Positions 1-64,000 of a stretch of DNA of 64,000 nucleotides are shown one piece after another. The notes below the pieces were generated by a model. The model ran no database searches. It worked only from the letters and a program-made list of their open reading frames with translations, and was not told where the DNA came from. Position 1 is the stretch's first letter. Every line of letters begins with the position of its first letter. Source of the stretch: an uncultured Chthonomonadaceae bacterium (GTDB lineage Bacteria > Armatimonadota > Chthonomonadetes > Chthonomonadales > Chthonomonadaceae); assembly GCA_963817895.1 (NCBI GenBank), contig CAWFQB010000014.1, positions 713,680-777,679 on the forward strand. Reading direction: 5' to 3'. A program made the translations under genes and the position numbers.

Positions 1-736
1 CGGCAGGCGTGATGGCATGAGGATTGCCCTGCCCGTCCAGATAGTTGAACAGACGCGCGTCCCCGATGGCTTTGATCTCGCTCATCAATGTGACCAGTTC
101 CCCATCTACCAGTATGCGCCGCTGGTGAATATGGTGTTTGCCCGTAAATTGGAACAGCAGGTGCGATTCGTCCAATTCATGCAGATGGTAGTTGCGCAGG
201 GACGTGATGCCGAACGTCTTGTACCGCTCCACGCTGCCTTCCGAGCCGAGCCGGAAATACAGGTCGTTAATCAGCCGCGTCACTACCGCCAGAACCCGCT
301 CCTTGCCCAACCCCTCTTGGGCAATATGCTGATTGCTGACATGGCGCAGTTTCGGCAGGTGTTCCCCAAAGTGTTCAATCTTTTCAAACTTTTTCCGCGC
401 CTGACACTCTGCGTAAACGTCGCCATACCGATACTGAATACGCCCGCTCGTGTCCACGGCAATGGCCTGCAAATTACTGCGGGAGGTGGGCGCGACCCGC
501 ACATCCGTATAGCCGGGAGGAATGGCGAGATGCGCAATCCGCTCAAGCTCCTGTTCATTCGTAACGCGATGGCCTTTCGCGTCCTCGTACCAGAAGCCCT
601 CTTCCTTCGTGCCGCGCCGATGCCACCACTGCGCCCGCGCCCCGCGCTCCATTACGCGCCGCAAACGCTCGGCAATCTCCTGCCCCGGAATGGACGTATT
701 TCGACTGGATTGTGAGATCAATTCTACTGCTGTCAT
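1..736 (-). CDS. DNA topoisomerase IB (bacterial, vaccinia-like); runs off the left edge
   Basis: Not in the ORF track. Manual translation from ATG 736 gives LAIPPGYTDV, LQAIAVDTSGRIQYRY, YFRLGSE..YKTFGITSLR, FQFTGKHH, which are TopIB motifs. The 17..715 + ORF is its antisense shadow. Confidence 0.88.
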   Translation of the reverse strand, partial: MTAVELISQSSRNTSIPGQEIAERLRRVMERGARAQWWHRRGTKEEGFWYEDAKGHRVTNEQELERIAHLAIPPGYTDVRVAPTSRSNLQAIAVDTSGRIQYRYGDVYAECQARKKFEKIEHFGEHLPKLRHVSNQHIAQEGLGKERVLAVVTRLINDLYFRLGSEGSVERYKTFGITSLRNYHLHELDESHLLFQFTGKHHIHQRRILVDGELVTLMSEIKAIGDARLFNYLDGQGNPHAITPA

Positions 737-1005
737 AAGGCTTTGCTGACTTCCTGTTTTCAATGGGTTGATTTCAGGTGGTCTTCCCTGAAATTAATAC
801 CCGCCTGCGCTGTGTCGTTTCATGCAGGCAAAAGACTGCAAATCAAACAGGCAGGTTCCGGCACTTGCGCGTTTCACAATCAAACCCGCGCCTCATCCCT
901 GTTTGCCGAAACCAATTCATAGAACGAGCGTATTCACAGGGAGAATATCCACGTGTATTATGTTTTTGACGCGCATCAAAAGCAATCGGGAAAGATCAGC
1001 AAACT

Positions 1006-2065
1006 ATGCTGCTGCACGAAGAACAAGCCCCATCGGAATACGCTCCTTCCAGCAGGCGCGTCACTCCCCGGGAATTGGCGGAAGCCGTCGCCGCTCTTGA
1101 AGCCCGCAAAGAAACCGAACGCGCGCGGGAAGCCGAAACCGTTTCAATCGGGGATGCTCTGAATCACCTTGGGCTGAATACGTCGGAAGTAGAAGTTCTC
1201 TCCGAAGTGGAAACATTGCGCAAGCGCAACGCGCAGAAAGCGCAGCAGGAACAGATTGCACGAACCACCCGCCGCCTGTTTTTCGGAATGTTTGTCGTTA
1301 GTACGGTTCTGGTTATCGCCACGCTCGGCATGATGAACTTCCGCCTCAGTCACGCGCTGAAAAACGCAACCCTTCCCTTCACACCGCTGCCGACGATGCT
1401 GCTGTCGCAGGTTCCCGACGGACGCATCGTACATTGCGACAGCGCGACGCTCAGACAATTAGCCGACGGCTGGGTACTGCCTGACAAAGGTTCTGTAAGA
1501 TGCCCGCCCATTCACACCTGATGCAGCCGCCGAACAGCAGTTTCTGAATGAGTGGACGATTACCCGTAGCAACGGTCAGTTTGTAGTCACAGCATGGGCC
1601 AGCGTAGATCAGGCGCTTGCCGTCAAAAATGACCTACCGGCGGGTGTCTTTTCCAATCGTCCGCCCTGGCTTCCGACTTCCAACGTCGCGCCGGTTCAAC
1701 TGCCGGTCTATCGCTTTGCAGACAGTAATCAGGTTGATTATCTGGCAAACGGCACAGTGTCCAAAGAGGGTTCCGGCATGGTACAGGCTTTGTCTGTACT
1801 TCCGAACAACACCGCCCTGGAAACGCTCGTGAAACATCATATAGATGCTGCTGAAAATGCCCGTCACAAAGATGGGCAGCCTGATGACGCTTACTTTACG
1901 CACTATGAAGTAAAATCCGATGGGCTTCATTTGGCGGAAAATTCAGTAGGAGATGCAGATTACAAGCAACGCGCCACGCGGCTTGCAGAGGAAGCGCTTC
2001 AGCGCGTCAATGTTCGTATGCCTGTCATCAACGATATGAAACTGACTTCGTCACAAACGCAGTAA
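1006..2065 (+). CDS. Hypothetical single-pass membrane protein (frameshift near 1495); paralog of the next gene
   Basis: ORF 1006..1521 joins the frame ending at 2065 (..EWTITRSNGQFVVTAW..). TM segment LFFGMFVVSTVLVIATLGMM. Confidence 0.65.
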
Positions 2066-2090
2066 TGGCGATGAACACCGGGATACAAGA

Positions 2091-2885
2091 ATGTTAAAAC
2101 ACGAACAACAGCCGGAAGCAACCGCCTTCACGATAAAGGGAGTGGATATCGCTTCACACACGCCCATTACGCCGCAGGAAATCGCGCAGGCGATTACAGC
2201 TGTGGAAGCGCGGAAGGAAGCCGAAGCGCAGAAACAGGCAGAAGCCGCTTCGTTGGCGAATACCATTCAGCATTTCGGCCTTGATGTCACCCCGGAGGAA
2301 CTGCTTGCCGCTGTACAATCCCAAAGACAAGAGCGGATTAAGCAGCAGAAACTGCAACAGTTCAAAAAAGACGAGTTTCGAATTACTTCACTCGTCTTAA
2401 CACTAGGTGTACTTTTCCTTTCAGGGTTATACTTTATCGTGTCACATTCACATGCTCACAGGAGGCTTGTGGCTCAAGCCGTCCAATCTAGCACTATAAC
2501 CTCATCGCTGCTTCCCCTTGATATAGTCGCCGAAGGGCAACCCGTTTACGTCACTTTCAGCGACATTGTTTCCCTTGCAAATGGCAAATCAGCGCAAGAG
2601 GTATTGACTGCGCCCACTGTTACCTCAACGGCTTCCGGCGCGCGGCAGTGGACAATCCTGAAATTTCGCGGTCACTATTTTGTGCGCGGGTGGCGCTATC
2701 GTACCGATGGCGACTACAAAGAGTATGCTGACTGGCTCTCCTCCGTACCTCTCAACGAAGCTGCCGAAGAAACGGGTGAAACACCCGTAGAGCGCTTCAA
2801 GGTCATCAACAACCCGCCCTCCATTTCCGATGATAGCGCACAGCAGGGCGAGCAAATCAAATTGCCTGATCTCAACTCCAAATAA
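2091..2885 (+). CDS. Hypothetical single-pass membrane protein
   Basis: 264 aa. ITPQEIAQAITAVEARKEAE matches VTPRELAEAVAALEARKETE of the previous gene; one TM helix. Confidence 0.75.
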   Translation: MLKHEQQPEATAFTIKGVDIASHTPITPQEIAQAITAVEARKEAEAQKQAEAASLANTIQHFGLDVTPEELLAAVQSQRQERIKQQKLQQFKKDEFRITSLVLTLGVLFLSGLYFIVSHSHAHRRLVAQAVQSSTITSSLLPLDIVAEGQPVYVTFSDIVSLANGKSAQEVLTAPTVTSTASGARQWTILKFRGHYFVRGWRYRTDGDYKEYADWLSSVPLNEAAEETGETPVERFKVINNPPSISDDSAQQGEQIKLPDLNSK

Positions 2886-2930
2886 TCTCCTCTACTGCCT
2901 GTACTATGCAAAAACCGGGTTTATGTCCGC

Positions 2931-2959
2931 TTGACAAAACCGCCCGTTTGCATCACAAT
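2931..2959 (+). promoter_or_regulatory. Sigma70-type promoter upstream of rpoZ
   Basis: TTGACA-17 bp-CACAAT. Confidence 0.55.
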
Positions 2960-3125
2960 GTAAGGTCAATCCGCGCTCGTATGCGCTTTTCCCACGAGTT
3001 CGTCAACAATGATTGTAGTATGATAAAAGCAAGGCTGCCGAGTCGCGGCCTTGCTTTTGGCGAGATACGCTGATTTGAGCTTGTTCTGTTACGCGCAGCC
3101 AGGCGTTACCCGGAGAATTTACAAC

Positions 3126-3610
3126 ATGAGCATTTATCCCTCCCCCGATAAACTCGACGCGCAGGAAAGCAAATACGCGCTCGTGATTCTGGCCGCCAAA
3201 CGCGCCCGCCAGATCAAGGACGGCGCGCGCGCCCTTGTTCCCAACCGCTCCACCAATCCGCTTACGGGCGCGTTGGAAGAGATTGCCGAAGGGGCTATAA
3301 TTGCCCGCGTCGTAGAAGATTCCGCCGCCGCCGCGCAGAAAGCCGCGCTCCGGCCCACCACGCCAACGCTGGAAGACATCATTGCCGCCGGCCCGGTTAT
3401 TTCTCTGGAACCCGATCCCGACAGCCCCGCCGGTCAGATCGCCGCGCTCCGCGCCGCTGACTCTGATGACGACGATGAGATCTCGTGGAAGATGACCGCG
3501 ACGACGTGCTGACGCCCGTAGACGTGTTCGCGCAGGACGCCCCCGGCCTGATGAGCGAAATGGACGAAGAAGACGACCTGATTCCCTCCATTGAAGATGA
3601 GGACGAGTAG
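3126..3610 (+). CDS. rpoZ: RNA polymerase omega subunit with acidic C-terminal extension (frameshift near 3480)
   Basis: SKYALVILAAKRARQI..NPLTGALEEIAEG. The D/E-rich tail continues in the shifted frame to TAG 3610. Confidence 0.85.
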
Positions 3611-3620
3611 AGGAAGATAG

Positions 3621-3689
3621 GAGATACAAGATACGAGATACGAGGTAGTAGAACAGTTGCATTTACTCGTATCTCGTATCTTGTATCTC
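3621..3689. repeat. Inverted pair of heptamer (GATACGA/GATACAA) tandem repeats
   Basis: gagatacaagatacgagatacgag ... ctcgtatctcgtatcttgtatctc, 24-bp complementary arms. The same unit occurs at about 16556-16572 and 18352-18380. Confidence 0.85.
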
Positions 3690-3704
3690 TTCCCTGGATT
3701 TCTC

Positions 3705-5186
3705 ATGCCAAAAATCGTAGGAATTGATCTCGGCACGACCAACTCGGTCATTGCTGTTATGGAGGGCGCGGAGCCGGTCGTGATTTCCCTTGCCGAAGGG
3801 ACGCGGCTTTGCCCTTCTGTCGTCGGCTTCACCCGTACGGGGGAACGCTTGGTCGGGCCGCTTGCCAAACGGCAGGCATTGGCTGCGCCGGAACGCACTA
3901 TTCGCAGCATCAAGCGTCACATGGGTACGGATTACACGGTGGAAATTGACAATCGGCGCATTGACGCCGCAGGAGATTTCCGCCCTGATTTTGCAAAAAC
4001 TAAAAGCGGACGCGGAAAGCTATCTCGGCGAACCCGTTGAAAAGGCCGTGATTACGGTTCCCGCCTATTTTTCGGACGCGCAGCGGCAGGCCACCAAGGA
4101 CGCGGGTACGATTGCCGGGCTGGACGTGGTTCGCATACTCAATGAGCCGACGGCTGCCGCGCTCGCATACGGAGCCAATCAAGAGGATGTGCAAAACGTT
4201 CTGGTGTGGGATTTGGGCGGCGGCACGTTCGACGTGTCCCTGCTGGAAGCGGGCGACGGCCTGTTCCATGTCCGCGCGACGAATGGCGATACCGAGTTAG
4301 GCGGCGACGATTGGGATTCGCGCCTGATGGAGTGGCTTGCCGATCAGTTCGCGAAGACGACAAGCCTCAATGTGCGCGGGGATCGCGCCGCCATGCAGCG
4401 ATTGAAGGAAGCGGCGGAAAAAGCCAAAATTGAACTGAGCGCCCTGACGCAAACCAATATCAATCTGCCCTTTTTGTCGGTTGGCGCGGACGGCCCGCAG
4501 CATCTCGACATAGACCTTACGCGGGCGCAGATGGAAAAAATTTGCTCTGACCTGCTGGATCGCCTGATTGCGCCCTCCAAACAGGCGCTTGCCGACGCCA
4601 AAATGCAGGCCAGAGACATTGACCGTATCCTGCTTGTCGGCGGTTCCACGCGAATGCCCGCCGTGCAGGAACTTGCGCGCCGAATGTTCGGTAAAGAACC
4701 CTACAAAGGCTTGAATCCCGAAGAGGCCATCGCGCTTGGCGCAGCCTTGCAGGGCGGCGTTCTGAATGAAGAGGTCACGGATTTACTGCTGCTGGACGTG
4801 ACCCCGCTTTCGCTTGGCATCGAAACACTGGGCGGCGAAATCACGCACATCATCAGCCGCAACACTACCGTTCCCACGCAGAGCCGAAAAGTGTTTACAA
4901 CCGCCAATGACGGGCAAACGACGGTCGAGATCAAAGTGTATCAGGGCGAACACCGATTGGCGCGTTACAATAAGTTTCTCGCCAATTTTCAACTGACGGA
5001 CATTCCCCGTTTGGGACGCGGCCTGCCCAAAATCGAAGTGGTCTTCGACATAGACGTGAACGGCATCGTCCACGTCACCGCCGTAGAACAAACTACGGGG
5101 CGACAGCAGCATATTCAGATCAACCATGCCATCGGCCTAGCGCGGAAGAGATCGCCCGGTTAAGTCAGGTCGTACAGCAGAAGTGA
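3705..5186 (+). CDS. dnaK: Hsp70/DnaK-family chaperone, short at the C terminus (frameshifts near 3955 and 5138)
   Basis: [62 protein letters not shown]. Confidence 0.88.
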
Positions 5187-5188
5187 GG

Positions 5189-5293
5189 TTTTAGGGTTCT
5201 AGGGTTTTAGGGTTACAGGGTGTTGCTGGTATCAAACTCTACTTCCCTTTCTGAAATCCAGATTCCTTAAAACCCTAGAACCCTAAAACCCTA
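5189..5293. repeat. Inverted pair of octamer (TTTTAGGG-like) tandem repeats between dnaK and dnaJ
   Basis: ttttaggg ttctaggg ttttaggg ttacaggg ... ccttaaaa ccctagaa ccctaaaa cccta. Confidence 0.8.
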
Positions 5294-5309
5294 CGTTTTG
5301 AGGAGCAAC

Positions 5310-6452
5310 ATGGCGACGGAATCGCGTGACTATTACGAAGTGCTGGGAGTATCTCGCAGCGCCAGCCCGGAAGAGCTGAAGCGCGCCTACCGCAACCTTG
5401 CCAAAAAGTTCCACCCGGACATCAACAAGGCCCCGGATGCGGCGGAAAAGTTCAAGGAGATACAGTCCGCATACGACGTGTTAAGCGACGAGGGCAAGCG
5501 CCGCCAGTTTGACCGCTTTGGCGTGGAGGGCTTGAACGGCGCGAGTGGCGGTGGCTTCGGCGGCGACTTTGGCGGCGGGGGCGCGGCTCCGTTCGGCGAC
5601 ATTTTTGATATTCTGTTCAATCAGGCGGGGGGCGGGGCTACCAACCGTCCGGCGGAACCGGCGCGGGGCGACAACCTGCGCGAAGATCTGGAATTGTCGC
5701 TGGAAGAGGTGGCGACCGGCGTTGAAAAAACCATCAAGTACGCCCGCATGGAAACCTGCGAAACCTGTCACGGCGAGGGAGCGAAACCCGGAACCACGAC
5801 GGAAACCTGCCCGCAGTGTCACGGTCAGGGCCAGATACGCTTTTCGCAAAACACCCTGCTCGGCACGTTTCATACCAGCCAGCCGTGCAACAAATGCCGG
5901 GGAACGGGCAAAGTGATCCCCTCCCCCTGCCAGACGTGCAGCGGGGCCGGACGGGTCCGCAAAACAACGGAACGGACGCTGAAAATACCCGCAGGTATCG
6001 AATCGGGCAAGCATCTGCGCGTTGTGGGCATGGGCGATGTGGGCGAACGCGACGGACGCGCGGGCGATCTGTACGTGGTCATTTATGTGCGCGATCATGA
6101 GGTTTTCGAGCGGCAGGGTAACGATATTTACTGCGAAATCAAGATTTCCATCGCGCGCGCCGCATTGGGCGGCCCTATCGAAATCCCTGTTCTCGGCGGC
6201 AAAGATGAATTGAAGCTGAATGAGGGTACACAGCCCGCGCAGGTGTATACCCTGCGCGGCAAGGGGCTGCCCGATATGAACGGCAGGGGCAAGGGCGACC
6301 AACACATCGTCGTCAAGGTGGAAGTGCCAACCCGTCTTACCGGCGAACAGCGCGAACTCCTGCGCCAGTTCGCCGCCACAACCGGCGAAAAACTAAACGA
6401 ACATAAACACGACGGCCCGAACATACTGGGCCGTATTTTAGGAAAACATTAA
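5310..6452 (+). CDS. dnaJ: Chaperone DnaJ
   Basis: J-domain HPD, G/F region, four CxxCxGxG repeats. Confidence 0.97.
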
Positions 6453-7327
6453 TGCGTTGGGCGCAAATGACGGTGCAGTGCGCGCCGGAAGCGACGGAAG
6501 CGGTCAGTTACGCTTTTTTGCAGGCGGGCTGTGGCGGCGTGATGATGCGCGGGAGCGATCCGGTTTCCGTGCAGGGCAGCCTCCCCGTTTCGGATGAACT
6601 GTCCGCCCGATTGACGGATTTGAAGGCGCATCTGGAGCGTTTGCCGGAATTCGGCTTGCCGCCGCTTGTGGACGGCCTGACCATTCAGTACGCGGAAGAC
6701 GAGGATTGGGCCAACGCCTGGAAGCAGTATTTCAAGCCGTCCAGAGTAGGCGAACGGCTTGTCATTGTGCCGTCGTGGGAAGACTACGCGCCCGAAGCCA
6801 CAGACCTCATCCTCAAACTAGATCCCGGCATGGCGTTCGGCACGGGCGGGCATCCCACCACGCGCCTGTGCATGGAGGTTCTGGAAACAACCGTTACGGC
6901 AGGCATGAGAGTGGCAGATGTGGGAACGGGCAGCGGCATCCTTGCCATTGCCGCCGCCCGATTGGGCGCAGAACAGGTTTGGGCAACCGACATTGACCCG
7001 CTCGCCTGCCGGATTGCTGCGGAGAATGTCGCCATCAATGAACTGGCGGATACAGTTCATGTTCTGGATTTGCCCGCGTGGGACAGGCAGGCGCAGGATT
7101 GCGATTTGATTGTCGCCAACATCTTAGCGGGAACCATCATTGAACTCGCGCCCGGTCTCGCGCCGCGCTTGAAGCCCAACGGCATTTTCATCGCGTCCGG
7201 CATTGTGGAAGAGTATCGCGCGGATGTTGTGAACGCGCTTGCCGCTGTCGGGCTGCGCCACGTTTCCACGCGCAATGAGGATATATGGGTCTGCCTTGTA
7301 GCTGAAATGGGGTCAGGCTCGGAATAG
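6452..7327 (+). CDS. prmA: Ribosomal protein L11 methyltransferase
   Basis: EDWANAWKQYF, DPGMAFGTGGHPTT, DVGTGSGILAI; follows dnaJ. Confidence 0.95.
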   Translation: MRWAQMTVQCAPEATEAVSYAFLQAGCGGVMMRGSDPVSVQGSLPVSDELSARLTDLKAHLERLPEFGLPPLVDGLTIQYAEDEDWANAWKQYFKPSRVGERLVIVPSWEDYAPEATDLILKLDPGMAFGTGGHPTTRLCMEVLETTVTAGMRVADVGTGSGILAIAAARLGAEQVWATDIDPLACRIAAENVAINELADTVHVLDLPAWDRQAQDCDLIVANILAGTIIELAPGLAPRLKPNGIFIASGIVEEYRADVVNALAAVGLRHVSTRNEDIWVCLVAEMGSGSE

Positions 7328-7340
7328 AGGATTGCCGGGG

Positions 7341-8366
7341 ATGATCCTGTATGAGTATGTGGAAGACACGCTTGACTGGCTGACCGCTGTTGGCGGCGGA
7401 ACCGGACGCGAAAACGCGCCTCGCGCCCTACGCGCCGCCATTCGCCATCTCGACAGCCCGCTTCCCGCCCGCCGCTCTCATGCCGAAGCGCAATTACGCC
7501 GCGCGCCCCTGCGCCATGCGACTCCCCTGCTTCACCGCGCCGCCCGTTCTCGTGTTCCGCTGCGCGCCGTCCGCGCCGCCGTGCTGCTGTCGCAAATGGG
7601 CGATCAGGCGGGCAATGAACTGCTGCACCACCTTGTTTCCGAACCTCTATTTCGGGAGGGGCAGGAGCGCGAAAGCCTGCGCCATGCCGCCCGCTTGCTT
7701 CTTGCGCCCGAAACCTATATTCGTCAGGCCACAGCCGCGCTTGCGCAGGTGGAGCAGCGCGCGGACAGTTGCCGCGCTATCGCCCGCTTTCGGCAGGCGA
7801 CGGAAATCCTGCGGTTTTTACATGCGCCCCTTCCGTTTCAACTTCTGGATCGCGCGCTTGTCACGCGCGCGGTTGGCGGCGAGAACCTGAGTCTGGCGCG
7901 GCAGGTCTTGCGCGGATCGCAGGGCGTGGATGTGGAACATGTTTGCCTTGTCCGTATGCAGGCCGTTCTGATGCTCCTTCAGGCGCAGGATCACTCGTCT
8001 GCCCTGCGGAAGTTGATGCAAACGGTCACGTATCCCAATCCTGCCGTGCAGATTACCGCTCTGTATGGTTTGGAGATACTGCGCGATACCCGCGCCATTA
8101 ATGCGCTGTTGCCCATCGCGCAGGACGAGCGCAGTCCCATACGGGAGGATGCGCGGGAACTGGTTGCGCTGCTCGGCACAAAGGGTTCCGGCGCGCTGAC
8201 CCTGCTGCGCGCGTCGGGGCGTCACGAGGACGCGACTGATGAGTTGTTGCGTCCCCTGCGCCCCCGTAACGATGAGCCGCAAACCCTGATGCGCTCGATT
8301 TCCCCACCCTCCTTTATCGGCAATGAGCAAATCGCGCAGGAGATTGATAGCCGCGCAGGTGAATAG
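7341..8366 (+). CDS. HEAT-repeat-like helical protein
   Basis: PNPAVQITALYGLEILRDTRAINALLPIA helical repeat; paralog of the next gene. Confidence 0.65.
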   Translation: MILYEYVEDTLDWLTAVGGGTGRENAPRALRAAIRHLDSPLPARRSHAEAQLRRAPLRHATPLLHRAARSRVPLRAVRAAVLLSQMGDQAGNELLHHLVSEPLFREGQERESLRHAARLLLAPETYIRQATAALAQVEQRADSCRAIARFRQATEILRFLHAPLPFQLLDRALVTRAVGGENLSLARQVLRGSQGVDVEHVCLVRMQAVLMLLQAQDHSSALRKLMQTVTYPNPAVQITALYGLEILRDTRAINALLPIAQDERSPIREDARELVALLGTKGSGALTLLRASGRHEDATDELLRPLRPRNDEPQTLMRSISPPSFIGNEQIAQEIDSRAGE

Positions 8367-8372
8367 TCCCTC

Positions 8373-9333
8373 ATGTTATCCCAACCCATCGGCAGGCTTT
8401 ACGCCCGTTATGCAATTTACCGCGCCATTCGCCTCCTGAACGATCCTCGCCCGGACGTTCGCAAAGCGGCGGCGGTTCAGCTGCGGGGCGCGCAATCCCT
8501 GAGCGTGAAACCGCTGCGGCAGGTGGCGTTTCGGCAGCGTTCCCTGCTTGCCGTCCACGCGGCGGAACTGCTGGTGGAAATGGAGGACGCGCAGGGGTTG
8601 TACGCCCTGCTCGCGCAATACTCCGACCGCTATTTATCCGTCTGGTACGGGCAGCATCTGCGCCTGATTCTGGCGCGAGTCGGCAGCGAGCGCATTTTGC
8701 GCGTTCTGGAAGCCGCCTTAGATTGGATGGAAACTTCTCCCCTGTTGCGCGAACACTGGTGCCTGTCGCTGTCGGTTTATTCCCTTCACGCGCTGGAAGC
8801 CCTCCGCGCCCCTGTTCCCATTGCGCTGTGGCGGCGCGCGCTGGCCGCGTACGCGCCCGGTTTCGAAGACCTGCGCGTATGCAGAACCGTTGTCACAACG
8901 CAGGATAACGTGGGCGGCACTGCCTCCACCTTCGACGATAACTGGCGGGTCGGTTCCACGCTGGCCGCCGTGCGCCGCGTGGCTGTGGATGCCCTGCTCA
9001 CGCTGGATCGCGCGCGCGCTTTCGACCTGCTGCGCGACGCCCTTGCCCACCCTTCACCGGAAGTTCAGATTACCGCGATGTACGGCATGGCGCATCTTCA
9101 AGATCTCCCGAGCCTACGTGCTGCTACAACCCATTGCCGCCGACCGCCGCCATCCCCTATCCAAAGACGCCCGCCGCGTGATCGAGTCGTTCGGTTCGCG
9201 TCAGCCCGACGCCCTGACCCTCGTTCGCGCTGCGGTTCCACAAGAAGCCGCGCCCGATGAACTGCTGCGCCCCTCCGTACCGCTTGAAGACGCCGACCCC
9301 GACACGCTGTTAAGAGTTGTCGGCAGCCCGTAA
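8373..9333 (+). CDS. HEAT-repeat-like helical protein (frameshift near 9105)
   Basis: DPRPDVRKAAAVQL, HPSPEVQITAMYGMAHL; C terminus lies in the 8821..9333 frame. Confidence 0.65.
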
Positions 9334-9345
9334 AAGGAGATTTAT

Positions 9346-10164
9346 TTGTCTGAATTGCCCTACCATTTGTGCGCGGTTGATATGGACGATACGCTGCTCG
9401 ATCCAAACCATGAGATTACGCCTGTAAGCGCCGTCGCCGTGCAGAAAGTTCGGGATTTGGGAGTTACCGTTGTCGTGGCGTCGGGGAGGATGCATGCCGC
9501 TACACGACGCTATACGCGGCAACTGAATCTGGATACGCCCGTAATCTCCTATAACGGCGCAATGGTGAAGAACGCGGCAACCGGGGAGGTGTGGCTGGAA
9601 GAGCATGTCAGCGCGGAACTGGCCGCCACAATTCGGCAATACGCGCGGGAAAACAACCTGCAACTGAACTACTACCTGCATGATATGCTGTATTCCGCCG
9701 CGCAAACGCAGTGGCTGGACTTGTATCAGGGGCGCACGGGCGCGCCCATTGAGATACTGCCCGATTTTGAGGAGAAACTGCGCGGCACGACGCCTACCAA
9801 ACTGGTCTTTGTGGATTCGCCGGAGCGTATTGCCGGATTGCTTAAACCGATGCAGGAGCGGTTCGGAAAGCAGGCGTATGTCACGCGCAGCAACGACGAG
9901 TATCTGGAATTCATGCCGCCCGATGCCGACAAAGGCAAGGCGCTGGCATTAGTCGCCGCAAAGTTAAACATACCCGCCGCGCAAATCATCGCCTTTGGAG
10001 ATAGCTGGAACGATATTCCCATGCTGAAATGGGCCGGACATAGCTGCGCCATGTCCAACGCCAAGCCCGAAGTATGCAGCGTTGCCACTGAAGTTATTGG
10101 CAGCAACGCGGAAGATGGCGTAGCCCACGCATTGGCGAATATTTACGGCTTTACGCTTGACTAA
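9346..10164 (+). CDS. Cof-type HAD-IIB hydrolase
   Basis: DMDDTLL, ASGR, ISYNGA, AFGDSWNDIPML. Confidence 0.93.
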   Translation: MSELPYHLCAVDMDDTLLDPNHEITPVSAVAVQKVRDLGVTVVVASGRMHAATRRYTRQLNLDTPVISYNGAMVKNAATGEVWLEEHVSAELAATIRQYARENNLQLNYYLHDMLYSAAQTQWLDLYQGRTGAPIEILPDFEEKLRGTTPTKLVFVDSPERIAGLLKPMQERFGKQAYVTRSNDEYLEFMPPDADKGKALALVAAKLNIPAAQIIAFGDSWNDIPMLKWAGHSCAMSNAKPEVCSVATEVIGSNAEDGVAHALANIYGFTLD

Positions 10165-10176
10165 GAGCCTATACTG

Positions 10177-10230
10177 AGTAGCCCTCAACCCCTGACCCCT
10201 TCTCCCAAAAAGGCTTGGGAGAAGGGGAAC
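10177..10230. repeat. REP-like palindromic element, family A, copy 1
   Basis: 51/54 identical to 51198-51251; stem CCCCTTCTCCC..GGGAGAAGGGG; partial reverse copy at 35481-35520. Confidence 0.85.
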
Positions 10231-10274
10231 CTATTGGCATAGACTGATTTAAACGCCTTGCAGGAGAAAATTTT

Positions 10275-11105
10275 ATGTCACTCTTGAAACCGCTCGACGG
10301 CAGTAAGAAGGTTCAGCTTTCCAAAATTGACCCGTCCGATACGGGCAAGATGAATCATGACGACGCAAGGAAGCAGGAGGACGATCTGAAGACGGAGTTG
10401 GCAGAACTGCAAACGCTGCTGTACGCCGCGCAGCAAACGCCCCTGCTGATTGTGCTACAGGGCATGGATACGGCGGGTAAAGATGGCGCGATTCGCGGAT
10501 TGTCCGGCGCGATGAATCCGCAAAGCTGCCGGGTCGCCACCTTCAAAGTGCCGACGCCTGCCGAGGCCTCTCACGATTTTCTCTGGCGCGTCCATGCCGA
10601 AACACCCGGCAAAGGCAACGTCACTATTTTCAACCGTTCGCACTATGAGGATGTGCTGGTCGTTCGCGTCCACAATCTGATTCCCAAAGCGGATTGGGAA
10701 AAGCGGTACGACCATATCAACAACTTCGAGCGCCTGCTGACGGATTCGGGTACGATTGTGCGTAAATTCTTCCTGCACATCAGCAAGGACGAGCAGGAAC
10801 AGCGGCTCCTGGCGCGGGAACAGGACCCCACAAAATCGTGGAAGTTGTCGCCACAGGACTGGAAAGAGCGAGAACTGTGGGACGACTATCAGACCGCCTA
10901 TGAGGACGCGCTCAACCGCTGCGCCACGCCCGACGCGCCCTGGTATATTGTTCCCGCCGACCACAAATGGTTCCGCGACATCGCCATTGCTCAAACGCTG
11001 GTAGATACGCTCAAGCCCCTGCGCAACGATTGGATGCAACTGCTGAAATCGAGAGGCGCGGAAGAACTGAAACAACTCCGCGCCATGCGCCAGCAGCACT
11101 CATAG
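10275..11105 (+). CDS. ppk2: Polyphosphate kinase 2 family protein (class III-like)
   Basis: LQGMDTAGKDG, HDFLWR, FNRSHYEDVL, PWYIVPADHKWFR. Confidence 0.93.
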   Translation: MSLLKPLDGSKKVQLSKIDPSDTGKMNHDDARKQEDDLKTELAELQTLLYAAQQTPLLIVLQGMDTAGKDGAIRGLSGAMNPQSCRVATFKVPTPAEASHDFLWRVHAETPGKGNVTIFNRSHYEDVLVVRVHNLIPKADWEKRYDHINNFERLLTDSGTIVRKFFLHISKDEQEQRLLAREQDPTKSWKLSPQDWKERELWDDYQTAYEDALNRCATPDAPWYIVPADHKWFRDIAIAQTLVDTLKPLRNDWMQLLKSRGAEELKQLRAMRQQHS

Positions 11106-11531
11106 GCTGTCCTGTAACAACTGTATCGTTTGCAGCGCGTCGGGGCGGGGAACCTGACGGATTTCAAAGCCGTCCGCAAAATAGATCGCGCGGCTGTCAT
11201 GCAGATGGAAGTTTGCCCACTGCGCGGCGGACAGGCCGAAATGATCCTGTATGTGGACGTTCGCGCCATGCGCCAACAAGAGGCGAACCACATTCGGGCG
11301 CGCGTTTCGGGCCGCCGCCATCAGGGGCGTATCGCCGAACCGATCCTGCGCGTTGATGTTCGCGCCCCTGCCAAGCCAGTACGCCGCTTCCTGCGCCTGC
11401 CCCTCGTCGGCAGCCTGCGCCAAACGCGCGCTCACATAGGCCACGCAGCAGGCGCGTTCAACCGTCTGCCCCGCAAAACCTCCTGCCGCAAACGCGAACA
11501 TCGCCAGAGCGGTTCGCAGCGGCAGCGACAT
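11100..11531 (-). CDS. Ankyrin-repeat protein
   Basis: GANINAQDRFGDTPLMAAA..VVRLLLAHGANV. Confidence 0.85.
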   Translation of the reverse strand: MSLPLRTALAMFAFAAGGFAGQTVERACCVAYVSARLAQAADEGQAQEAAYWLGRGANINAQDRFGDTPLMAAARNARPNVVRLLLAHGANVHIQDHFGLSAAQWANFHLHDSRAIYFADGFEIRQVPRPDALQTIQLLQDSL

Positions 11532-11637
11532 TTTAATGCCAATTGTTACCATAGCGCTTTGTTCTCCATAAAGGGGTATTGCTCATGCCCGAACAGGCGC
11601 ATTTCGGAGACGCGCCTGGGATACTGGCGAAAAGTAG

Positions 11638-12456
11638 TCAGCGCCCCATGTAGGGACTATCATCCCATAACGCCAATTGACTTGATGTACCCGGCAGGCT
11701 CACATTGCCTTGTTTGTCTAACTTATGCTGGTCTGCTATCGCTCCGAACCATTTGCACAGGAGGTCTGCATCCATAACAACACGCCCATAGTGATTCCGC
11801 TGAACGCTTAACAATTCTTCAATCTCAATGTTACGCCGGTGGTGCAGAATGTACCGGGTGAGCAACGGCCCCATCGTAAAATTAAGGCGTGATGTTGTTA
11901 GCAAAGAGCGAACAATGCACAAAGCGGGGTAAGGATTCGCCTCCAAGTTGATTTCGACAGTCTGATTGAGAAAAGCCTCGAAGAAACCATGAGAGTAGAT
12001 TGTTCGCTTCCGTTTTTTACCGCCCAGTTCAACGGCAATGGCTTCGACATTCAAAAAGGTGGTTTGGGGCAGGTCAGCAAAATCAGCATGTCGAACATGG
12101 CTTTCTCGGAAAGCCCAGGTATCGTTCAGCGTCCACATGTCGAATAGCCAACCTTGATGTTCCATGTGCAAACCGCCAAACCGCGTATCTCGTATGAAGT
12201 GCCTTTTCATAGTTTTGCGCATGTCGCAAGTGGAAACACCGCCAATGACTACATCCACATCGCGCACTTGCGCTTTCAAACCATTACTCAGCAGATCACG
12301 CGCGACGCCGCCGAATATATATGCCGACCATTGATTTTCGTAGATGTGACCAAGCACAGACTGCATCGGCTTACGCCTGCGCGTCTCTTTAGTCAGAAAG
12401 TCACTGATTCTATGGCGGAGAATTTGCTCCTGTTGTTCAATCTTTGCGTCAGCCAT
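11638..12456 (-). CDS. Nucleotidyltransferase with CCA/poly(A)-polymerase-like head motif
   Basis: YIFGGVARDLL..RDVDVV plus a third carboxylate in FDMW. Start overlaps the dGTPase end by 8 nt. Confidence 0.75.
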   Translation of the reverse strand: MADAKIEQQEQILRHRISDFLTKETRRRKPMQSVLGHIYENQWSAYIFGGVARDLLSNGLKAQVRDVDVVIGGVSTCDMRKTMKRHFIRDTRFGGLHMEHQGWLFDMWTLNDTWAFRESHVRHADFADLPQTTFLNVEAIAVELGGKKRKRTIYSHGFFEAFLNQTVEINLEANPYPALCIVRSLLTTSRLNFTMGPLLTRYILHHRRNIEIEELLSVQRNHYGRVVMDADLLCKWFGAIADQHKLDKQGNVSLPGTSSQLALWDDSPYMGR

Positions 12457-13819
12457 TTTTTAGTTGTTTGTGCAATGTACAGGCGAATGTATCCGTCATG
12501 CCGCAAACATAATCGGTGAGCAGCTGCCGTTGACAGTAGATTTTGGGCAGCCCCTCTTTAAGCGCCTCATTGTAAACTTTACGGTAGTTGTTAGACATCA
12601 TATTGTGAATTTTGCCGGGAAATGTTTTCACGCCCCGCCCACCTTCAGCATCTGACGCTCCCTCCCAGAAAATGTCCATCAAATCGTGTATAACCTCCCT
12701 GCCCATCACTTCAAGCCGAAGCGTTTCCTTAGATGTATATACATGCTTCTTCGCAAATTCCTTACAAGCCTCGACAAAGCGAGCGGCCTCACAGTAAGGA
12801 TCACTAATGAGTTCTTTATGATACTCGCCACGCATGATCGTCTCGTAGTAATGCTTGAACGCTTCAATAACGGCAACAACCATCGCGCCTATGCCATTGA
12901 CGCGGAAATACTGAACGTTTACTTCATCATCATTTCCCTTATCCGAAGCAGCCAAACATTTATTTATCATAGGACAGTTATATTGCTTCAATTCCTCTTT
13001 GATTGTATTCCAACGTACCACACCTTTCTTGACAGCATCCTCTATATCTACGACAGAGTAGACAATATCATCGCTTGCTTCAACGAGGTAAGTAATCGGG
13101 TTACGCGCTTCGCCAGTTCCGGTTGCGGCACGAATCTCTTCAATTACCCTGTTTTCCGAGGCAAAGTAGCCCGGCTTTTTCTTTTCCTGCTCGGCTGTGA
13201 TTTTATCCGAAGCGGCAATATACTTGCACACAGCAGAGAGTGTGCCATACGTAAGGTTCAGGCCGAAATAATCCTCCAGAATTTGCAGACGAGCAATTAG
13301 GCGCAACGTTTGCGCGTTGCCTTCAAAATTCCAGAAATCGTTCGCAAGCTGTTCTGAACGATATGTTGCTACAGACGCATTGAATGAGTGTGCAAAATCT
13401 CGAACAGGATCAAGACTGAGCGGATACAATTTATGGAACCAACTGCTAATTGCCTGTTCGCCAGCGTGACCAAAAGGCGGGTTGCCAAGATCATGAAGTA
13501 AGCCGCAAGTAGCGGCAATAATTGGAATTTCTTTCGCCTGTGATAAAGGTAAACCCTCTTTCTGCATAATCCACTCTGCCGCTTTACCTGACAAATCGCG
13601 GGCGACAGTGGACACTTCAAGCGAATGGGTAAGACGAGTTCTCACGGCATCGTGTGGCTCCAAAGGAAACACCTGCGCTTTGTCTTGTAAGCGACGTACA
13701 GGCGTGGAGAAAACAGAACGATCATAGTCTCGCTCGAACTCAGACCTGAATTCTCCACTTCGCTTTTGTGTTCCGCGTCGGCGTTCGCTATTTAGAAGTT
13801 GGTTCCACTGCATTCTCAT
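12449..13819 (-). CDS. dgt: dGTP triphosphohydrolase (HD family), probably defence-associated
   Basis: RRLQDKAQVF, RTRLTHSLEV, HDLGNPPFGHAGE, FEGNAQ, EASDDIVY, DYVCGMTD. Confidence 0.93.
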   Translation of the reverse strand: MRMQWNQLLNSERRRGTQKRSGEFRSEFERDYDRSVFSTPVRRLQDKAQVFPLEPHDAVRTRLTHSLEVSTVARDLSGKAAEWIMQKEGLPLSQAKEIPIIAATCGLLHDLGNPPFGHAGEQAISSWFHKLYPLSLDPVRDFAHSFNASVATYRSEQLANDFWNFEGNAQTLRLIARLQILEDYFGLNLTYGTLSAVCKYIAASDKITAEQEKKKPGYFASENRVIEEIRAATGTGEARNPITYLVEASDDIVYSVVDIEDAVKKGVVRWNTIKEELKQYNCPMINKCLAASDKGNDDEVNVQYFRVNGIGAMVVAVIEAFKHYYETIMRGEYHKELISDPYCEAARFVEACKEFAKKHVYTSKETLRLEVMGREVIHDLMDIFWEGASDAEGGRGVKTFPGKIHNMMSNNYRKVYNEALKEGLPKIYCQRQLLTDYVCGMTDTFACTLHKQLKNG

Positions 13820-13915
13820 TGGCTATTCTCCATCCACAAAGTTACCAAAGCATTATACTTCATTCAGGATACAAGAATGGTTAATTTACTACGCCTTGCT
13901 TTACGCCCATAAGCA

Positions 13916-14743
13916 CTAACTGCCGGTCGAGCGATAGTGGCGGACGCCGAAGTTCCAGAGGCGGAAGGAGAGCAACAGGAACAGGACGCCGACAAATGGG
14001 GACAGCCACGCGATTACAATGGCAGATGAATCCGGTTTCATGCCCGCATGATGCAGCAGGACTCGCGACGGCAGGTAGTTGATGCAGGCGAGGGGAATGA
14101 CGTACGTAAAGAATTTCTGCATCCATTGCGGATAGATTTCGAGGGGGTACTGCGCGGTTTCCGTGCCGCCATACGTGACCGTGTTCATGATTTCCAGACC
14201 CTCTACCGTCCAAAACGAAAGGGTTGCCTGTAGTACCTGTAGCCCGTAAAACAGACACGTTCCCCCCACAATGGAGAGCGCGATGAGCAGCAGGCTTGCA
14301 GACGTTTGCGCGGAAGGCAATTGCATGATGGCCCACGTCAGCACAACCGACGCCTGCAACAATCGCCCGAACCGCATCAACTGCAACTCCTGCGCGGCTA
14401 CCTGAAAAGCCGTGCTGCGCGGACGCAACAGCAGCCGGTCGAAATCTCCCGCCTTGACCACATTGCCGAACGTATCAAACCCCCGCCCTGCCGCTTCCGC
14501 GATGGCAAAGGCGATGCCAACCATGCCATAGAACAGCGCGATTTCCGACAACTGCCAGCCCCGCAGACTGCCGAAGCGGGCAAACAGCGCCCATATTCCC
14601 ACAAATTCAATGAGGGTCGCAAACAGGTTCCCGAACGCCAGCATCAGGAAGGAAGCGCGGTACTGCAATTGTCCGCGTATCGAAATCGCCGCATATCGCC
14701 AGTACAGTCGCCATGTATCTTGCAGGGATTTTTGAATAACCAT
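13916..14743 (-). CDS. ABC-2 family permease
   Basis: GDFDRLLLRP, QYPLEIYP, RHYRSTGS C terminus. Confidence 0.9.
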   Translation of the reverse strand: MVIQKSLQDTWRLYWRYAAISIRGQLQYRASFLMLAFGNLFATLIEFVGIWALFARFGSLRGWQLSEIALFYGMVGIAFAIAEAAGRGFDTFGNVVKAGDFDRLLLRPRSTAFQVAAQELQLMRFGRLLQASVVLTWAIMQLPSAQTSASLLLIALSIVGGTCLFYGLQVLQATLSFWTVEGLEIMNTVTYGGTETAQYPLEIYPQWMQKFFTYVIPLACINYLPSRVLLHHAGMKPDSSAIVIAWLSPFVGVLFLLLSFRLWNFGVRHYRSTGS

Positions 14744-14747
14744 AATT

Positions 14748-15551
14748 TTACCCTCCCTGAACAACGAGGCGGCGCGTGGCGTTGCGCAGCAGCAGGCGGC
14801 CAAGCATGACGAGTATCAGCGTCCACAAGGTTTGATGCAACAGCGTAGCGGGCAATTGCGCTATGGGAATGTTACCCGTATACAGGCGGAACGGCGTGTC
14901 CATCATGGCGCGGAACGGCAGAAAGTTGACGACGGGCTGCGCCCATGCGGGCATTAGCGGCACAGGGATGAGCAGGCCGGAAAACGTGTACATGACCGTC
15001 GGCGCGAGGCGCGTGATGCCGTCACCCGCAAGCGTGTACAGCAGCGTAATCGTCAGCAGGGTGGAAAACGCGGCGGCAAGGGCAAACGCTCCACAGGTTG
15101 CCGCTATCCACGCGACAAAAGCCGCAAACGTCGGCGGCAGGCGCAGGCCGAAAAACAGACCGGCAACCACAAACATCGGAATGGCGCGAAGCAGGGTTGG
15201 CGCGACGCGGGCGGCAAGGGCGCGGCTGTACCACAGGCCGTATAAATCCAGTGGACGCAGCATCTCATACGCCACGGTTCCCGTCCGTATCATGCTCCGA
15301 ACATCGGTATCCACGTTCCACATGGCAAGCGCGAACATCGCCTGCGCCAGCCATAAATAACTCACCATATCTTCAAGCGCAATCGGTTGAGGCCGCGTGG
15401 TGGACTTGTAGAACGCGGTAAAGATGGCGACGCGCAGCAGGCCCCAGAACAACTGCGTTCCAAAGCCCGCAATCGCCGCCGCGCGATATTGCAGCAGGGC
15501 GCGAAACCGGGCGGCGGCAACGGATATGTAGGGGCGCAGGGCGGCAGACAT
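14748..15551 (-). CDS. ABC-2 family permease
   Basis: IRTGTVAYEMLRP, FSGLLIPV, LVVQGG C terminus. Confidence 0.9.
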   Translation of the reverse strand: MSAALRPYISVAAARFRALLQYRAAAIAGFGTQLFWGLLRVAIFTAFYKSTTRPQPIALEDMVSYLWLAQAMFALAMWNVDTDVRSMIRTGTVAYEMLRPLDLYGLWYSRALAARVAPTLLRAIPMFVVAGLFFGLRLPPTFAAFVAWIAATCGAFALAAAFSTLLTITLLYTLAGDGITRLAPTVMYTFSGLLIPVPLMPAWAQPVVNFLPFRAMMDTPFRLYTGNIPIAQLPATLLHQTLWTLILVMLGRLLLRNATRRLVVQGG

Positions 15552-15552
15552 A

Positions 15553-16542
15553 TCAGGCTTTCCCCTCACTGCTCTTATACAACCGCGCAATGATTTCTTC
15601 TATCGGCGGGTTTTGCACGAACAAGTCTTTTACATTGTAAGCAGCGGTAATGCGGGCGATAAGGGCAGCGGTGGACACACATTCGGGATCGAAGCGCAGG
15701 CGGAATTGGCGTCCCTCCTGTTTGTCAACGGTCGCGTCCGGGTCGTGAACAATCCCCTGCTCGTCTTCCAGATCAACGATTAGCCAGCGTTCCCGCGTGA
15801 CGCGCTGCCGCAGATGTTCCAGGCTGCCGTCGGAGAGTATCTGCCCGCCCCCGATGACAATGACGCGCTTGCACAGAGCTTCGATGTCGTCCATGTCGTG
15901 CGTCGTCAAAATCACGGTGACGCCGCGTTCCCGGTTCAGAACCTTGATGAAATCGCGCACGGCCAGTTTGGAAACCGCGTCCAGTCCAATCGTCGGCTCG
16001 TCCAGAAACAGCAGCGGGGGCGCGTGAATCAGGGCGGCGGCAAGGTCGCAACGCATCCGCTGCCCTAAACTCAGTTGACGGACGGGCGTATCCAGAAACG
16101 ACGCGAGCGACAGCAGTTCAATCAGTTCGTCGCGCGTTTTTCGGTACTGTTCGGCGGGAACCCGGTAAATATCGCGCAGCAAATCAAAGGACTCGACAAC
16201 GGGCAAGTCCCACCACAATTGCGTCCTCTGCCCGAAAACAACGCCGATATGCGCCACATAATCGCGCCGGTCACGCCAGGGCACATACCCTAAAACTTCG
16301 CACCGCCCCCCATCCGGCACGAGGATACCCGACAGGGCTTTGACCGTCGTGCTTTTGCCCGCGCCGTTCGGCCCGATATAGCCGACCAGTTCGCCCGCGT
16401 CCAATTGGAAGGAGATGTCGTTCAGCGCGGTCACAGTCCGGTACTTGCGCGTCGCCAGTCCCCGTATCGCGCCCCACATTCCCGCCTGCCGCTCCGCAAT
16501 CTGAAACGTTTTGCGCAAGTTTTCGACAATTATTTGTGGCAT
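15553..16542 (-). CDS. ABC transporter ATP-binding protein
   Basis: GPNGAGKST, LSLGQRMR, LFLDEPT. Confidence 0.95.
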   Translation of the reverse strand: MPQIIVENLRKTFQIAERQAGMWGAIRGLATRKYRTVTALNDISFQLDAGELVGYIGPNGAGKSTTVKALSGILVPDGGRCEVLGYVPWRDRRDYVAHIGVVFGQRTQLWWDLPVVESFDLLRDIYRVPAEQYRKTRDELIELLSLASFLDTPVRQLSLGQRMRCDLAAALIHAPPLLFLDEPTIGLDAVSKLAVRDFIKVLNRERGVTVILTTHDMDDIEALCKRVIVIGGGQILSDGSLEHLRQRVTRERWLIVDLEDEQGIVHDPDATVDKQEGRQFRLRFDPECVSTAALIARITAAYNVKDLFVQNPPIEEIIARLYKSSEGKA

Positions 16543-16635
16543 CAAAACTCCCGAAGAGATACGAGATACAAGAAGAGGAGAATAGACAGGATTTTCAGGA
16601 GGGAACAGGATTTCACTACCGCGCGCCTTGTTTCC

Positions 16636-16766
16636 GGGCATTGAAAATACCCGTCTGAGTGGCGTTCCGTCAAGCGTCCTTCGGACGCGATTCACTGGAA
16701 AATAAGCATTTGCGTCCGAAGGACGCTTGGCCGTAGGCCGTGTAGACAGGGGTTTTCAACCCCTGC
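16636..16766. repeat. REPIN-like nested inverted repeat
   Basis: caagcgtccttcggacgc (16671-16688) / gcgtccgaaggacgcttg (16712-16729), flanked by ttgaaaatacccgtct / agacaggggttttcaa. Confidence 0.7.
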
Positions 16767-16934
16767 AAGAATGTGTCCGGTAGTGAGAACAGAATTAGCA
16801 TCGGTATCTATAACTAACGCGCAACAAGGCACAGGACGCGCCACTTGTCCTGTGCCTGCAAGCCTTATTTCAGGTACGGTTGTACCAGGCGAGAATATTC
16901 TCTGACGACGTTACAATCTCCTGCTGAATTTTTC

Positions 16935-17462
16935 TTATCGAGATAATTTTTCCAGAATTCTGCGTTCAAAGGCGAGGAGCGTTTGCTTGCGGGAAAGGCC
17001 ACCACTGTAACCGGTCAGTTTACCGTTGGCTCCGACGACACGATGGCATGGCACGACAATGGAAACGGGATTCTGGCCGTTGGCAAGCCCCACAGCGCGG
17101 CAGGCTTTCGGGTTGCCGATGCGCCGCGCCAGTTCGCCATAAGAGATTGTGGCGCCGTAGGGAAGTTTGCGCAGTTCTGCCCACACCTGTTGCTGAAACG
17201 ACGTGCCTTTGAGATTGAGCGGCAAATTGAACGTGGTTTGCCCGCCCGATAGATAGGCTTCAAGCTGCTGTTTCACTTCGGCAAAGGGCGCGGCGTTCTC
17301 ATCGCTTACCCATTCCGCCGACGCAGCCGCCTTTTGCTGTATTTCCGCCTGCGCCCGTTCTGACAGGTACAACCCGGTGAGCGCGTCACCATCCGAGGTT
17401 AAGAGAACGGGCTGATTCGGCTGGTCTATGGTGGCATAGATGGTTGTGTAATATGTGGTCAT
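16935..17462 (-). CDS. ogt: Methylated-DNA-protein-cysteine methyltransferase
   Basis: GTSFQQQVW, RAVGLANGQNP, VPCHRVVG. Confidence 0.95.
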   Translation of the reverse strand: MTTYYTTIYATIDQPNQPVLLTSDGDALTGLYLSERAQAEIQQKAAASAEWVSDENAAPFAEVKQQLEAYLSGGQTTFNLPLNLKGTSFQQQVWAELRKLPYGATISYGELARRIGNPKACRAVGLANGQNPVSIVVPCHRVVGANGKLTGYSGGLSRKQTLLAFERRILEKLSR

Positions 17463-19024
17463 GCGGGTTCCTCCAATGACTTCCACAGGTGCATGGTGGC
17501 ATACGCGCGCCAGGGACGCCACGCTTCCGAAAGAGCCAGCACCCGCTTCGGGTTCGTCTCGCCCAGCGCCTTATAAATGCCCAGGTCTGTATGCGGAAAA
17601 GCGTCCGGCCAAGCGAGGACGCGCATGGCAATATATTGCGCCGTCCAGTCGCCGATACCCGGAATGGATTTCAATTGTATCAGGGTTGGTTCAATGTCCA
17701 CGCCGGGCGTCAGCGCCAGTTTGCCTTCCGCCACCATTCGGGCAAGCGCGAGAATGGAATTGGCCCGCGTGGTGATAATGCCAGGCGCGATTAGCTCCGC
17801 CGCGTTCGCCTGCGCAACCCGCTCGGCTGTGGGCGGCAGATGCGTCAGACAGGCAAACGGCGTTGCTACCGGTTCGCCGAACGCGGCTGCAAACCGCCCG
17901 GAGATTGTAGTCGCCGCCCGAACGCTGATCTGCTGTCCCAAAATGGCGCGTGTCGCCATTTCAAAGCCGTCGAACGCGCCGGGAACGCGCAGGCCGGGGC
18001 GGGCTTGCGCCAGTTCGCCCAGATGTGCGGCAATGTGCAGCGGCGACGCTTCCAGATCGAACAACCGCTTTACTCGCGCAAGCGTGGGCAGGATAACCGG
18101 GGCCAGCGAAGCCGACAGTTCTACGCGCAGCGCGGGTTTATCGGGAATGGGGTCAACGGCAATCCAGCCCCGATGTTCACCGATACCGACCACGCGCAGA
18201 TAACGCCCCTCATCCACCGTTTCCACGCCGCTCGAAGACCGCCCGACCAGAAACGCCAGCAACGCCTCCCAATCCAGCGGCGGACGGTACGCCAATTCAA
18301 ACGTCAAAGCAAAGGAGGAAGGAGGAAGGAGGAAGGAGGAATCTTCTCCTCCTCGTATTTCGTATCTCGTATCTTGTATCTTCCCTGTTCCCTGCCCTTG
18401 CATCTCCCTTTCTCCTTTTCTCCTCTTCTCCTCTTCTCCTTGTCTTCCCCGGCGCAGTTGGGTCGGGTTCAGGCGATAGCGTTCCTTGAACAGCGCGTTG
18501 AAACGACGCAGGCTGGAAAATCCACTGGCGGCAGCCACTTCGCTGACAGCCATGTTCGTGTCGGTGAGCAGGCGTTTGGCGAGCAGCAGGCGTTGTGTTT
18601 GCGCCAGAGCGACGGGCGATACGCCGAATTCCGTTTCAACGACGCGCCGCAGATGGCGGGAACTGATGCCGGTGTCCGCAGCCAGATCTTCCACGCTGCC
18701 TTCCGTCAACGCGCCATCTTCGATGCGTCCGGCAATTTGGGCGGCAAGACGGCTTGTAGCGTCAACACCCGCGTTTCCCGGCGCGCGTTCCGGGCGGCAG
18801 CGCAGGCAGGGGCGAAAACCGGCGCGTTCCGCCGCTGCCGCGCTCGGATAAAAGGCGCAGTTTTCCCGGCGCGGCGTTCGGGCGGGGCAAACCGTACGGC
18901 AGTAAATTCCGGTTGTGGCAACGCCGACGAAGAAAACGCCGTCGAAACGCGCGTCATGCGTGAGCAGAGCCTGATAGCAAGCGTCTTTATCCAGTGTTCT
19001 GGTTACTGCCATGTTGCTTTTCAT
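17459..19024 (-). CDS. alkA: Ada Zn-binding/AraC-AlkA fusion DNA-3-methyladenine glycosylase
   Basis: TTGIYCRTVC..FRPCLRC, AraC HTH, ILGQQIS, PGIGDWTAQY, WRPWRAYA; carries a low-complexity insert. Confidence 0.93.
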   Translation of the reverse strand: MKSNMAVTRTLDKDACYQALLTHDARFDGVFFVGVATTGIYCRTVCPARTPRRENCAFYPSAAAAERAGFRPCLRCRPERAPGNAGVDATSRLAAQIAGRIEDGALTEGSVEDLAADTGISSRHLRRVVETEFGVSPVALAQTQRLLLAKRLLTDTNMAVSEVAAASGFSSLRRFNALFKERYRLNPTQLRRGRQGEEEKRRKGEREMQGQGTGKIQDTRYEIRGGEDSSFLLPPSSFALTFELAYRPPLDWEALLAFLVGRSSSGVETVDEGRYLRVVGIGEHRGWIAVDPIPDKPALRVELSASLAPVILPTLARVKRLFDLEASPLHIAAHLGELAQARPGLRVPGAFDGFEMATRAILGQQISVRAATTISGRFAAAFGEPVATPFACLTHLPPTAERVAQANAAELIAPGIITTRANSILALARMVAEGKLALTPGVDIEPTLIQLKSIPGIGDWTAQYIAMRVLAWPDAFPHTDLGIYKALGETNPKRVLALSEAWRPWRAYATMHLWKSLEEPA

Positions 19025-19113
19025 GCCGACAGTATACAGGTTTACGCGCGTGTTGTCTCGCCATTTTCGGACATCGGAATCAAATTCGGGTATTCTCTAT
19101 GTTACATCTGGAG

Positions 19114-19147
19114 TTTAGCCGCGAAAATACGCGAATACACGCGAATA
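19114..19147. repeat. Nonamer tandem repeat (CGCGAATAC-like); second copy at 48954-48986
   Basis: tttagccgcgaaaatacgcgaatacacgcgaata vs tttagccgcgaatacacgcgaattcacgcaaata. Confidence 0.75.
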
Positions 19148-19179
19148 GGCGAGACTTCTTTCAATGAAGGAACATCTGA

Positions 19180-20925
19180 ATGAACCGTTATCGGCGCTTT
19201 GCGCTTCCTATTCGATTGCTTGTTTCGTTTGGCTTGTGCGTTGTTCAGGGCGGCGCGTGTCCGGCGCAGACATTTTCGGCGGTCCAGCCTGTTCGGTCGG
19301 CGCATGGCATGGTGGCGTCGGCAAGCGGATTGGCGTCACAGGCGGGCGTGGAAATACTAAAACGGGGCGGAAATGCTGTGGATGCGGCCTGCGCAACCGC
19401 GTTCGCGCTTGCCGTGACGTACCCGGTCGCGGGCAATCTGGGCGGCGGCGGGTTCATGCTGATACGGCTTGGCGGATGGCCGCGCGGTTGCCATTGATTA
19501 CCGCGAAACGGCCCCGGCAGCGGCGACAAGCGGGATGTATCAGGACAAGGCGGGCAACATCATTCCCAATGCGTCGCTTGTCGGCTATCGGGCGTCGGGC
19601 GTACCCGGAACCGTTGCCGGGTTGGAACTGGCGCAGCGCAAGTACGGCAAACTGAAATGGCGGGAGGTGATTGAACCGGCGCGGCGTCTGGCGTCAGAAG
19701 GTTTTCCGGTCAGCGCGGCAATGGCGTCCGGCCTGCGGGGTGAAAAATCTCTGGCGCAGTTTCCCGAAAGCCGCCGCGTTTTTCTGAAGCAGGGCGCATT
19801 TTACCAGAGCCGGGGAAACGTTCCGGCAGCCGGAACTGGCGGCGACACTGGCGCGTTTGCAGCAGATACGGCGCAAAAGACTTTTACGAGGGACACACGG
19901 CGGAACTCATCGCAAAGGCGATGCAGCGCGAACGACGGCCTGATTACCCGCGAGGATTTACGACATTACAAAGCGGTCGAGCGCGAACCATTGCGGGGAA
20001 CCTATCGGGGTTATGAGGTTCTCACCATGCCGCCGCCGAGTTCGGGCGGCATCGCCCTGCTGGAAATGCTCAACATTCTGGAACCCCATGATCTGGCGAA
20101 ATGGGGGCATGACGCGCCCGAAACCAACCACCTGCTGATTGAAGCCATGCGCCGCGCGTTTGCGGACCGGGCGGAGTTTTTGGGCGACCCGGATTTTGTC
20201 CGCGTCCCCGCCAAAGCCCTGATTGCCAAACCGTATGCGGCGGAAGTTGCCCGCAGCATTGATCGCCGAACACGCCACGCCGAGCGCAGAAATCAAGCAC
20301 GGTCAGCCTGCCGGTTACGAGTCGCCGCAAACCACGCATTTTTCGGTTGTGGATGCGGAAGGCAATGCGGTTTCCAACACGTACACGCTCAACATGGCGT
20401 ATGGCAGCGGCGTGACCGTAAAGGGCGCGGGCTTTCTGCTCAACGACGAAATGGACGATTTCACCAGCAAGCCGGGCGTTCCCAACGGCTTCGGCTTGAT
20501 TCAGGGCGCGGCGAACGCGATTGCGCCCACATAAGCGCCCTCTCTCCTCCATGACGCCCACCATTCTGGTCAAGAACGGCAAACTGTTTCTGGTAATCGG
20601 CAGTCCCGGCGGCCCGACGATCATCAACACGGTGTTGCAGGTGATTGTCAACGTCGTGGACCACAACATGAACATCGCGCAGGCCATCGCCGCGCCCCGC
20701 CTGCACCACCAATGGCTGCCGGATCAAGTCCGAGTGGAAACCAACGGCCTGACGCCCGAAACCCGCCGCAAACTGGAACAAATGGGACACGTCTTCGCCA
20801 AACGCGCCGGACTGCCCAACGAGCATTGGGGCGACGCGGAAGGCATACTGGTTGATCCTCTCACCGGCAAGCGCTATGGCGCGTCCGACCCACGTTCCCG
20901 CGACGCGGCGGCCGTTGGTTATTAA
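19180..20925 (+). CDS. ggt: Gamma-glutamyltransferase (several frameshifts)
   Basis: [61 protein letters not shown]. Confidence 0.92.
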
Positions 20926-21446
20926 AGGTTTGTGTTCCCGCACTCGCGGGAAGCCTGTCCTGTTCAACCTGTTCAACCCGGGGCGCGTTGGATAAAAGGG
21001 AGAAATATGTAGAGACAGCGTCGAAATCTTGGCAATGCAGCGCTTCCAGCCCGGTGTCTCGTTGTGTCAGATTTTTTCTAAGGAGGCGTCGTGGCCTCGG
21101 AATGGTTACGGTGAACGAGAAGTATATACAGGCATCTTCTTGCACCTCCCTTCCAGGTTAGATTGTTGAAGAGTGGAGAGTTGATAGCAACTCCGAACTT
21201 TCAACATCCCGCCGCCTGGCTAGTTCGCTCACACTGTTTAGTAGACGTGTGTGCGAAATTGGACGATGCAGATACAGCGAAGTTTCATTTTTGCTGCTGA
21301 TTACGTAGATATTTTTCTAGTTTTTTGTGTCTGATTTCTGGCACTGGCAACCAGTAGAACAAATCGGAGCAATATGGGGGCGAACGCCCCACGACAGGAT
21401 AGTGTTGAGCATTTCAGATGTGCCAGCCCCGGTGCCTGACAAATTC

Positions 21447-21475
21447 TTGACGCCCTCTCGAAAGCGGCGTACAAT
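21447..21475 (+). promoter_or_regulatory. Sigma70-type promoter, probably giving a leaderless mRNA
   Basis: TTGACG-17 bp-TACAAT, 8 nt before ATG 21484. Confidence 0.55.
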
Positions 21476-21483
21476 AATTTATT

Positions 21484-21810
21484 ATGAGAAGCAAAGGCAT
21501 GATCGCCAAACAAGAAGCCATCCTGCGCTACATCCGCGTGTGTACTCAGTAGAATGAATTGCCGCCTACGTTTAATCAGATGATGCAGACGTTCGACCTC
21601 GCATCCACGCAGAGCGTTACGCAGCATCTGGACGCTCTGGAGCGTCGGGAGATGCTTTTGCGCACTCACAAGGCGCGACGCGGATTAAAGGTTACGGAGG
21701 CGGGCAAGCGGGCGATAGGCGAGTACCCGGAGATGCCCGGAACCTTCGCCTACTTCCTCTATGACGAAACGGCGAGGTGTATGGAACCGCTGGAGCGCAA
21801 GGCAGTCTGA
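21484..21810 (+). pseudogene. LexA-type winged-helix DNA-binding protein with in-frame TAG at 21550
   Basis: KQEAILRYI..*NELPPTFNQMMQTFDLASTQSVTQHLDALERREML..RGLKV; no peptidase domain. Confidence 0.7.
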
Positions 21811-21834
21811 GTTCCACCGCCCTCTTTTGACTTG

Positions 21835-21870
21835 CAAGCCGCCTTTTTCTTCACAGAAGAGGCGGCTTGC
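21835..21870. terminator. Hairpin after the LexA-like gene
   Basis: gcaagccgcct..aggcggcttgc. Confidence 0.5.
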
Positions 21871-22121
21871 TGTTTCAGCGCCCTGTTTGCCGCCCAACGT
21901 CCGGGCGCGTTCCGGGCAGACATTGCGGAAGACTACGCTTTTCAGAAAGTCTTAACCGCCTGTGTGACGTAGTGAAAGTGGAACACCTGTCAGGGCGCGT
22001 TCTGCCCGATTTGCGCAACTCGGAGTAGGACACGGACGCGAAACGCAAACATGTCAACCATGCCGCGCAGAACTTTGCCGCCCGTTGGCTGGAGTCAGAA
22101 CTGCGCAAACGCAACTGCTAA

Positions 22122-22172
22122 CCTGCCCACTGCCTGCCCGTCTTTGAAGCCGACGGGCAGGCAGTGGGCAGG
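22122..22172. repeat. Perfect 21-bp inverted repeat
   Basis: cctgcccactgcctgcccgtc-N9-gacgggcaggcagtgggcagg. Confidence 0.85.
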
Positions 22173-22227
22173 AATGCAAATAACTTATGACGACTTCAAG
22201 CGTTTAGTTGACATAGAAGGAGTGTTC

Positions 22228-22760
22228 CTACGCCAGCAATTGTTCATGTTCATCAATATGAAGAATTAATTTTGTTTCGCTGGATAGCTGTTGGTACAAA
22301 ATTTCAATATTGCTATGTGCTTCATTCTCCCAGTTGTAGAAAAAATTGCGGCATGCTGTATTAAATTTAATGGTAAGTTCGCATATATTCTTGCTCAGAA
22401 GCCATTCATTGATAGCACAATGAGTGGCAATGTCATTTGAAAGTAATAAAAAATCTTTGTGGCACTGATGCTGATATGCGATTTTGCTCTGGTTGTTCGG
22501 CTGATTGTCTAATATAGACACGTACTTGAACACGTTGCCTGCGATTACCAAGAGTTCTTTTGCAACCTTGAAGCGTTCTGGGTATATAGTTTTGTAAAAA
22601 TCCAATTGTCGGGCTTCTCTGGCAACTTCAATTTCCCGTTCTTTGAGGCGGCTATTCCATTTGTAGTTCAGGTACGGAGCCAGAACTCCACCAATCAAGC
22701 CGCCCGTAATCGTTCCCGCAATCGTGAAAACGCAGTCCAAACGTCGGGAGGAATTGCCAT
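22228..22760 (-). CDS. AT-rich hypothetical protein with N-terminal TM helix (likely frameshift near start)
   Basis: FTIAGTITGGLIGGVLAPYL followed by a helical domain; atypical composition. Confidence 0.6.
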
Positions 22761-23096
22761 TGTTGAATCTCCTGTCAGGATGTAGCAAACGTTGTGAACA
22801 TCGTACCCCTTCCTGAACAAAGAGACGAACGAAAGAGTAAGCAGGATACCATAAACAGGCAGGCTAAGAAAGCAAGTACAAAGTCTGGTCCAGTGTGGCG
22901 GGCGTCCGGTTCCTGCCCTGAACAAGCCACCTGTATATGGCGCGTGGGAAGTGATACCGCGCCGAAAAGTCCACAGGGCTACGAAAAGTACCTGATTTTA
23001 AGTTGTTACTAGATTCCAATGAATATATCTGATATACTTACAGGCAGGTGAACCTAGCAAATTTGCTGAGTTCACCTGCCTGTAAGTAAGGGGGTG

Positions 23097-23198
23097 ATGA
23101 AGTTGTCCACCCTGGTTAATGTGATAGCCGTTGTCTCTGGAATTGTGACGGTTATCGCGTTCCTCATGGATCGGTACGACAAGCGTAAGCGCAAGTAA
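23097..23198 (+). CDS. 33-aa hydrophobic peptide, candidate type I toxin
   Basis: MKLSTLVNVIAVVSGIVTVIAFLMDRYDKRKRK*; SD-like AAGGGGG; below the ORF-track cutoff. Confidence 0.6.
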   Translation: MKLSTLVNVIAVVSGIVTVIAFLMDRYDKRKRK

Positions 23199-23373
23199 CG
23201 GCGCATACGTAAAGTCTAACCGCTCCGTCTCATTCCCCCGAAGTGCTACCAACACTTTGGGGGAACATCTTTTTATCACTCACTTTTCTGAGTGAGGAAA
23301 TAATTTATAGATACCTGCTTGCAAACTACGTAGTTTGCAATGGATACAGGCCCAAAAAAGAGGGTTCAACCCT

Positions 23374-23410
23374 GTTTCAATCCTCGTGATAGGTTTTCAA
23401 ACGATGCAAT
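23374..23410. repeat. Solitary 37-bp CRISPR-repeat-like unit (no array)
   Basis: GTTTCAATCCTCGTGATAGGTTTTCAAACGATGCAAT. Confidence 0.35.
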
Positions 23411-23929
23411 CGGGTTATCGGCACTATTGGCCGATTGCTAGTCGGTAAGCAGGCCGACGTTTGGCACGTTACGTAACGTGCGTCAAGGTCTTTGAATAAA
23501 GTATACACCAAAAAAGGAATTATGGGTGTTTTTCCCAGTAACTTTAGGGGTTTCGGAACTTTTTTAAGTATTTTTGCTATGTTTCCGGTATTGCCTACAG
23601 ACCAACGAAACCGCTAAAAAAGGGGAAGAGCACAATACCACGCCCTCAACTGCCTGCTTCTGCAAAGATGCGGGTTTTATATCAGCAGGCGTTTGTGAAC
23701 AAGTCCGGTATTGAAGAACGCTACCTCCATATCATCAACGGAGTGGGCTACAATGTACAATCATCCGGCTTGCAGTATTTTGGCATGTTCCGCTATTTGC
23801 CCACCACTCAAAACTACTTTACCTACTTTCACTTCAATGTAGGTGGAATACAGCGCGTTGCCGCCCGCAGGAAGTTTCCTGCGGGCGGCGTTTTATCAAC
23901 AATCAACCTTGCTTTGTGGCATAACCTGC

Positions 23930-24812
23930 TCAGGCCGGATTTAGAAGGGGCTTGAGCGTTTCGGTTGCCCATTGCTGTAGGGTTGTGGGCGTGGTGGTTT
24001 CCGGGGTGCGCGGTTCGGCGGCATAGATGCCCTGCTCGAAGGCAGTGAGCATCTGCACGTAGTTGTGCGGCCATATCGGGTGAGGCTCCCATTTGCAGGA
24101 ACGTTTGCTGTATCTGCTCTGCGGGAATCTGTACGTACTGAATGGTTTTGCCGGTCGCCTCGCTGATGATTTGCGCGGCTTGATTGGGCGTTACATCCGC
24201 CGCGCCCTGTACCGCCAGCGTGAGTTTGCCCTGCCAAGAGCGATCCAGCAGTTTGTGGGCGGCGACGTGGGCAATGTCACGAGTGGCGACCATCGGCATG
24301 GGCAGGTCGGGGCGGTTCAGGCTGTAAAACGCGCCCTGATCGCGCAGGGTGGGCAGATACATCAGAAAATTTTCCATAAAGAAGCCACAGCGCAAACTCA
24401 GCACGTTCGCGTTTGTGGCGTTGAGCGCGTCTTCGATGCGGTACGTTTCCGATACCAGACCCGCGTTCCGACTGCCGCCCCCGACGCTGGAAATAAACAC
24501 GACGTGGGGAATGTTGTTGGCCTGCACCGCGCCCACTGCCGCATCGCTTAAACTCTGGTAATAGGCGCGAATATCGGGCGCGGCGAAATTGGGCGGAGGG
24601 AGAAAGAACAGCGCTTCCGCGCCTGCCGTCGCCTGCTGCACAAAATCCGCGTTCTGCAATTCGCCCTGCGCCACGCGGACGCGGCTGCGAACGTCGCTGT
24701 CCAGTTTGTCCGGGTTGCGGACGAGCAGAGTCAGGTCGGCATTGGCGGCAAGCAGATGGTGTACAAGGTGGCTGCCGATGTTGCCGGTCGGCGCGGTAAT
24801 TGCAATAGTCAT
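23930..24812 (-). CDS. NmrA-like NAD(P)H-binding protein (frameshift near 24060)
   Basis: IAITAPTGNIGS, LRCGFFMEN, PMVATRDIA. Confidence 0.88.
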
Positions 24813-25006
24813 GATTTGGGTTCCTTTTCCATGCCGCTTGTGCAGGGCATGTTGGCGTTCATCCGTATACGCGCGAATGATACTGTTCTTACGCTCCGGC
24901 TTCTGGACAAATTCTGCTCAATACGCCGTAACATCGCTAATCATCCACAGCAGGTCCGACCTACTCTTTTGCTCTGGTTGAGGTTCCGTGTGGTACACTA
25001 AAACAA

Positions 25007-25420
25007 ATGGCGGAAACGAACGCGGAAAAAGCAAAGCGTTGGCGGGAAGCAGCCCTTGTCACGTTGAACACGGCGAAACAGCTTCGGAATCAAGCGGACG
25101 CGCGTTCCTGCGTCAGCCGCGCCTACTACGCTGTTTTCCAAATGGTCACTTCCGTATGTATCGCGCATGGCGACTCTACGCAGTTTCCGTCGGGTTGGAA
25201 CAATCCTTCACATGAACAGTTGCCTGAGTTGATTTTCAAGAATGGGAACTACTCAATGTCTACCCGACGAACTGTTCGAAGGATACTGAAGGAGATGCGA
25301 GTCTTGCGTGAAGACGCGGATTATCGCGTCGGGCGAACGGTAGACGCTCAATCTGCCCAAACCGCTTTACAGATGGCTCACGCTATTTTTGAGCGACTGG
25401 AGAACCCACATGATTTCTGA
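25007..25420 (+). CDS. HEPN-domain protein
   Basis: SRAYYAVF..H..LREDADY. Confidence 0.8.
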   Translation: MAETNAEKAKRWREAALVTLNTAKQLRNQADARSCVSRAYYAVFQMVTSVCIAHGDSTQFPSGWNNPSHEQLPELIFKNGNYSMSTRRTVRRILKEMRVLREDADYRVGRTVDAQSAQTALQMAHAIFERLENPHDF

Positions 25421-25679
25421 AACCATGACTCCGCAGGAAGTGGCGGATCGGGTACGCCCGTATGTTGCCAACAAGAGAGTGGGAACAATCGCGCTTTCCA
25501 TAGACGAAGCGCGGATTCAACTGCGAAACGGTTACTGGCGCGTTCCCGTGCGTCCTGCCGTGGAACCGAAGCCCCTTTTCGCGTACTATGAGGCGCTTGC
25601 CGAGATTGATGACGAGATTCAGGATGGGGAAGATATTAAGGTCACTATTTCGTCAGGCGATCCCCTGAGCGAAGAATAG
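25410..25679 (+). CDS. Small acidic hypothetical protein coupled to the HEPN gene
   Basis: 89 aa; start overlaps the HEPN gene end. Confidence 0.7.
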   Translation: MISETMTPQEVADRVRPYVANKRVGTIALSIDEARIQLRNGYWRVPVRPAVEPKPLFAYYEALAEIDDEIQDGEDIKVTISSGDPLSEE

Positions 25680-25708
25680 ACAATCTGAAGCCGCCAACGT
25701 TTTTGATA

Positions 25709-25759
25709 AAAAGCCCAAAGGGAAGGATTCTGTTTTTAGAATCCCTCCCTTCGGGCTTT
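25709..25759. terminator. Bidirectional terminator between convergent genes
   Basis: aaagcccaaagggaaggattct..agaatccctcccttcgggcttt. Confidence 0.65.
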
Positions 25760-25771
25760 GGTTTGCAAGCG

Positions 25772-26419
25772 TTACACAGGAACGGCCTGAACGTACTGCC
25801 GCGCGGCTTCCACTTCAGCGGCAGTGAGCGCGTGTCCTCCTGTATGCCAGTGCAGAGTTACGTTTGCGCCTGACGCTTCCAGCAGTTGCGCCAATTGCAT
25901 CGTGTCGGCGGGAGGAACAATGGGGTCATTTTGCCCCGCGCCGATGAAGATAGATTTGCCGCGCAGGTCGGGCAGGATTTCCGGCATGAACGGCGTCATG
26001 GGGTGCAACAAAATCGCGCCCGCCAATGTTTCCGGCAGTCGCAGCAGCAGGCTTGCCGCGATATTGGCCCCGTTGGAGAAGCCCACAGCGATTACGCGCT
26101 TCGGGTCGAATCCGTATTCCCCCGCGCTTTGTTCGATGTATTCCGCCAATTCCCGTGTTCGGAGCCGCAAATCCTCCTGATCGAACACGCCCTCCGCGAG
26201 CCGTCGGAAAAAGCGCGGCATCCCCCGTTCCAGAACTTTGCCGCGCGGACTGAGCAGGTTCGCGCCCGGAAGCAGTTGCTGTCCGAGCGGAAGCAGGTCG
26301 CGCTCGTTGCCGCCCGTGCCGTGCAGCAGGAGCAGTGTGGGCGCAGTCGAAACACTCTGCGCGGGAACCCACTCATGCGTAAACGCAAGCGTATTTGTAG
26401 TTGTTGCAGTCATAATCAT
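25772..26419 (-). CDS. Alpha/beta hydrolase, MhqD-like
   Basis: LLHGTGGNE, GFSNGANIA, GGHAL. Confidence 0.9.
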   Translation of the reverse strand: MIMTATTTNTLAFTHEWVPAQSVSTAPTLLLLHGTGGNERDLLPLGQQLLPGANLLSPRGKVLERGMPRFFRRLAEGVFDQEDLRLRTRELAEYIEQSAGEYGFDPKRVIAVGFSNGANIAASLLLRLPETLAGAILLHPMTPFMPEILPDLRGKSIFIGAGQNDPIVPPADTMQLAQLLEASGANVTLHWHTGGHALTAAEVEAARQYVQAVPV

Positions 26420-27375
26420 GCCTCCTGAAGCGTTTTCGGCAGGGTGATGGTCGGCAACCCCTTCTGTATCTGCGCCCTCTCCGGTTCCAGCCATTCCGGC
26501 AGGCGCAGGGTGGTTCCCAACGTTTCCAATGGCTCATCGGCTGTGAAACCCGGATGGTCGGTGGCGATCTCGAACAACACGCCGCCCGGTTCGCGGAAAT
26601 AGATGGAGTGGAAATACTGCCTGTCCATCACGGGAGAAACCGCAAACCGCTGCTGCGTCAATTGCGCCTGCCACTGCTCCTGCTGCGCGTCCGTAGCCGT
26701 TCGCCATGCCACATGATGTACGTCGCCCACACCCGATGCGCTTTGCGGCAGTTCCGGCAGGGTGAGCAGGTCTACACGTCGGGCCGTTCCCTGCTCACCG
26801 GCGACATAGCGTACGCGGTTCCCCTCTTCTCCCGCCTGCTGAAATCCCATTGTTTCCGTCAGCAATCTGGCGGTTCGCGTCGGGGACGCAAGCGCGAGGG
26901 TGACGCTGTGAAAGCCCCGCGTGGCGTAATCGAGTGGAATCCCGCCGCCCTGCCAGCCTGCGTTTTTCCCTGCCTGCACATCTGTGACCAGTTCCAGCGG
27001 CAGGCCATCGGGATCGGCAAACGCCAGAACCTCCTCATCCCACCGCGTAATCGGCTTCTCATAACGAACGTTGCGCCGCGCAAACCTGTCCTGCCAGTAT
27101 CCCAGACTCTCCGGGGGAACGGCAAATGATGTGACAGCCACTTGCCCCGTTCCCTGCCGTCCCTTGCGTCCGTCGGGCCACGCGAAAAAGGTCAGAATCG
27201 AGCCGGGGCTGCCCGCCTCGTCGCCGTAATAAAAGTGATAGGAACCCGGATCGTCGTAGTTTATCGTGATTTTGACCAGACGCAACCCCAATACCTGCGT
27301 GTAGAAGTTGACGTTTTGCTGCGCGTCGCCCGCAATCGCGGTGACATGGTGAATACCCGAAATTCGCTTTTCCAT
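26416..27375 (-). CDS. Ring-cleaving dioxygenase (VOC family, MhqA/MhqO-like)
   Basis: GIHHVTAI, VHHVAWR, DRQYFHSIYFREPGGVLFEIAT. Confidence 0.93.
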   Translation of the reverse strand: MEKRISGIHHVTAIAGDAQQNVNFYTQVLGLRLVKITINYDDPGSYHFYYGDEAGSPGSILTFFAWPDGRKGRQGTGQVAVTSFAVPPESLGYWQDRFARRNVRYEKPITRWDEEVLAFADPDGLPLELVTDVQAGKNAGWQGGGIPLDYATRGFHSVTLALASPTRTARLLTETMGFQQAGEEGNRVRYVAGEQGTARRVDLLTLPELPQSASGVGDVHHVAWRTATDAQQEQWQAQLTQQRFAVSPVMDRQYFHSIYFREPGGVLFEIATDHPGFTADEPLETLGTTLRLPEWLEPERAQIQKGLPTITLPKTLQEA

Positions 27376-27833
27376 GTTGTTTAATCCCGTCCTGATGCGC
27401 TGATGCGTATAACTTTCTGATTATCCGTGAGAATGGTCTCTGCCAACGAAAGTTATTTGTTCCTATCAACGATCCGCCACTGGTTTTTGCTGCATGAGTG
27501 CGGTATAATGGCATGGCTTCGCTTCCACTGCTCGTACCGCCAGGCATTGTCGGGCCTGTTGGGAAGCGCCAGGATAGAGGAAATGTCTACCGATTGCAGT
27601 GCCAGTACCTACGGTCGTCGCGGCAGCGCAGAAGATGCAGACTTGCCCCGGCAGGACCGCCCCTAGCCTTTCTCCCCGGAGCGCGGCAGGGCTTTCCTGC
27701 GCGTTCAAGTCTCTGATTCATCCTCCGTTTGCCATGACGATATCCTGAACCGTTTGACGCCCCACTTGTCGGCGTGATTTATTCTGTCACGTCCGGCGAA
27801 ATGCGTCTGCATCCCATCCGGGGAGATTTCGCC

Positions 27834-29111
27834 ATGCTCAACCCACCGTTGCGGCAGCGCTTCGCGTCGAGTCGCCTGTTCGTGTTCCTCAGCATCCTGG
27901 GGCCGGGTATCATTGCCGCCAACGCGGACAATGACGCCAGTGGCATCTATGGCTATTCGCTGGCGGGCGCGCAATATCGTTACGCCATGTTGTGGGTGCT
28001 GGTGCTGTCTACCATCTCGCTCGGCGTGGCGCAGGAGATTTGCGCCCGCATGGGAGCCGTGACCGGCAAAGGGCTGGCCGATCTCATCCGCGAAGAGTAC
28101 GGCGTCAAAATTACCCTGTTCGCCATGCTCGCGCTCCTTGCCGCCAACTTTGCCACAACGGTTTCCGAGTTCGCGGGCATTCTGGCTGCGGCGCAATTGT
28201 TTGCCGGTCCGAACGCGCGTTTCTGGGTGTTGCCCCTGGTTGCGGGCGTGGTGTGGATGCTGGTAGCGAAAGGTTCCTACAAGCGGCTGGAACGTATTCT
28301 GCTTGGCGCGTCGCTGGTGTATCTGCTTTATATCGTGTCCGCGTTTCTGGCGCATCCTCAGTGGGGGCAGGTGGCGAAAGAGACGTTCGTTCCCGACTTC
28401 AAAGGCATTTCGCCGTTCAAAGACTACGTGTTTATGATTATCAACGTGGTCGGCACAACCATCACGCCCTGGGGACAGTTCTACATCCAATCTTCTGTGC
28501 GCGACAAGGGTATACGGGCAAGCAACTACGCGCATACGCGCATTGACGTGCTGTTCGGGGCGTTTTTCACCAACTTAATCGCCTTCTTTATTATCGTCTG
28601 CTGCGGCGCCACTCTGTTCGCGGCGGGCATTCATCAGGTGGAGGATGCCGGACAGGTTGCCAGAGCGCTGACGCCGCTTGCCGGCTCGCTGGCAACGGTT
28701 TTGTTCGCCATCGGCCTGTTCAACGCTTCGTGCTTTGGCGCTATCGCGGTTCCACTTTCTACGGCATACGCCATTACGGAATCGCTTGGTTCTGAAAGCG
28801 CGTTGGGGATGCGGACGAAAGAGGCTCCGCTGTTCATCGGCACGTTCACGTTTCTGATTGTGGCTTCGGCTCTGCTCGTCATGTTTTTCCCTTCCCATCT
28901 GACGATGCTCATTCTGCTGCCCAACATCATCGGCGCGGCGCTGCTGCCCATTATTCTTGTCCTGATGCTGCTGCTTGTCAACAACAAGCGGCTCATGGGG
29001 GAGTACACCAACAGCCGCATCTACAACGCCATTGCCTGGACAACAACTGTAGTTCTCACTATTTTATCGCTGATACTGTTCATAACCAACGTATTTCCGG
29101 TGGGACGCTGA
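27834..29111 (+). CDS. Nramp-family divalent metal transporter (Mg2+/Mn2+, NRMT-like)
   Basis: GPGIIAANADNDASGI, QEICARMGAVTGKG, GTTITPWGQF. Confidence 0.9.
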   Translation: MLNPPLRQRFASSRLFVFLSILGPGIIAANADNDASGIYGYSLAGAQYRYAMLWVLVLSTISLGVAQEICARMGAVTGKGLADLIREEYGVKITLFAMLALLAANFATTVSEFAGILAAAQLFAGPNARFWVLPLVAGVVWMLVAKGSYKRLERILLGASLVYLLYIVSAFLAHPQWGQVAKETFVPDFKGISPFKDYVFMIINVVGTTITPWGQFYIQSSVRDKGIRASNYAHTRIDVLFGAFFTNLIAFFIIVCCGATLFAAGIHQVEDAGQVARALTPLAGSLATVLFAIGLFNASCFGAIAVPLSTAYAITESLGSESALGMRTKEAPLFIGTFTFLIVASALLVMFFPSHLTMLILLPNIIGAALLPIILVLMLLLVNNKRLMGEYTNSRIYNAIAWTTTVVLTILSLILFITNVFPVGR

Positions 29112-29127
29112 AAGGAGATTTACCAAT

Positions 29128-30564
29128 ATGATTTGGAAATTTCGCTTTACAGGCAGGCGGCTTGCGCGGTTTGTCACTACAGCATCCCTGCTGTTCACGT
29201 TGTGCCAACTCTCCCATAGCGCGTCTGCGCAGGGCGAACCGACGCCTTCGAGCGGCAATCCGCAAAAGCCGACGCAGCCCGAATCTCCCACCCTGCCGCC
29301 CCGCGCCCTGCTTCCTTATGAACTCGGCTTACAGGCAACCCTCATAGATCAGCAGTTGTTCAAGTTTCACAGCCCGTATTCGGGGCCGCTCAGTCTGCGT
29401 TCCCGCAACGAAAACGAGAAATCCGATACCTATACGTTGTATCTCGGCGTACAGTTGACGCCGGGATTGGAAGCGTTTCTGAACCCGGAAATGGCGCGGG
29501 GCAACGGGCTGAGTACCGCAACCGGGCTGGCGGGGTTCACGAATGGCGACGTGATTCGTAACCCCACGCTCGGACAGCAACCCTATCTCGGACGCTATCT
29601 GCTGCGCGGCACAATCCCCGTCGGCAAAGGGGAAGAAGAGATTCAACCGGGTGAAAACCAGATCGCCGGCACGAAACGCCCCCTGCATCGGGTCGTGGTC
29701 ACACTGGGCAAATTGGGAACCAACGACATATTTGACACCAACGCTTACGCCAACAGCACCCGGACGCAATTTATGAACTGGTCGCTCATCAACAACGGCG
29801 CATTCGACTATGCGGCGGACACGCGGGGATATTCGCAGGGATTGGCGGCGGAATGGATCAACCCCAATTGGGCGTTCCGCATCGGCGCGTTTCAAATGCC
29901 CACCGAAGCCAACGGCATCAACCTTTCCGGCGATCTTATCCACAGCCGGGGCGATCAGGCCGAGGCAGAACTGCATCCGCATCTGTTGCCACATAAAAAT
30001 CCGCTTGTCCTGCGGCTGTTGGGCTATCGTAACTTCGCCCGCATGGGCGACTATCGGCTGGCGGTTGCGCAGGCGCAGCAGGCGGGAACAACGCCGGATA
30101 TTACCACGACGCGGAAGCGCGGAAATGTCAAATACGGCTTCGGCGTCAACTTCGAGCAGCCGCTTGCGGATGGCGGGAATACGGGCGTGTTCGGGCGCTA
30201 CGGCTGGAACGACGGACGAACGGAGAGTTTCGCGTATACGGAAGTAGACCGTACGCTCTCTCTTGGCGGGCAGCTTTCCGGCAGGCATTGGAAGCGCCCC
30301 GACGACCGATTGGCTCTTGCCCTTGTGCAGAACGACCTTTCGAGTCCGCACAAAGATTATCTCGCGGAAGGGGGGCAGGGCTTCCTGCTTGGGGATGGCA
30401 AACTTACCTACGGCCCGGAACAGATTCTGGAAACGTACTACTCGTTTCAAGTGGCAAAACCATTGGCCCTATCGCTGGACTACCAATTTATCAACAATCC
30501 CGGCTACAACAAAGATCGCGGCCCGCTCTCCGTATTGTCGTTTCGAGCGCATTTAGAATTCTAA
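29128..30564 (+). CDS. OprB-family outer-membrane porin (MnoP-like)
   Basis: Signal peptide, FDYAADTRGY, DYQFINNPGYNKDRGP, terminal F. Confidence 0.82.
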   Translation: MIWKFRFTGRRLARFVTTASLLFTLCQLSHSASAQGEPTPSSGNPQKPTQPESPTLPPRALLPYELGLQATLIDQQLFKFHSPYSGPLSLRSRNENEKSDTYTLYLGVQLTPGLEAFLNPEMARGNGLSTATGLAGFTNGDVIRNPTLGQQPYLGRYLLRGTIPVGKGEEEIQPGENQIAGTKRPLHRVVVTLGKLGTNDIFDTNAYANSTRTQFMNWSLINNGAFDYAADTRGYSQGLAAEWINPNWAFRIGAFQMPTEANGINLSGDLIHSRGDQAEAELHPHLLPHKNPLVLRLLGYRNFARMGDYRLAVAQAQQAGTTPDITTTRKRGNVKYGFGVNFEQPLADGGNTGVFGRYGWNDGRTESFAYTEVDRTLSLGGQLSGRHWKRPDDRLALALVQNDLSSPHKDYLAEGGQGFLLGDGKLTYGPEQILETYYSFQVAKPLALSLDYQFINNPGYNKDRGPLSVLSFRAHLEF

Positions 30565-30690
30565 AATTACGCCGACACAATCAGGTTGAATACAGACACG
30601 CTTCGTTTCAGGCAAGCCGTCAACGAATTCGCGGCGAAAACGTAGATGAGTTTACTGCACAATAGTTAAGCCTTTTGGGAAGGACGCCCC

Positions 30691-32094
30691 TTGAAGAAAA
30701 TAGACGAGCCGTTTTCAGAGCGGCAACGGCTGATGACCGTGCGGCAGGATGTGATGGAGGTAGCAAAGCAAATCCGCGCCAATCTTGCCCCGAACAGAGC
30801 GGCGGAACTGCGCGCGGTTCTGGAAACGTACCATCCCGCCGACCTTGCCGACGCCATGCTGTTTATGAGCGAGCAGGAGGATACCGCCGTTTTTCAGGCG
30901 CTCGGCACGGAAGAGGCCGCCGAAGTTCTGGACGAGGTAGACCCGGCGACGGAAGCCCGTCTGATCGGCGTCACCAACCCGGATCGTCTCGCGGATATGC
31001 TGGAATATCTTGCGCCTGACGAGGGCGCGGATGTTGTCGGCAGAATGGGACGCGAGGCCGCCGATCAGGTTTTAACTCTCACGGATACGGATACGGCGCG
31101 GGAAATCCGCTCGCTTCTCGCCTACCCGAAAGATACCGCAGGCGGCATCATGTCGCTGGGCTACGTGGATGTATTGGACACGGCAACGCAGGCGGACGCT
31201 ATCGCCCGGTTCCGCGATAAGCAGGACGCCGAGCATATCTTTTATGTCTATGTCATAAACGCGAAGGGCGGGCTTGTGGGTTCGGTAGACTTGCGGACGC
31301 TGCTTGTCGCCGCCCCGACAACACCCCTGCGTGATCTGATGTGCAGGGAGGTCGTGACCGTTACGCCGGATTGCGATCAGGAACAGGTTGCCCATGTTTT
31401 TGCCCGTTATGACCTGACCGCCCTGCCCGTCGTCAGCGCCCGCCCGGAACACAAACTTTTAGGCGTCATTACCTCCGACGACATCATTGACGTAATTCAG
31501 GAAGAGGCGGCGGAGGACGTGGCGCACATGTCCGGTTCCGACGCGCAGGAACTGGAAAACAAATCCCCTGTACAGGTGGCGAAACTGCGCCTGCCGTGGA
31601 TCATGGCGACCCTGCTCATCGAACTGCTGGCGGGCTTCGTGATTCACTATTTCGACGTGACGCTCACGAAGTATATTCTGCTGGCCTCCTTCATGCCCAT
31701 TATTTCCGCCATCTCCGGCAACACGGGCCTGCAATCCGCCGCCATTATCATTCGAGGATTGTCCAGTGGGCATGTTCAGCTTGCCCACTGGAAACACGCG
31801 GTCATACGCCAGATGGCAACAACATCTATTTTGGGCGGAGCCTGCGCGCTGACGTTAGGCATCATCGGAGCGGTGTGGGACAAACACTGGGCGTTCGGCC
31901 TAACGGTCTTCCTCGGTATGTTTATGGCGGTCAACATCGCGGGCGTGGTCGGCACGGTGGTTCCCCTGCTTTCCAAGCGGGCGGGTTTCGATCCAGCGCT
32001 CACGGCAGGCCCGTTCGAGACGGCCTTTCAGGACGTTATCGGCATCAGCATTTTCCTGAGCCTCGCTTCCCTTCTGCTCCACTGGCTGCGGTAA
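30691..32094 (+). CDS. mgtE: Magnesium transporter MgtE
   Basis: HPADLAD, TAGGIM, CBS pair, SGNTGLQ, DPALTAGPF. Confidence 0.94.
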   Translation: MKKIDEPFSERQRLMTVRQDVMEVAKQIRANLAPNRAAELRAVLETYHPADLADAMLFMSEQEDTAVFQALGTEEAAEVLDEVDPATEARLIGVTNPDRLADMLEYLAPDEGADVVGRMGREAADQVLTLTDTDTAREIRSLLAYPKDTAGGIMSLGYVDVLDTATQADAIARFRDKQDAEHIFYVYVINAKGGLVGSVDLRTLLVAAPTTPLRDLMCREVVTVTPDCDQEQVAHVFARYDLTALPVVSARPEHKLLGVITSDDIIDVIQEEAAEDVAHMSGSDAQELENKSPVQVAKLRLPWIMATLLIELLAGFVIHYFDVTLTKYILLASFMPIISAISGNTGLQSAAIIIRGLSSGHVQLAHWKHAVIRQMATTSILGGACALTLGIIGAVWDKHWAFGLTVFLGMFMAVNIAGVVGTVVPLLSKRAGFDPALTAGPFETAFQDVIGISIFLSLASLLLHWLR

Positions 32095-32098
32095 AAGA

Positions 32099-33367
32099 AT
32101 GAAGCACGTTGTTCACGTCAATGCCCACCCGGACGCGCGCCCGACGCCACTATGGGGGCGGGTTCCTCGCCATGAGTGGCCTCTGCTGTTCGCCATCTTC
32201 CTCGATCTGGCGGGCTTCGGGATGCTGCTGCCGGATGTGCAGACCCGGCTGGAAGCGTTCGGGGCGCGGGGCTGGCAGATAGGCGGCGTGTTTACGGCTT
32301 ATTTTCTGGTTCAGATGCTATGTTCGCCTGCATGGGGACAGTTGAGTGACCGCATAGGCCGCAAGCCTATTCTTATCGCGTGTGGCCTGTTGTCGGCTGG
32401 TTCCATGCTGGTCTACGCTTTGGCGCATGGCATCGGTTGGGTGCTGGCAAGCCGTATTCTGGCAGGCTTTGGCGGCGCGAACGTCGTGGTGGCACAGGCG
32501 TACCTTGCCGACGCGACGGACGAGCCGAACCGCGCAGCGGCGATGGGGCGTATGGGGGCCGCAACCACAGGGGGGCTGATCCTCGGCCCCGCGCTTGGCG
32601 GTTGGCTGGCGGCGCAGGGGAGTAATGTTCTGGTGGGCGGGGTTGCCGCAAGCGCGTCGGCGATTGGGGCCTTATGGATTTGGGTGAGCGTTCCGCGTGA
32701 CGCGCGCCCGGAAAACAGAGTAAAGCCGCGCGGGAAGTTCTTCGACCTGTCTTTGCTGCGAGACACGCGTGCCCTCCGGCCTTTGTTTGTCGTGGCGGCT
32801 CTTGCGTTTTTTGTGCTGGCCTGTCTGGAAGGGACGTTCGGACGCCTGATTCGGCACAAGTTGGGATACGGCCCGAAAGAGTTCGGCTTGATCTTCGGGT
32901 ACGAAGCGCTGTTGAGCGTTGTTGTTCAGGGTGTGCTGCTGGACAGGATTTCGCATCGGCTTGCGCCGTCCCTGCTGCTGCGGCTGGCCTATCTGCTGCA
33001 AGGCGTCGGTTTGGCGTTGATGCCGTTCATGCCCAATTTGTTCGCGCTTTTCGGGGCCAGTACGCTGTTTGCTATTGGCACGGCCTGCGCCAATCCAACC
33101 CTCAACACCTTATGCAGCGAGGCCACGCCCCTGCCCCGTCAGGGCGAGATGTTCGGCCTGCTGCAATCCACACGCTCACTCGGTTTTTTGATTGGTCCCT
33201 TGCTTGGCGGCGCGCTGTTCGACTGGCGTTCCGAAGCCCCCTACCTGCTGGCAGGCATTGTGTCTGTTGGCGTTGCCCTTGTCGCCGCCCGGAACGTCAC
33301 AGGGAGAACAGAAAATACAGTCGTTCAGCCTCAGAGCCAACAGGAGGCGCAGGATGAACAACCGTGA
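32099..33367 (+). CDS. MFS transporter (TetA/DHA1-like)
   Basis: GQLSDRIGRKP, GPALGG, about 12 TM segments. Confidence 0.9.
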   Translation: MKHVVHVNAHPDARPTPLWGRVPRHEWPLLFAIFLDLAGFGMLLPDVQTRLEAFGARGWQIGGVFTAYFLVQMLCSPAWGQLSDRIGRKPILIACGLLSAGSMLVYALAHGIGWVLASRILAGFGGANVVVAQAYLADATDEPNRAAAMGRMGAATTGGLILGPALGGWLAAQGSNVLVGGVAASASAIGALWIWVSVPRDARPENRVKPRGKFFDLSLLRDTRALRPLFVVAALAFFVLACLEGTFGRLIRHKLGYGPKEFGLIFGYEALLSVVVQGVLLDRISHRLAPSLLLRLAYLLQGVGLALMPFMPNLFALFGASTLFAIGTACANPTLNTLCSEATPLPRQGEMFGLLQSTRSLGFLIGPLLGGALFDWRSEAPYLLAGIVSVGVALVAARNVTGRTENTVVQPQSQQEAQDEQP

Positions 33368-33481
33368 GGCGCTACGAGACGATGGCAAATATCCGAAGCG
33401 CCAATACTTAATTCACGCTAGACCTTGACTGTGGTAAAATGAATTAGCAACATCCATCGTTCCACTTCCGTATAGGAACTT

Positions 33482-33922
33482 ATGATCGCAACGCGACACA
33501 TAATTCGGCATCTGGCAATTTGGCTGCTACTGGCGTTTCCAACGCTGGCAGCCTGTACGCCTGCTCTTGCCTCCTGCAAGGACAAAGCCGAAACCGCCCC
33601 GATGGCGAAGGCGTGTTGCGTCACCCATCCTGCGGCCTGCGCCTGCCTTTCCCCGCGCGGCGATACTTCGCGCAGCGCGGCCCACTCCGGCAGTTGCCAT
33701 GTAGGGGATTGTCCCTGCGCCGTTACGCCTGCGCCGGAGCAAACTCGTGTTCCGCAGGCGGTTGCTGTCGTGGCGTTTTCTCCGGTCATCCTCACTGCCG
33801 CGCCGGAGTTCGTGTTCCACTCGGTTTCGCGACAAAGGCTTCCTGCCACTGCCTTCAGCCAATTTTCACAGCGCATTGCGCGTTCTTCCGCCTCGCCTCG
33901 CGCCCCGCCTTTGCAGGGATGA
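33482..33922 (+). CDS. Cys/His-rich exported leader protein ending in RAPP (DUF2946/CruR/CutF-like)
   Basis: Signal peptide, CC..CAC..CHVGDCPC, C-terminal SPRAPPLQG; first gene of the copper cluster. Confidence 0.65.
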   Translation: MIATRHIIRHLAIWLLLAFPTLAACTPALASCKDKAETAPMAKACCVTHPAACACLSPRGDTSRSAAHSGSCHVGDCPCAVTPAPEQTRVPQAVAVVAFSPVILTAAPEFVFHSVSRQRLPATAFSQFSQRIARSSASPRAPPLQG

Positions 33923-34144
33923 GTTTGACTCCGTCTGCCCCAAAGCAGCCCGGATACAGCGTCAACGCACCCCGAAAAAGGCATGTCTCCTTTTCCCCAA
34001 TTTGTTATGTGTTTCGTTACGCCTTTTTGATGGCGTTGGCTTTTGTCGCCACGTTGTTTCTGCTTTCCCCTTTATAAGGAAAGCCGGAAACAGCCGTTGA
34101 TGACATAGCGGCAACCGTACGCCTGCCGCCTTGCCATAAGGATT

Positions 34145-35464
34145 ATGAAGTTGAAAAATACGAATACGGAAGATACCAAACAGGTGGGACGCCGCAAGTT
34201 TTTGTCCCGGCTGGCAGGATTGGCGGGAGCCTTCGGCGTTGGCGCGGGATTGGACGCGCAGCCCGCGCAGGGACAGGCAGCGGTCGTCAATCCCGCCGCG
34301 CCCAAAACCGACACGACTGCCGTGCCTGTGGAAAACACGCGGCATAGCGGCTGGCCCTCGCAGTTGATTGTCAACGAAACCGCGCCCAAATGGAACCCGC
34401 GCGACATGCCCAAACCGGGTGACAAGATCCATGAGTTCAACATCGAAGTCACCATCGAGAAAATCGAAATGTTGCCGCTGGAAGAGCACCACTTCTATAC
34501 GTTCAACAAAACGCTGCCCGGTCCCGGAAATCCGGGTAACAGAGGGCGATTGGGTCAAGGTCAACCTGACCAACAAGACCCATGACTTTCACACCATCCA
34601 CTGGCACGGCATGTATGTCCCGTGCGAAATGGACGGCGTGCCGTTGGGAACGCAATACCCGGTCGGCTACGGGCAGACGTTCACGTATCTGTGGAGAGCG
34701 CAGCCGGCGGGAACCCACTTCTACCACTGCCACAACATGACCAACATGCACATTCAGGCCGGACTGTACGGTTCGCTCATCATCGAGCCTGCGGAACGAG
34801 GACATTGTGCAGAAAACGTTTCCCTATGACCGCGAATACACGCTGGTATCTGAGCGAAGTGGATACGGACTTTCTGCGCGAACAGATGAACGAGATGCTG
34901 GCGATGGGCGCGACGATGGACGCCATGAACGGCTCCACCAAACTGATGTCCAAAGATGAACGGGCACATGATGGGCTGGTTCGCGGACAAGGAGGAGTTC
35001 GTCAAGGCCACCAAAAGCGGCTGGGTGCCGCCCTACCACCGCGCCCGTACCGGGCAGGGCAATGCGGATCGAGCCGAACTTCTTCATGATCAACGGCAGG
35101 CCCTATCCGATGACCGAACACCTGCACATCAAGCGCGGCGAGAATATCCGCGTCCGGCTCATCAATGCGGGCATGCTGCCCCACAACATGCACCTGCACG
35201 GCCACGACTTCTGGCATGTCTGCAGGACGGCTCGCCGCTTGCCTCGCCGGTTCGCATGAACACCGTGCCGGTCAACCCGGGCAGCACAGCCGATATTGTG
35301 ATACAGGGAACCAATCCCGGCGCGCTGGCACTTCCACGACCACAGCGACATCAGCACTGATGAACAACGGCGTGTCGCCCGGCGGCATGATGACGATGCT
35401 GATGTACGAGGACGCCGAAGAAGCGGGCTTCAAGTTCAAGGAAATCATCGCGACAAACTCGTAA
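34145..35464 (+). CDS. Tat-exported two-domain multicopper oxidase (several frameshifts)
   Basis: GRRKFL, TIHWHG, YHCHNMTNMHIQAGL, HNMHLHGH, WHFHDH. Confidence 0.85.
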
Positions 35465-35536
35465 GCCGACGTGAGGCCCGTTCTCTCCATCTTGGGAGAA
35501 GGGGCGAGGGGTTGAGGGCGATTACCAACAGGCAAG

Positions 35537-36792
35537 ATGACAAATACAAGGAGACAGGGCTTGAAGAAGAACCGACACGGAGCGGCGTTGCTGGCGCTTG
35601 CCGCCGCGCTCCTCCCCGGCATGGCGCAGGGACAGGCGCAGCAGACGCCCATCCCGGAGCAGCCGAGCGTTGCCCCGCAGATCGAACTGGACGGCACGGG
35701 CATCGGCACACTGGAGTACCATTCGCCGCGCATCACGCTTGCCCGGCGGCGCGCGTTCCAGCACCAGCCGGATCAATGTATCCGACTCGGCGCTGCTGTT
35801 GGGCATTTCGGAGCGGCTGGCGCGCAAGGGCGGCATCGGCAGTTTCGTGGTGGGCCTGACCTCCACGGAATCGAACCGCGCGCCCAGCGGCACGGATGCG
35901 TTTCTGCACCAGTTGTATCTGAACTACCAGACCAACAAACTGGAAGCCTATATCGGGCGCACGGATACAGGGACGCGGCTTGTGGATTTCCCGACTGTGC
36001 GCGGCGACGATCTGAACGAGTTCGTCAACGTGCTGGACCCGTTTTCCAACGGCAACAACATACAGGAGCATCGCTATACCAATCAGGCAACGGTCGTGCT
36101 GCATGGCAGTCTGCGCTCGTCGCTGAACTTTCATGCGCAAAACCTGATTACGTCCACGCCTTCCTCAGTCGGACAGGGAGGCATCAATTCTACGGCATCG
36201 CCTACCAGTATCAGGAACTGGCGGCGCTGGAAGCGCTGAAAAAGGTGCCGTTGTGGGGCGCGGGCTTTGAGCGGCAGGTCGCTCGGCAGGGGCGAGGGCG
36301 GCGCGTCGAACGTCTTTTACGGCGGCCTCGTTTACAACATCGCGCCCGATCCGGTAGACCGCATCGACCTGCGCGTTCAGGACTACTATGCGTTCGGCAA
36401 CGATACGCGCGCCTTCGGCAGCGTGACGGATACCTTTCGGGGGGATGGCAACACGGTGGCGGTATCGCTGCGCTATCTGCATAGCCCGTTCGGGGTTCCC
36501 GGCTATCAGGTATCGCTCACGGCAGGCTATAAAACCTACAACAAGGTACGCGACGGCGAACACCTTCGGGCTGGCGCTCACGGGCGTGAAGCGACTGGGC
36601 AGCGGCTTCGATCTGGTCATGCAGTACCAGTACCAGAATCGGCAGTCGGCATATGCAAGCGCGTACAGCGGCGTGAGAGACGAACATTCCATGCAGGTCG
36701 GCTTTGTCTTCAACTTCAACAACACGTTCAACAAGCATCTGGGGCCGCGCCGCTCCCTGTTGAACTTGCAGCATCAGTACATTCCGGATTAA
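35537..36792 (+). CDS. Secreted, probable beta-barrel/porin-like protein (frameshifts)
   Basis: Signal peptide; alternating strand patterns (FDLVMQYQYQ, VGFVFNFN) across three frames. Confidence 0.55.
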
Positions 36793-36818
36793 GAACAACA
36801 CTGTTCGAAGAAAACATT

Positions 36819-36886
36819 GTAGGGGCGTTGCTTGCTGCGCCCAACATGGTATATGCGAGCGTGGGCGCAGCAAGCAGCGCCCCTAC
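36819..36886. repeat. GTAG-family REP doublet
   Basis: gtaggggcgttgcttgctgcgccc..gggcgcagcaagcagcgcccctac. Confidence 0.85.
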
Positions 36887-36947
36887 AACATTGTTATTGA
36901 GTGATGAGTCGGCTTGTTTGAACGGACAGCGCGAAAGCGAGAAAACC

Positions 36948-37914
36948 ATGAACATGCAATACAGACACAAACCCATTCGCCATACGATGAGCGTAACAGC
37001 ACTAGCGCTCGGCATGACGCTGCTCGTCGCCTTTGCGGGGGCGCAGGAGGTTGCGGGAGGAGCCGCGACAAAGGGGGATCGCGCCTACAAAGGGGCGATG
37101 CGGGAAATGCCGCGCCTCAAAGAGGCGGGCGTCGTAACCGTCAAGGGCGATGAGAACTGGGATGACATGCTCGGTTTCGGCAAAGATCCGATATGGCAGA
37201 GATGATGACGCTGATGATGGTGGGCGGTTCCGGCATGGAACACATGAAGATGGCGCCCATGCAGACCCGGCATGAAAATGGACATGAAGAGCATGCAGGG
37301 CATGAAGAGGGATAAGAGCAAGATGAAGGGCATGGCAATGGCGGATAAAACCATGAAGAACGTTCCCGGCGCGTCCGGGGAAAAGATGCCGGACACGTCA
37401 GCGCAGAACAAGCCGAAGCCCGACAACGCGCCGCAAAAACCGGATGCGCCTGCCGTAGCGTCAATCGCCCCTACTCCCGCCAAGCCAACCGTAGACGATA
37501 AAGCGCCTGCAAAAGCGGTGGATACGGCAAAGGCAGCGGATACGGTCAAGGCGACACCCGCGCCGGATACCGCAAAGCCCGCCGGAGACAAAACGGCGAC
37601 CGCGCAAACGCCGGGTTACAAAGTTGATGCTGAACACGGCTTCCAATGCCGTTAAAGTGGGCAAGAACATGCTGGACGTGACGGTTCTTGATCCCGACGG
37701 CAAACCTGTGACTGGCGCGAAGGTGACGGCTGCCGTAGAAATGACCAGTATGGACATGGGCGTGACGCGCCCGAAAGCGAAAGGGGACAAGGCCGGTCAT
37801 TACCTTTCCGAAGTCACGTTCAGCATGAAAGGTCCGTGGCGCGTCACCATGACCGTCACGCCGCCCAAACAGAAGCCGTTCACCAAAGCGCTCGACTTCA
37901 ACGTGCCGAAGTAG
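36948..37914 (+). CDS. Met-rich exported protein with C-terminal YtkA/FixH-like domain (frameshifts)
   Basis: MKMDMKSMQGM, P/A/K linker, DGKPVTGAKV..MTSMDMG..FSMKGPW. Confidence 0.7.
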
Positions 37915-38056
37915 CCGCACGGATGTGGCGAGTTCGCGGCGCGAAGGGAAATCAGTTCTGTTCGCGCCGCATACGACACGGAAAACAATGTCACAGCGAA
38001 CGGCACAGGCCGTTTTGTTGATAGTAAGAGGCGAAAATGTCTCGAAAGGAAGCAAC

Positions 38057-38353
38057 ATGAAACACTTGATTCTCACGCTCACCGCATTGACCGTTATCGC
38101 GGCGGCGGCGGTTGCCAGTCCCTATCAGGACAAAACTCCCAAGCCCGCCAAAACAAACACAAAGGTGACCAAAACCGCGCTGATCTGTCCCGTCACAGGC
38201 GAAAAGATCGCGTCGGCGAAAGAAGCCGTCGGCCACAGCGCGTATAAGGGCAAGACGTACTACTTCTGCTGCCCCATGTGCAAGCCGAAGTTCGACAAAG
38301 CCCCTGCCAAATATGTGAAGAACGCGAAGATGGGCAAGTTCGAGAAGATGTAG
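38057..38353 (+). CDS. YHS-domain exported protein
   Basis: CPVTGE..YKGKTYYFCCPMCKPKFDKAPAKY. Confidence 0.88.
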   Translation: MKHLILTLTALTVIAAAAVASPYQDKTPKPAKTNTKVTKTALICPVTGEKIASAKEAVGHSAYKGKTYYFCCPMCKPKFDKAPAKYVKNAKMGKFEKM

Positions 38354-38377
38354 GCACAACAGCTACAGAATGACTGG

Positions 38378-38418
38378 CAACGCGGTGAGGGGAGATTTCC
38401 CTCACCGCGTTGTTTTTG
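38378..38418 (+). terminator. Intrinsic terminator
   Basis: caacgcggtgaggg..ccctcaccgcgttg followed by a T-run. Confidence 0.75.
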
Positions 38419-38553
38419 TGGCACACAATGCTGCGCTGTATGCCGCCCTTTACGTCGGAATATAAGTGAAACACGGCAAGTTCTGGAGGTTACTCTATTG
38501 TCAGGGAGATTCATGGGAACTATACTCTCCTGCCATGCGTCTGTTATATAGGC

Positions 38554-38572
38554 TATACCCCTATGGGGTATA
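38554..38572. promoter_or_regulatory. CsoR operator
   Basis: TATACCCCTATGGGGTATA pseudo-palindrome just upstream of csoR. Confidence 0.8.
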
Positions 38573-38587
38573 CAAGTAGGAGGATAC

Positions 38588-38869
38588 ATGGCCGTCAAAG
38601 AGGAGTCGAAAGAGGATGTGCTGCGCCGCCTGAACCGCATTGAGGGGCAGGTAAAGGGGCTAAAGCGGTTGGTAGAAGAGGATACCTACTGCGTGGACGT
38701 GATGACGCAGATTTCCGCCATCCATGAAGCGCTGCGCGGGGCCGGCAAAATCCTGATGCGGAACCACTTGCAGCATTGCGTGACGGACGCGCTTCGTGAC
38801 GGCGATGAGGACAAGGCCGAAAAGACCTATCAGGAAATGATGGACTTGATTTACAAGTTTGCGAAGTAG
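38588..38869 (+). CDS. csoR: Copper-sensing repressor CsoR
   Basis: [21 protein letters not shown]. Confidence 0.92.
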
Positions 38870-38904
38870 CCCTTTGTTGGGTTGTTTGGGAAAGTGAGCG
38901 AGAA

Positions 38905-41698
38905 ATGACTGTAGATACGATTGCCGTATTGACAGGTGGGGTTGGCCTGATCGCGTTTCTGGCGTGGTTCTTCTTTGGGAAGCGGGAGAGCAAACGCGCC
39001 GAAACAAAGGCCGGGGTTCAGGAAATCACCATACGGGTAGAAGGAACCTATCAGCCCGATCACATACAGGTACAGGCCAGGGTTCCGGTACGCTTGAAGT
39101 TCGACCGTCAGGAAACAGTAGGATGTTCAGAGCGGGTCGTATTCCCTGATTTTCAGATCAACCGGGAACTGCCTGCCTTTCAAACCACAACCGTAGAGTT
39201 TACGCCGGACAAACCCGGCACGTATGCGTTCGCCTGCGGTATGAACATGTACCGAGGCCAACTCATCGTAACTCCGGCGGCGCAGCCCGCCACAGTCAGC
39301 AACGGCAAGACGGATACGCCCACTCCTGCCGTTCCTGCGGGTCAAACGCAACTGTTGCCTGAACGCTGCGACCTGACCATTACAGGGATGCATTGCGCCT
39401 CCTGCGTCGGGCGCGTGGAAAAGGCGATTCAACGAGTGCCGGGGGTTCACGATGTGACCGTGAACCTGCTGGCCGAACGCGCCGCCGTTACCTTCGACCG
39501 GAACCAAACTAGGCCGGAAGACGTGATTACGGCTGTAAACGAGGCGGGCTACAACGCGAGCATGGCGCATCTGGATCATTTTGAACCGACTTCCGATACC
39601 GCGCCGACGCTGCTGACACATCATTCGACCGAAGCGCAGGAACTCAGGCGTCGCTTCCTGATTGCGCTGGCGCTGACAATTCCCGTTCTGGTCATGGGAA
39701 TGGGGCCGCACCTCGGATTGTTTCCGATGCGCTGGACAATGCAGTCCTGGTGGAACTGGGCGCAATTGATTCTGACAACTCCTGTTTTGTTTTGGGCAGG
39801 AAGCGGATTCTTTCGGGGCGCGTGGGCCGCGCTGAAACAGCGGGCAAGCGACATGAACACCCTGATCGTCGTCGGCACATTCGCCGCCTACGCCTATTCG
39901 CTGGCCGTCACGGTTGCGCCTCGCTTCTTTGCTGTGAAAGGCGTGAACAGCGGCGTGTATTTCGAGACGGCAGCCGTGATCATGACGCTGATTCTGATGG
40001 GGCGACTGCTGGAAGCGCGGGCGAAACGCGGCACGGGAACCGCCATTGAAAAACTGATCGGCTTGCAGCCCAAAACGGCGCGGGTTGTCACAAACGGGCA
40101 GGAAGCGGACGTGCCGCTTGCCGAAGTGCGAGTCGGCGATCGTTTGCTGGTGCGTCCCGGCGAGAAAGTGCCGGTTGACGGCGTACTGGTATCCGGGCAA
40201 TCGTGGGTGGACGAGAGTATGCTGACGGGCGAAAGCCTGCCGGTGGAGAAGAAAGAGGGCGCGAACGTGACGGGCGCAACGCTCAATCAGCGCGGCGCGT
40301 TTACGATGGAAGCGCAAACGGGTCGGCAAGCGATACCGTTCTGGCGCAGATCGTGCGACTGGTCGAGCAGGCGCAGGGCAGCCGCGCGCCCATTCAGCGA
40401 CTGGCGGATGTGATTACCGGTTATTTCGTTCCCGTCGTCCTGATGCTCGCCGTCGCTACCTTTGTCGGCTGGTATGCTATTGGGGCCGGAACCGAAGTTT
40501 TCTGCACGCGCTGCTGGCGTTTGTTGCCGTTCTGATTATCGCCTGCCCGTGCGCGTTGGGACTGGCAACGCCAACCGCGATTATGGTGGGAACCGGCAGG
40601 GGGGCGCAGATGGGCGTTCTCATCAAGGACGCCGAAGCGCTGGAAACCCTGCACGGCGTCAAACCGTCGTCCTGGACAAGACCGGAACTATCACTGAAGG
40701 CAAGCCCGCGCTTACAGATATAATTCCTGCGCCGGGAATTACGGAAACCGAACTGCTGCGATTGGCGGCATCAGTCGAGCGCGGCAGCGAACATCCGCTC
40801 GCAAGCGCGATTGTCGCCGCAGCGCAAAATCGGCACATTCAACTATCGGAAGCTACGTGGTTTCAGGCGATTGCCGGACGCGGCGTAGAAGCGCGGCTAG
40901 ACGCCCATGACGTACTGATTGGCAACGTCGCGCTGTTGTGGGAGCGAAACATAGACGCTGCTTTGTTCGCGTCGGAAATGACGCGATTGTCCGGGGAAGG
41001 CAAAACGCCGGTGCTTATGGCGCTGGACGGCAAAGCAATTGGCGTACTTGCGGTTGCCGATCCGATTAAAGCCACAACGCCCGCCGCTATTGCGCGCCTG
41101 AAGGCAATGGGTATAAGGTCGTGATGCTGACGGGCGACAACAAGAACACGGCGGAAGCGGTTGCGCGGCAGGTCGGCATCGATCGCGTGTTGCCGGAAGT
41201 CACTGCCCGCGCGCAAGGCGGAAGAGATTAAGCGATTGCAGTCTGAGGGGCAAGTGGTGGCGATGGTGGGCGACGGCATCAATGACGCGCCCGCGCTGGC
41301 GCAGGCGAATGTCGGCATCGCTATCGGCACGGGAACGGATGTTGCGATTGAAGCGGCGGATGTGGCGCTGATGCGCGGCGACTTGAACGGCGTCGCGGAC
41401 GCGATCGAACTGTCGCGGGCAACCATGCGAAACATTCGGCAGAATCTTGGCTTCGCTTTCGGCTACAATATCGCTGGGCATTCCGATTGCGGCGGGCGTT
41501 TTGTACCCGTTCACCGGCTGGCTGCTGTCTCCCATGATCGCATCAGCGGCAATGGCGATGAGCAGCGTATCGGTCGTAACCAACGCGCTGCGCCTGCGCG
41601 GATTTACGCCTTCCGGTTCCAATAATGGTCAGCCCATAGCCGCGCAATCTTCGACAACGAAACCGGTAAATACTCGTAAGGTCAAACAGGCGGCATAG
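38905..41698 (+). CDS. copA: Cu(I) P1B-ATPase with N-terminal TM-cupredoxin and HMA domains (frameshifts)
   Basis: [59 protein letters not shown]. Confidence 0.92.
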
Positions 41699-41791
41699 CT
41701 CGCTTAACGAAGATGCCGCGCGATGCGTGAGGGCGCAAAGAGATTCATCTCGTTGCGTAAAGCCAATTTTTTGTTGCGAAAATTGAGAATT

Positions 41792-43404
41792 ATGGAAAAG
41801 AACACATCCCTGATCGCGGCCATTGATATAGGAACGAACTCGATACGGCTGGCCGTCGTCCGTTCCGAGGGCGGACTGCAATTTACCACGCTCGCGCTGC
41901 ACCGGGAAGTGGTACGTCTGGGCGAAGGCGAATTTGAAACCAATCAGATGACGCCCGAAGCGATTGCGCGGGGAACATTCGTATGCGCCAAATTCGCGCA
42001 GGTGGCGCGGGGGTTCGGGGCGCAGGAGATTGTCGCGTTTGCCACGTCGGCTGTGCGCGAAGCCGAAAACCGCGAGGAGTTTATCCGGCGCGTTCAGGAG
42101 GAAGCGGGCATCGAAGTGCGCGTGATTTCCGGCGTGGAAGAGGCCCGTTTAATCTGGCTTGGCGTGAGCAGCGGCATTGATTTAGGGGAGCGTAAAGCGG
42201 TTCTGATTGACATCGGCGGCGGCAGCACGGAAGTAATCGTAGGACGCGCAAGCAGGTTTGAAACCGCAGGCAGCGCGGCGGATTACGACGTGCTGGAAAG
42301 CATGAAACTCGGCTCTATCCGCATGTCCAACCATTTTCCCACCGACGAGGCCCGGTCAGCCCGGAAGCGTATGAACGGATGCAGGAACACGTTCGCGCCA
42401 TTTCCACGCAGGTCGCGCGGAAAGCGCGGGCGGCAAATTTTGATCTGGCAATGGGCAGCGCGGGAACGATTGGCGCGTTGGCAGAAATCGTCGCCCGTTT
42501 CAGCCCGGACACAACAACCGTACAGGGTCGGAACATCACCTTCCGCCTGAGCGACCTGCGCGAAGCGGTGAAAATGTTGTGCCGGTTGTCCCTCGAAGAG
42601 CGACGCAACGTTCCCGGCATGGACATCAACCGCGCCGACATCATCATTGGCGGCGCGGCGGTCCTGCAAACCGTGATGGAAGCGTTCGGCGCGGAACGCA
42701 TGACAACCAGCGAACGCGGCCTGCGCGACGGCATACTGCTGGATTACCTGTTGCGCGAGGATGAGGCGCGGCAGCATTTTCAGGCTCATTCGGTACGCCG
42801 CCGCAGCATTTTGCAACTGGCCCGCGCCTGCAACTACGACGCGGAACACGCCGAGCATACGTCCTATTTGTGCCTGCGCCTGTTCGACGAACTGGCGCGA
42901 TTGGGAGCGCATCCTTACGGGGAAGCGGAGCGCGAACTGCTCAACTACGCGGCCATCGTGCATGACATAGGGACGTTTTTGTCGCACTCCAACCATCAGA
43001 AACACGCCTATTATCTGACGCGAAATTCCGACCTGCTCGGCTTTGACAACACGGAAATCAACATCATCGCCAATGTCGCGCTATACCATCGCAAGGGTCT
43101 GCCCAAAAAGAAACACCTCAACATGGCGGAACTTACCCGTGACGAGCGGCACATTGTCGGGGCATTGTCCGCCATTCTGCGCATCGCCGAAGGGCTGGAC
43201 AGAAGCCATTTAAGTCTGGTGCAGGACATTCGCCTGGAACGCGCCCACAACCCGGAGCAATATGTGCTGACACTACTCTGCACCTCCGATTGCCAACTGG
43301 AAATATGGGGCGTACAAAACAGCCGTGATCTGTTTGAACTCGTGTTCGCCGCGCCGCTCATCGTCCGCTCTGAAATGCGCGATGCAGCGGCAGTCGCAAT
43401 CTGA
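41792..43404 (+). CDS. ppx: Ppx/GppA exopolyphosphatase with HD domain (frameshift near 42350)
   Basis: AIDIGTNSIR, ATSAVREA, DIGGGSTE, GLRDG, HDIG. Confidence 0.92.
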
Positions 43405-43506
43405 ACCATGATTTCACATGATTTATGTGATTACCATGATTGAGGAAGCGGGTTCCTGCGGGTTCCTCATGTTAATCATCCTAATCATGCCTGATCATGG
43501 TTCAAG
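43402..43506. repeat. Inverted pair of CATGATT-type repeats; single arm also at about 56149-56190
   Basis: tgaaccatgatttcacatgatttatgtgattaccatgat..atcatgcctgatcatggttca. Confidence 0.7.
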
Positions 43507-43508
43507 AC

Positions 43509-43555
43509 AAAAAAGAACCGGGCAGAGGATATATCCTCTGCCCGGTTCTAATTTT
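43509..43555. terminator. Bidirectional terminator
   Basis: aaaaaagaaccgggcagaggat-at-atcctctgcccggttct. Confidence 0.8.
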
Positions 43556-43585
43556 CAGCGCGGCTTTATAACAAGCCGCAACTAA

Positions 43586-43948
43586 CTACCAGCGATTGCC
43601 GCCGCCGCCGCTGTCACGACCGCCGCCGCCACCACCGTAGCCGCCGCCACTGCTGCGACCGCCACCACCGCCGTAGCCACCGCCGCCACTGGAACGATCT
43701 TCACGCGGCTTGGCCTCGTTGACCGTCAGGGTGCGGCCACCCATTTGCGTACCGTTCAGGCTGTTGATAGCCGCCTGAGATTCCGCGTCGGTAGACATTT
43801 CCACGAAGCCGAAGCCTTTGGCTTGGCCCGTGTACTTGTCCGTCACCAGCGTCACGGAAGAGACTGTGCCGGACGGGGTGAACAGGTTCTGCAAATCTTG
43901 TTCGGTCGCGCTGTAGGGCAGTCCGCCCACATAAATACGTGTTGCCAT
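43586..43948 (-). CDS. RRM RNA-binding protein with Gly-rich tail
   Basis: IYVGGL, KGFGFVEM, VNEAKPR. Confidence 0.95.
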   Translation of the reverse strand: MATRIYVGGLPYSATEQDLQNLFTPSGTVSSVTLVTDKYTGQAKGFGFVEMSTDAESQAAINSLNGTQMGGRTLTVNEAKPREDRSSGGGGYGGGGGRSSGGGYGGGGGGRDSGGGGNRW

Positions 43949-44360
43949 TAGGGGTTATCCTGTTTCTCTTTCCCACAGAAATGCTCGGAGGGAAAATGTT
44001 TGGATGTCGCGCCAGACTAAAAGCCGGAGGACACCAGAATTGGGTGAAGCCTGTCAAGAAATCTTCACCATCTGAAACGAGCGCAAGAAAGAGAGAAGGA
44101 ACCGGAAGAAAGTCAACAGAGGAACGGAGCGAAGAACCGTTGCGGGAGCGACATAGATCGGGATGCAATCAAAAATTCGTGTTTTCGTCGTTTAGACAAA
44201 GTTATTGTCGCACACGGTTTGCAATTTGTCAACAACTATTTTCACTTGTTTGCGACTATTTTTACCAGGACGCACAAATGCCGCAGAAAAGCGCGTATTT
44301 GCGTTTGCTCTTCTGCGGCGTGTTCGTTGGTGGCGCGACCTTCGCGTCCATCAGCCTGCA

Positions 44361-44552
44361 CTACTTCTTATCGTCAACCGCGTTCTTCACAGCCTCTTTT
44401 ACTTTGCCGAAACCCTCTTGAATCGCGCCCTCGGCCTGCTTCAGCTTGCCTTTGGCCTCGGTTGCGGGATCATCGGCAACCACGCCGACCACATTCTGCG
44501 CCTTGCCTTCTACCTGCTTCACTTTACCCTCAACCACATCTTCGTTTGTCAT
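44361..44552 (-). CDS. CsbD-family stress protein
   Basis: EGKVKQVEGK..EAKGKLKQAEGAIQEGFGKVKE. Confidence 0.88.
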   Translation of the reverse strand: MTNEDVVEGKVKQVEGKAQNVVGVVADDPATEAKGKLKQAEGAIQEGFGKVKEAVKNAVDDKK

Positions 44553-44773
44553 GTTCGTAGTTCCTTCCTGCCGCGCAAAACGGCAAATACCTGCGCGTAG
44601 GACTTAGGATATAGCGGTGTTTGTTCCCGAATGTGGGTTAGTTGGTGGTTGGTGGTTGGTGTTCTACCAACTGCTGGAAGGCTTGCAGGACGTTGGTAGG
44701 GTTTAGGCGAATAGTGGCAGACATTTCCACTTTGTTGTAATCATTTTTAGACGCGCATACAAGGAGCTATAAA

Positions 44774-45571
44774 ATGCTTAATCGCCAATCATCAAATACC
44801 GAACACCGAACACCGAATACCGAATACCGCCCTACCCTCAACTCTCTTAATCAGCCTATCGGCTTTGCGGTTCCCGACTGGACGCCGCCGTCCCTGCCCT
44901 CGCGGGAACCAATGGAGGGACGCTTTTGCCGCGTGGAAGCGCTGGAATCGGAGCGTCACGCGCGCTCGCTGTTCGACGCCAACGCGCTGGATGCGGAGGG
45001 GCGCAACTGGACATATCTATCCGTCGGGCCATTTGCGGATTTCAACGCCTACCATGCGTGGCTGACTTTCGTTGCGCCGGGAACCGATCCATTGTTTTAT
45101 GCCGTTATTGACAAAGCGTTGAACAGGGCAGTGGGCATTGCAAGTTATCTGCGCATCGCGCCGTCTGCCGGTTCTATTGAGGTTGGACACATCAACTTTT
45201 CGCCTCTATTGCAGCAGAAACCGGCGGCAACGGAAGCCATGTATCTGATGATGCAGCGGGCGTTTGATTTGGGGTATCGGCGTTACGAGTGGAAGTGCGA
45301 CTCGCTCAACGCGCCTTCGCGCAGGGCGGCGCAACGGTTGGGGTTCTCGTATGAGGGGATTTTCCGGCAGGCGTTGGTGTACAAAGGCCGCAACCGGGAC
45401 ACGGCATGGTTCGCCATGCTGGATTGGGAATGGCCGCAATTGCAGGCGGCGTTTCAAACGTGGCTCGATCCCGCCAATTTCGACGCGGACGGCAGGCAGA
45501 AGGTCGCCTTGTCCACGCTGACGGCCCCTATTCTGAAGACAAAGGATGATTTCGCTTCCCCAACGCCCTGA
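44774..45571 (+). CDS. GNAT N-acetyltransferase (RimJ/RimL-like)
   Basis: GYRRYEWKCDSLNAPSRRAAQRLGF, KGRNRDTAW. Confidence 0.9.
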   Translation: MLNRQSSNTEHRTPNTEYRPTLNSLNQPIGFAVPDWTPPSLPSREPMEGRFCRVEALESERHARSLFDANALDAEGRNWTYLSVGPFADFNAYHAWLTFVAPGTDPLFYAVIDKALNRAVGIASYLRIAPSAGSIEVGHINFSPLLQQKPAATEAMYLMMQRAFDLGYRRYEWKCDSLNAPSRRAAQRLGFSYEGIFRQALVYKGRNRDTAWFAMLDWEWPQLQAAFQTWLDPANFDADGRQKVALSTLTAPILKTKDDFASPTP

Positions 45572-45636
45572 TTTATCCTATACCTGCCAACGGTTCGCTT
45601 GCATACTCATGCCGCAAAACAATTACTGAAAGTGAA

Positions 45637-46335
45637 CTATTGTTCGATAAGCCGCACATTCCGCGATGTCGGATTGTTGCGCAAGGCTTCCACTTCCTCC
45701 CGCGTGATGAACCGCGCCCACGCATAATCCGCGAACGCGCCGTGTTTGGGGCCGCTTAAATTCAGTTGGAGGCGCACATGGCTTTTGCCCCCGCGCTTCA
45801 CGTTCGGATTCGGTTGTACAACCGTAAACACGGTTTCCGCCGTATTGCGCGCGCCGGAATTGGCGACCCGATCCGCCGCCAGTTGTTCGGCATTGCCGGG
45901 AACGGGGATGCTGCCCCCGTTTGCAACATCGCGCACATTGGGCGCGGATTTGTCTCGGAACTCGAACACCTCCGCGTCCCAACTGGAACCGCCGTGAAAA
46001 TGGTTGGCGCGGACGGCAAGAACCGGGTAGCGATTCAGGTCTACGTCAAACTCTGTCCACACTCCCGCCCGATAGTGTCCAAACTCCTTGAAAAAGTGCG
46101 ATGTGTTGCCAAGCGTCACCCGCAACGCGCCATTGGAAACGCTCATAATGTCCGTCGCGCCGGGCCGCGTCCACGGCTGCCAGTCGCCCGGCTCGTTGAA
46201 CTCATCATGCCAGCCGACGACAAGCGCGTGACGCTGCGCCCGATGGCGCGTTGTTGTCTGCGCCTGCATCCCTTGCAGGACACACGATATAGCCGAAACC
46301 GCAAGGCAAACCACAATCCCTTTTGATACCTTCAT
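45637..46335 (-). CDS. Secreted hypothetical protein
   Basis: Signal peptide, 232 aa. Confidence 0.6.
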   Translation of the reverse strand: MKVSKGIVVCLAVSAISCVLQGMQAQTTTRHRAQRHALVVGWHDEFNEPGDWQPWTRPGATDIMSVSNGALRVTLGNTSHFFKEFGHYRAGVWTEFDVDLNRYPVLAVRANHFHGGSSWDAEVFEFRDKSAPNVRDVANGGSIPVPGNAEQLAADRVANSGARNTAETVFTVVQPNPNVKRGGKSHVRLQLNLSGPKHGAFADYAWARFITREEVEALRNNPTSRNVRLIEQ

Positions 46336-46420
46336 AACCGTCGTTCCTCATTATATACCAGAACATAGCCTACTTTTAGGAATGCCACTTCAATCCGGCG
46401 TAAGAGCGCTACAAATTACA

Positions 46421-48005
46421 TCACCTCGCGCCTTTGGTATAGAGACGCTCGTCGGCTAAATCTAAACGGTACATGATCTGGTTGTAGTCGTAGCGGGGTG
46501 TGGGCGGGGTGTCGGGATTGCCGGTGAACTGGTTGGTGTACGTACCCTCGAAGTAGATGATGCGCCCGCCCTGCTGGTCGAAAAACGGGTGCTGCGTGGG
46601 GTTGTAAAAGGTATAGCGGTCATGGGTGACGATCTTTTTGGCGCCGCGCCACAGACCTTCGGGGGTTGGGGCTTCGGCGTACCAGATTTCGCCCAGATAG
46701 GAGGTTCCGCCTACCTGCCCGAAAATCATGATCCAGCGTTTGCGGTACTCGTTCCAGTAGACCGAACCGCCCTGCGCTTCCACCTCTTTGCCGGTGTCCA
46801 GATCATGCAGAGCGAACGGCGACTCGTCCGGCTTGATTTTGCCCGCTTTGACAAGGGCGTTTTGCTGCGAGGGAGAAATGGGAGCCGTGTCGCGCTTCCA
46901 TGCCCACACCAATTTGCCATTCGCGTCCCGCTCCAATTTGCTGTCCGCGCCCGCGTAACGGCTGCCCGCCACGAGGGGCGTATAGGCTTCATAACGCGCA
47001 AGCGTTTCCACGTCCGTCAGGGTTGCTTTCACGCGCAGGTTGGGATACGGCGCGGGAAAGTACAGGTAATCTATGCCATCAACGGCATGATGAAACGGAT
47101 GCCCCTGCGGATACAATGGGTTCGCCAGATCGAATGGGGCCAGCCGCTCGAACGTTTGCGTGGCATCATTGAAGCGCATCAGGCCGCGTTCTAAGGGCGT
47201 TCCCAATCCTTTCAAACGCTCGTAGCGGCACAGCAAACGTTTCCTGTCCCGTCGCGTCGGTAACTGTCATCAGGGCATCAATCCAGACTACGCCGGGTTC
47301 GGACAGGGGAGCCATAGCGCGACAAAAGCCTTCAGGATTGACAAAGTATGACAGGTCAATGCCGTTCGCCGGGTCAAGCCCGCCCTTACCCGGCGGCAGT
47401 GAAGTCGCGCCCGATGTGGCGAAATTGCCGAGCGGATAAGAAGGCCGACTCGTATCGCCCCAGAACCAGTACAGTTTGCCTTTATAGAGGATAGATTCTA
47501 CGGTATCCTGCCCCGTCACCTGCCCGTTCAGCACAGGCTTTTCAATCGGTGATGGTTCGCCAAGCAAAACCGTGTCCCGGTAAATGCCCTCGCCCGTAAT
47601 GCGGTACATGCGTTCCGCGATGTTGACGCGCTGCGCTTCCAGGCGGACGCTTGCCCCGGACTTCACATGCAGTTTTGCGCCATGATAGCCGAAAGCATCG
47701 GCGGGAAACGTGTAGCCGTGACTTTGCGCATGAAAGAACACGTCCGTATCCATCAAACCCGGTTCATAAAACGCGACCACGCCCCGGCTGTCGGTCACAT
47801 AATGCACATTGGCGGTTGTGCGCAAATCCACGAGGGGTACGCCCCGCCCCGTCTGCTTGTCCACCACCGTTATTTTGAAATACCGCGTTACTTCGTCCTC
47901 AGTTCGGGCCGATGCTACCCTATCAAAAATCGAAAAGGCGATCAACAGACAGATAAATAAAAAATTGCGCAGGCACATGAAAGCATCCTTGTACAGCATA
48001 AGCAA
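46421..48005 (-). CDS. Secreted hypothetical protein, possible beta-propeller/glycan-active (frameshift near 47240)
   Basis: Two ORFs join; LYWFWGDT, YTFYNP, IYFEGTY. Confidence 0.6.
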
Positions 48006-48027
48006 GTCAAGTTGAGAACAATACCGC

Positions 48028-48924
48028 TTATTGTACCCGATGCGCCTTCATGCCTTTGGCGTTTGTGAGGGCTTCCTGCCAGCGCCGTTTCCACTCCTCA
48101 TAATTCGTCAGGACGGTTTCCGGGTGTTGGCGGCTGCGAACTACGAAGTCGGGGTGAAACGGTCTGCCGGTGGGCTGTCCGGTCGGCTGAAAGCGCAGGT
48201 CTACGCTCCAACGGACGTGATCGCTGTAGTTGGGCGTGGAACGGTGCGGCGTGTAGCGGTGCATGAACACGATGCCGCCCTTTGGCACAGGCACGGCGCG
48301 GGGTTCGGAGTGGGGCAACAGATCGGGGCGTATTGTCGTGCCGCCCTCTGCCTGATGCGTTAAATACCCCTGTTTCCATACGTCCGGCATGACCTCCATG
48401 CAGCCGTTTTCTACCGTCGCGTCTACAAGCGGCAACCAGCAGGTCACAATATCGGAAGCGTCGGCCTCTTCCCACGTCACGCCCGCGTCCTGATGCCACG
48501 GGACGTTGTAAAACCCCGCGCCCTCCCCCGCGTATTTTGACGGCGGCTTGGCGCGGATGTGCTGAATGGGATTGCAGGTGATTTCCGGCCCGATAAGCGA
48601 TTCAACCGCGTCCAGCAGATGCGGGTTGCGCAGGAACTCAAAGGTTGCCGGTCCAAGCACGGTCATTATGTCCATGCCGCTCAAAATATCCGGCGACTGC
48701 GCGTACAGCAGGGCAGTACGTTGCGCGAACGGCGCATTTTCATGTAAATCGGTAATCTTGCTTTCATCGAGAAGCCGTTGCGCCCGCGCGTCAATCCAAT
48801 TCGCGTACTCCGCAATCACGGGCGTCAAATCCGCGTCGTTCAACACGCCCTCCGCCACCAATACGCCCTCCTCCCGAAACCGGCGAACCTGTTCCGCGCT
48901 CAACCCTGAGACGGTCGCTGTCAT
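48028..48924 (-). CDS. Phytanoyl-CoA dioxygenase family Fe(II)/2OG oxygenase
   Basis: PWHQD, WLPLVDATVENGC, HRSTPNYSDHVRWS. Confidence 0.9.
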   Translation of the reverse strand: MTATVSGLSAEQVRRFREEGVLVAEGVLNDADLTPVIAEYANWIDARAQRLLDESKITDLHENAPFAQRTALLYAQSPDILSGMDIMTVLGPATFEFLRNPHLLDAVESLIGPEITCNPIQHIRAKPPSKYAGEGAGFYNVPWHQDAGVTWEEADASDIVTCWLPLVDATVENGCMEVMPDVWKQGYLTHQAEGGTTIRPDLLPHSEPRAVPVPKGGIVFMHRYTPHRSTPNYSDHVRWSVDLRFQPTGQPTGRPFHPDFVVRSRQHPETVLTNYEEWKRRWQEALTNAKGMKAHRVQ

Positions 48925-49009
48925 TCCTTACCTCCCGCGATGTTACAGATGATTTTAGCCGCGAATACACGCGAATTCACGCAAATAAATGCAGAAGAAT
49001 ATACGAGGG

Positions 49010-50296
49010 CTATTTAGCCTTTAGCGGAATTTCTGCCGCCAGTGGCCGCTGGCCGCGCAGCATTTTTGCGCCCTCGCCAACCAGACGCAAATACCAATCT
49101 GACGGCAGGTTTTCGTATCCGACAAAATGCGCCTGCGTGGGCGGGTGACTCGTCACCTTATAGATCGCCGTACCCTCATCCACCTCATCGAACATGGCGA
49201 CATAGGCGGAATGAACCCCCATTTTCGCCAGTTCGTGAAACTGCTCCCACAAAAACTGCCCGCCGCGCCGCGCAATCAGCGTTGTTCCTGTTGGTTTGCG
49301 CTGTAGATTATCCCAACTGAAGCCGGGATAAATGACCGGCAGCCAGATTTCGCCGCGCTGTTCGCAGTCGCGCTTATCCTCGGCCCAATAGCCCGTACTC
49401 GCGTGTTGCGCGCCCGCCGCGTCTGTAGAGTAGTTGCCGACGTTCCACGGCGCGTAGGCGTCGAAACGGCGGACAAACTTTTGCCATTCGGGGTTGGGAT
49501 TATGCCGCCAGTTCCAGTCGCCGCCCCCAAGCAGAAACGCCGCGTAACGCCCCGGCGTTTTGAAAAAGTCTATCAAACGGTTCGCCAGTTCGGGCGTCAT
49601 GGCGTTGTTCGGGTCGTTCGGGAAGAAGCCCCAGATATTGACGACGGGTTTCCGGTTCTGATGCAGGTAGCGCCTATCACCTGTTACGCCCGTATCCACC
49701 ATGCGTTTCCAGTCGGCAGTCAGCGCGTCGTAAATGCGGTCGTTGGGCATCCCGGCAATGTCGTAAGATAATGCCCACGCCCGCCCGGTTTGGATTGCCG
49801 CCGCCCGAACGTGGTTTAACACCTTCAAGCGAGACGGGTAGCGAACCGCATCGCGTCCGCCGGGTAAATCCACCACAAAATGCTGCAGCCATGCGCCGTC
49901 AATGCCGTAATCGCGCATCCACTCGAAATGCCGCAAAACGGTTCGGGCGTTGTCCGCGCTGTATAGTTCTGCGGGTTTGCCATCAGGATACGTGAAGCCG
50001 GGCGCGGCAAACCGTTCAGCCGGAGTGTATTCGCTGACATCGGGCCACATCTCAAACGTCAGGGTTTCCGGCGTGATCTGTTTTGAATCGCGACTCCAGT
50101 GTATCCAGCCCATATTGGCCGCGTCACCGGGACACCGAAACCAGCCCTGATAGCCGCACATCACCTTACCGTTCAAAGTATTCGCATCCACGACACTGGT
50201 CGTCTGACCATGAGCCTGATTGCCTGTCAGAGTCATCCAAACCGCCAGCAGCAGTATCAAGCGATGGCATGAGCGATAAGACGCGGTAGGTAACAA
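49010..50296 (-). CDS. Glycoside hydrolase family 71/99-like protein
   Basis: VMCGYQGWF, WMRDYGIDG, PGFSWDN, AMFDEVDEGTAI. Confidence 0.8.
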   Translation of the reverse strand: MLPTASYRSCHRLILLLAVWMTLTGNQAHGQTTSVVDANTLNGKVMCGYQGWFRCPGDAANMGWIHWSRDSKQITPETLTFEMWPDVSEYTPAERFAAPGFTYPDGKPAELYSADNARTVLRHFEWMRDYGIDGAWLQHFVVDLPGGRDAVRYPSRLKVLNHVRAAAIQTGRAWALSYDIAGMPNDRIYDALTADWKRMVDTGVTGDRRYLHQNRKPVVNIWGFFPNDPNNAMTPELANRLIDFFKTPGRYAAFLLGGGDWNWRHNPNPEWQKFVRRFDAYAPWNVGNYSTDAAGAQHASTGYWAEDKRDCEQRGEIWLPVIYPGFSWDNLQRKPTGTTLIARRGGQFLWEQFHELAKMGVHSAYVAMFDEVDEGTAIYKVTSHPPTQAHFVGYENLPSDWYLRLVGEGAKMLRGQRPLAAEIPLKAK

Positions 50297-50311
50297 GATC
50301 GTACTCCGGGT

Positions 50312-51196
50312 TCAAAGGCAGAGAGTCAGCGTTGCATCCAACGACAAAGCGAGAACAGCAGCCGCGTTGCCGTCGCGAACGGCGATTTCCAGACGCCCGC
50401 TGCTGCCCCAGTACGCGAGGAGTTCACCGGGCGCGGCATCGGCAAATGTCCGCGCAATGCCCTGCCAACTCCGGCTGCCCGCCTGTATTCGCGCGTTCGC
50501 GTCTGCGGCTGCCATTTCAACTTCGGCGGTGACAATGCCTTTATTCGCTGAAAAACTTTTTCGCCGTTCGCGCCAGAAGCCGCGTTCCAGATTGGTGATC
50601 AGGTTGCCGAAACGATCCGCGTACAGAACGCGCAGGCGCAGGCAGGCAGAACCGTTCGCGTCCTGCCCGCTTTCCGGCAGGGACAAAGGCAATCTCACCA
50701 GCGTGTCCGGCGCAATTGCCTCGCCCAACGCTTCCGGTTCCAGCCCGTTCGCCAGATGCGCGGCAATGGGCGCGAACACATCCCTGCCGTGAAAGGTCGC
50801 GCTGACGTTGGGAAGGCAATACGTCTGCGCCTTTTCCGTCAGGCGAACGGCGCGAATCACCTTCGAGCGGCGCAGGGGCATTGTCAACACGCCATTATCC
50901 GGCGCGATAAACAACGCCTGGTCCGTTTCCACCACGCAGGCCGCCCGATTGCTGCCCACGCCGGGGTCTACCACAACCAGATGAACGGTTCCGGGCGGAA
51001 AGTAGTCTATCGCCGCTTCCAATCGCGCGCTTGCTTCCAGTACGTTTTGGGGCGCAATGTCGTGCGTCAAATCCACAAGGCGCGCGTTCGGCGCAAGGGA
51101 GTAGAGTATGCCCTTCATCACGCCGACATAGGTATCCATAAGCCCGAAGTCGGTTGTGAGCGTAATCAGGGGCGGCTGTAAATACGGATTTCTCAT
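50312..51196 (-). CDS. SAM hydroxide adenosyltransferase (DUF62; chlorinase/fluorinase family)
   Basis: TLTTDFG, VVDPGVGS, APDNG, SATFHGRDVFAP, DRFGN. Confidence 0.92.
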   Translation of the reverse strand: MRNPYLQPPLITLTTDFGLMDTYVGVMKGILYSLAPNARLVDLTHDIAPQNVLEASARLEAAIDYFPPGTVHLVVVDPGVGSNRAACVVETDQALFIAPDNGVLTMPLRRSKVIRAVRLTEKAQTYCLPNVSATFHGRDVFAPIAAHLANGLEPEALGEAIAPDTLVRLPLSLPESGQDANGSACLRLRVLYADRFGNLITNLERGFWRERRKSFSANKGIVTAEVEMAAADANARIQAGSRSWQGIARTFADAAPGELLAYWGSSGRLEIAVRDGNAAAVLALSLDATLTLCL

Positions 51197-51197
51197 T

Positions 51198-51251
51198 AGT
51201 AGCCCTCAACCCCTAACCCCTTCTCCCAAAAAAGCCTGGGAGAAGGGGAAC
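51198..51251. repeat. REP-like palindromic element, family A, copy 2
   Basis: Near-identical to 10177-10230. Confidence 0.85.
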
Positions 51252-51374
51252 AGTATCTTTGCACTTTTTGAAAAATGAGATAGAAAAGTAGTGTTGCCTG
51301 CCCGCTTGCTTGTGTCTCAAAAAGTGGAAAAGTGCAAAGATACTGGGGGAACTTATCAGAATAGGCTCTTAACA

Positions 51375-51971
51375 TTATGCGCTGTTGGCAATGGGCGCGT
51401 ACTCGTATTTCGGTTCCCATCCGTTCGCGCCGTCTTGCAGCAGATCGAACAGGGGCCAGACGGCGCAGAAGTCGTCGCCCGGGCCTAAAGGCGAGGAGGC
51501 AATGCGATAGATACGCCCGTCTTCGTCCCGGTGAAAAGCGGTTATGCCCGGATATGTGCCATACTCCGCGCTTGCAACCCCCATGTCGCTTACAAAGGTC
51601 GTGTTCGCGCAGGATACCATCGGGAACTTCCAGCCACGCGACGCGGCAAATTCCGCCTGCGTATGCGGGTCATTGGGCGACACGACGATGAAGGCGGCGC
51701 GATCATTCAGGTGCGGAAACAGGCCATTGAAGCCGTCCGCCCACAATGTGCAGTAGGAACAGCCTTTGCCCATGTTGTGAATGACAAGCAGGTCGGATTT
51801 GCCGCCGAACAGTTCGGACAGGCGGACGTTTGTTCCGTTCGGTCCGCCAAACGCATAGTCGGATTCGACCTCCTGACGCGGCTGACGGCGGCGGGCAGCG
51901 GTCAACTGCTGCTTCAATTGAAGCAACTGAGTTTCCAATTCTTGAACTTCCGGCGCGGTTTCGCAATTCAT
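51375..51971 (-). CDS. DUF899-family thioredoxin-like protein
   Basis: LSELFGGKSDL, CSYCTLWAD, WPLFDLL. Confidence 0.8.
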   Translation of the reverse strand: MNCETAPEVQELETQLLQLKQQLTAARRRQPRQEVESDYAFGGPNGTNVRLSELFGGKSDLLVIHNMGKGCSYCTLWADGFNGLFPHLNDRAAFIVVSPNDPHTQAEFAASRGWKFPMVSCANTTFVSDMGVASAEYGTYPGITAFHRDEDGRIYRIASSPLGPGDDFCAVWPLFDLLQDGANGWEPKYEYAPIANSA

Positions 51972-52157
51972 AGGGTTGTGCCTCCAGAGTGTAGAATGAG
52001 AGTGTGGAAATGGTATCCGCAGTATACCCGCCATTGTCAGGCCGAAGCTGCGCTTTTGGACTACTCCCGGCAGGCAGGCACAACCGGAAACAGGTTCGCG
52101 AAATTTCTGTAAAATCTCCCCGCCACCCCTGTGCTATAATGAGGGCAGAGAAAAATT

Positions 52158-52223
52158 GAGAGTGGAGAGTGAGAGTGAGAGTAAAGACAGATTTTCTTTC
52201 ACTATCCACTCTCACTCTTCACT
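52158..52223. repeat. Inverted pair of GAGAGT repeats in the hisG leader
   Basis: gagagtggagagtgagagtgagagt..actatccactctcactcttcact. Confidence 0.7.
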
Positions 52224-52227
52224 TTAG

Positions 52228-53121
52228 ATGGAGAACGCGAACATGGTTTCTAAATTAAAAATAGGTATTCCGAAAGGGAGTTTGCAGGAAGCGACGTTTG
52301 CTCTGTTCAAAAAAGCGGGGTTTGAATTTCATACCAGCAGCAGCCGGTCATACCACCCTACTGTAGATGACCCGGAACTGGAACCTATTCTGCTGCGCCC
52401 GCAGGAGATACCGCGCTATGTGGAACACGGAATTCTGGACGCGGGCTTGACCGGCAAGGACTGGATCGAGGACAATGGCTCACAGGTCGAGGAGATCGCG
52501 GAATTGACCTATTCCAAAGTGACGCGCACCCCCATTCGTATAGTGCTTGCCGTCCCCAATGACGCGCCCGTACAGTCGGCGCGGGACTTGCAGGGCAAGC
52601 GGATCGCAACCGAGTACGTGCGCCTGACCGAACGCTATCTGAAACAGCATGATGTAAGCGCCGATGTGGAATTTTCGTGGGGCGCGGACGAGGTAAAAGT
52701 TCCCGATCTGGTAGACGCCATTGTGGTCAATACGGAAACGGGAAGCAGCCTGCGCGCTCATAACCTGCGCATTGTGGATACCCTTCTCACGTCCACCCCG
52801 CGCCTGATTGCCAACAAAACCTCATGGCAAAACGAGTGGAAACGCGCCAAACTGGAAAACATGGCGATGCTGCTGACGGGCGCGCTCCATGCCGAAGAGC
52901 TTGTGGGCCTGAAAATGAACGTGCCAAAGCAGGAATTAGACAAAATAACCGCGCTGCTGCCCGCCCTGAAAAATCCTACCATTTCTCCGCTCTCCTCGCC
53001 GGAGTGGGTCGCGCTGGAAATCATCGTCGCCATCAACGCCGTGCGCGACTTATTGCCCAACCTCAAACGCGCCGGCGCGGAGGGAATCGTCGAATATCCG
53101 CTGAACAAGGTAGTCTACTAA
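52228..53121 (+). CDS. hisG: ATP phosphoribosyltransferase (long form)
   Basis: IPKGSL, RPQEIP, DAGLTGKD, ETGSSLRAHNL, C-terminal regulatory domain. Confidence 0.95.
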   Translation: MENANMVSKLKIGIPKGSLQEATFALFKKAGFEFHTSSSRSYHPTVDDPELEPILLRPQEIPRYVEHGILDAGLTGKDWIEDNGSQVEEIAELTYSKVTRTPIRIVLAVPNDAPVQSARDLQGKRIATEYVRLTERYLKQHDVSADVEFSWGADEVKVPDLVDAIVVNTETGSSLRAHNLRIVDTLLTSTPRLIANKTSWQNEWKRAKLENMAMLLTGALHAEELVGLKMNVPKQELDKITALLPALKNPTISPLSSPEWVALEIIVAINAVRDLLPNLKRAGAEGIVEYPLNKVVY

Positions 53122-53150
53122 ACGCAGTCTGCTGAGAGGAGTAACTTGCC

Positions 53151-53477
53151 ATGTCCGAACCTACCGTACAAACAATGGAAGAGCGCTTTCCGCATGTTAC
53201 GCAGGAGTATCTGGAAGAGATTGCCCGAATGGGAGAAGTGATCTACGAAAAGCTGAAGCCTAAACTGGAACCCGTTTATAACAACCACTTTATTACGATT
53301 CATGTGGACAATGAGGATTACGCTATCGGCAAGAACTCCTCAATGGCTACCCGCGCCATTCGCCAGCGCCAGCCGCTTGATGGGCGCCTCTACTGCCGCA
53401 AAATAGGCGATGAGCCGGACTACGGGTTGGCTGTAGGCTATATGCTTTCCGATAAGAGAAAGGCGCGACAAAAATGA
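53151..53477 (+). CDS. Small hypothetical protein (DUF5678-like), partner of the aspartic protease
   Basis: GEVIYE..FITIHVDNEDY..RKIG; 4-nt ATGA overlap with the next gene. Confidence 0.65.
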   Translation: MSEPTVQTMEERFPHVTQEYLEEIARMGEVIYEKLKPKLEPVYNNHFITIHVDNEDYAIGKNSSMATRAIRQRQPLDGRLYCRKIGDEPDYGLAVGYMLSDKRKARQK

Positions 53478-53836
53478 TGTTTGGTCATTTTCGCGATGGC
53501 TTTCCGCGCATCATGCTGACATTGCCGGGACATTCCGGGCCAATAAATATCGAGTTTATTTTGGATACAGCCTTCGATGGCGAGTTGGCTGTACCGGGTC
53601 ATGTGCTTACACAGTTACAGGTAGGTTTTCAGATGGATAAGCGATTTCGCTTTGCGGACGGCACGGAAGCCTACCAACCCACCTACGAAATACTGTTGGA
53701 ATGGGATGGACAGGCGCGTCTCACCGAAGTGATACAACTGGAAAATGCGCCGTTGTTAGGCGTACAGCTAATGAACGGCAAATTCCTGCAAGCGGAAATG
53801 ACGGACGGCGGCGAAGTGTCTCTCGACGATTTGTAA
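53474..53836 (+). CDS. Clan AA (retropepsin-like) aspartic protease
   Basis: FILDTAFDGEL, FADG, PLLG. Confidence 0.8.
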   Translation: MMFGHFRDGFPRIMLTLPGHSGPINIEFILDTAFDGELAVPGHVLTQLQVGFQMDKRFRFADGTEAYQPTYEILLEWDGQARLTEVIQLENAPLLGVQLMNGKFLQAEMTDGGEVSLDDL

Positions 53837-53928
53837 ACAATTTTCATAACGAAACGCGCGGACACTCCGTTTTCTCCTCTCCGTGTCCTCCGTGTTCTCC
53901 GTGGTTTATCCGGTTTTTGGAGGCTAAT

Positions 53929-54552
53929 GTGATTGCGCAATTAACGGGTCTGATTGCCCGCGTGGAAGGCAACAGCATCATTGTGGATGTAGGCGGCGTC
54001 GGGTATCAGGTGTTTGTACCCGCGACCGTGCTATCGTTGCTACCGGAAGTGGGCGCGAAAGCAACCCTTGTCACGCATCTAATCGTGCGAGAAGACGAAA
54101 TGACGCTGTACGGTTTCAGCGCACAGACGGAATTGCAGGCGTTTCGGATACTGCTCGGCGTATCGGGCGTCGGCCCGAAAGTTGCCCTTGCCCTGCTGTC
54201 CACGCTGGATGTCGGAGAATTGTCGCGCGCCCTGTCCACGTCCGATACCCGCGTGATTACCAAAGTGCCGGGGGTTGGGCCGAAACTGGCGCAGCGCATG
54301 TGCCTTGAGTTGGGCGACAAGATGAGCGCGTTCGCGTTTGAAGACAAGGTTAAGCGGGCGGAAGGCAATTCGCAAACGGCGGAAGAGAACCAGGCGTATG
54401 AGGATGCTATCGAGGGTCTGGTCGCGCTCGGATGGAGCCGTCCCGACGCCAAAAAAGCCGTGCAGCGCGTGTTCGACAAGGCTGCCGACCGCGCCAACGT
54501 CGGAGCCATCGTCAGCGCGGCCTTGCGCCTGCTGACGGGAGGAGGGAATTAA
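53929..54552 (+). CDS. ruvA: Holliday junction branch migration protein RuvA
   Basis: GTG start; DVGGVGY, VREDEMTLYGF, VSGVGPKVAL, VPGVGPKLAQR. Confidence 0.95.
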   Translation: MIAQLTGLIARVEGNSIIVDVGGVGYQVFVPATVLSLLPEVGAKATLVTHLIVREDEMTLYGFSAQTELQAFRILLGVSGVGPKVALALLSTLDVGELSRALSTSDTRVITKVPGVGPKLAQRMCLELGDKMSAFAFEDKVKRAEGNSQTAEENQAYEDAIEGLVALGWSRPDAKKAVQRVFDKAADRANVGAIVSAALRLLTGGGN

Positions 54553-54601
54553 CCACCCGCTGCGCTAGAGACACAGAGAGGGAACACAAAGAGAAGATGT
54601 T

Positions 54602-55138
54602 TCAAATTATACACGTACAGCCGCACAGCAGGTTTATTTCAATGGGCGACTCGTCTTCCGTTCGTTCGCTTCCGCGCACATGGGTCACGCGATTCGTATA
54701 GGGATCGAACACAATTACATCTTTCACGCCCTGCGCTACGTAAAAGGGAATGCTGATGAGCATGTCTTTGGCTTCGTAGCCCTGGCTGATAATCTCGATA
54801 ACGGCTTCGGGCAACAACTTGACCGAGGTGCGCCGCTCATCCGGCACACGGCAGAAGATACTGATGTCGGGCCGCTTTTGGGAGCCGTCGGGAAAGCGAA
54901 TGTCTACATCCGCCACCTGTACACACCCACATCCGCCATCTATGCTTGTTCCCGATGAGCGGTGAATAGAATTTTGGATGCGAAAAATGGTTTGTTGATG
55001 TTCAAAAACGGGGAGCGCTTCCCATACGGGTATGCCGCCCACCATTTCCAATTTAATGCCGATGCTTTCTGCCGCATATTGTAGTTCTTCGCTGATTTCC
55101 ATGCCGCGTCCCTTGTTGTCATCTGTCAAAGTCACCAT
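54602..55138 (-). CDS. Uma2-family endonuclease
   Basis: KRPDISIF, PEAVIEIIS, Y..GV..VIVFDP. Confidence 0.85.
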   Translation of the reverse strand: MVTLTDDNKGRGMEISEELQYAAESIGIKLEMVGGIPVWEALPVFEHQQTIFRIQNSIHRSSGTSIDGGCGCVQVADVDIRFPDGSQKRPDISIFCRVPDERRTSVKLLPEAVIEIISQGYEAKDMLISIPFYVAQGVKDVIVFDPYTNRVTHVRGSERTEDESPIEINLLCGCTCII

Positions 55139-55155
55139 AAGGAACGATACGCTAA

Positions 55156-55932
55156 CTACGGCGTAGCGCCACTGTTGAAGTAACCATTCACGCCACGAAT
55201 GCCAGGAGCGCCCTCCATAAAGCCGTTGAGCAACTGCCCGTCTGCTGTCATGGTGGATGTGTAGTGGCCTCTGCACAGGTTTATGCCCGGGACGGCATTG
55301 GTCTGAAAAATATCCGTACCTGTCACGTCCAGTTGCCCGGTCGCGGGATCATACGAGCCGCTGACCTGTTCCGAACCGATGTAATTGCTGCCAGTATTCC
55401 AGTCGTAATGCGCCTGCACGAACTCGCGGCCATCACCCAGAGGTATCTCCCGGTCAACGGTAAAGCGGGTTCCCTTCCAGTTCATGCCGCTGAAATCTAT
55501 GGAATTCGGCCCTATAGTATAGGAGTGGCCCGCAAGCCCATTGGCAGGCATAGGACTCCAGCTTACCGGCAAAGCAGCAGGAGAGGTTATCACAGGCGCG
55601 GGGTGAACAATCGGCCCCAGAAAGGCGCCCATGCCCAGCGTGACGGCGCACAAAAGCAGCGCGTCCAATCCATAGGGGCGGGTTTTGCGGGTTTGTTTTG
55701 CGGTTGTTGTGGAAGTTTGGCGTTGCCGGGTTTCTTCCTCCTGCCGCAACGCTCTTGCCGCCGATTGGCGCATCCGCTTTTCCCGTTCCAGTGTGTCCTG
55801 CGCCATCGCGCGTCCGGCTTCGCGTTCTACTTCCAGCTGCCGCTCGATCTCTTCGCGCAGCAACCGGTGATCTTCCAGCGAACCGATTTCCGGCTGCAAT
55901 TCTGTTGATGGGTGCATGTTCAGTTCCGTCAT
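55156..55932 (-). CDS. Hypothetical membrane-anchored protein
   Basis: Coiled coil, one TM, beta-rich C domain. Confidence 0.6.
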   Translation of the reverse strand: MTELNMHPSTELQPEIGSLEDHRLLREEIERQLEVEREAGRAMAQDTLEREKRMRQSAARALRQEEETRQRQTSTTTAKQTRKTRPYGLDALLLCAVTLGMGAFLGPIVHPAPVITSPAALPVSWSPMPANGLAGHSYTIGPNSIDFSGMNWKGTRFTVDREIPLGDGREFVQAHYDWNTGSNYIGSEQVSGSYDPATGQLDVTGTDIFQTNAVPGINLCRGHYTSTMTADGQLLNGFMEGAPGIRGVNGYFNSGATP

Positions 55933-56258
55933 TATGCTTTGTCCTCCCTTTTCAACGCGCCCGAACAACAGTTCCGGGCCATGTATCGGGTAAAATCGCC
56001 GCTGAAAAGGGTTCTTTCTCGTGTTGCCTGATGATTAGACGACCCAACTCTATTCTATTCTCTCTATAGGATACCGATTTAAACAAATTTTTGTTTCTGA
56101 ATGTTCCCCATTTTTAGCCGTATCTTAGTATCGGCGTTCATAGCATTGTCTTGAACCATGATTTTTCATGATTGAGATGATTACCACGATGAAGACTGGT
56201 TTAGCGGTGTTCGTCTGCCTGACGTAACGTGTGATATGTTTTGCAAGGAAAATTGTCA

Positions 56259-58978
56259 ATGAGGAATTTTTCTCTATATCTGCGCTCAATTTGCGGTTTG
56301 CTGCTCCTCCTTCTGCCCTCTTTTCTGGTTGCGCAACAGCGTCCCGGCGAACTGCTGCGCAACGGCGCGTTCGAGGGCGGCGGAGGTTCGGATGGCAGGG
56401 GTGGCGGCGCGCCGGAATGGGAACCGTTTGGCGTCGGCTATGACGTTGACCGGCAAACCCACCATGAGGGCGACCAGTCCATCCGCTGTGACAGCCTCAA
56501 TGCCAATCGCGAACGCGGCGCGCAGATTAAAATCGAACTGAACCAGAAGCGCGCGGTTCCCATTGCGGTATCCGGCTGGAGCAAAGCGGAACAGGCGCGC
56601 GGCCTGAATGTCAACGATTACGCTATTTACATTGACGCCGTATACATGGACGGCACTCCGTTGTGGGGACAAATCGCCGCATTTCGCCCGGAAACCCACG
56701 ACTGGCAGCGGCGACAGGTACTTGTGGTTCCCGCGAAACCGCTCAAATCAATGACGGTAATCGCGCTGTTTCGCAATCATTCCGGCACGGTATGGTTCGA
56801 TGATTTTTCGGCTCACGCGCTGCAAGGCAACGGCATTTTCGACGGACAGCCGCTTACGCTCCCTTCTATAACGCCTGCAAACGGCCCTCAGTTGCGCGTT
56901 AGTGGTAAGGATGGGTTGGCTTTAGATATTGATTCCAGAGGCGGCTTTTCGTCCCTGCGCCTGAACGGGCAGGCGGCAGGCGGGACAGGCGGATTTTATA
57001 TACGCGATGTGGCGAAGGATGGGCCGCTCGTGCCGATACGCGGCGTTGCCGTTCCCCGCAAAGCGGGCGGCGTCAATCTGGGCCAGAATGTGCCGAATGT
57101 CCGCGTCAGTTTCAACGCCCGCGTATCTGCCGAGGGTGACGCTATCGGCGTAGATGGCGAACTGACCGACCTGACCAAAATGGATCGCGCCATTTCCGTC
57201 TATCTCGCGCTTCCCGTCAATGCGCTCGGCTGGCAGTGGGGACACGACATTCGCCATTCGCAAACCATTGAAAGCAGTGGCGAGTACGCGCATCTTACCC
57301 ATGTCAATGTCGGCGCGACGGGCGGGCTGTCCCTGTATCCTTACGGCTGCATTGCCGGGGCGCAGGGCGGAGTGGGAATCGCAAGTCAGATGGATTGGCC
57401 GAGCGTGTTCCGCATTTTCTACAATGCCCCGACAAAACAGTTCGTGATCGCGTGGGATGTCGCTTTGACCCGCAAAACCGCCAACTGGCCCGCCGGCAAC
57501 GCCCGTTTCCGCTGTACCCTGTTCCGCCTGCCTGCCGGTAATACCGAAGAGTGTTTCCGTGTCGCCACGCAGCGCTTTTACGCCCTCAATGCCCGCGCCT
57601 TTGCCCGCCGCGCCAAACCGGACGGGCTGTGGCTGCCCTTCACCGACCCGAAGACCATTCAAAACGCGGCGGATTTCGGCTTTGCCTACCACGAGGGCGA
57701 CAACAGCGTGAAAACCGACGACGCGCTCGGCCTGCTCAGTTTCCACTACTCCGAACCCATGACCTACTGGCTGCCCATGCCCCCCACCCTGCCACGCACG
57801 TATGACAATGCGCTGGCATTGATACTAGAGCAGGCGGCAGGGGAAGAAAAGGAGAAAAGGAGAAAAGGAGAAAAGGAGAAAGCAGGTAAGGATTCATCCT
57901 TCCTCCTTCCTCCTTCCTCCTTTGATTTCGCGCAGGCTGTACTGAATAGTGGTTCGCAGGATGCCAACGGGCGTTTCAATCTGGAGTTTCAGAATCAGCC
58001 CTGGGCGAACGGCGCGGTGTTTACCCTGAACCCCAACCCGGAATTGCCCGCCACTGCCGACAAGCCGACCAAAGCGTTCCTCACCTACACGCTCAATAAA
58101 GCCATTGAAACCTACGATAATCCGGCCCGCAATAAAGAGCGGGGCGAACTGGACGGCGAGTATCTGGACTCGCTCGAAGGCTGGGCCGATACGCTGGATT
58201 ATCGCCCGCTAAGTATCGGTTCCTCACCCTATCCCATTCCGTATGATACAGACGACCGGCAACCCGTCGTGCCGCAATGGTACTCCACGCACACGTTCGC
58301 GCAGTTCGTGTCGCAGGACTTGCACAACCGCAACAAACTGCTGATGGCGAATACCGTTCCCGTCCGCTTCGCCATTTTCGCGCCCCTGCTCGACATCATG
58401 GGCATCGAAGTGAACTGGCTGACGAGCGATGGCAAATGGCAGCCCGACAACGACGAAATCTTCAACTTCCGCCGAACGATGAGCAGGCAAAAGCCCTATC
58501 TGCTGCTGATGAACACGGATTACAGCCGTCTCACGCCGCCCCTTGTGGAAAAATACTTTCAGCGCAGTCTGTTCTACGGCGTGTTTCCGAGCATGTTCAG
58601 CGCGGACGCCGCCACGCATCCCTATTGGGAAACGCCCGACTGGTATAACCGCGACCGCCCGTTATTCAAAAAGTACATACCGATTATCAAGAAATTGTCC
58701 GCAGCCGGTTGGGAAGTGTTGCCGCGCGCCACACCTCTGCCCCGAACGTCTACGTAGAACGCTACGGACAACGCCTGTTCACCCTGTTCAACGACAGCGA
58801 TAGGCCCAAAGAAACTACGCTCACCATCAACGCGCGCGCCCTGAATCTGCCTGCGACAACTCTGACCGCTTCTAACCTGTTGACCAACGCGCAGCCCGGC
58901 CTTAAGCGTTCCGCCAATGAGGTTAGAATAACGCTGAAACTACAGCCGGAAGAAGCCGCTGTGATTGAACTAAAGTAG
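56259..58978 (+). CDS. Large secreted protein with CBM4/9-like N domain, putative glycoside hydrolase (frameshift near 58735)
   Basis: LLRNGAFE..GTVWFDDF; DGEYLDS; signal peptide; low-complexity insert at 57838-57923. Confidence 0.65.
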
Positions 58979-59227
58979 AAGGGAGAGGAGCTGGGAACCG
59001 CGAAACACCCGAAGCAAACGAGAAGAGTACCTAACAATAGAGCAGAGCAAACGGCAAAAAAGAAGAAGGCTCCCGCTCCCACAAAGACGCCTAGTACGCC
59101 GTCCAGTACGTCGAGCGCATCCTCGCCCCTCTTCGCCCTCTACCAACAACACGGAGAATGGCTATCGAGGATAGGAAAGACACTTGAGCAATAGATGCCG
59201 TTGACATCATAAGAATATACTTGCGCG

Positions 59228-59236
59228 TGGTATAAT
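59228..59236 (+). promoter_or_regulatory. Extended -10 promoter for the PIN-like gene
   Basis: TGGTATAAT. Confidence 0.45.
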
Positions 59237-59319
59237 TTGAAACCCCGTCAAAATTCTTGTTTTATACGCGTACTGCCTAGATCAAGCATCACTTTCACGC
59301 CCGACGTTGGAGAAGTAAC

Positions 59320-60777
59320 ATGAGCCTGCGCGACCGCTTCCAAGAATACTATCGTCCTACCCCCGACCAATTCAAGCAATTCTGGTCCGAAGGCTTGTTC
59401 ATCCCCGATGCCAATGTCCTTCTGGATATGTACCGCCTAAAGCAAACCGCCAGCCGTGACATGCTGAACATCTTCAAGGCGCTCGGAGATCGTTTTTGGG
59501 TCCCGGACCGTGCTGGCATGGAATACAGCCGCAGACGCAATACAGCCATCAAAGACGAACAAAAAAGGTTCGATGCAGTTCTCAGCAAAATAGATACATT
59601 TCAAAAAGATTTTAGCGATGGCGTAAACCACTGCTACTTTGAGAAAGATACCACTGAACTTTTGAACAAAGTGGAAGAATTCAGCAAGGAGTTGCGTTCT
59701 GATCTGGAAGTTCGGCGGCAGAAGTATCCTAACCTTCTGGAGTTTGATACCCTCTTTGAAGAACTCAACGCGATTATTGGGGACAATATAAGTGCGCCTT
59801 TTGATGAGAACCGCATGGCTCAGATCAGAACCGAGGGCGACAAAAGATATGCAGATCAAACGCCTCCCGGTTATAAGGATGAGAAAAAAACGGGCGATGA
59901 CAAATACGGTGACTACATCATTTGGGAACAAATTATCGAAAAAGCCTCAGAATGGAAGAAACCAATTATCTTCATCACGCGAGATACAAAAGAGGATTGG
60001 TATATCCAAGAGGAAGGACGTACTATTGGCCCACGCACTGAACTAATCAAAGAGATGAGAGTACGGGCGAACGTCGCATACTATCAATACCGTACAGCGC
60101 AGTTCATTGAACACGGCGCAAAGTTTTTCGGACAGGAACTGCAACCAGACACGCTGAAAGAAGTTCGTGATGTTGCAGCCGATGCGACCGATTTTCTTCA
60201 AATCCATCAACATCTTGCCGACCACTTGCCATGGTTTACAAGTCATACAAGATATTCACTAGCGGATGCCGTCGTTTCAAACGACGAGTCAATACTAGCT
60301 TTTTTGAAGCAGTATGCTTTGTTACCAACCGACACTCTCCCTAAAGAAACTCTCCTGCAATTGACAGATTTGTATCTGAAAGAAAGATTTCCTTATCATA
60401 AACGCGAGTGGATCGCGGAGGCTACACGCGCATCTGTAGGAAGCATGATAGGTCCCAGGCTAGATGATGCAGAAGGGTATTTACTCCGTAAATATTTGTC
60501 AGTTTACACGCCAGACAGACAAAAATTTGAAGTTTCTGACGATAGTGATATAACTGACTCATTCAGTAGATTTGATATTCAAGCCACATGTAGTAATGAA
60601 GTTGCGATGCGTTTGGTCAAATACATTGAATTTTTGCCAGGTGTAGTGTTTGTGAACGAACTCAGACAATTACCAGGCAGTAAATACGACATTGGAATTG
60701 TGTGTACAAGCAAAGATGTAGCAGCCAGGGTAAAAGAGAAATTGAAAATCTTCCCCTACGTAAACATCATTGAATGA
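59320..60777 (+). CDS. PIN-like domain protein (DUF4935-type)
   Basis: PDANVLLDMY, PPGYKD..K.GDYIIWEQII, FITRDTKEDW. Confidence 0.82.
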   Translation: MSLRDRFQEYYRPTPDQFKQFWSEGLFIPDANVLLDMYRLKQTASRDMLNIFKALGDRFWVPDRAGMEYSRRRNTAIKDEQKRFDAVLSKIDTFQKDFSDGVNHCYFEKDTTELLNKVEEFSKELRSDLEVRRQKYPNLLEFDTLFEELNAIIGDNISAPFDENRMAQIRTEGDKRYADQTPPGYKDEKKTGDDKYGDYIIWEQIIEKASEWKKPIIFITRDTKEDWYIQEEGRTIGPRTELIKEMRVRANVAYYQYRTAQFIEHGAKFFGQELQPDTLKEVRDVAADATDFLQIHQHLADHLPWFTSHTRYSLADAVVSNDESILAFLKQYALLPTDTLPKETLLQLTDLYLKERFPYHKREWIAEATRASVGSMIGPRLDDAEGYLLRKYLSVYTPDRQKFEVSDDSDITDSFSRFDIQATCSNEVAMRLVKYIEFLPGVVFVNELRQLPGSKYDIGIVCTSKDVAARVKEKLKIFPYVNIIE

Positions 60778-60982
60778 GGCTTTCAATCGCCAACAGTAAT
60801 GAGGTTGAAGCCTCAAAACACGATCATGTACAGGCATGAGCTTCCTGCCCTCAGTCACGCCAGCGCCAATCTAGTCACCCGTTTCCTGCGCGACTACCAG
60901 CAACACCCCCATCCATCAAGCTGCCGCCCCGTCACCAAAGATAAACTACCCGAAGCATAAAACTTACGAGTGGAGTACGAAA

Positions 60983-62320
60983 TTGATTTATGAAACTGAC
61001 CAACGGTTGAAGAGCTATCTTGATACAAACCAACTGAGGCGCGAACAGATGTGTCTTGCTATAATCGCCATTGACAAACGATTCTCTGATGTACGTCCCA
61101 GACATCCACGTGGTGGACAAGATAAGGGGCGTGACATTGAAGCACGTTTCAATCGTGATTTACAGGCATTCGGCGCTGTCGGTTTTATGAATCAGGCGAA
61201 CGATTCGAGGGAGCAAAAAAATAGTATCCGTAAAAAATTTGCGGACGACGTTAAAAACGCGTTGAGCGATACAATCAAGCCAGACACTTTTTTCTTCCTC
61301 ACAAACATTAATCTCACCATTTCCGAGAAAGATAGATTAGTTGTTCACGCAAAGTCTGCCGGCTTCGTATACTGCGAAATAATGGACAGAGAACGTCTTC
61401 GCATTGTTCTTGACAGCCCTGATGGATTTGCAATCCGGTATCAATATTTAGACATACCTATGTCTGTAGAAGAGCAGGCCAGCTTCTTTGCAAGGTGGGG
61501 AGACGATATTCAGTCTGTCATATCAACTGGATTTGAAAGGCTGAACACAACTCTTGATCGTCTTATGTTCTTGCAGGAGGCTTCCGATGTCATGTCTTAT
61601 TTGATGTTTATGTTTGAACTAGATCGCATGTATACTGCGGATGAGATTGGGCATTTCCGCGCTTTTTGTTCCATGTTCTTGAAGGAGCCAAAACACAACA
61701 TATTACAAATTTTGTTTGGTGCATCAGACAGGTCACATCGTATGAGAACAGATCGAGAGGTGCATTTTACATCTCAGCAGTCAGGCATCAATTACGGTAT
61801 CAGTAGTGGACGATGGGAACAATATTTTTCCATTGACAATTCAAACGAAGAAACGAAGGTTGATGTCAGCCAAGACGAAATCTTAAAATTCAAGCAGGTA
61901 GGAGGATCATCTTCTATTGGAATGGAGAGTACCAGGGCTATAAGCATTGAGTACATCCATGACAGCAATTTCATCAGATTTTACCCTCGCATGATGCTTC
62001 GTGATATTGACCAGTCGAACTTCCTAATTTATCTAAACAAATCTTTATCTGATAAAGTTACACGCATCCATATCTATGCAAATGGATACAAAATTCAGGA
62101 AATTCCTTCGACAGAGTTTTGGATTGATACGGAACCGCTCTCCATGGAGATTCCAGCCCCGTTTACTGACGATGAACTAGCAGATGTATGGGTACGCCTC
62201 AGACCGGAAATAGCCTCCGCATTTAGGATTTCATTTGCGGAGCAAACGCCGAGAAGAATGTATGCTCCACGTCAAACACCCGACAATATACATGGAAAGA
62301 GCCAAGTCGATCAGCCGTAA
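60983..62320 (+). CDS. Hypothetical protein with N-terminal restriction-endonuclease-like (PD-(D/E)xK) domain
   Basis: REQMC..PRGGQDKGRDIEA..FFLTN..IMDRERL; AT-rich; TTG start. Confidence 0.65.
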   Translation: MIYETDQRLKSYLDTNQLRREQMCLAIIAIDKRFSDVRPRHPRGGQDKGRDIEARFNRDLQAFGAVGFMNQANDSREQKNSIRKKFADDVKNALSDTIKPDTFFFLTNINLTISEKDRLVVHAKSAGFVYCEIMDRERLRIVLDSPDGFAIRYQYLDIPMSVEEQASFFARWGDDIQSVISTGFERLNTTLDRLMFLQEASDVMSYLMFMFELDRMYTADEIGHFRAFCSMFLKEPKHNILQILFGASDRSHRMRTDREVHFTSQQSGINYGISSGRWEQYFSIDNSNEETKVDVSQDEILKFKQVGGSSSIGMESTRAISIEYIHDSNFIRFYPRMMLRDIDQSNFLIYLNKSLSDKVTRIHIYANGYKIQEIPSTEFWIDTEPLSMEIPAPFTDDELADVWVRLRPEIASAFRISFAEQTPRRMYAPRQTPDNIHGKSQVDQP

Positions 62321-62467
62321 ACATACGAACTACAGAGAACACAGAAGAAATGGATGCACACGGATAATTACTCCATCCTGAAAAACCCGGTCAATCCTGT
62401 CTGTTTGCTGTTGTATTTTTCGTTTGTTTTGTGTATTTTGCGGTTCCCACTCTCCTCTTCTCCTTTT

Positions 62468-64000
62468 CTACTGCTTACTCAAGACGGTACGTATGGCGGC
62501 GTAGGGCGCGGTGACGGAGGCGCAGTAGTTGGGCAGGCGCATGTATTGTTTCGCGGGGAAGAGGCACTGATACGGAGCGCCTGCGGCGCGATGGGTTTCC
62601 AGCGATGTTACAAACTCGTCCAGCAGTTGTTCGGCTGTGGAACGATCTATGGATAACAGGGCGGCAATGTACCAGCCGGTGGGAAACGCCCAGTACGCGC
62701 CGTTCTGGTACGTGTCCGGCGGCGTTTGGGTTTGTTCCCAATAGCCGCCTGTTGGTCCGGCAAGGGGGAGCGGGCGTATATATCCCTCTACAACGGTTCC
62801 GCCCGCCTGATAAACAGGCGCAAATGCTGCGCGACGGCAACAGCGGTGCGGGTGCGAACCGCGCCGATGGCAACCGCATACGCCGACGCCCATATATCGT
62901 CTTTGTGTCCCTGCCCCGTCGCCGAGTACAACATCCCCACATCCTTGCCGTTGTCTTTTTCCAGAGGATGATAAAAGGCGGTGGCGATGGCAACGGGCAG
63001 ATTGCGCGCAATCTCATCGTATTTCGCGATGTTCGTCCGGTCGCCCATAGCGGCGAACAGGAACACCAAATCTTTCGCCGCGCGCCAGCGCAATACAGAC
63101 GGCATCAGACACGCGCCCGACTTACGAACCGTATCCGCAAAGCCCCAATCCACGCGCCAGTCGGTCGCCCCACTGCTCACCGTTACCAGTCCGTTCGCGT
63201 CCGTTTCGATGCTGTTGAACGCGCGGACACAGGCTTCCTCAACGGTTTCGGTTCCCCACGCGGTAGTAATTTGTGATTGGAACAGGGCCGCGTTGCCGGT
63301 CAGCCGCAAGTGTTCGCGCGCCATTTGAATGAACCAGAACGGGTTATCGGCAGGCGGCAGGTAGCCGAATTTGCCATCCCCCTGATCAAATCCCGCGTTT
63401 CCGCCCGGAAACCAGCAGGGTTCCCCGAAAAGCGTCAGGTGGTCGGGAATGCTGTACGGCGGCACGGACAACCCATTGGCGAGTTTCACGCCCTCGGGTC
63501 CGGCCTGCGTACCGGCAATCAGCCGCACCCACCCAGCCACTTCGTCCGGCGGCAATCAAATCCGGCCCAAGCATCAAAGCGGCCTCCCGAATGGAGAACA
63601 TTTTTTGCGTTTGCCCTCCGTCCGGCAGGCGTATGGTTACGGTTGAGGGTTGAGGGTTGAGGGAGGAGGGAGTAGGGATTGCCGATTTTCGATTTTCGAT
63701 TTTCGATTGTGTCTCCTTGTCTTCCCTGACCCCTAATCCTGACCCCTGACCCCTGATATTGTCGTTCGGGCGGTATCGAGCGTTTGTTTCGCGATGGACA
63801 GCAGTTTTTCGGCCTGCGCGGTGAGGTGGTCGGTTTGCTGCGCGGTTTTGACGACTTCGGGTGGCCGGGTACGGGTGATGGTAATGTTGTTGATGGCGGC
63901 GTTGAGCAGGGCGGAATTGGCGTTGTTCAGCGCCTGCGTGATCTGCGGCGCGCGCAGGGGCGACAGCGAGAAGGGAGCCTGCGTCGCGTTGTTCGGGTCG
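62468..64000 (-). CDS. Probable six-hairpin glycosidase-like protein, entering from the right edge (frameshifts)
   Basis: DWGFADTV, DDIWASAYAV, YQNGAYWAFPTGW; frames join through 63555, 63601 and about 63735. Confidence 0.65.

Follow-up and report, generated by a model that had tools for sequence, protein, structure and literature searches.

Gene content and layout of the locus

The window, a stretch of 64,000 nt from contig CAWFQB010000014.1 of an uncultured Chthonomonadaceae bacterium, contains a cassette of two minus-strand genes encoding a dGTPase and a nucleotidyltransferase (NTase). The cassette, its boundaries and its neighbours comprise the following features:

12449..13819, minus strand: cloA-like gene for an HD-domain dGTP triphosphohydrolase of 456 aa (ORF list, PADLOC, TIGR01353, PDB matches)
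11638..12456, minus strand: cloB-like gene for a class II (CCA/poly(A)-polymerase-type) Pol-beta nucleotidyltransferase of 272 aa (ORF list, motif, fold, linkage)
12449..12456, minus strand: 8-nt out-of-frame overlap ATGGCTGA with the cloA stop and the cloB start (sequence)
13820..13915, minus strand: AT-rich 5' leader and putative promoter region, 38.5% GC (sequence)
11553..11637, minus strand: 85-nt spacer from the cloB stop to the host ankyrin gene (sequence)
11466..13916, no strand: maximum extent of DNA without a same-genus counterpart, insert and boundary regions together (genome comparison)
11100-11552: ankyrin-repeat gene, cassette neighbour
13916-14803: ABC-2 permease gene, cassette neighbour

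A preliminary description of this locus had portrayed an AT-richer two-gene cassette between an ankyrin and an ABC transporter gene, and both the neighbours and the base composition bore this out. GC content was 47.3% in the cassette and 60.0% and 58.5% on its two sides; GC3 was 46-53% as compared to 67-72% in five flanking genes. The operon is 2,182 bp long. Judging from the PADLOC and TIGR01353 matches of the dGTPase and the many relatives of the NTase, both ORFs are genuine genes rather than chance frames. An alternative cloA start is the second ATG (residue 3), which would yield a protein of 454 aa; the family consensus and the CloA alignment both start at this residue. The previously noted 8-nt overlap was found at the same positions in both ORFs; the junction reads ...AAA AAT GGC TGA and includes the NTase ATG, upstream of which there is no Shine-Dalgarno sequence.

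In the leader we read by eye a TATAAT element at 13852-13857 and a GGAG at 13828-13831, 8 nt before the cloA ATG. A sigma-70 scan, whose calls were at chance level, made no call at the TATAAT site, and the cloA promoter is therefore a suggestion only. No Rfam family matched. The spacer between cloB and the ankyrin gene contains a short inverted repeat, GGCGC...GCGCC, and a terminator scan of its minus strand, also performing at chance level, found no terminator.

The dGTPase

The Clover system consists of the dGTPase CloA and the NTase CloB and was described from Salmonella enterica SA20044414 and E. coli H5 (Yamaguchi et al., bioRxiv 10.1101/2025.07.09.663793), in work that a review cites as published in 2026 (PMC13434031). 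The preliminary description had presented Clover as a dGTPase, CloA, with a CloB that makes an inhibitory thymidine dinucleotide, in agreement with the account given in the preprint. The motifs THSLEV (residues 64-69), HDLGNPPFGH (109-118) and DDIVY (250-254) that it had named are all in the translation of the window dGTPase. The catalytic residues H65, H109/D110, H118/E121 and D250 are intact, so that the HD motif and His/Glu dyad of Salmonella CloA (H69, H117/D118, D242, H126/E129 in its numbering) are fully kept. Among domain models, the protein matched the PADLOC dGTPase model (E 1.4e-73) and TIGR01353 (323 bits, cut-off 152 bits). The best NCBIfam model was the generic PRK01096 (381 bits, cut-off 439 bits); scores for antiphage_dGTPase NF041026 (198.6 bits, cut-off 400) and NF003701 (171.1 bits, cut-off 383) were likewise under their cut-offs.

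The best PDB sequence matches were the Salmonella CloA entries 9p8s/t/u/v (phmmer, E 4e-83), aligned over residues 3-454 of the window protein and 3-463 of the CloA chain with a co-linear C-terminal helical bundle. A Foldseek comparison with CloA, as had been proposed for this protein, returned entries titled 'Structure of CloA...' at all of ranks 1-6 (TM 0.83-0.85), albeit at only 34-36% identity. Overall similarity does not discriminate between CloA and other dGTPases, since the housekeeping enzyme of Listeria, which has no partner NTase, matches the window dGTPase as well as CloA does (38% identity, E 1e-85) and by TM-score its fold resembles E. coli Dgt almost as closely as it does CloA (TM 0.77-0.85).

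In a quick IQ-TREE analysis, from which locus L005 was left out for an early stop in its cloA, the window dGTPase fell inside a clade of 35 NTase-linked dGTPases (SH-aLRT 99), and five control dGTPases without an NTase formed a separate clade (support 99). The stand-alone dGTPases of defence islands (Geminocystis, Nitrosococcus, Rhizobium, Nostoc) belong to this separate clade. Stand-alone anti-phage dGTPases, which defend by depletion of dGTP (Tal et al. 2022 as cited in bioRxiv 10.1101/2025.07.09.663793), share with the window protein the HD fold, the catalytic residues and the PADLOC dGTPase match. They are described in the preprint as constitutively active and without a partner NTase, and the Shewanella putrefaciens enzyme (PDB 9P8W) matched only over window residues 12-125 (E 9e-24).

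The nucleotidyltransferase

The GGVARD..RDVD..D signature reported earlier for the 272-aa ORF is present, with GGVARD at residues 49-54, RDVD at 65-68 and D106 as the third invariant acidic residue. Residues G49, G50, R53, R65, D66, D68, D106 and E138 are invariant in 44 members of the family, and D66-V-D68 and F-D106-M stay invariant once the Bacillus and Phaeobacter proteins join the alignment. This pattern fits the CloB motif [D/E]h[D/E]...h[D/E]h given by Yamaguchi et al. (bioRxiv 10.1101/2025.07.09.663793). Library searches gave only weak matches to PolyA_pol and CCA models; PF01743 scored 17.3 bits (cut-off 23 bits) and only over profile positions 1-65 of 126. PADLOC, recommended as a check for both proteins, matched the dGTPase and has no model for the NTase. 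The AF2 model (pLDDT 91.1, pTM 0.87) retrieved 51 PDB matches at E <= 0.001, with A-adding, CCA-adding and poly(A) polymerase structures at the top (E 7e-10, probability 1.0). The partner is thus confidently predicted to adopt a class II CCA/poly(A)-polymerase-type NTase fold, and an NTase fold had been anticipated from the motif. It shares the GGxxRD...DxD head motif and the head-plus-neck fold with class II nucleotidyltransferases (PF01743). At 272 aa it is, as had been argued, too short for a housekeeping CCA enzyme: A-adding, CCA-adding and poly(A) polymerase enzymes measure 342-450 aa and possess a tRNA-binding body and tail that the window protein lacks. Unlike class II tailing enzymes it is linked to a dGTPase and is not a core gene.

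Relatives of the NTase are numerous. A word-indexed search found 94, and an exhaustive profile search found 1,800 representatives of 50%-identity clusters at E <= 0.001, with 596 clusters at E <= 1e-30. ESM Atlas returned only unnamed or 'nucleotidyltransferase family' clusters, which we used as a lead only. The named taxa from the word-indexed searches, run with the window NTase, a mixed profile and the Phaeobacter NTase as queries, were Myxococcota, Acidobacteriota, Planctomycetota, Bacilli and Alphaproteobacteria. Identity between the window NTase and the branch of Bacilli and Alphaproteobacteria was 21-26%, and profile-profile comparison joined the environmental family to the Bacilli and alphaproteobacterial families with 99.9% probability (E 3e-37 and 4e-35). 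The word-indexed searches, tblastn against plasmids and phages, and the best 150 of the 1,800 profile matches, which were all close relatives of the window NTase, yielded no NTase named as coming from Salmonella, E. coli, Xanthomonas or Methylobacterium. The phage search gave no NTase match and the plasmid search with the NTase reached Bacillus and Phaeobacter only.

In the preprint, CloB membership was assigned by BLAST at E < 0.005 to the Salmonella or C. difficile CloB, and the hosts listed include Myxococcia, Bacilli, Alphaproteobacteria and 'Other'. Homology of the window NTase to CloB is supported by context, motif, size and overlap of host classes, as opposed to alignment to a tested CloB; its family includes dGTPase-linked NTases of Myxococcia. 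The suggestion of a Clover homologue in a new lineage accordingly holds in part, given the Myxococcia and 'Other' already on that host list.

Linkage of the two genes in other genomes

Of 49 genomic loci sampled from nine phyla, 46 had a CloA-like gene upstream of and on the same strand as the NTase relative, and an adjoining CloA-like dGTPase was present in all eight plasmid records with an NTase relative. This agrees with the expectation, voiced in the preliminary description, that the two genes would be linked elsewhere. The same -8 overlap (AATGGNTRR) occurred at 37 of the 46 two-gene loci and some overlap at 42 of them. Conservation of the 8-nt overlap at the nucleotide level across phyla argues that coupled expression of a toxic enzyme and its restrainer may be under selection. 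No conserved third gene was found; the largest cluster of flanking ORFs comprised four closely related loci of the 49.

In some relatives cloA appears to have decayed beside an intact cloB. The Archangium violaceum copy carries a nonsense codon at codon 5, and at four loci with intact cloB (L028, L029, L046 and L049) cloA was matched by tblastn in two pieces. Sampling of 71 genomes around the Janthinobacterium locus produced three clear matches. Two of these had statistics identical to the known loci L009 and L045, and we therefore draw no class-level conclusion from this sample. Eight dGTPase matches on 'Escherichia' plasmids are ordinary dgt genes (~31% identity).

Accessory status and origin of the cassette

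The window NTase was found in none of 60 relatives, and the full-length window dGTPase in none of 30. This genome (contig C4) and 28 of the 30 relatives carry a different and shorter HD dGTPase-like gene. Judged by these relatives, the window dGTPase is neither a core gene nor placed in a conserved context, as would be characteristic of a housekeeping Dgt; housekeeping dGTPases belong to the core genome, with rpsL/fusA, degP or dut as neighbours and without an NTase. A grouping with housekeeping Dgt had been named as an objection to a defence role; the window dGTPase is not the housekeeping copy, and the separate gene provides the housekeeping-type copy of this genome. OprB and HEAT genes had pointed to a cyanobacterial host, but PsaA/PsaB was not found in this genome, which is 81% complete, and was found in a control genome.

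In two same-genus genomes (G001 and G002) DNA homology of the left flank ends at about position 11465 and that of the right flank begins at about 13917. The flanks lie about 3.9 Mb apart in G001 and on different contigs in G002; since they are not adjacent there, these genomes offer no empty site. The cassette ends showed neither direct nor inverted terminal repeats, and there was no integrase or transposase gene at window positions 1-34.5 kb. The cassette is foreign in composition and was probably acquired horizontally.

One explanation of the pair invokes nucleotide or RNA housekeeping, with a Dgt-type dGTPase placed by chance beside a truncated CCA/poly(A)-type tailing enzyme. The generic PRK01096 as best NCBIfam model, below its cut-off, and the weak PolyA_pol and CCA matches of the NTase would suit it. 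We nevertheless regard this explanation as hardly credible in view of the repeated pairing with an identical overlap, the NTase without the body and tail of CCA enzymes, the common separate dGTPase-like gene alongside a pair found in no relative searched, and the foreign composition.

The cassette is surrounded by housekeeping genes and not by a defence island. The neighbouring PADLOC matches to mad2, mad3, AriA and PDC-M72A were rejected as defence genes because they reflect generic methyltransferase, ABC-ATPase and ankyrin domains on housekeeping genes. Plasmid-borne relatives are located among defence genes, and the window cassette stands alone.

Allosteric pockets and oligomer contacts

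Pocket residues as named by Yamaguchi et al. were mapped onto the window dGTPase through the CloA alignment and rechecked with MAFFT. The reported CloA contacts to the inhibitor p3diT are T25, R29, R34, D37, R38, F41, N75, N181, Q311 and R314, and those to dTTP are R47, D61, Q172, K256, S418, N420, A444, T449 and Y452 (bioRxiv 10.1101/2025.07.09.663793). Eight of the ten inhibitor contacts are identical in the window protein (SRRDRFTNQR, CloA TRRDRFNNQR); the differences are T25, which lies in an indel and is Ser, and N75, which is Thr. The equivalents of the R29/R34/R38 triad, whose mutation in CloA is reported to abolish inhibition (bioRxiv 10.1101/2025.07.09.663793), are intact. All triphosphate and phosphodiester contacts and two of the three p3diT base readers (D33 and Q303 in the window) are identical to CloA. 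Seven of the nine dTTP contacts are identical as well (RDQKSNYTF, CloA RDQKSNATY), including both base readers (D57 and T442). The Phe in place of Y452 keeps the aromatic stack, and A444, a main-chain contact in CloA, is Tyr in the window.

Among 38 NTase-linked dGTPases RRDRF was kept in 33, N181 in all and R314 in 37, and the full inhibitor set was present in none of seven control dGTPases without an NTase. Some pocket arginines occur in NTase-less enzymes too, e.g. in Nostoc and Bacteroides. The combination Q172/K256/S418/N420, missing from the stand-alone defence-island enzymes, was found in no NTase-less control other than Listeria. The Listeria enzyme is the nearest dGTPase without an NTase and keeps seven of the nine dTTP-pocket residues (with H for Q172 and F for A444), and its inhibitor pocket lacks equivalents of R34, D37, F41 and R314.

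Other positions depart from Salmonella CloA. At the position of Asn75, the reader of the second thymine in CloA, the window protein has Thr; only one of the 38 linked dGTPases (Phaeobacter) has Asn, and the environmental clade has Ser, Thr or Ala throughout and never Asn. Gln311, which reads the first thymine, is kept in the window, and roughly half of the clade carries Ser, Thr, Val or Ala instead. The guanine-contacting Gln127 is Ala in the window and Ala or Ser in the clade, a loss that says little about the substrate since ordinary dGTPases lack this Gln as well. The octamer contacts H263, H292 and R411 are replaced by Asn, Asn and Gly in the window and vary across the clade; the reported CloA assembly is an octameric 'four-leaf clover' (bioRxiv 10.1101/2025.07.09.663793).

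These substitutions raise the question of whether the Clover architecture might here serve a different chemistry, i.e. a functional variant with another di- or oligonucleotide, activator, dNTP substrate or assembly. The replaced thymine and guanine readers, the lost interface residues and the low identity of the window NTase to the Bacilli/alphaproteobacterial branch point in this direction. The retained base readers and phosphate contacts of both pockets, the absence of Gln127 from ordinary dGTPases, and the report that a 'distantly related' Xanthomonas CloB makes the same p3diT product (bioRxiv 10.1101/2025.07.09.663793) point away from it, and we consider such a variant distinctly unlikely for the window cassette. 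For the environmental clade as a whole, where Asn never occupies the second-base position, substitutions of the first-base reader are frequent and the octamer contacts have been lost, an inhibitory dinucleotide and/or an assembly different from those of Salmonella Clover could be in use, which we put forward tentatively and as rather unlikely. If this were true, the clade would represent a natural series for how CloA/CloB pairs encode signal specificity, and its variable base-reading positions might in any case serve as probes of ligand specificity.

A probable Clover-type system and its proposed mechanism

The matches to CloA, the two pockets, the NTase fold, the linkage, the conserved overlap and the absence from the relatives searched together support the identification of the pair as Clover. 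Our main reading, to which we assign a probability of roughly 0.8, is that horizontal transfer brought in the cassette as an anti-phage system of the Clover type. On this reading the pair is of the already published kind, here in an environmental clade, and not a new system. In common with Clover it has the gene order, genes that abut or overlap and an operon of nearly the reported lengths (2,203 bp in Salmonella and 2,200 bp in E. coli), together with the full-length alignment to CloA, the intact catalytic residues and the Pol-beta DxD...D motif of the NTase. It differs from Salmonella CloA by the low identity of its dGTPase, by Thr for Asn75, Ala for Gln127 and Phe for Tyr452, and by the three lost interface residues, and from Clover by its solitary position among housekeeping genes. 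Of the preliminary proposal that an NTase product gates the dGTPase, the branch that saw a Clover homologue is the one favoured by this evidence, and the gating itself we infer by homology.

By analogy with the characterized systems, the enzymatic activities, the ligand, the translational coupling and the protection against phages would be as follows. The 456-aa CloA-like dGTPase would stay idle until dTTP fills an allosteric pocket at the dimer interface. Remodelling of the dNTP pool by an infecting phage would raise dTTP and switch the enzyme on, and the active enzyme would drain dGTP and stop phage DNA replication. The 272-aa CloB-like protein, as a template-independent NTase, would constantly synthesize a thymidine dinucleotide triphosphate (p3diT or a close analogue), which would occupy the adjacent CloA pocket in competition with dTTP and keep the toxic enzyme off in uninfected cells. 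The 8-nt stop/start overlap would couple CloB synthesis to translation of CloA, and we propose that this prevents production of the toxic enzyme in the absence of its restrainer.

CloA without active CloB is reported to be highly toxic (bioRxiv 10.1101/2025.07.09.663793), and the pair could also be viewed as a selfish toxin/antidote addiction module, in which the dGTPase is the toxin, the NTase product is the antidote and phage defence plays little or no part here. The solitary position of the cassette without a surrounding defence island and the decay of cloA beside intact cloB in relatives would be in line with that view. It is made very improbable by the protection of more than 10,000-fold against T5-like phages reported for the Salmonella and E. 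coli systems (bioRxiv 10.1101/2025.07.09.663793), by the location of plasmid-borne relatives among defence genes, and by the conservation in the window and the clade of the dTTP-sensing pocket, which is needed only for a response to infection. An anti-phage Clover system remains the preferred reading.

The logic of Clover is shared with Hailong and Panoptes/MISS, in which a constitutive nucleotide is described as restraining an effector until infection upsets the balance (bioRxiv 10.1101/2025.07.09.663793), whereas their effectors and signals (oligodeoxyadenylate; 2'3'-c-di-AMP) differ from those of Clover. Clover has so far been tested only with enterobacterial operons and one Xanthomonas CloB, to which the present comparison adds a large soil and aquatic branch. 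This environmental Clover-like clade is mostly uncultured and comprises Planctomycetota, Acidobacteriota, Verrucomicrobiota, Armatimonadota, Myxococcota and others. In this branch nearly every residue of both pockets is conserved, and this lends support to a general activator-versus-inhibitor mechanism. For genome annotation, cloA and cloB would be fitting names for such pairs, rather than 'dgt' and 'hypothetical protein'.

Organization of the two-gene cassette

The ORF listing, translations and junction sequence bore out the two-gene layout of the preliminary description, with the cassette lying between an ankyrin gene and an ABC transporter gene:

11100-11552, ankyrin-repeat protein gene flanking the cassette
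11638-12456, minus strand, nucleotidyltransferase (NTase) ORF of 272 aa, cloB-like
12449-13819, minus strand, HD dGTPase ORF of 456 aa, cloA-like
13916-14803, ABC-2 permease gene flanking the cassette

The two ORFs had 8 bases in common, with the NTase ATG embedded in the junction ...AAA AAT GGC TGA, and inspection of the junction sequence revealed no Shine-Dalgarno sequence ahead of it. All motifs previously quoted for the two proteins were found in their translations. A GGAG was located 8 nt before the first ATG of the cassette (dGTPase) and a TATAAT upstream of the dGTPase gene at 13852-13857. Mechanical promoter and terminator scans of the cassette region gave calls at chance level only, and no Rfam family matched at the cassette. 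At 47.3%, the GC content of the cassette confirmed the described AT-richness (flanks, 60.0% and 58.5%), as did its GC3 of 46-53% vs 67-72% in five flanking genes.

Relation of the dGTPase to CloA

Judged from its sequence, the cassette is a true cloA/cloB operon of the Clover type, with both genes intact, and a further member of an anti-phage system type that has already been published (10.1101/2025.07.09.663793; cited as published in the available part of a 2026 review, PMC13434031). The 456-aa protein matched the PADLOC dGTPase model (E 1.4e-73) and TIGR01353 (323 bits vs a 152-bit cut-off) and failed to reach the cut-offs of the models for anti-phage dGTPases in NCBIfam. Its top four PDB sequences were 9p8s/t/u/v (E 4e-83 to 7e-81, full length), followed by a match at E 1e-50; the Shewanella defence dGTPase 9p8w aligned with the N-terminus only (E 9e-24). 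Foldseek with the AlphaFold model (pLDDT 87.1) placed CloA entries at ranks 1-6 (TM 0.83-0.85, 34-36% identity), titled 'Structure of CloA apo / co-expressed with CloB / with dGTP and p3diT / with dGTP and dTTP', and E. coli Dgt followed with a TM-score close behind and 28-29% identity. According to the accessible text of the Clover preprint (10.1101/2025.07.09.663793), structures 9P8S-V originate from that study; its data availability statement prints the codes as 8P9S-8P9V, apparently transposed, as the PDB titles 'Structure of CloA...' belong to 9P8S-9P8V.

Overall similarity was insufficient for a CloA assignment, because a Listeria dGTPase encoded by a core gene beside rpsL/fusA, without an NTase, was 38% identical to the window dGTPase (E 1e-85). 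We therefore used three discriminators, namely pocket residues, phylogeny and genome distribution. In a quick IQ-TREE phylogeny (locus L005 from Archangium left out), the window dGTPase was nested within a group of 35 NTase-linked dGTPases (SH-aLRT 99). Five NTase-less controls, four stand-alone defence-island enzymes and a Bacteroides housekeeping enzyme, formed a separate clade (SH-aLRT 99). Bacillus-linked dGTPases clustered with Listeria on long branches, the placement of Phaeobacter was unsettled in this tree, and E. coli Dgt stood apart on a very long branch. Another contig of the window's genome carried a further HD dGTPase-like gene, shorter than the first, with counterparts in 28 of 30 relatives; a full-length match to the window dGTPase was present in the window's own genome and in none of the 30. 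Tree and distribution thus argue against a housekeeping Dgt, a grouping that the preliminary description had considered.

Conservation of the ligand pockets

Contact residues named in the available preprint text (10.1101/2025.07.09.663793) were mapped by alignment to the CloA chain (chain number minus 2 = native numbering; Salmonella CloA numbering is used here). The pocket for the inhibitor p3diT read SRRDRFTNQR in the window vs TRRDRFNNQR in Salmonella (8/10 identical), and that for the activator dTTP RDQKSNYTF vs RDQKSNATY (7/9 identical; Phe in place of Tyr452). The catalytic residues were all retained. When 38 NTase-linked dGTPases were aligned with seven NTase-less controls in MAFFT, the pocket set was near-invariant among the linked enzymes (RRDRF in 33/38, N181 in 38/38, R314 in 37/38), and none of the seven controls had the full set. 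The arginine triad alone was not diagnostic, since some NTase-less enzymes (Nostoc, Bacteroides) carry it. The Listeria housekeeping dGTPase (L054:5001-6398) kept 7/9 dTTP-pocket residues, with H at the Q172 position and F at the A444 position, and had no equivalents of R34, D37, F41 and R314 of the p3diT pocket. This pattern may indicate that dTTP sensing predates the Clover inhibitor pocket.

Some positions differed from Salmonella. Asn75, which according to the accessible preprint text reads the second thymine of p3diT (10.1101/2025.07.09.663793), was Thr in the window and Asn in only 1 of the 38 linked dGTPases. Gln311 was kept in the window and variable in the clade, Gln127 was Ala, and three octamer-contact residues of CloA were changed. 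A changed ligand or a changed assembly relative to Salmonella Clover is conceivable, though we consider it improbable. The sole long low-confidence stretch of the dGTPase model (residues 42-60, pLDDT about 42) coincided with the alpha3-alpha4 loop, described in the same text as ordered only upon dTTP binding (10.1101/2025.07.09.663793).

The NTase as a CloB candidate

Library models matched the NTase weakly. PF01743 scored 17.3 bits vs a 23-bit cut-off, no PADLOC model matched, and a PDB sequence search returned matches at E > 0.3 only. Its family proved large all the same. A word-indexed search gave 94 relatives, and an exhaustive profile search 1,800 representatives of 50%-identity clusters at E <= 0.001, of which 1,357 were at <= 1e-10 and 596 at <= 1e-30. 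G49, G50, R53, R65, D66, D68, D106 and E138 were invariant in 44 aligned members and satisfied the CloB motif [D/E]h[D/E]...h[D/E]h given in the available preprint text (10.1101/2025.07.09.663793). The confident AlphaFold model (pLDDT 91.1, pTM 0.87) confirmed an NTase fold; its best PDB matches (E 7e-10, probability 1.0) were A-adding, CCA-adding and poly(A) polymerase enzymes of class II, with FAM46 next. Those class II enzymes have 342-450 aa, whereas the 272-aa window NTase comprises head and neck only. No named Salmonella, E. coli, Xanthomonas or Methylobacterium protein was among the NTase matches listed (word-indexed search, plasmid and phage tblastn, best 150 of the profile search). 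CloB hosts in the accessible preprint text include Myxococcia, Bacilli and Alphaproteobacteria (10.1101/2025.07.09.663793), and dGTPase-linked NTases from these classes formed one superfamily: non-circular profile-profile comparisons joined the environmental family to that of Bacilli (99.9% probability, E 3e-37, 199 columns) and of Alphaproteobacteria (99.9%, E 4e-35, 253 columns). The operon measured 2,182 bp, compared with 2,203 and 2,200 bp reported for tested Clover operons in that text. What ties the NTase to CloB is its motif, fold and size, its place in the operon and the operon's length, and the host classes; together with the CloA pockets, tree and distribution, this upheld the Clover homologue proposed earlier from sequence alone.

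Linkage of the two genes

The relative-locus search with the NTase yielded 49 loci, with record titles covering nine phyla. At 46 of them tblastn placed a dGTPase with about 50% identity to that of the window ahead of the NTase, on the same strand; at L024 the contig ended 5 bases before the NTase. L002 and L045 (the latter apparently the same as L074) had 1.3-4.3 kb of upstream sequence, yet no dGTPase, and resemble the 'single NTase' category in Extended Data Fig. 1a, as far as the preprint text shows (10.1101/2025.07.09.663793). Eight plasmids (six Bacillus, two Phaeobacter) carried an NTase relative (22-30% identical), and in all eight it immediately followed a dGTPase gene whose product shared 36-41% identity with the window dGTPase. 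The NTase is therefore linked to dGTPases elsewhere, a point raised in the preliminary description. No conserved third gene adjoined the pair.

The cloA stop and cloB start overlapped in 42 of 46 paired loci, 37 of them with the exact 8-nt geometry AATGGNTRR of the window; the remaining four had gaps of 31, 298, 508 and 2,611 nt. Conservation at the nucleotide level fits selection for putative coupled expression of cloA and cloB. What gives the window operon its value is how broad the environmental clade is, that the overlap is conserved, and that the base-reading positions vary naturally. In plasmid pairs L050, L051 and L052, gaps of 8-25 nt replaced the overlap.

The plasmid-borne pairs of Bacillus and Phaeobacter were surrounded by defence-type genes; the window pair lay amid housekeeping genes. 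Neighbours in L050-L052 were a TcmP partner, an ABC-three-component system, DUF4062, a P-loop NTPase and DUF3883.

In Archangium violaceum Cb vi76 (L005:3575-3589), cloA codon 5 was TGA where the close relative L003 has TGG (Trp), and cloB was intact; this cultured strain may have an inactivated effector. In L028, L029, L046 and L049 the dGTPase match came in two fragments, which may also reflect decay. Decay of cloA beside an intact cloB is as expected of a costly effector.

Proposed mechanism

By homology to tested Clover systems, as far as these are described in the preprint text, the dGTPase would stay off until phage nucleotide metabolism raises dTTP, which would then bind at the dimer interface and order the alpha3-alpha4 loop. 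The NTase would constitutively produce p3diT or a close analogue, which would fill the pocket adjacent to the dTTP site and shut dTTP out. Upon loss of the NTase, the dGTPase would be predicted to become toxic.

Genomic setting and acquisition

The NTase was present in one copy in the window's genome and in none of 60 relatives (2 of the same genus, 34 of the same family, 24 of the same order), including none of the 44 that were >= 90% complete and <= 5% contaminated. PsaA/PsaB was not found in the window's genome, which was 81% complete. Both same-genus genomes, G001 and G002, contained the left (HAD, PPK2, ankyrin) and right (ABC transporter) flanks at 72-83% DNA identity. In G002 these flanks were on separate contigs; in G001 about 3.9 Mb separated them. 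Neither genome had a DNA match to the cassette. The surrounding 34 kb was housekeeping in character (DnaK, DnaJ, PrmA, MGMT, Ada-AlkA, transporters). All this marks the cassette as a lone and recent horizontal acquisition that sits at a synteny breakpoint, outside any defence island. No terminal repeats of the cassette were found, and no integrase or transposase gene in the surrounding 34 kb. PADLOC matches in this region were rejected as defence genes, being generic domain matches.

Two intergenic stretches of about 60-85 nt (~10161-10242 and ~16609-16696) matched dozens of sites in G001/G002 at 75-96% identity and look like a dispersed REP/MITE-like family of the genus. About 11 kb from the cassette, 25007-25420 (plus strand) encoded a protein of 137 aa with a HEPN domain (Pfam E 5.6e-10), which may belong to a toxin-antitoxin pair of the HEPN/MNT type. 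The MGMT (Ogt-like) gene at 16935-17522 and the Ada/AlkA fusion gene at 17459-19024, both on the minus strand, overlapped by 64 nt; they form a DNA-repair pair of the adaptive response and have no relation to the Clover cassette.
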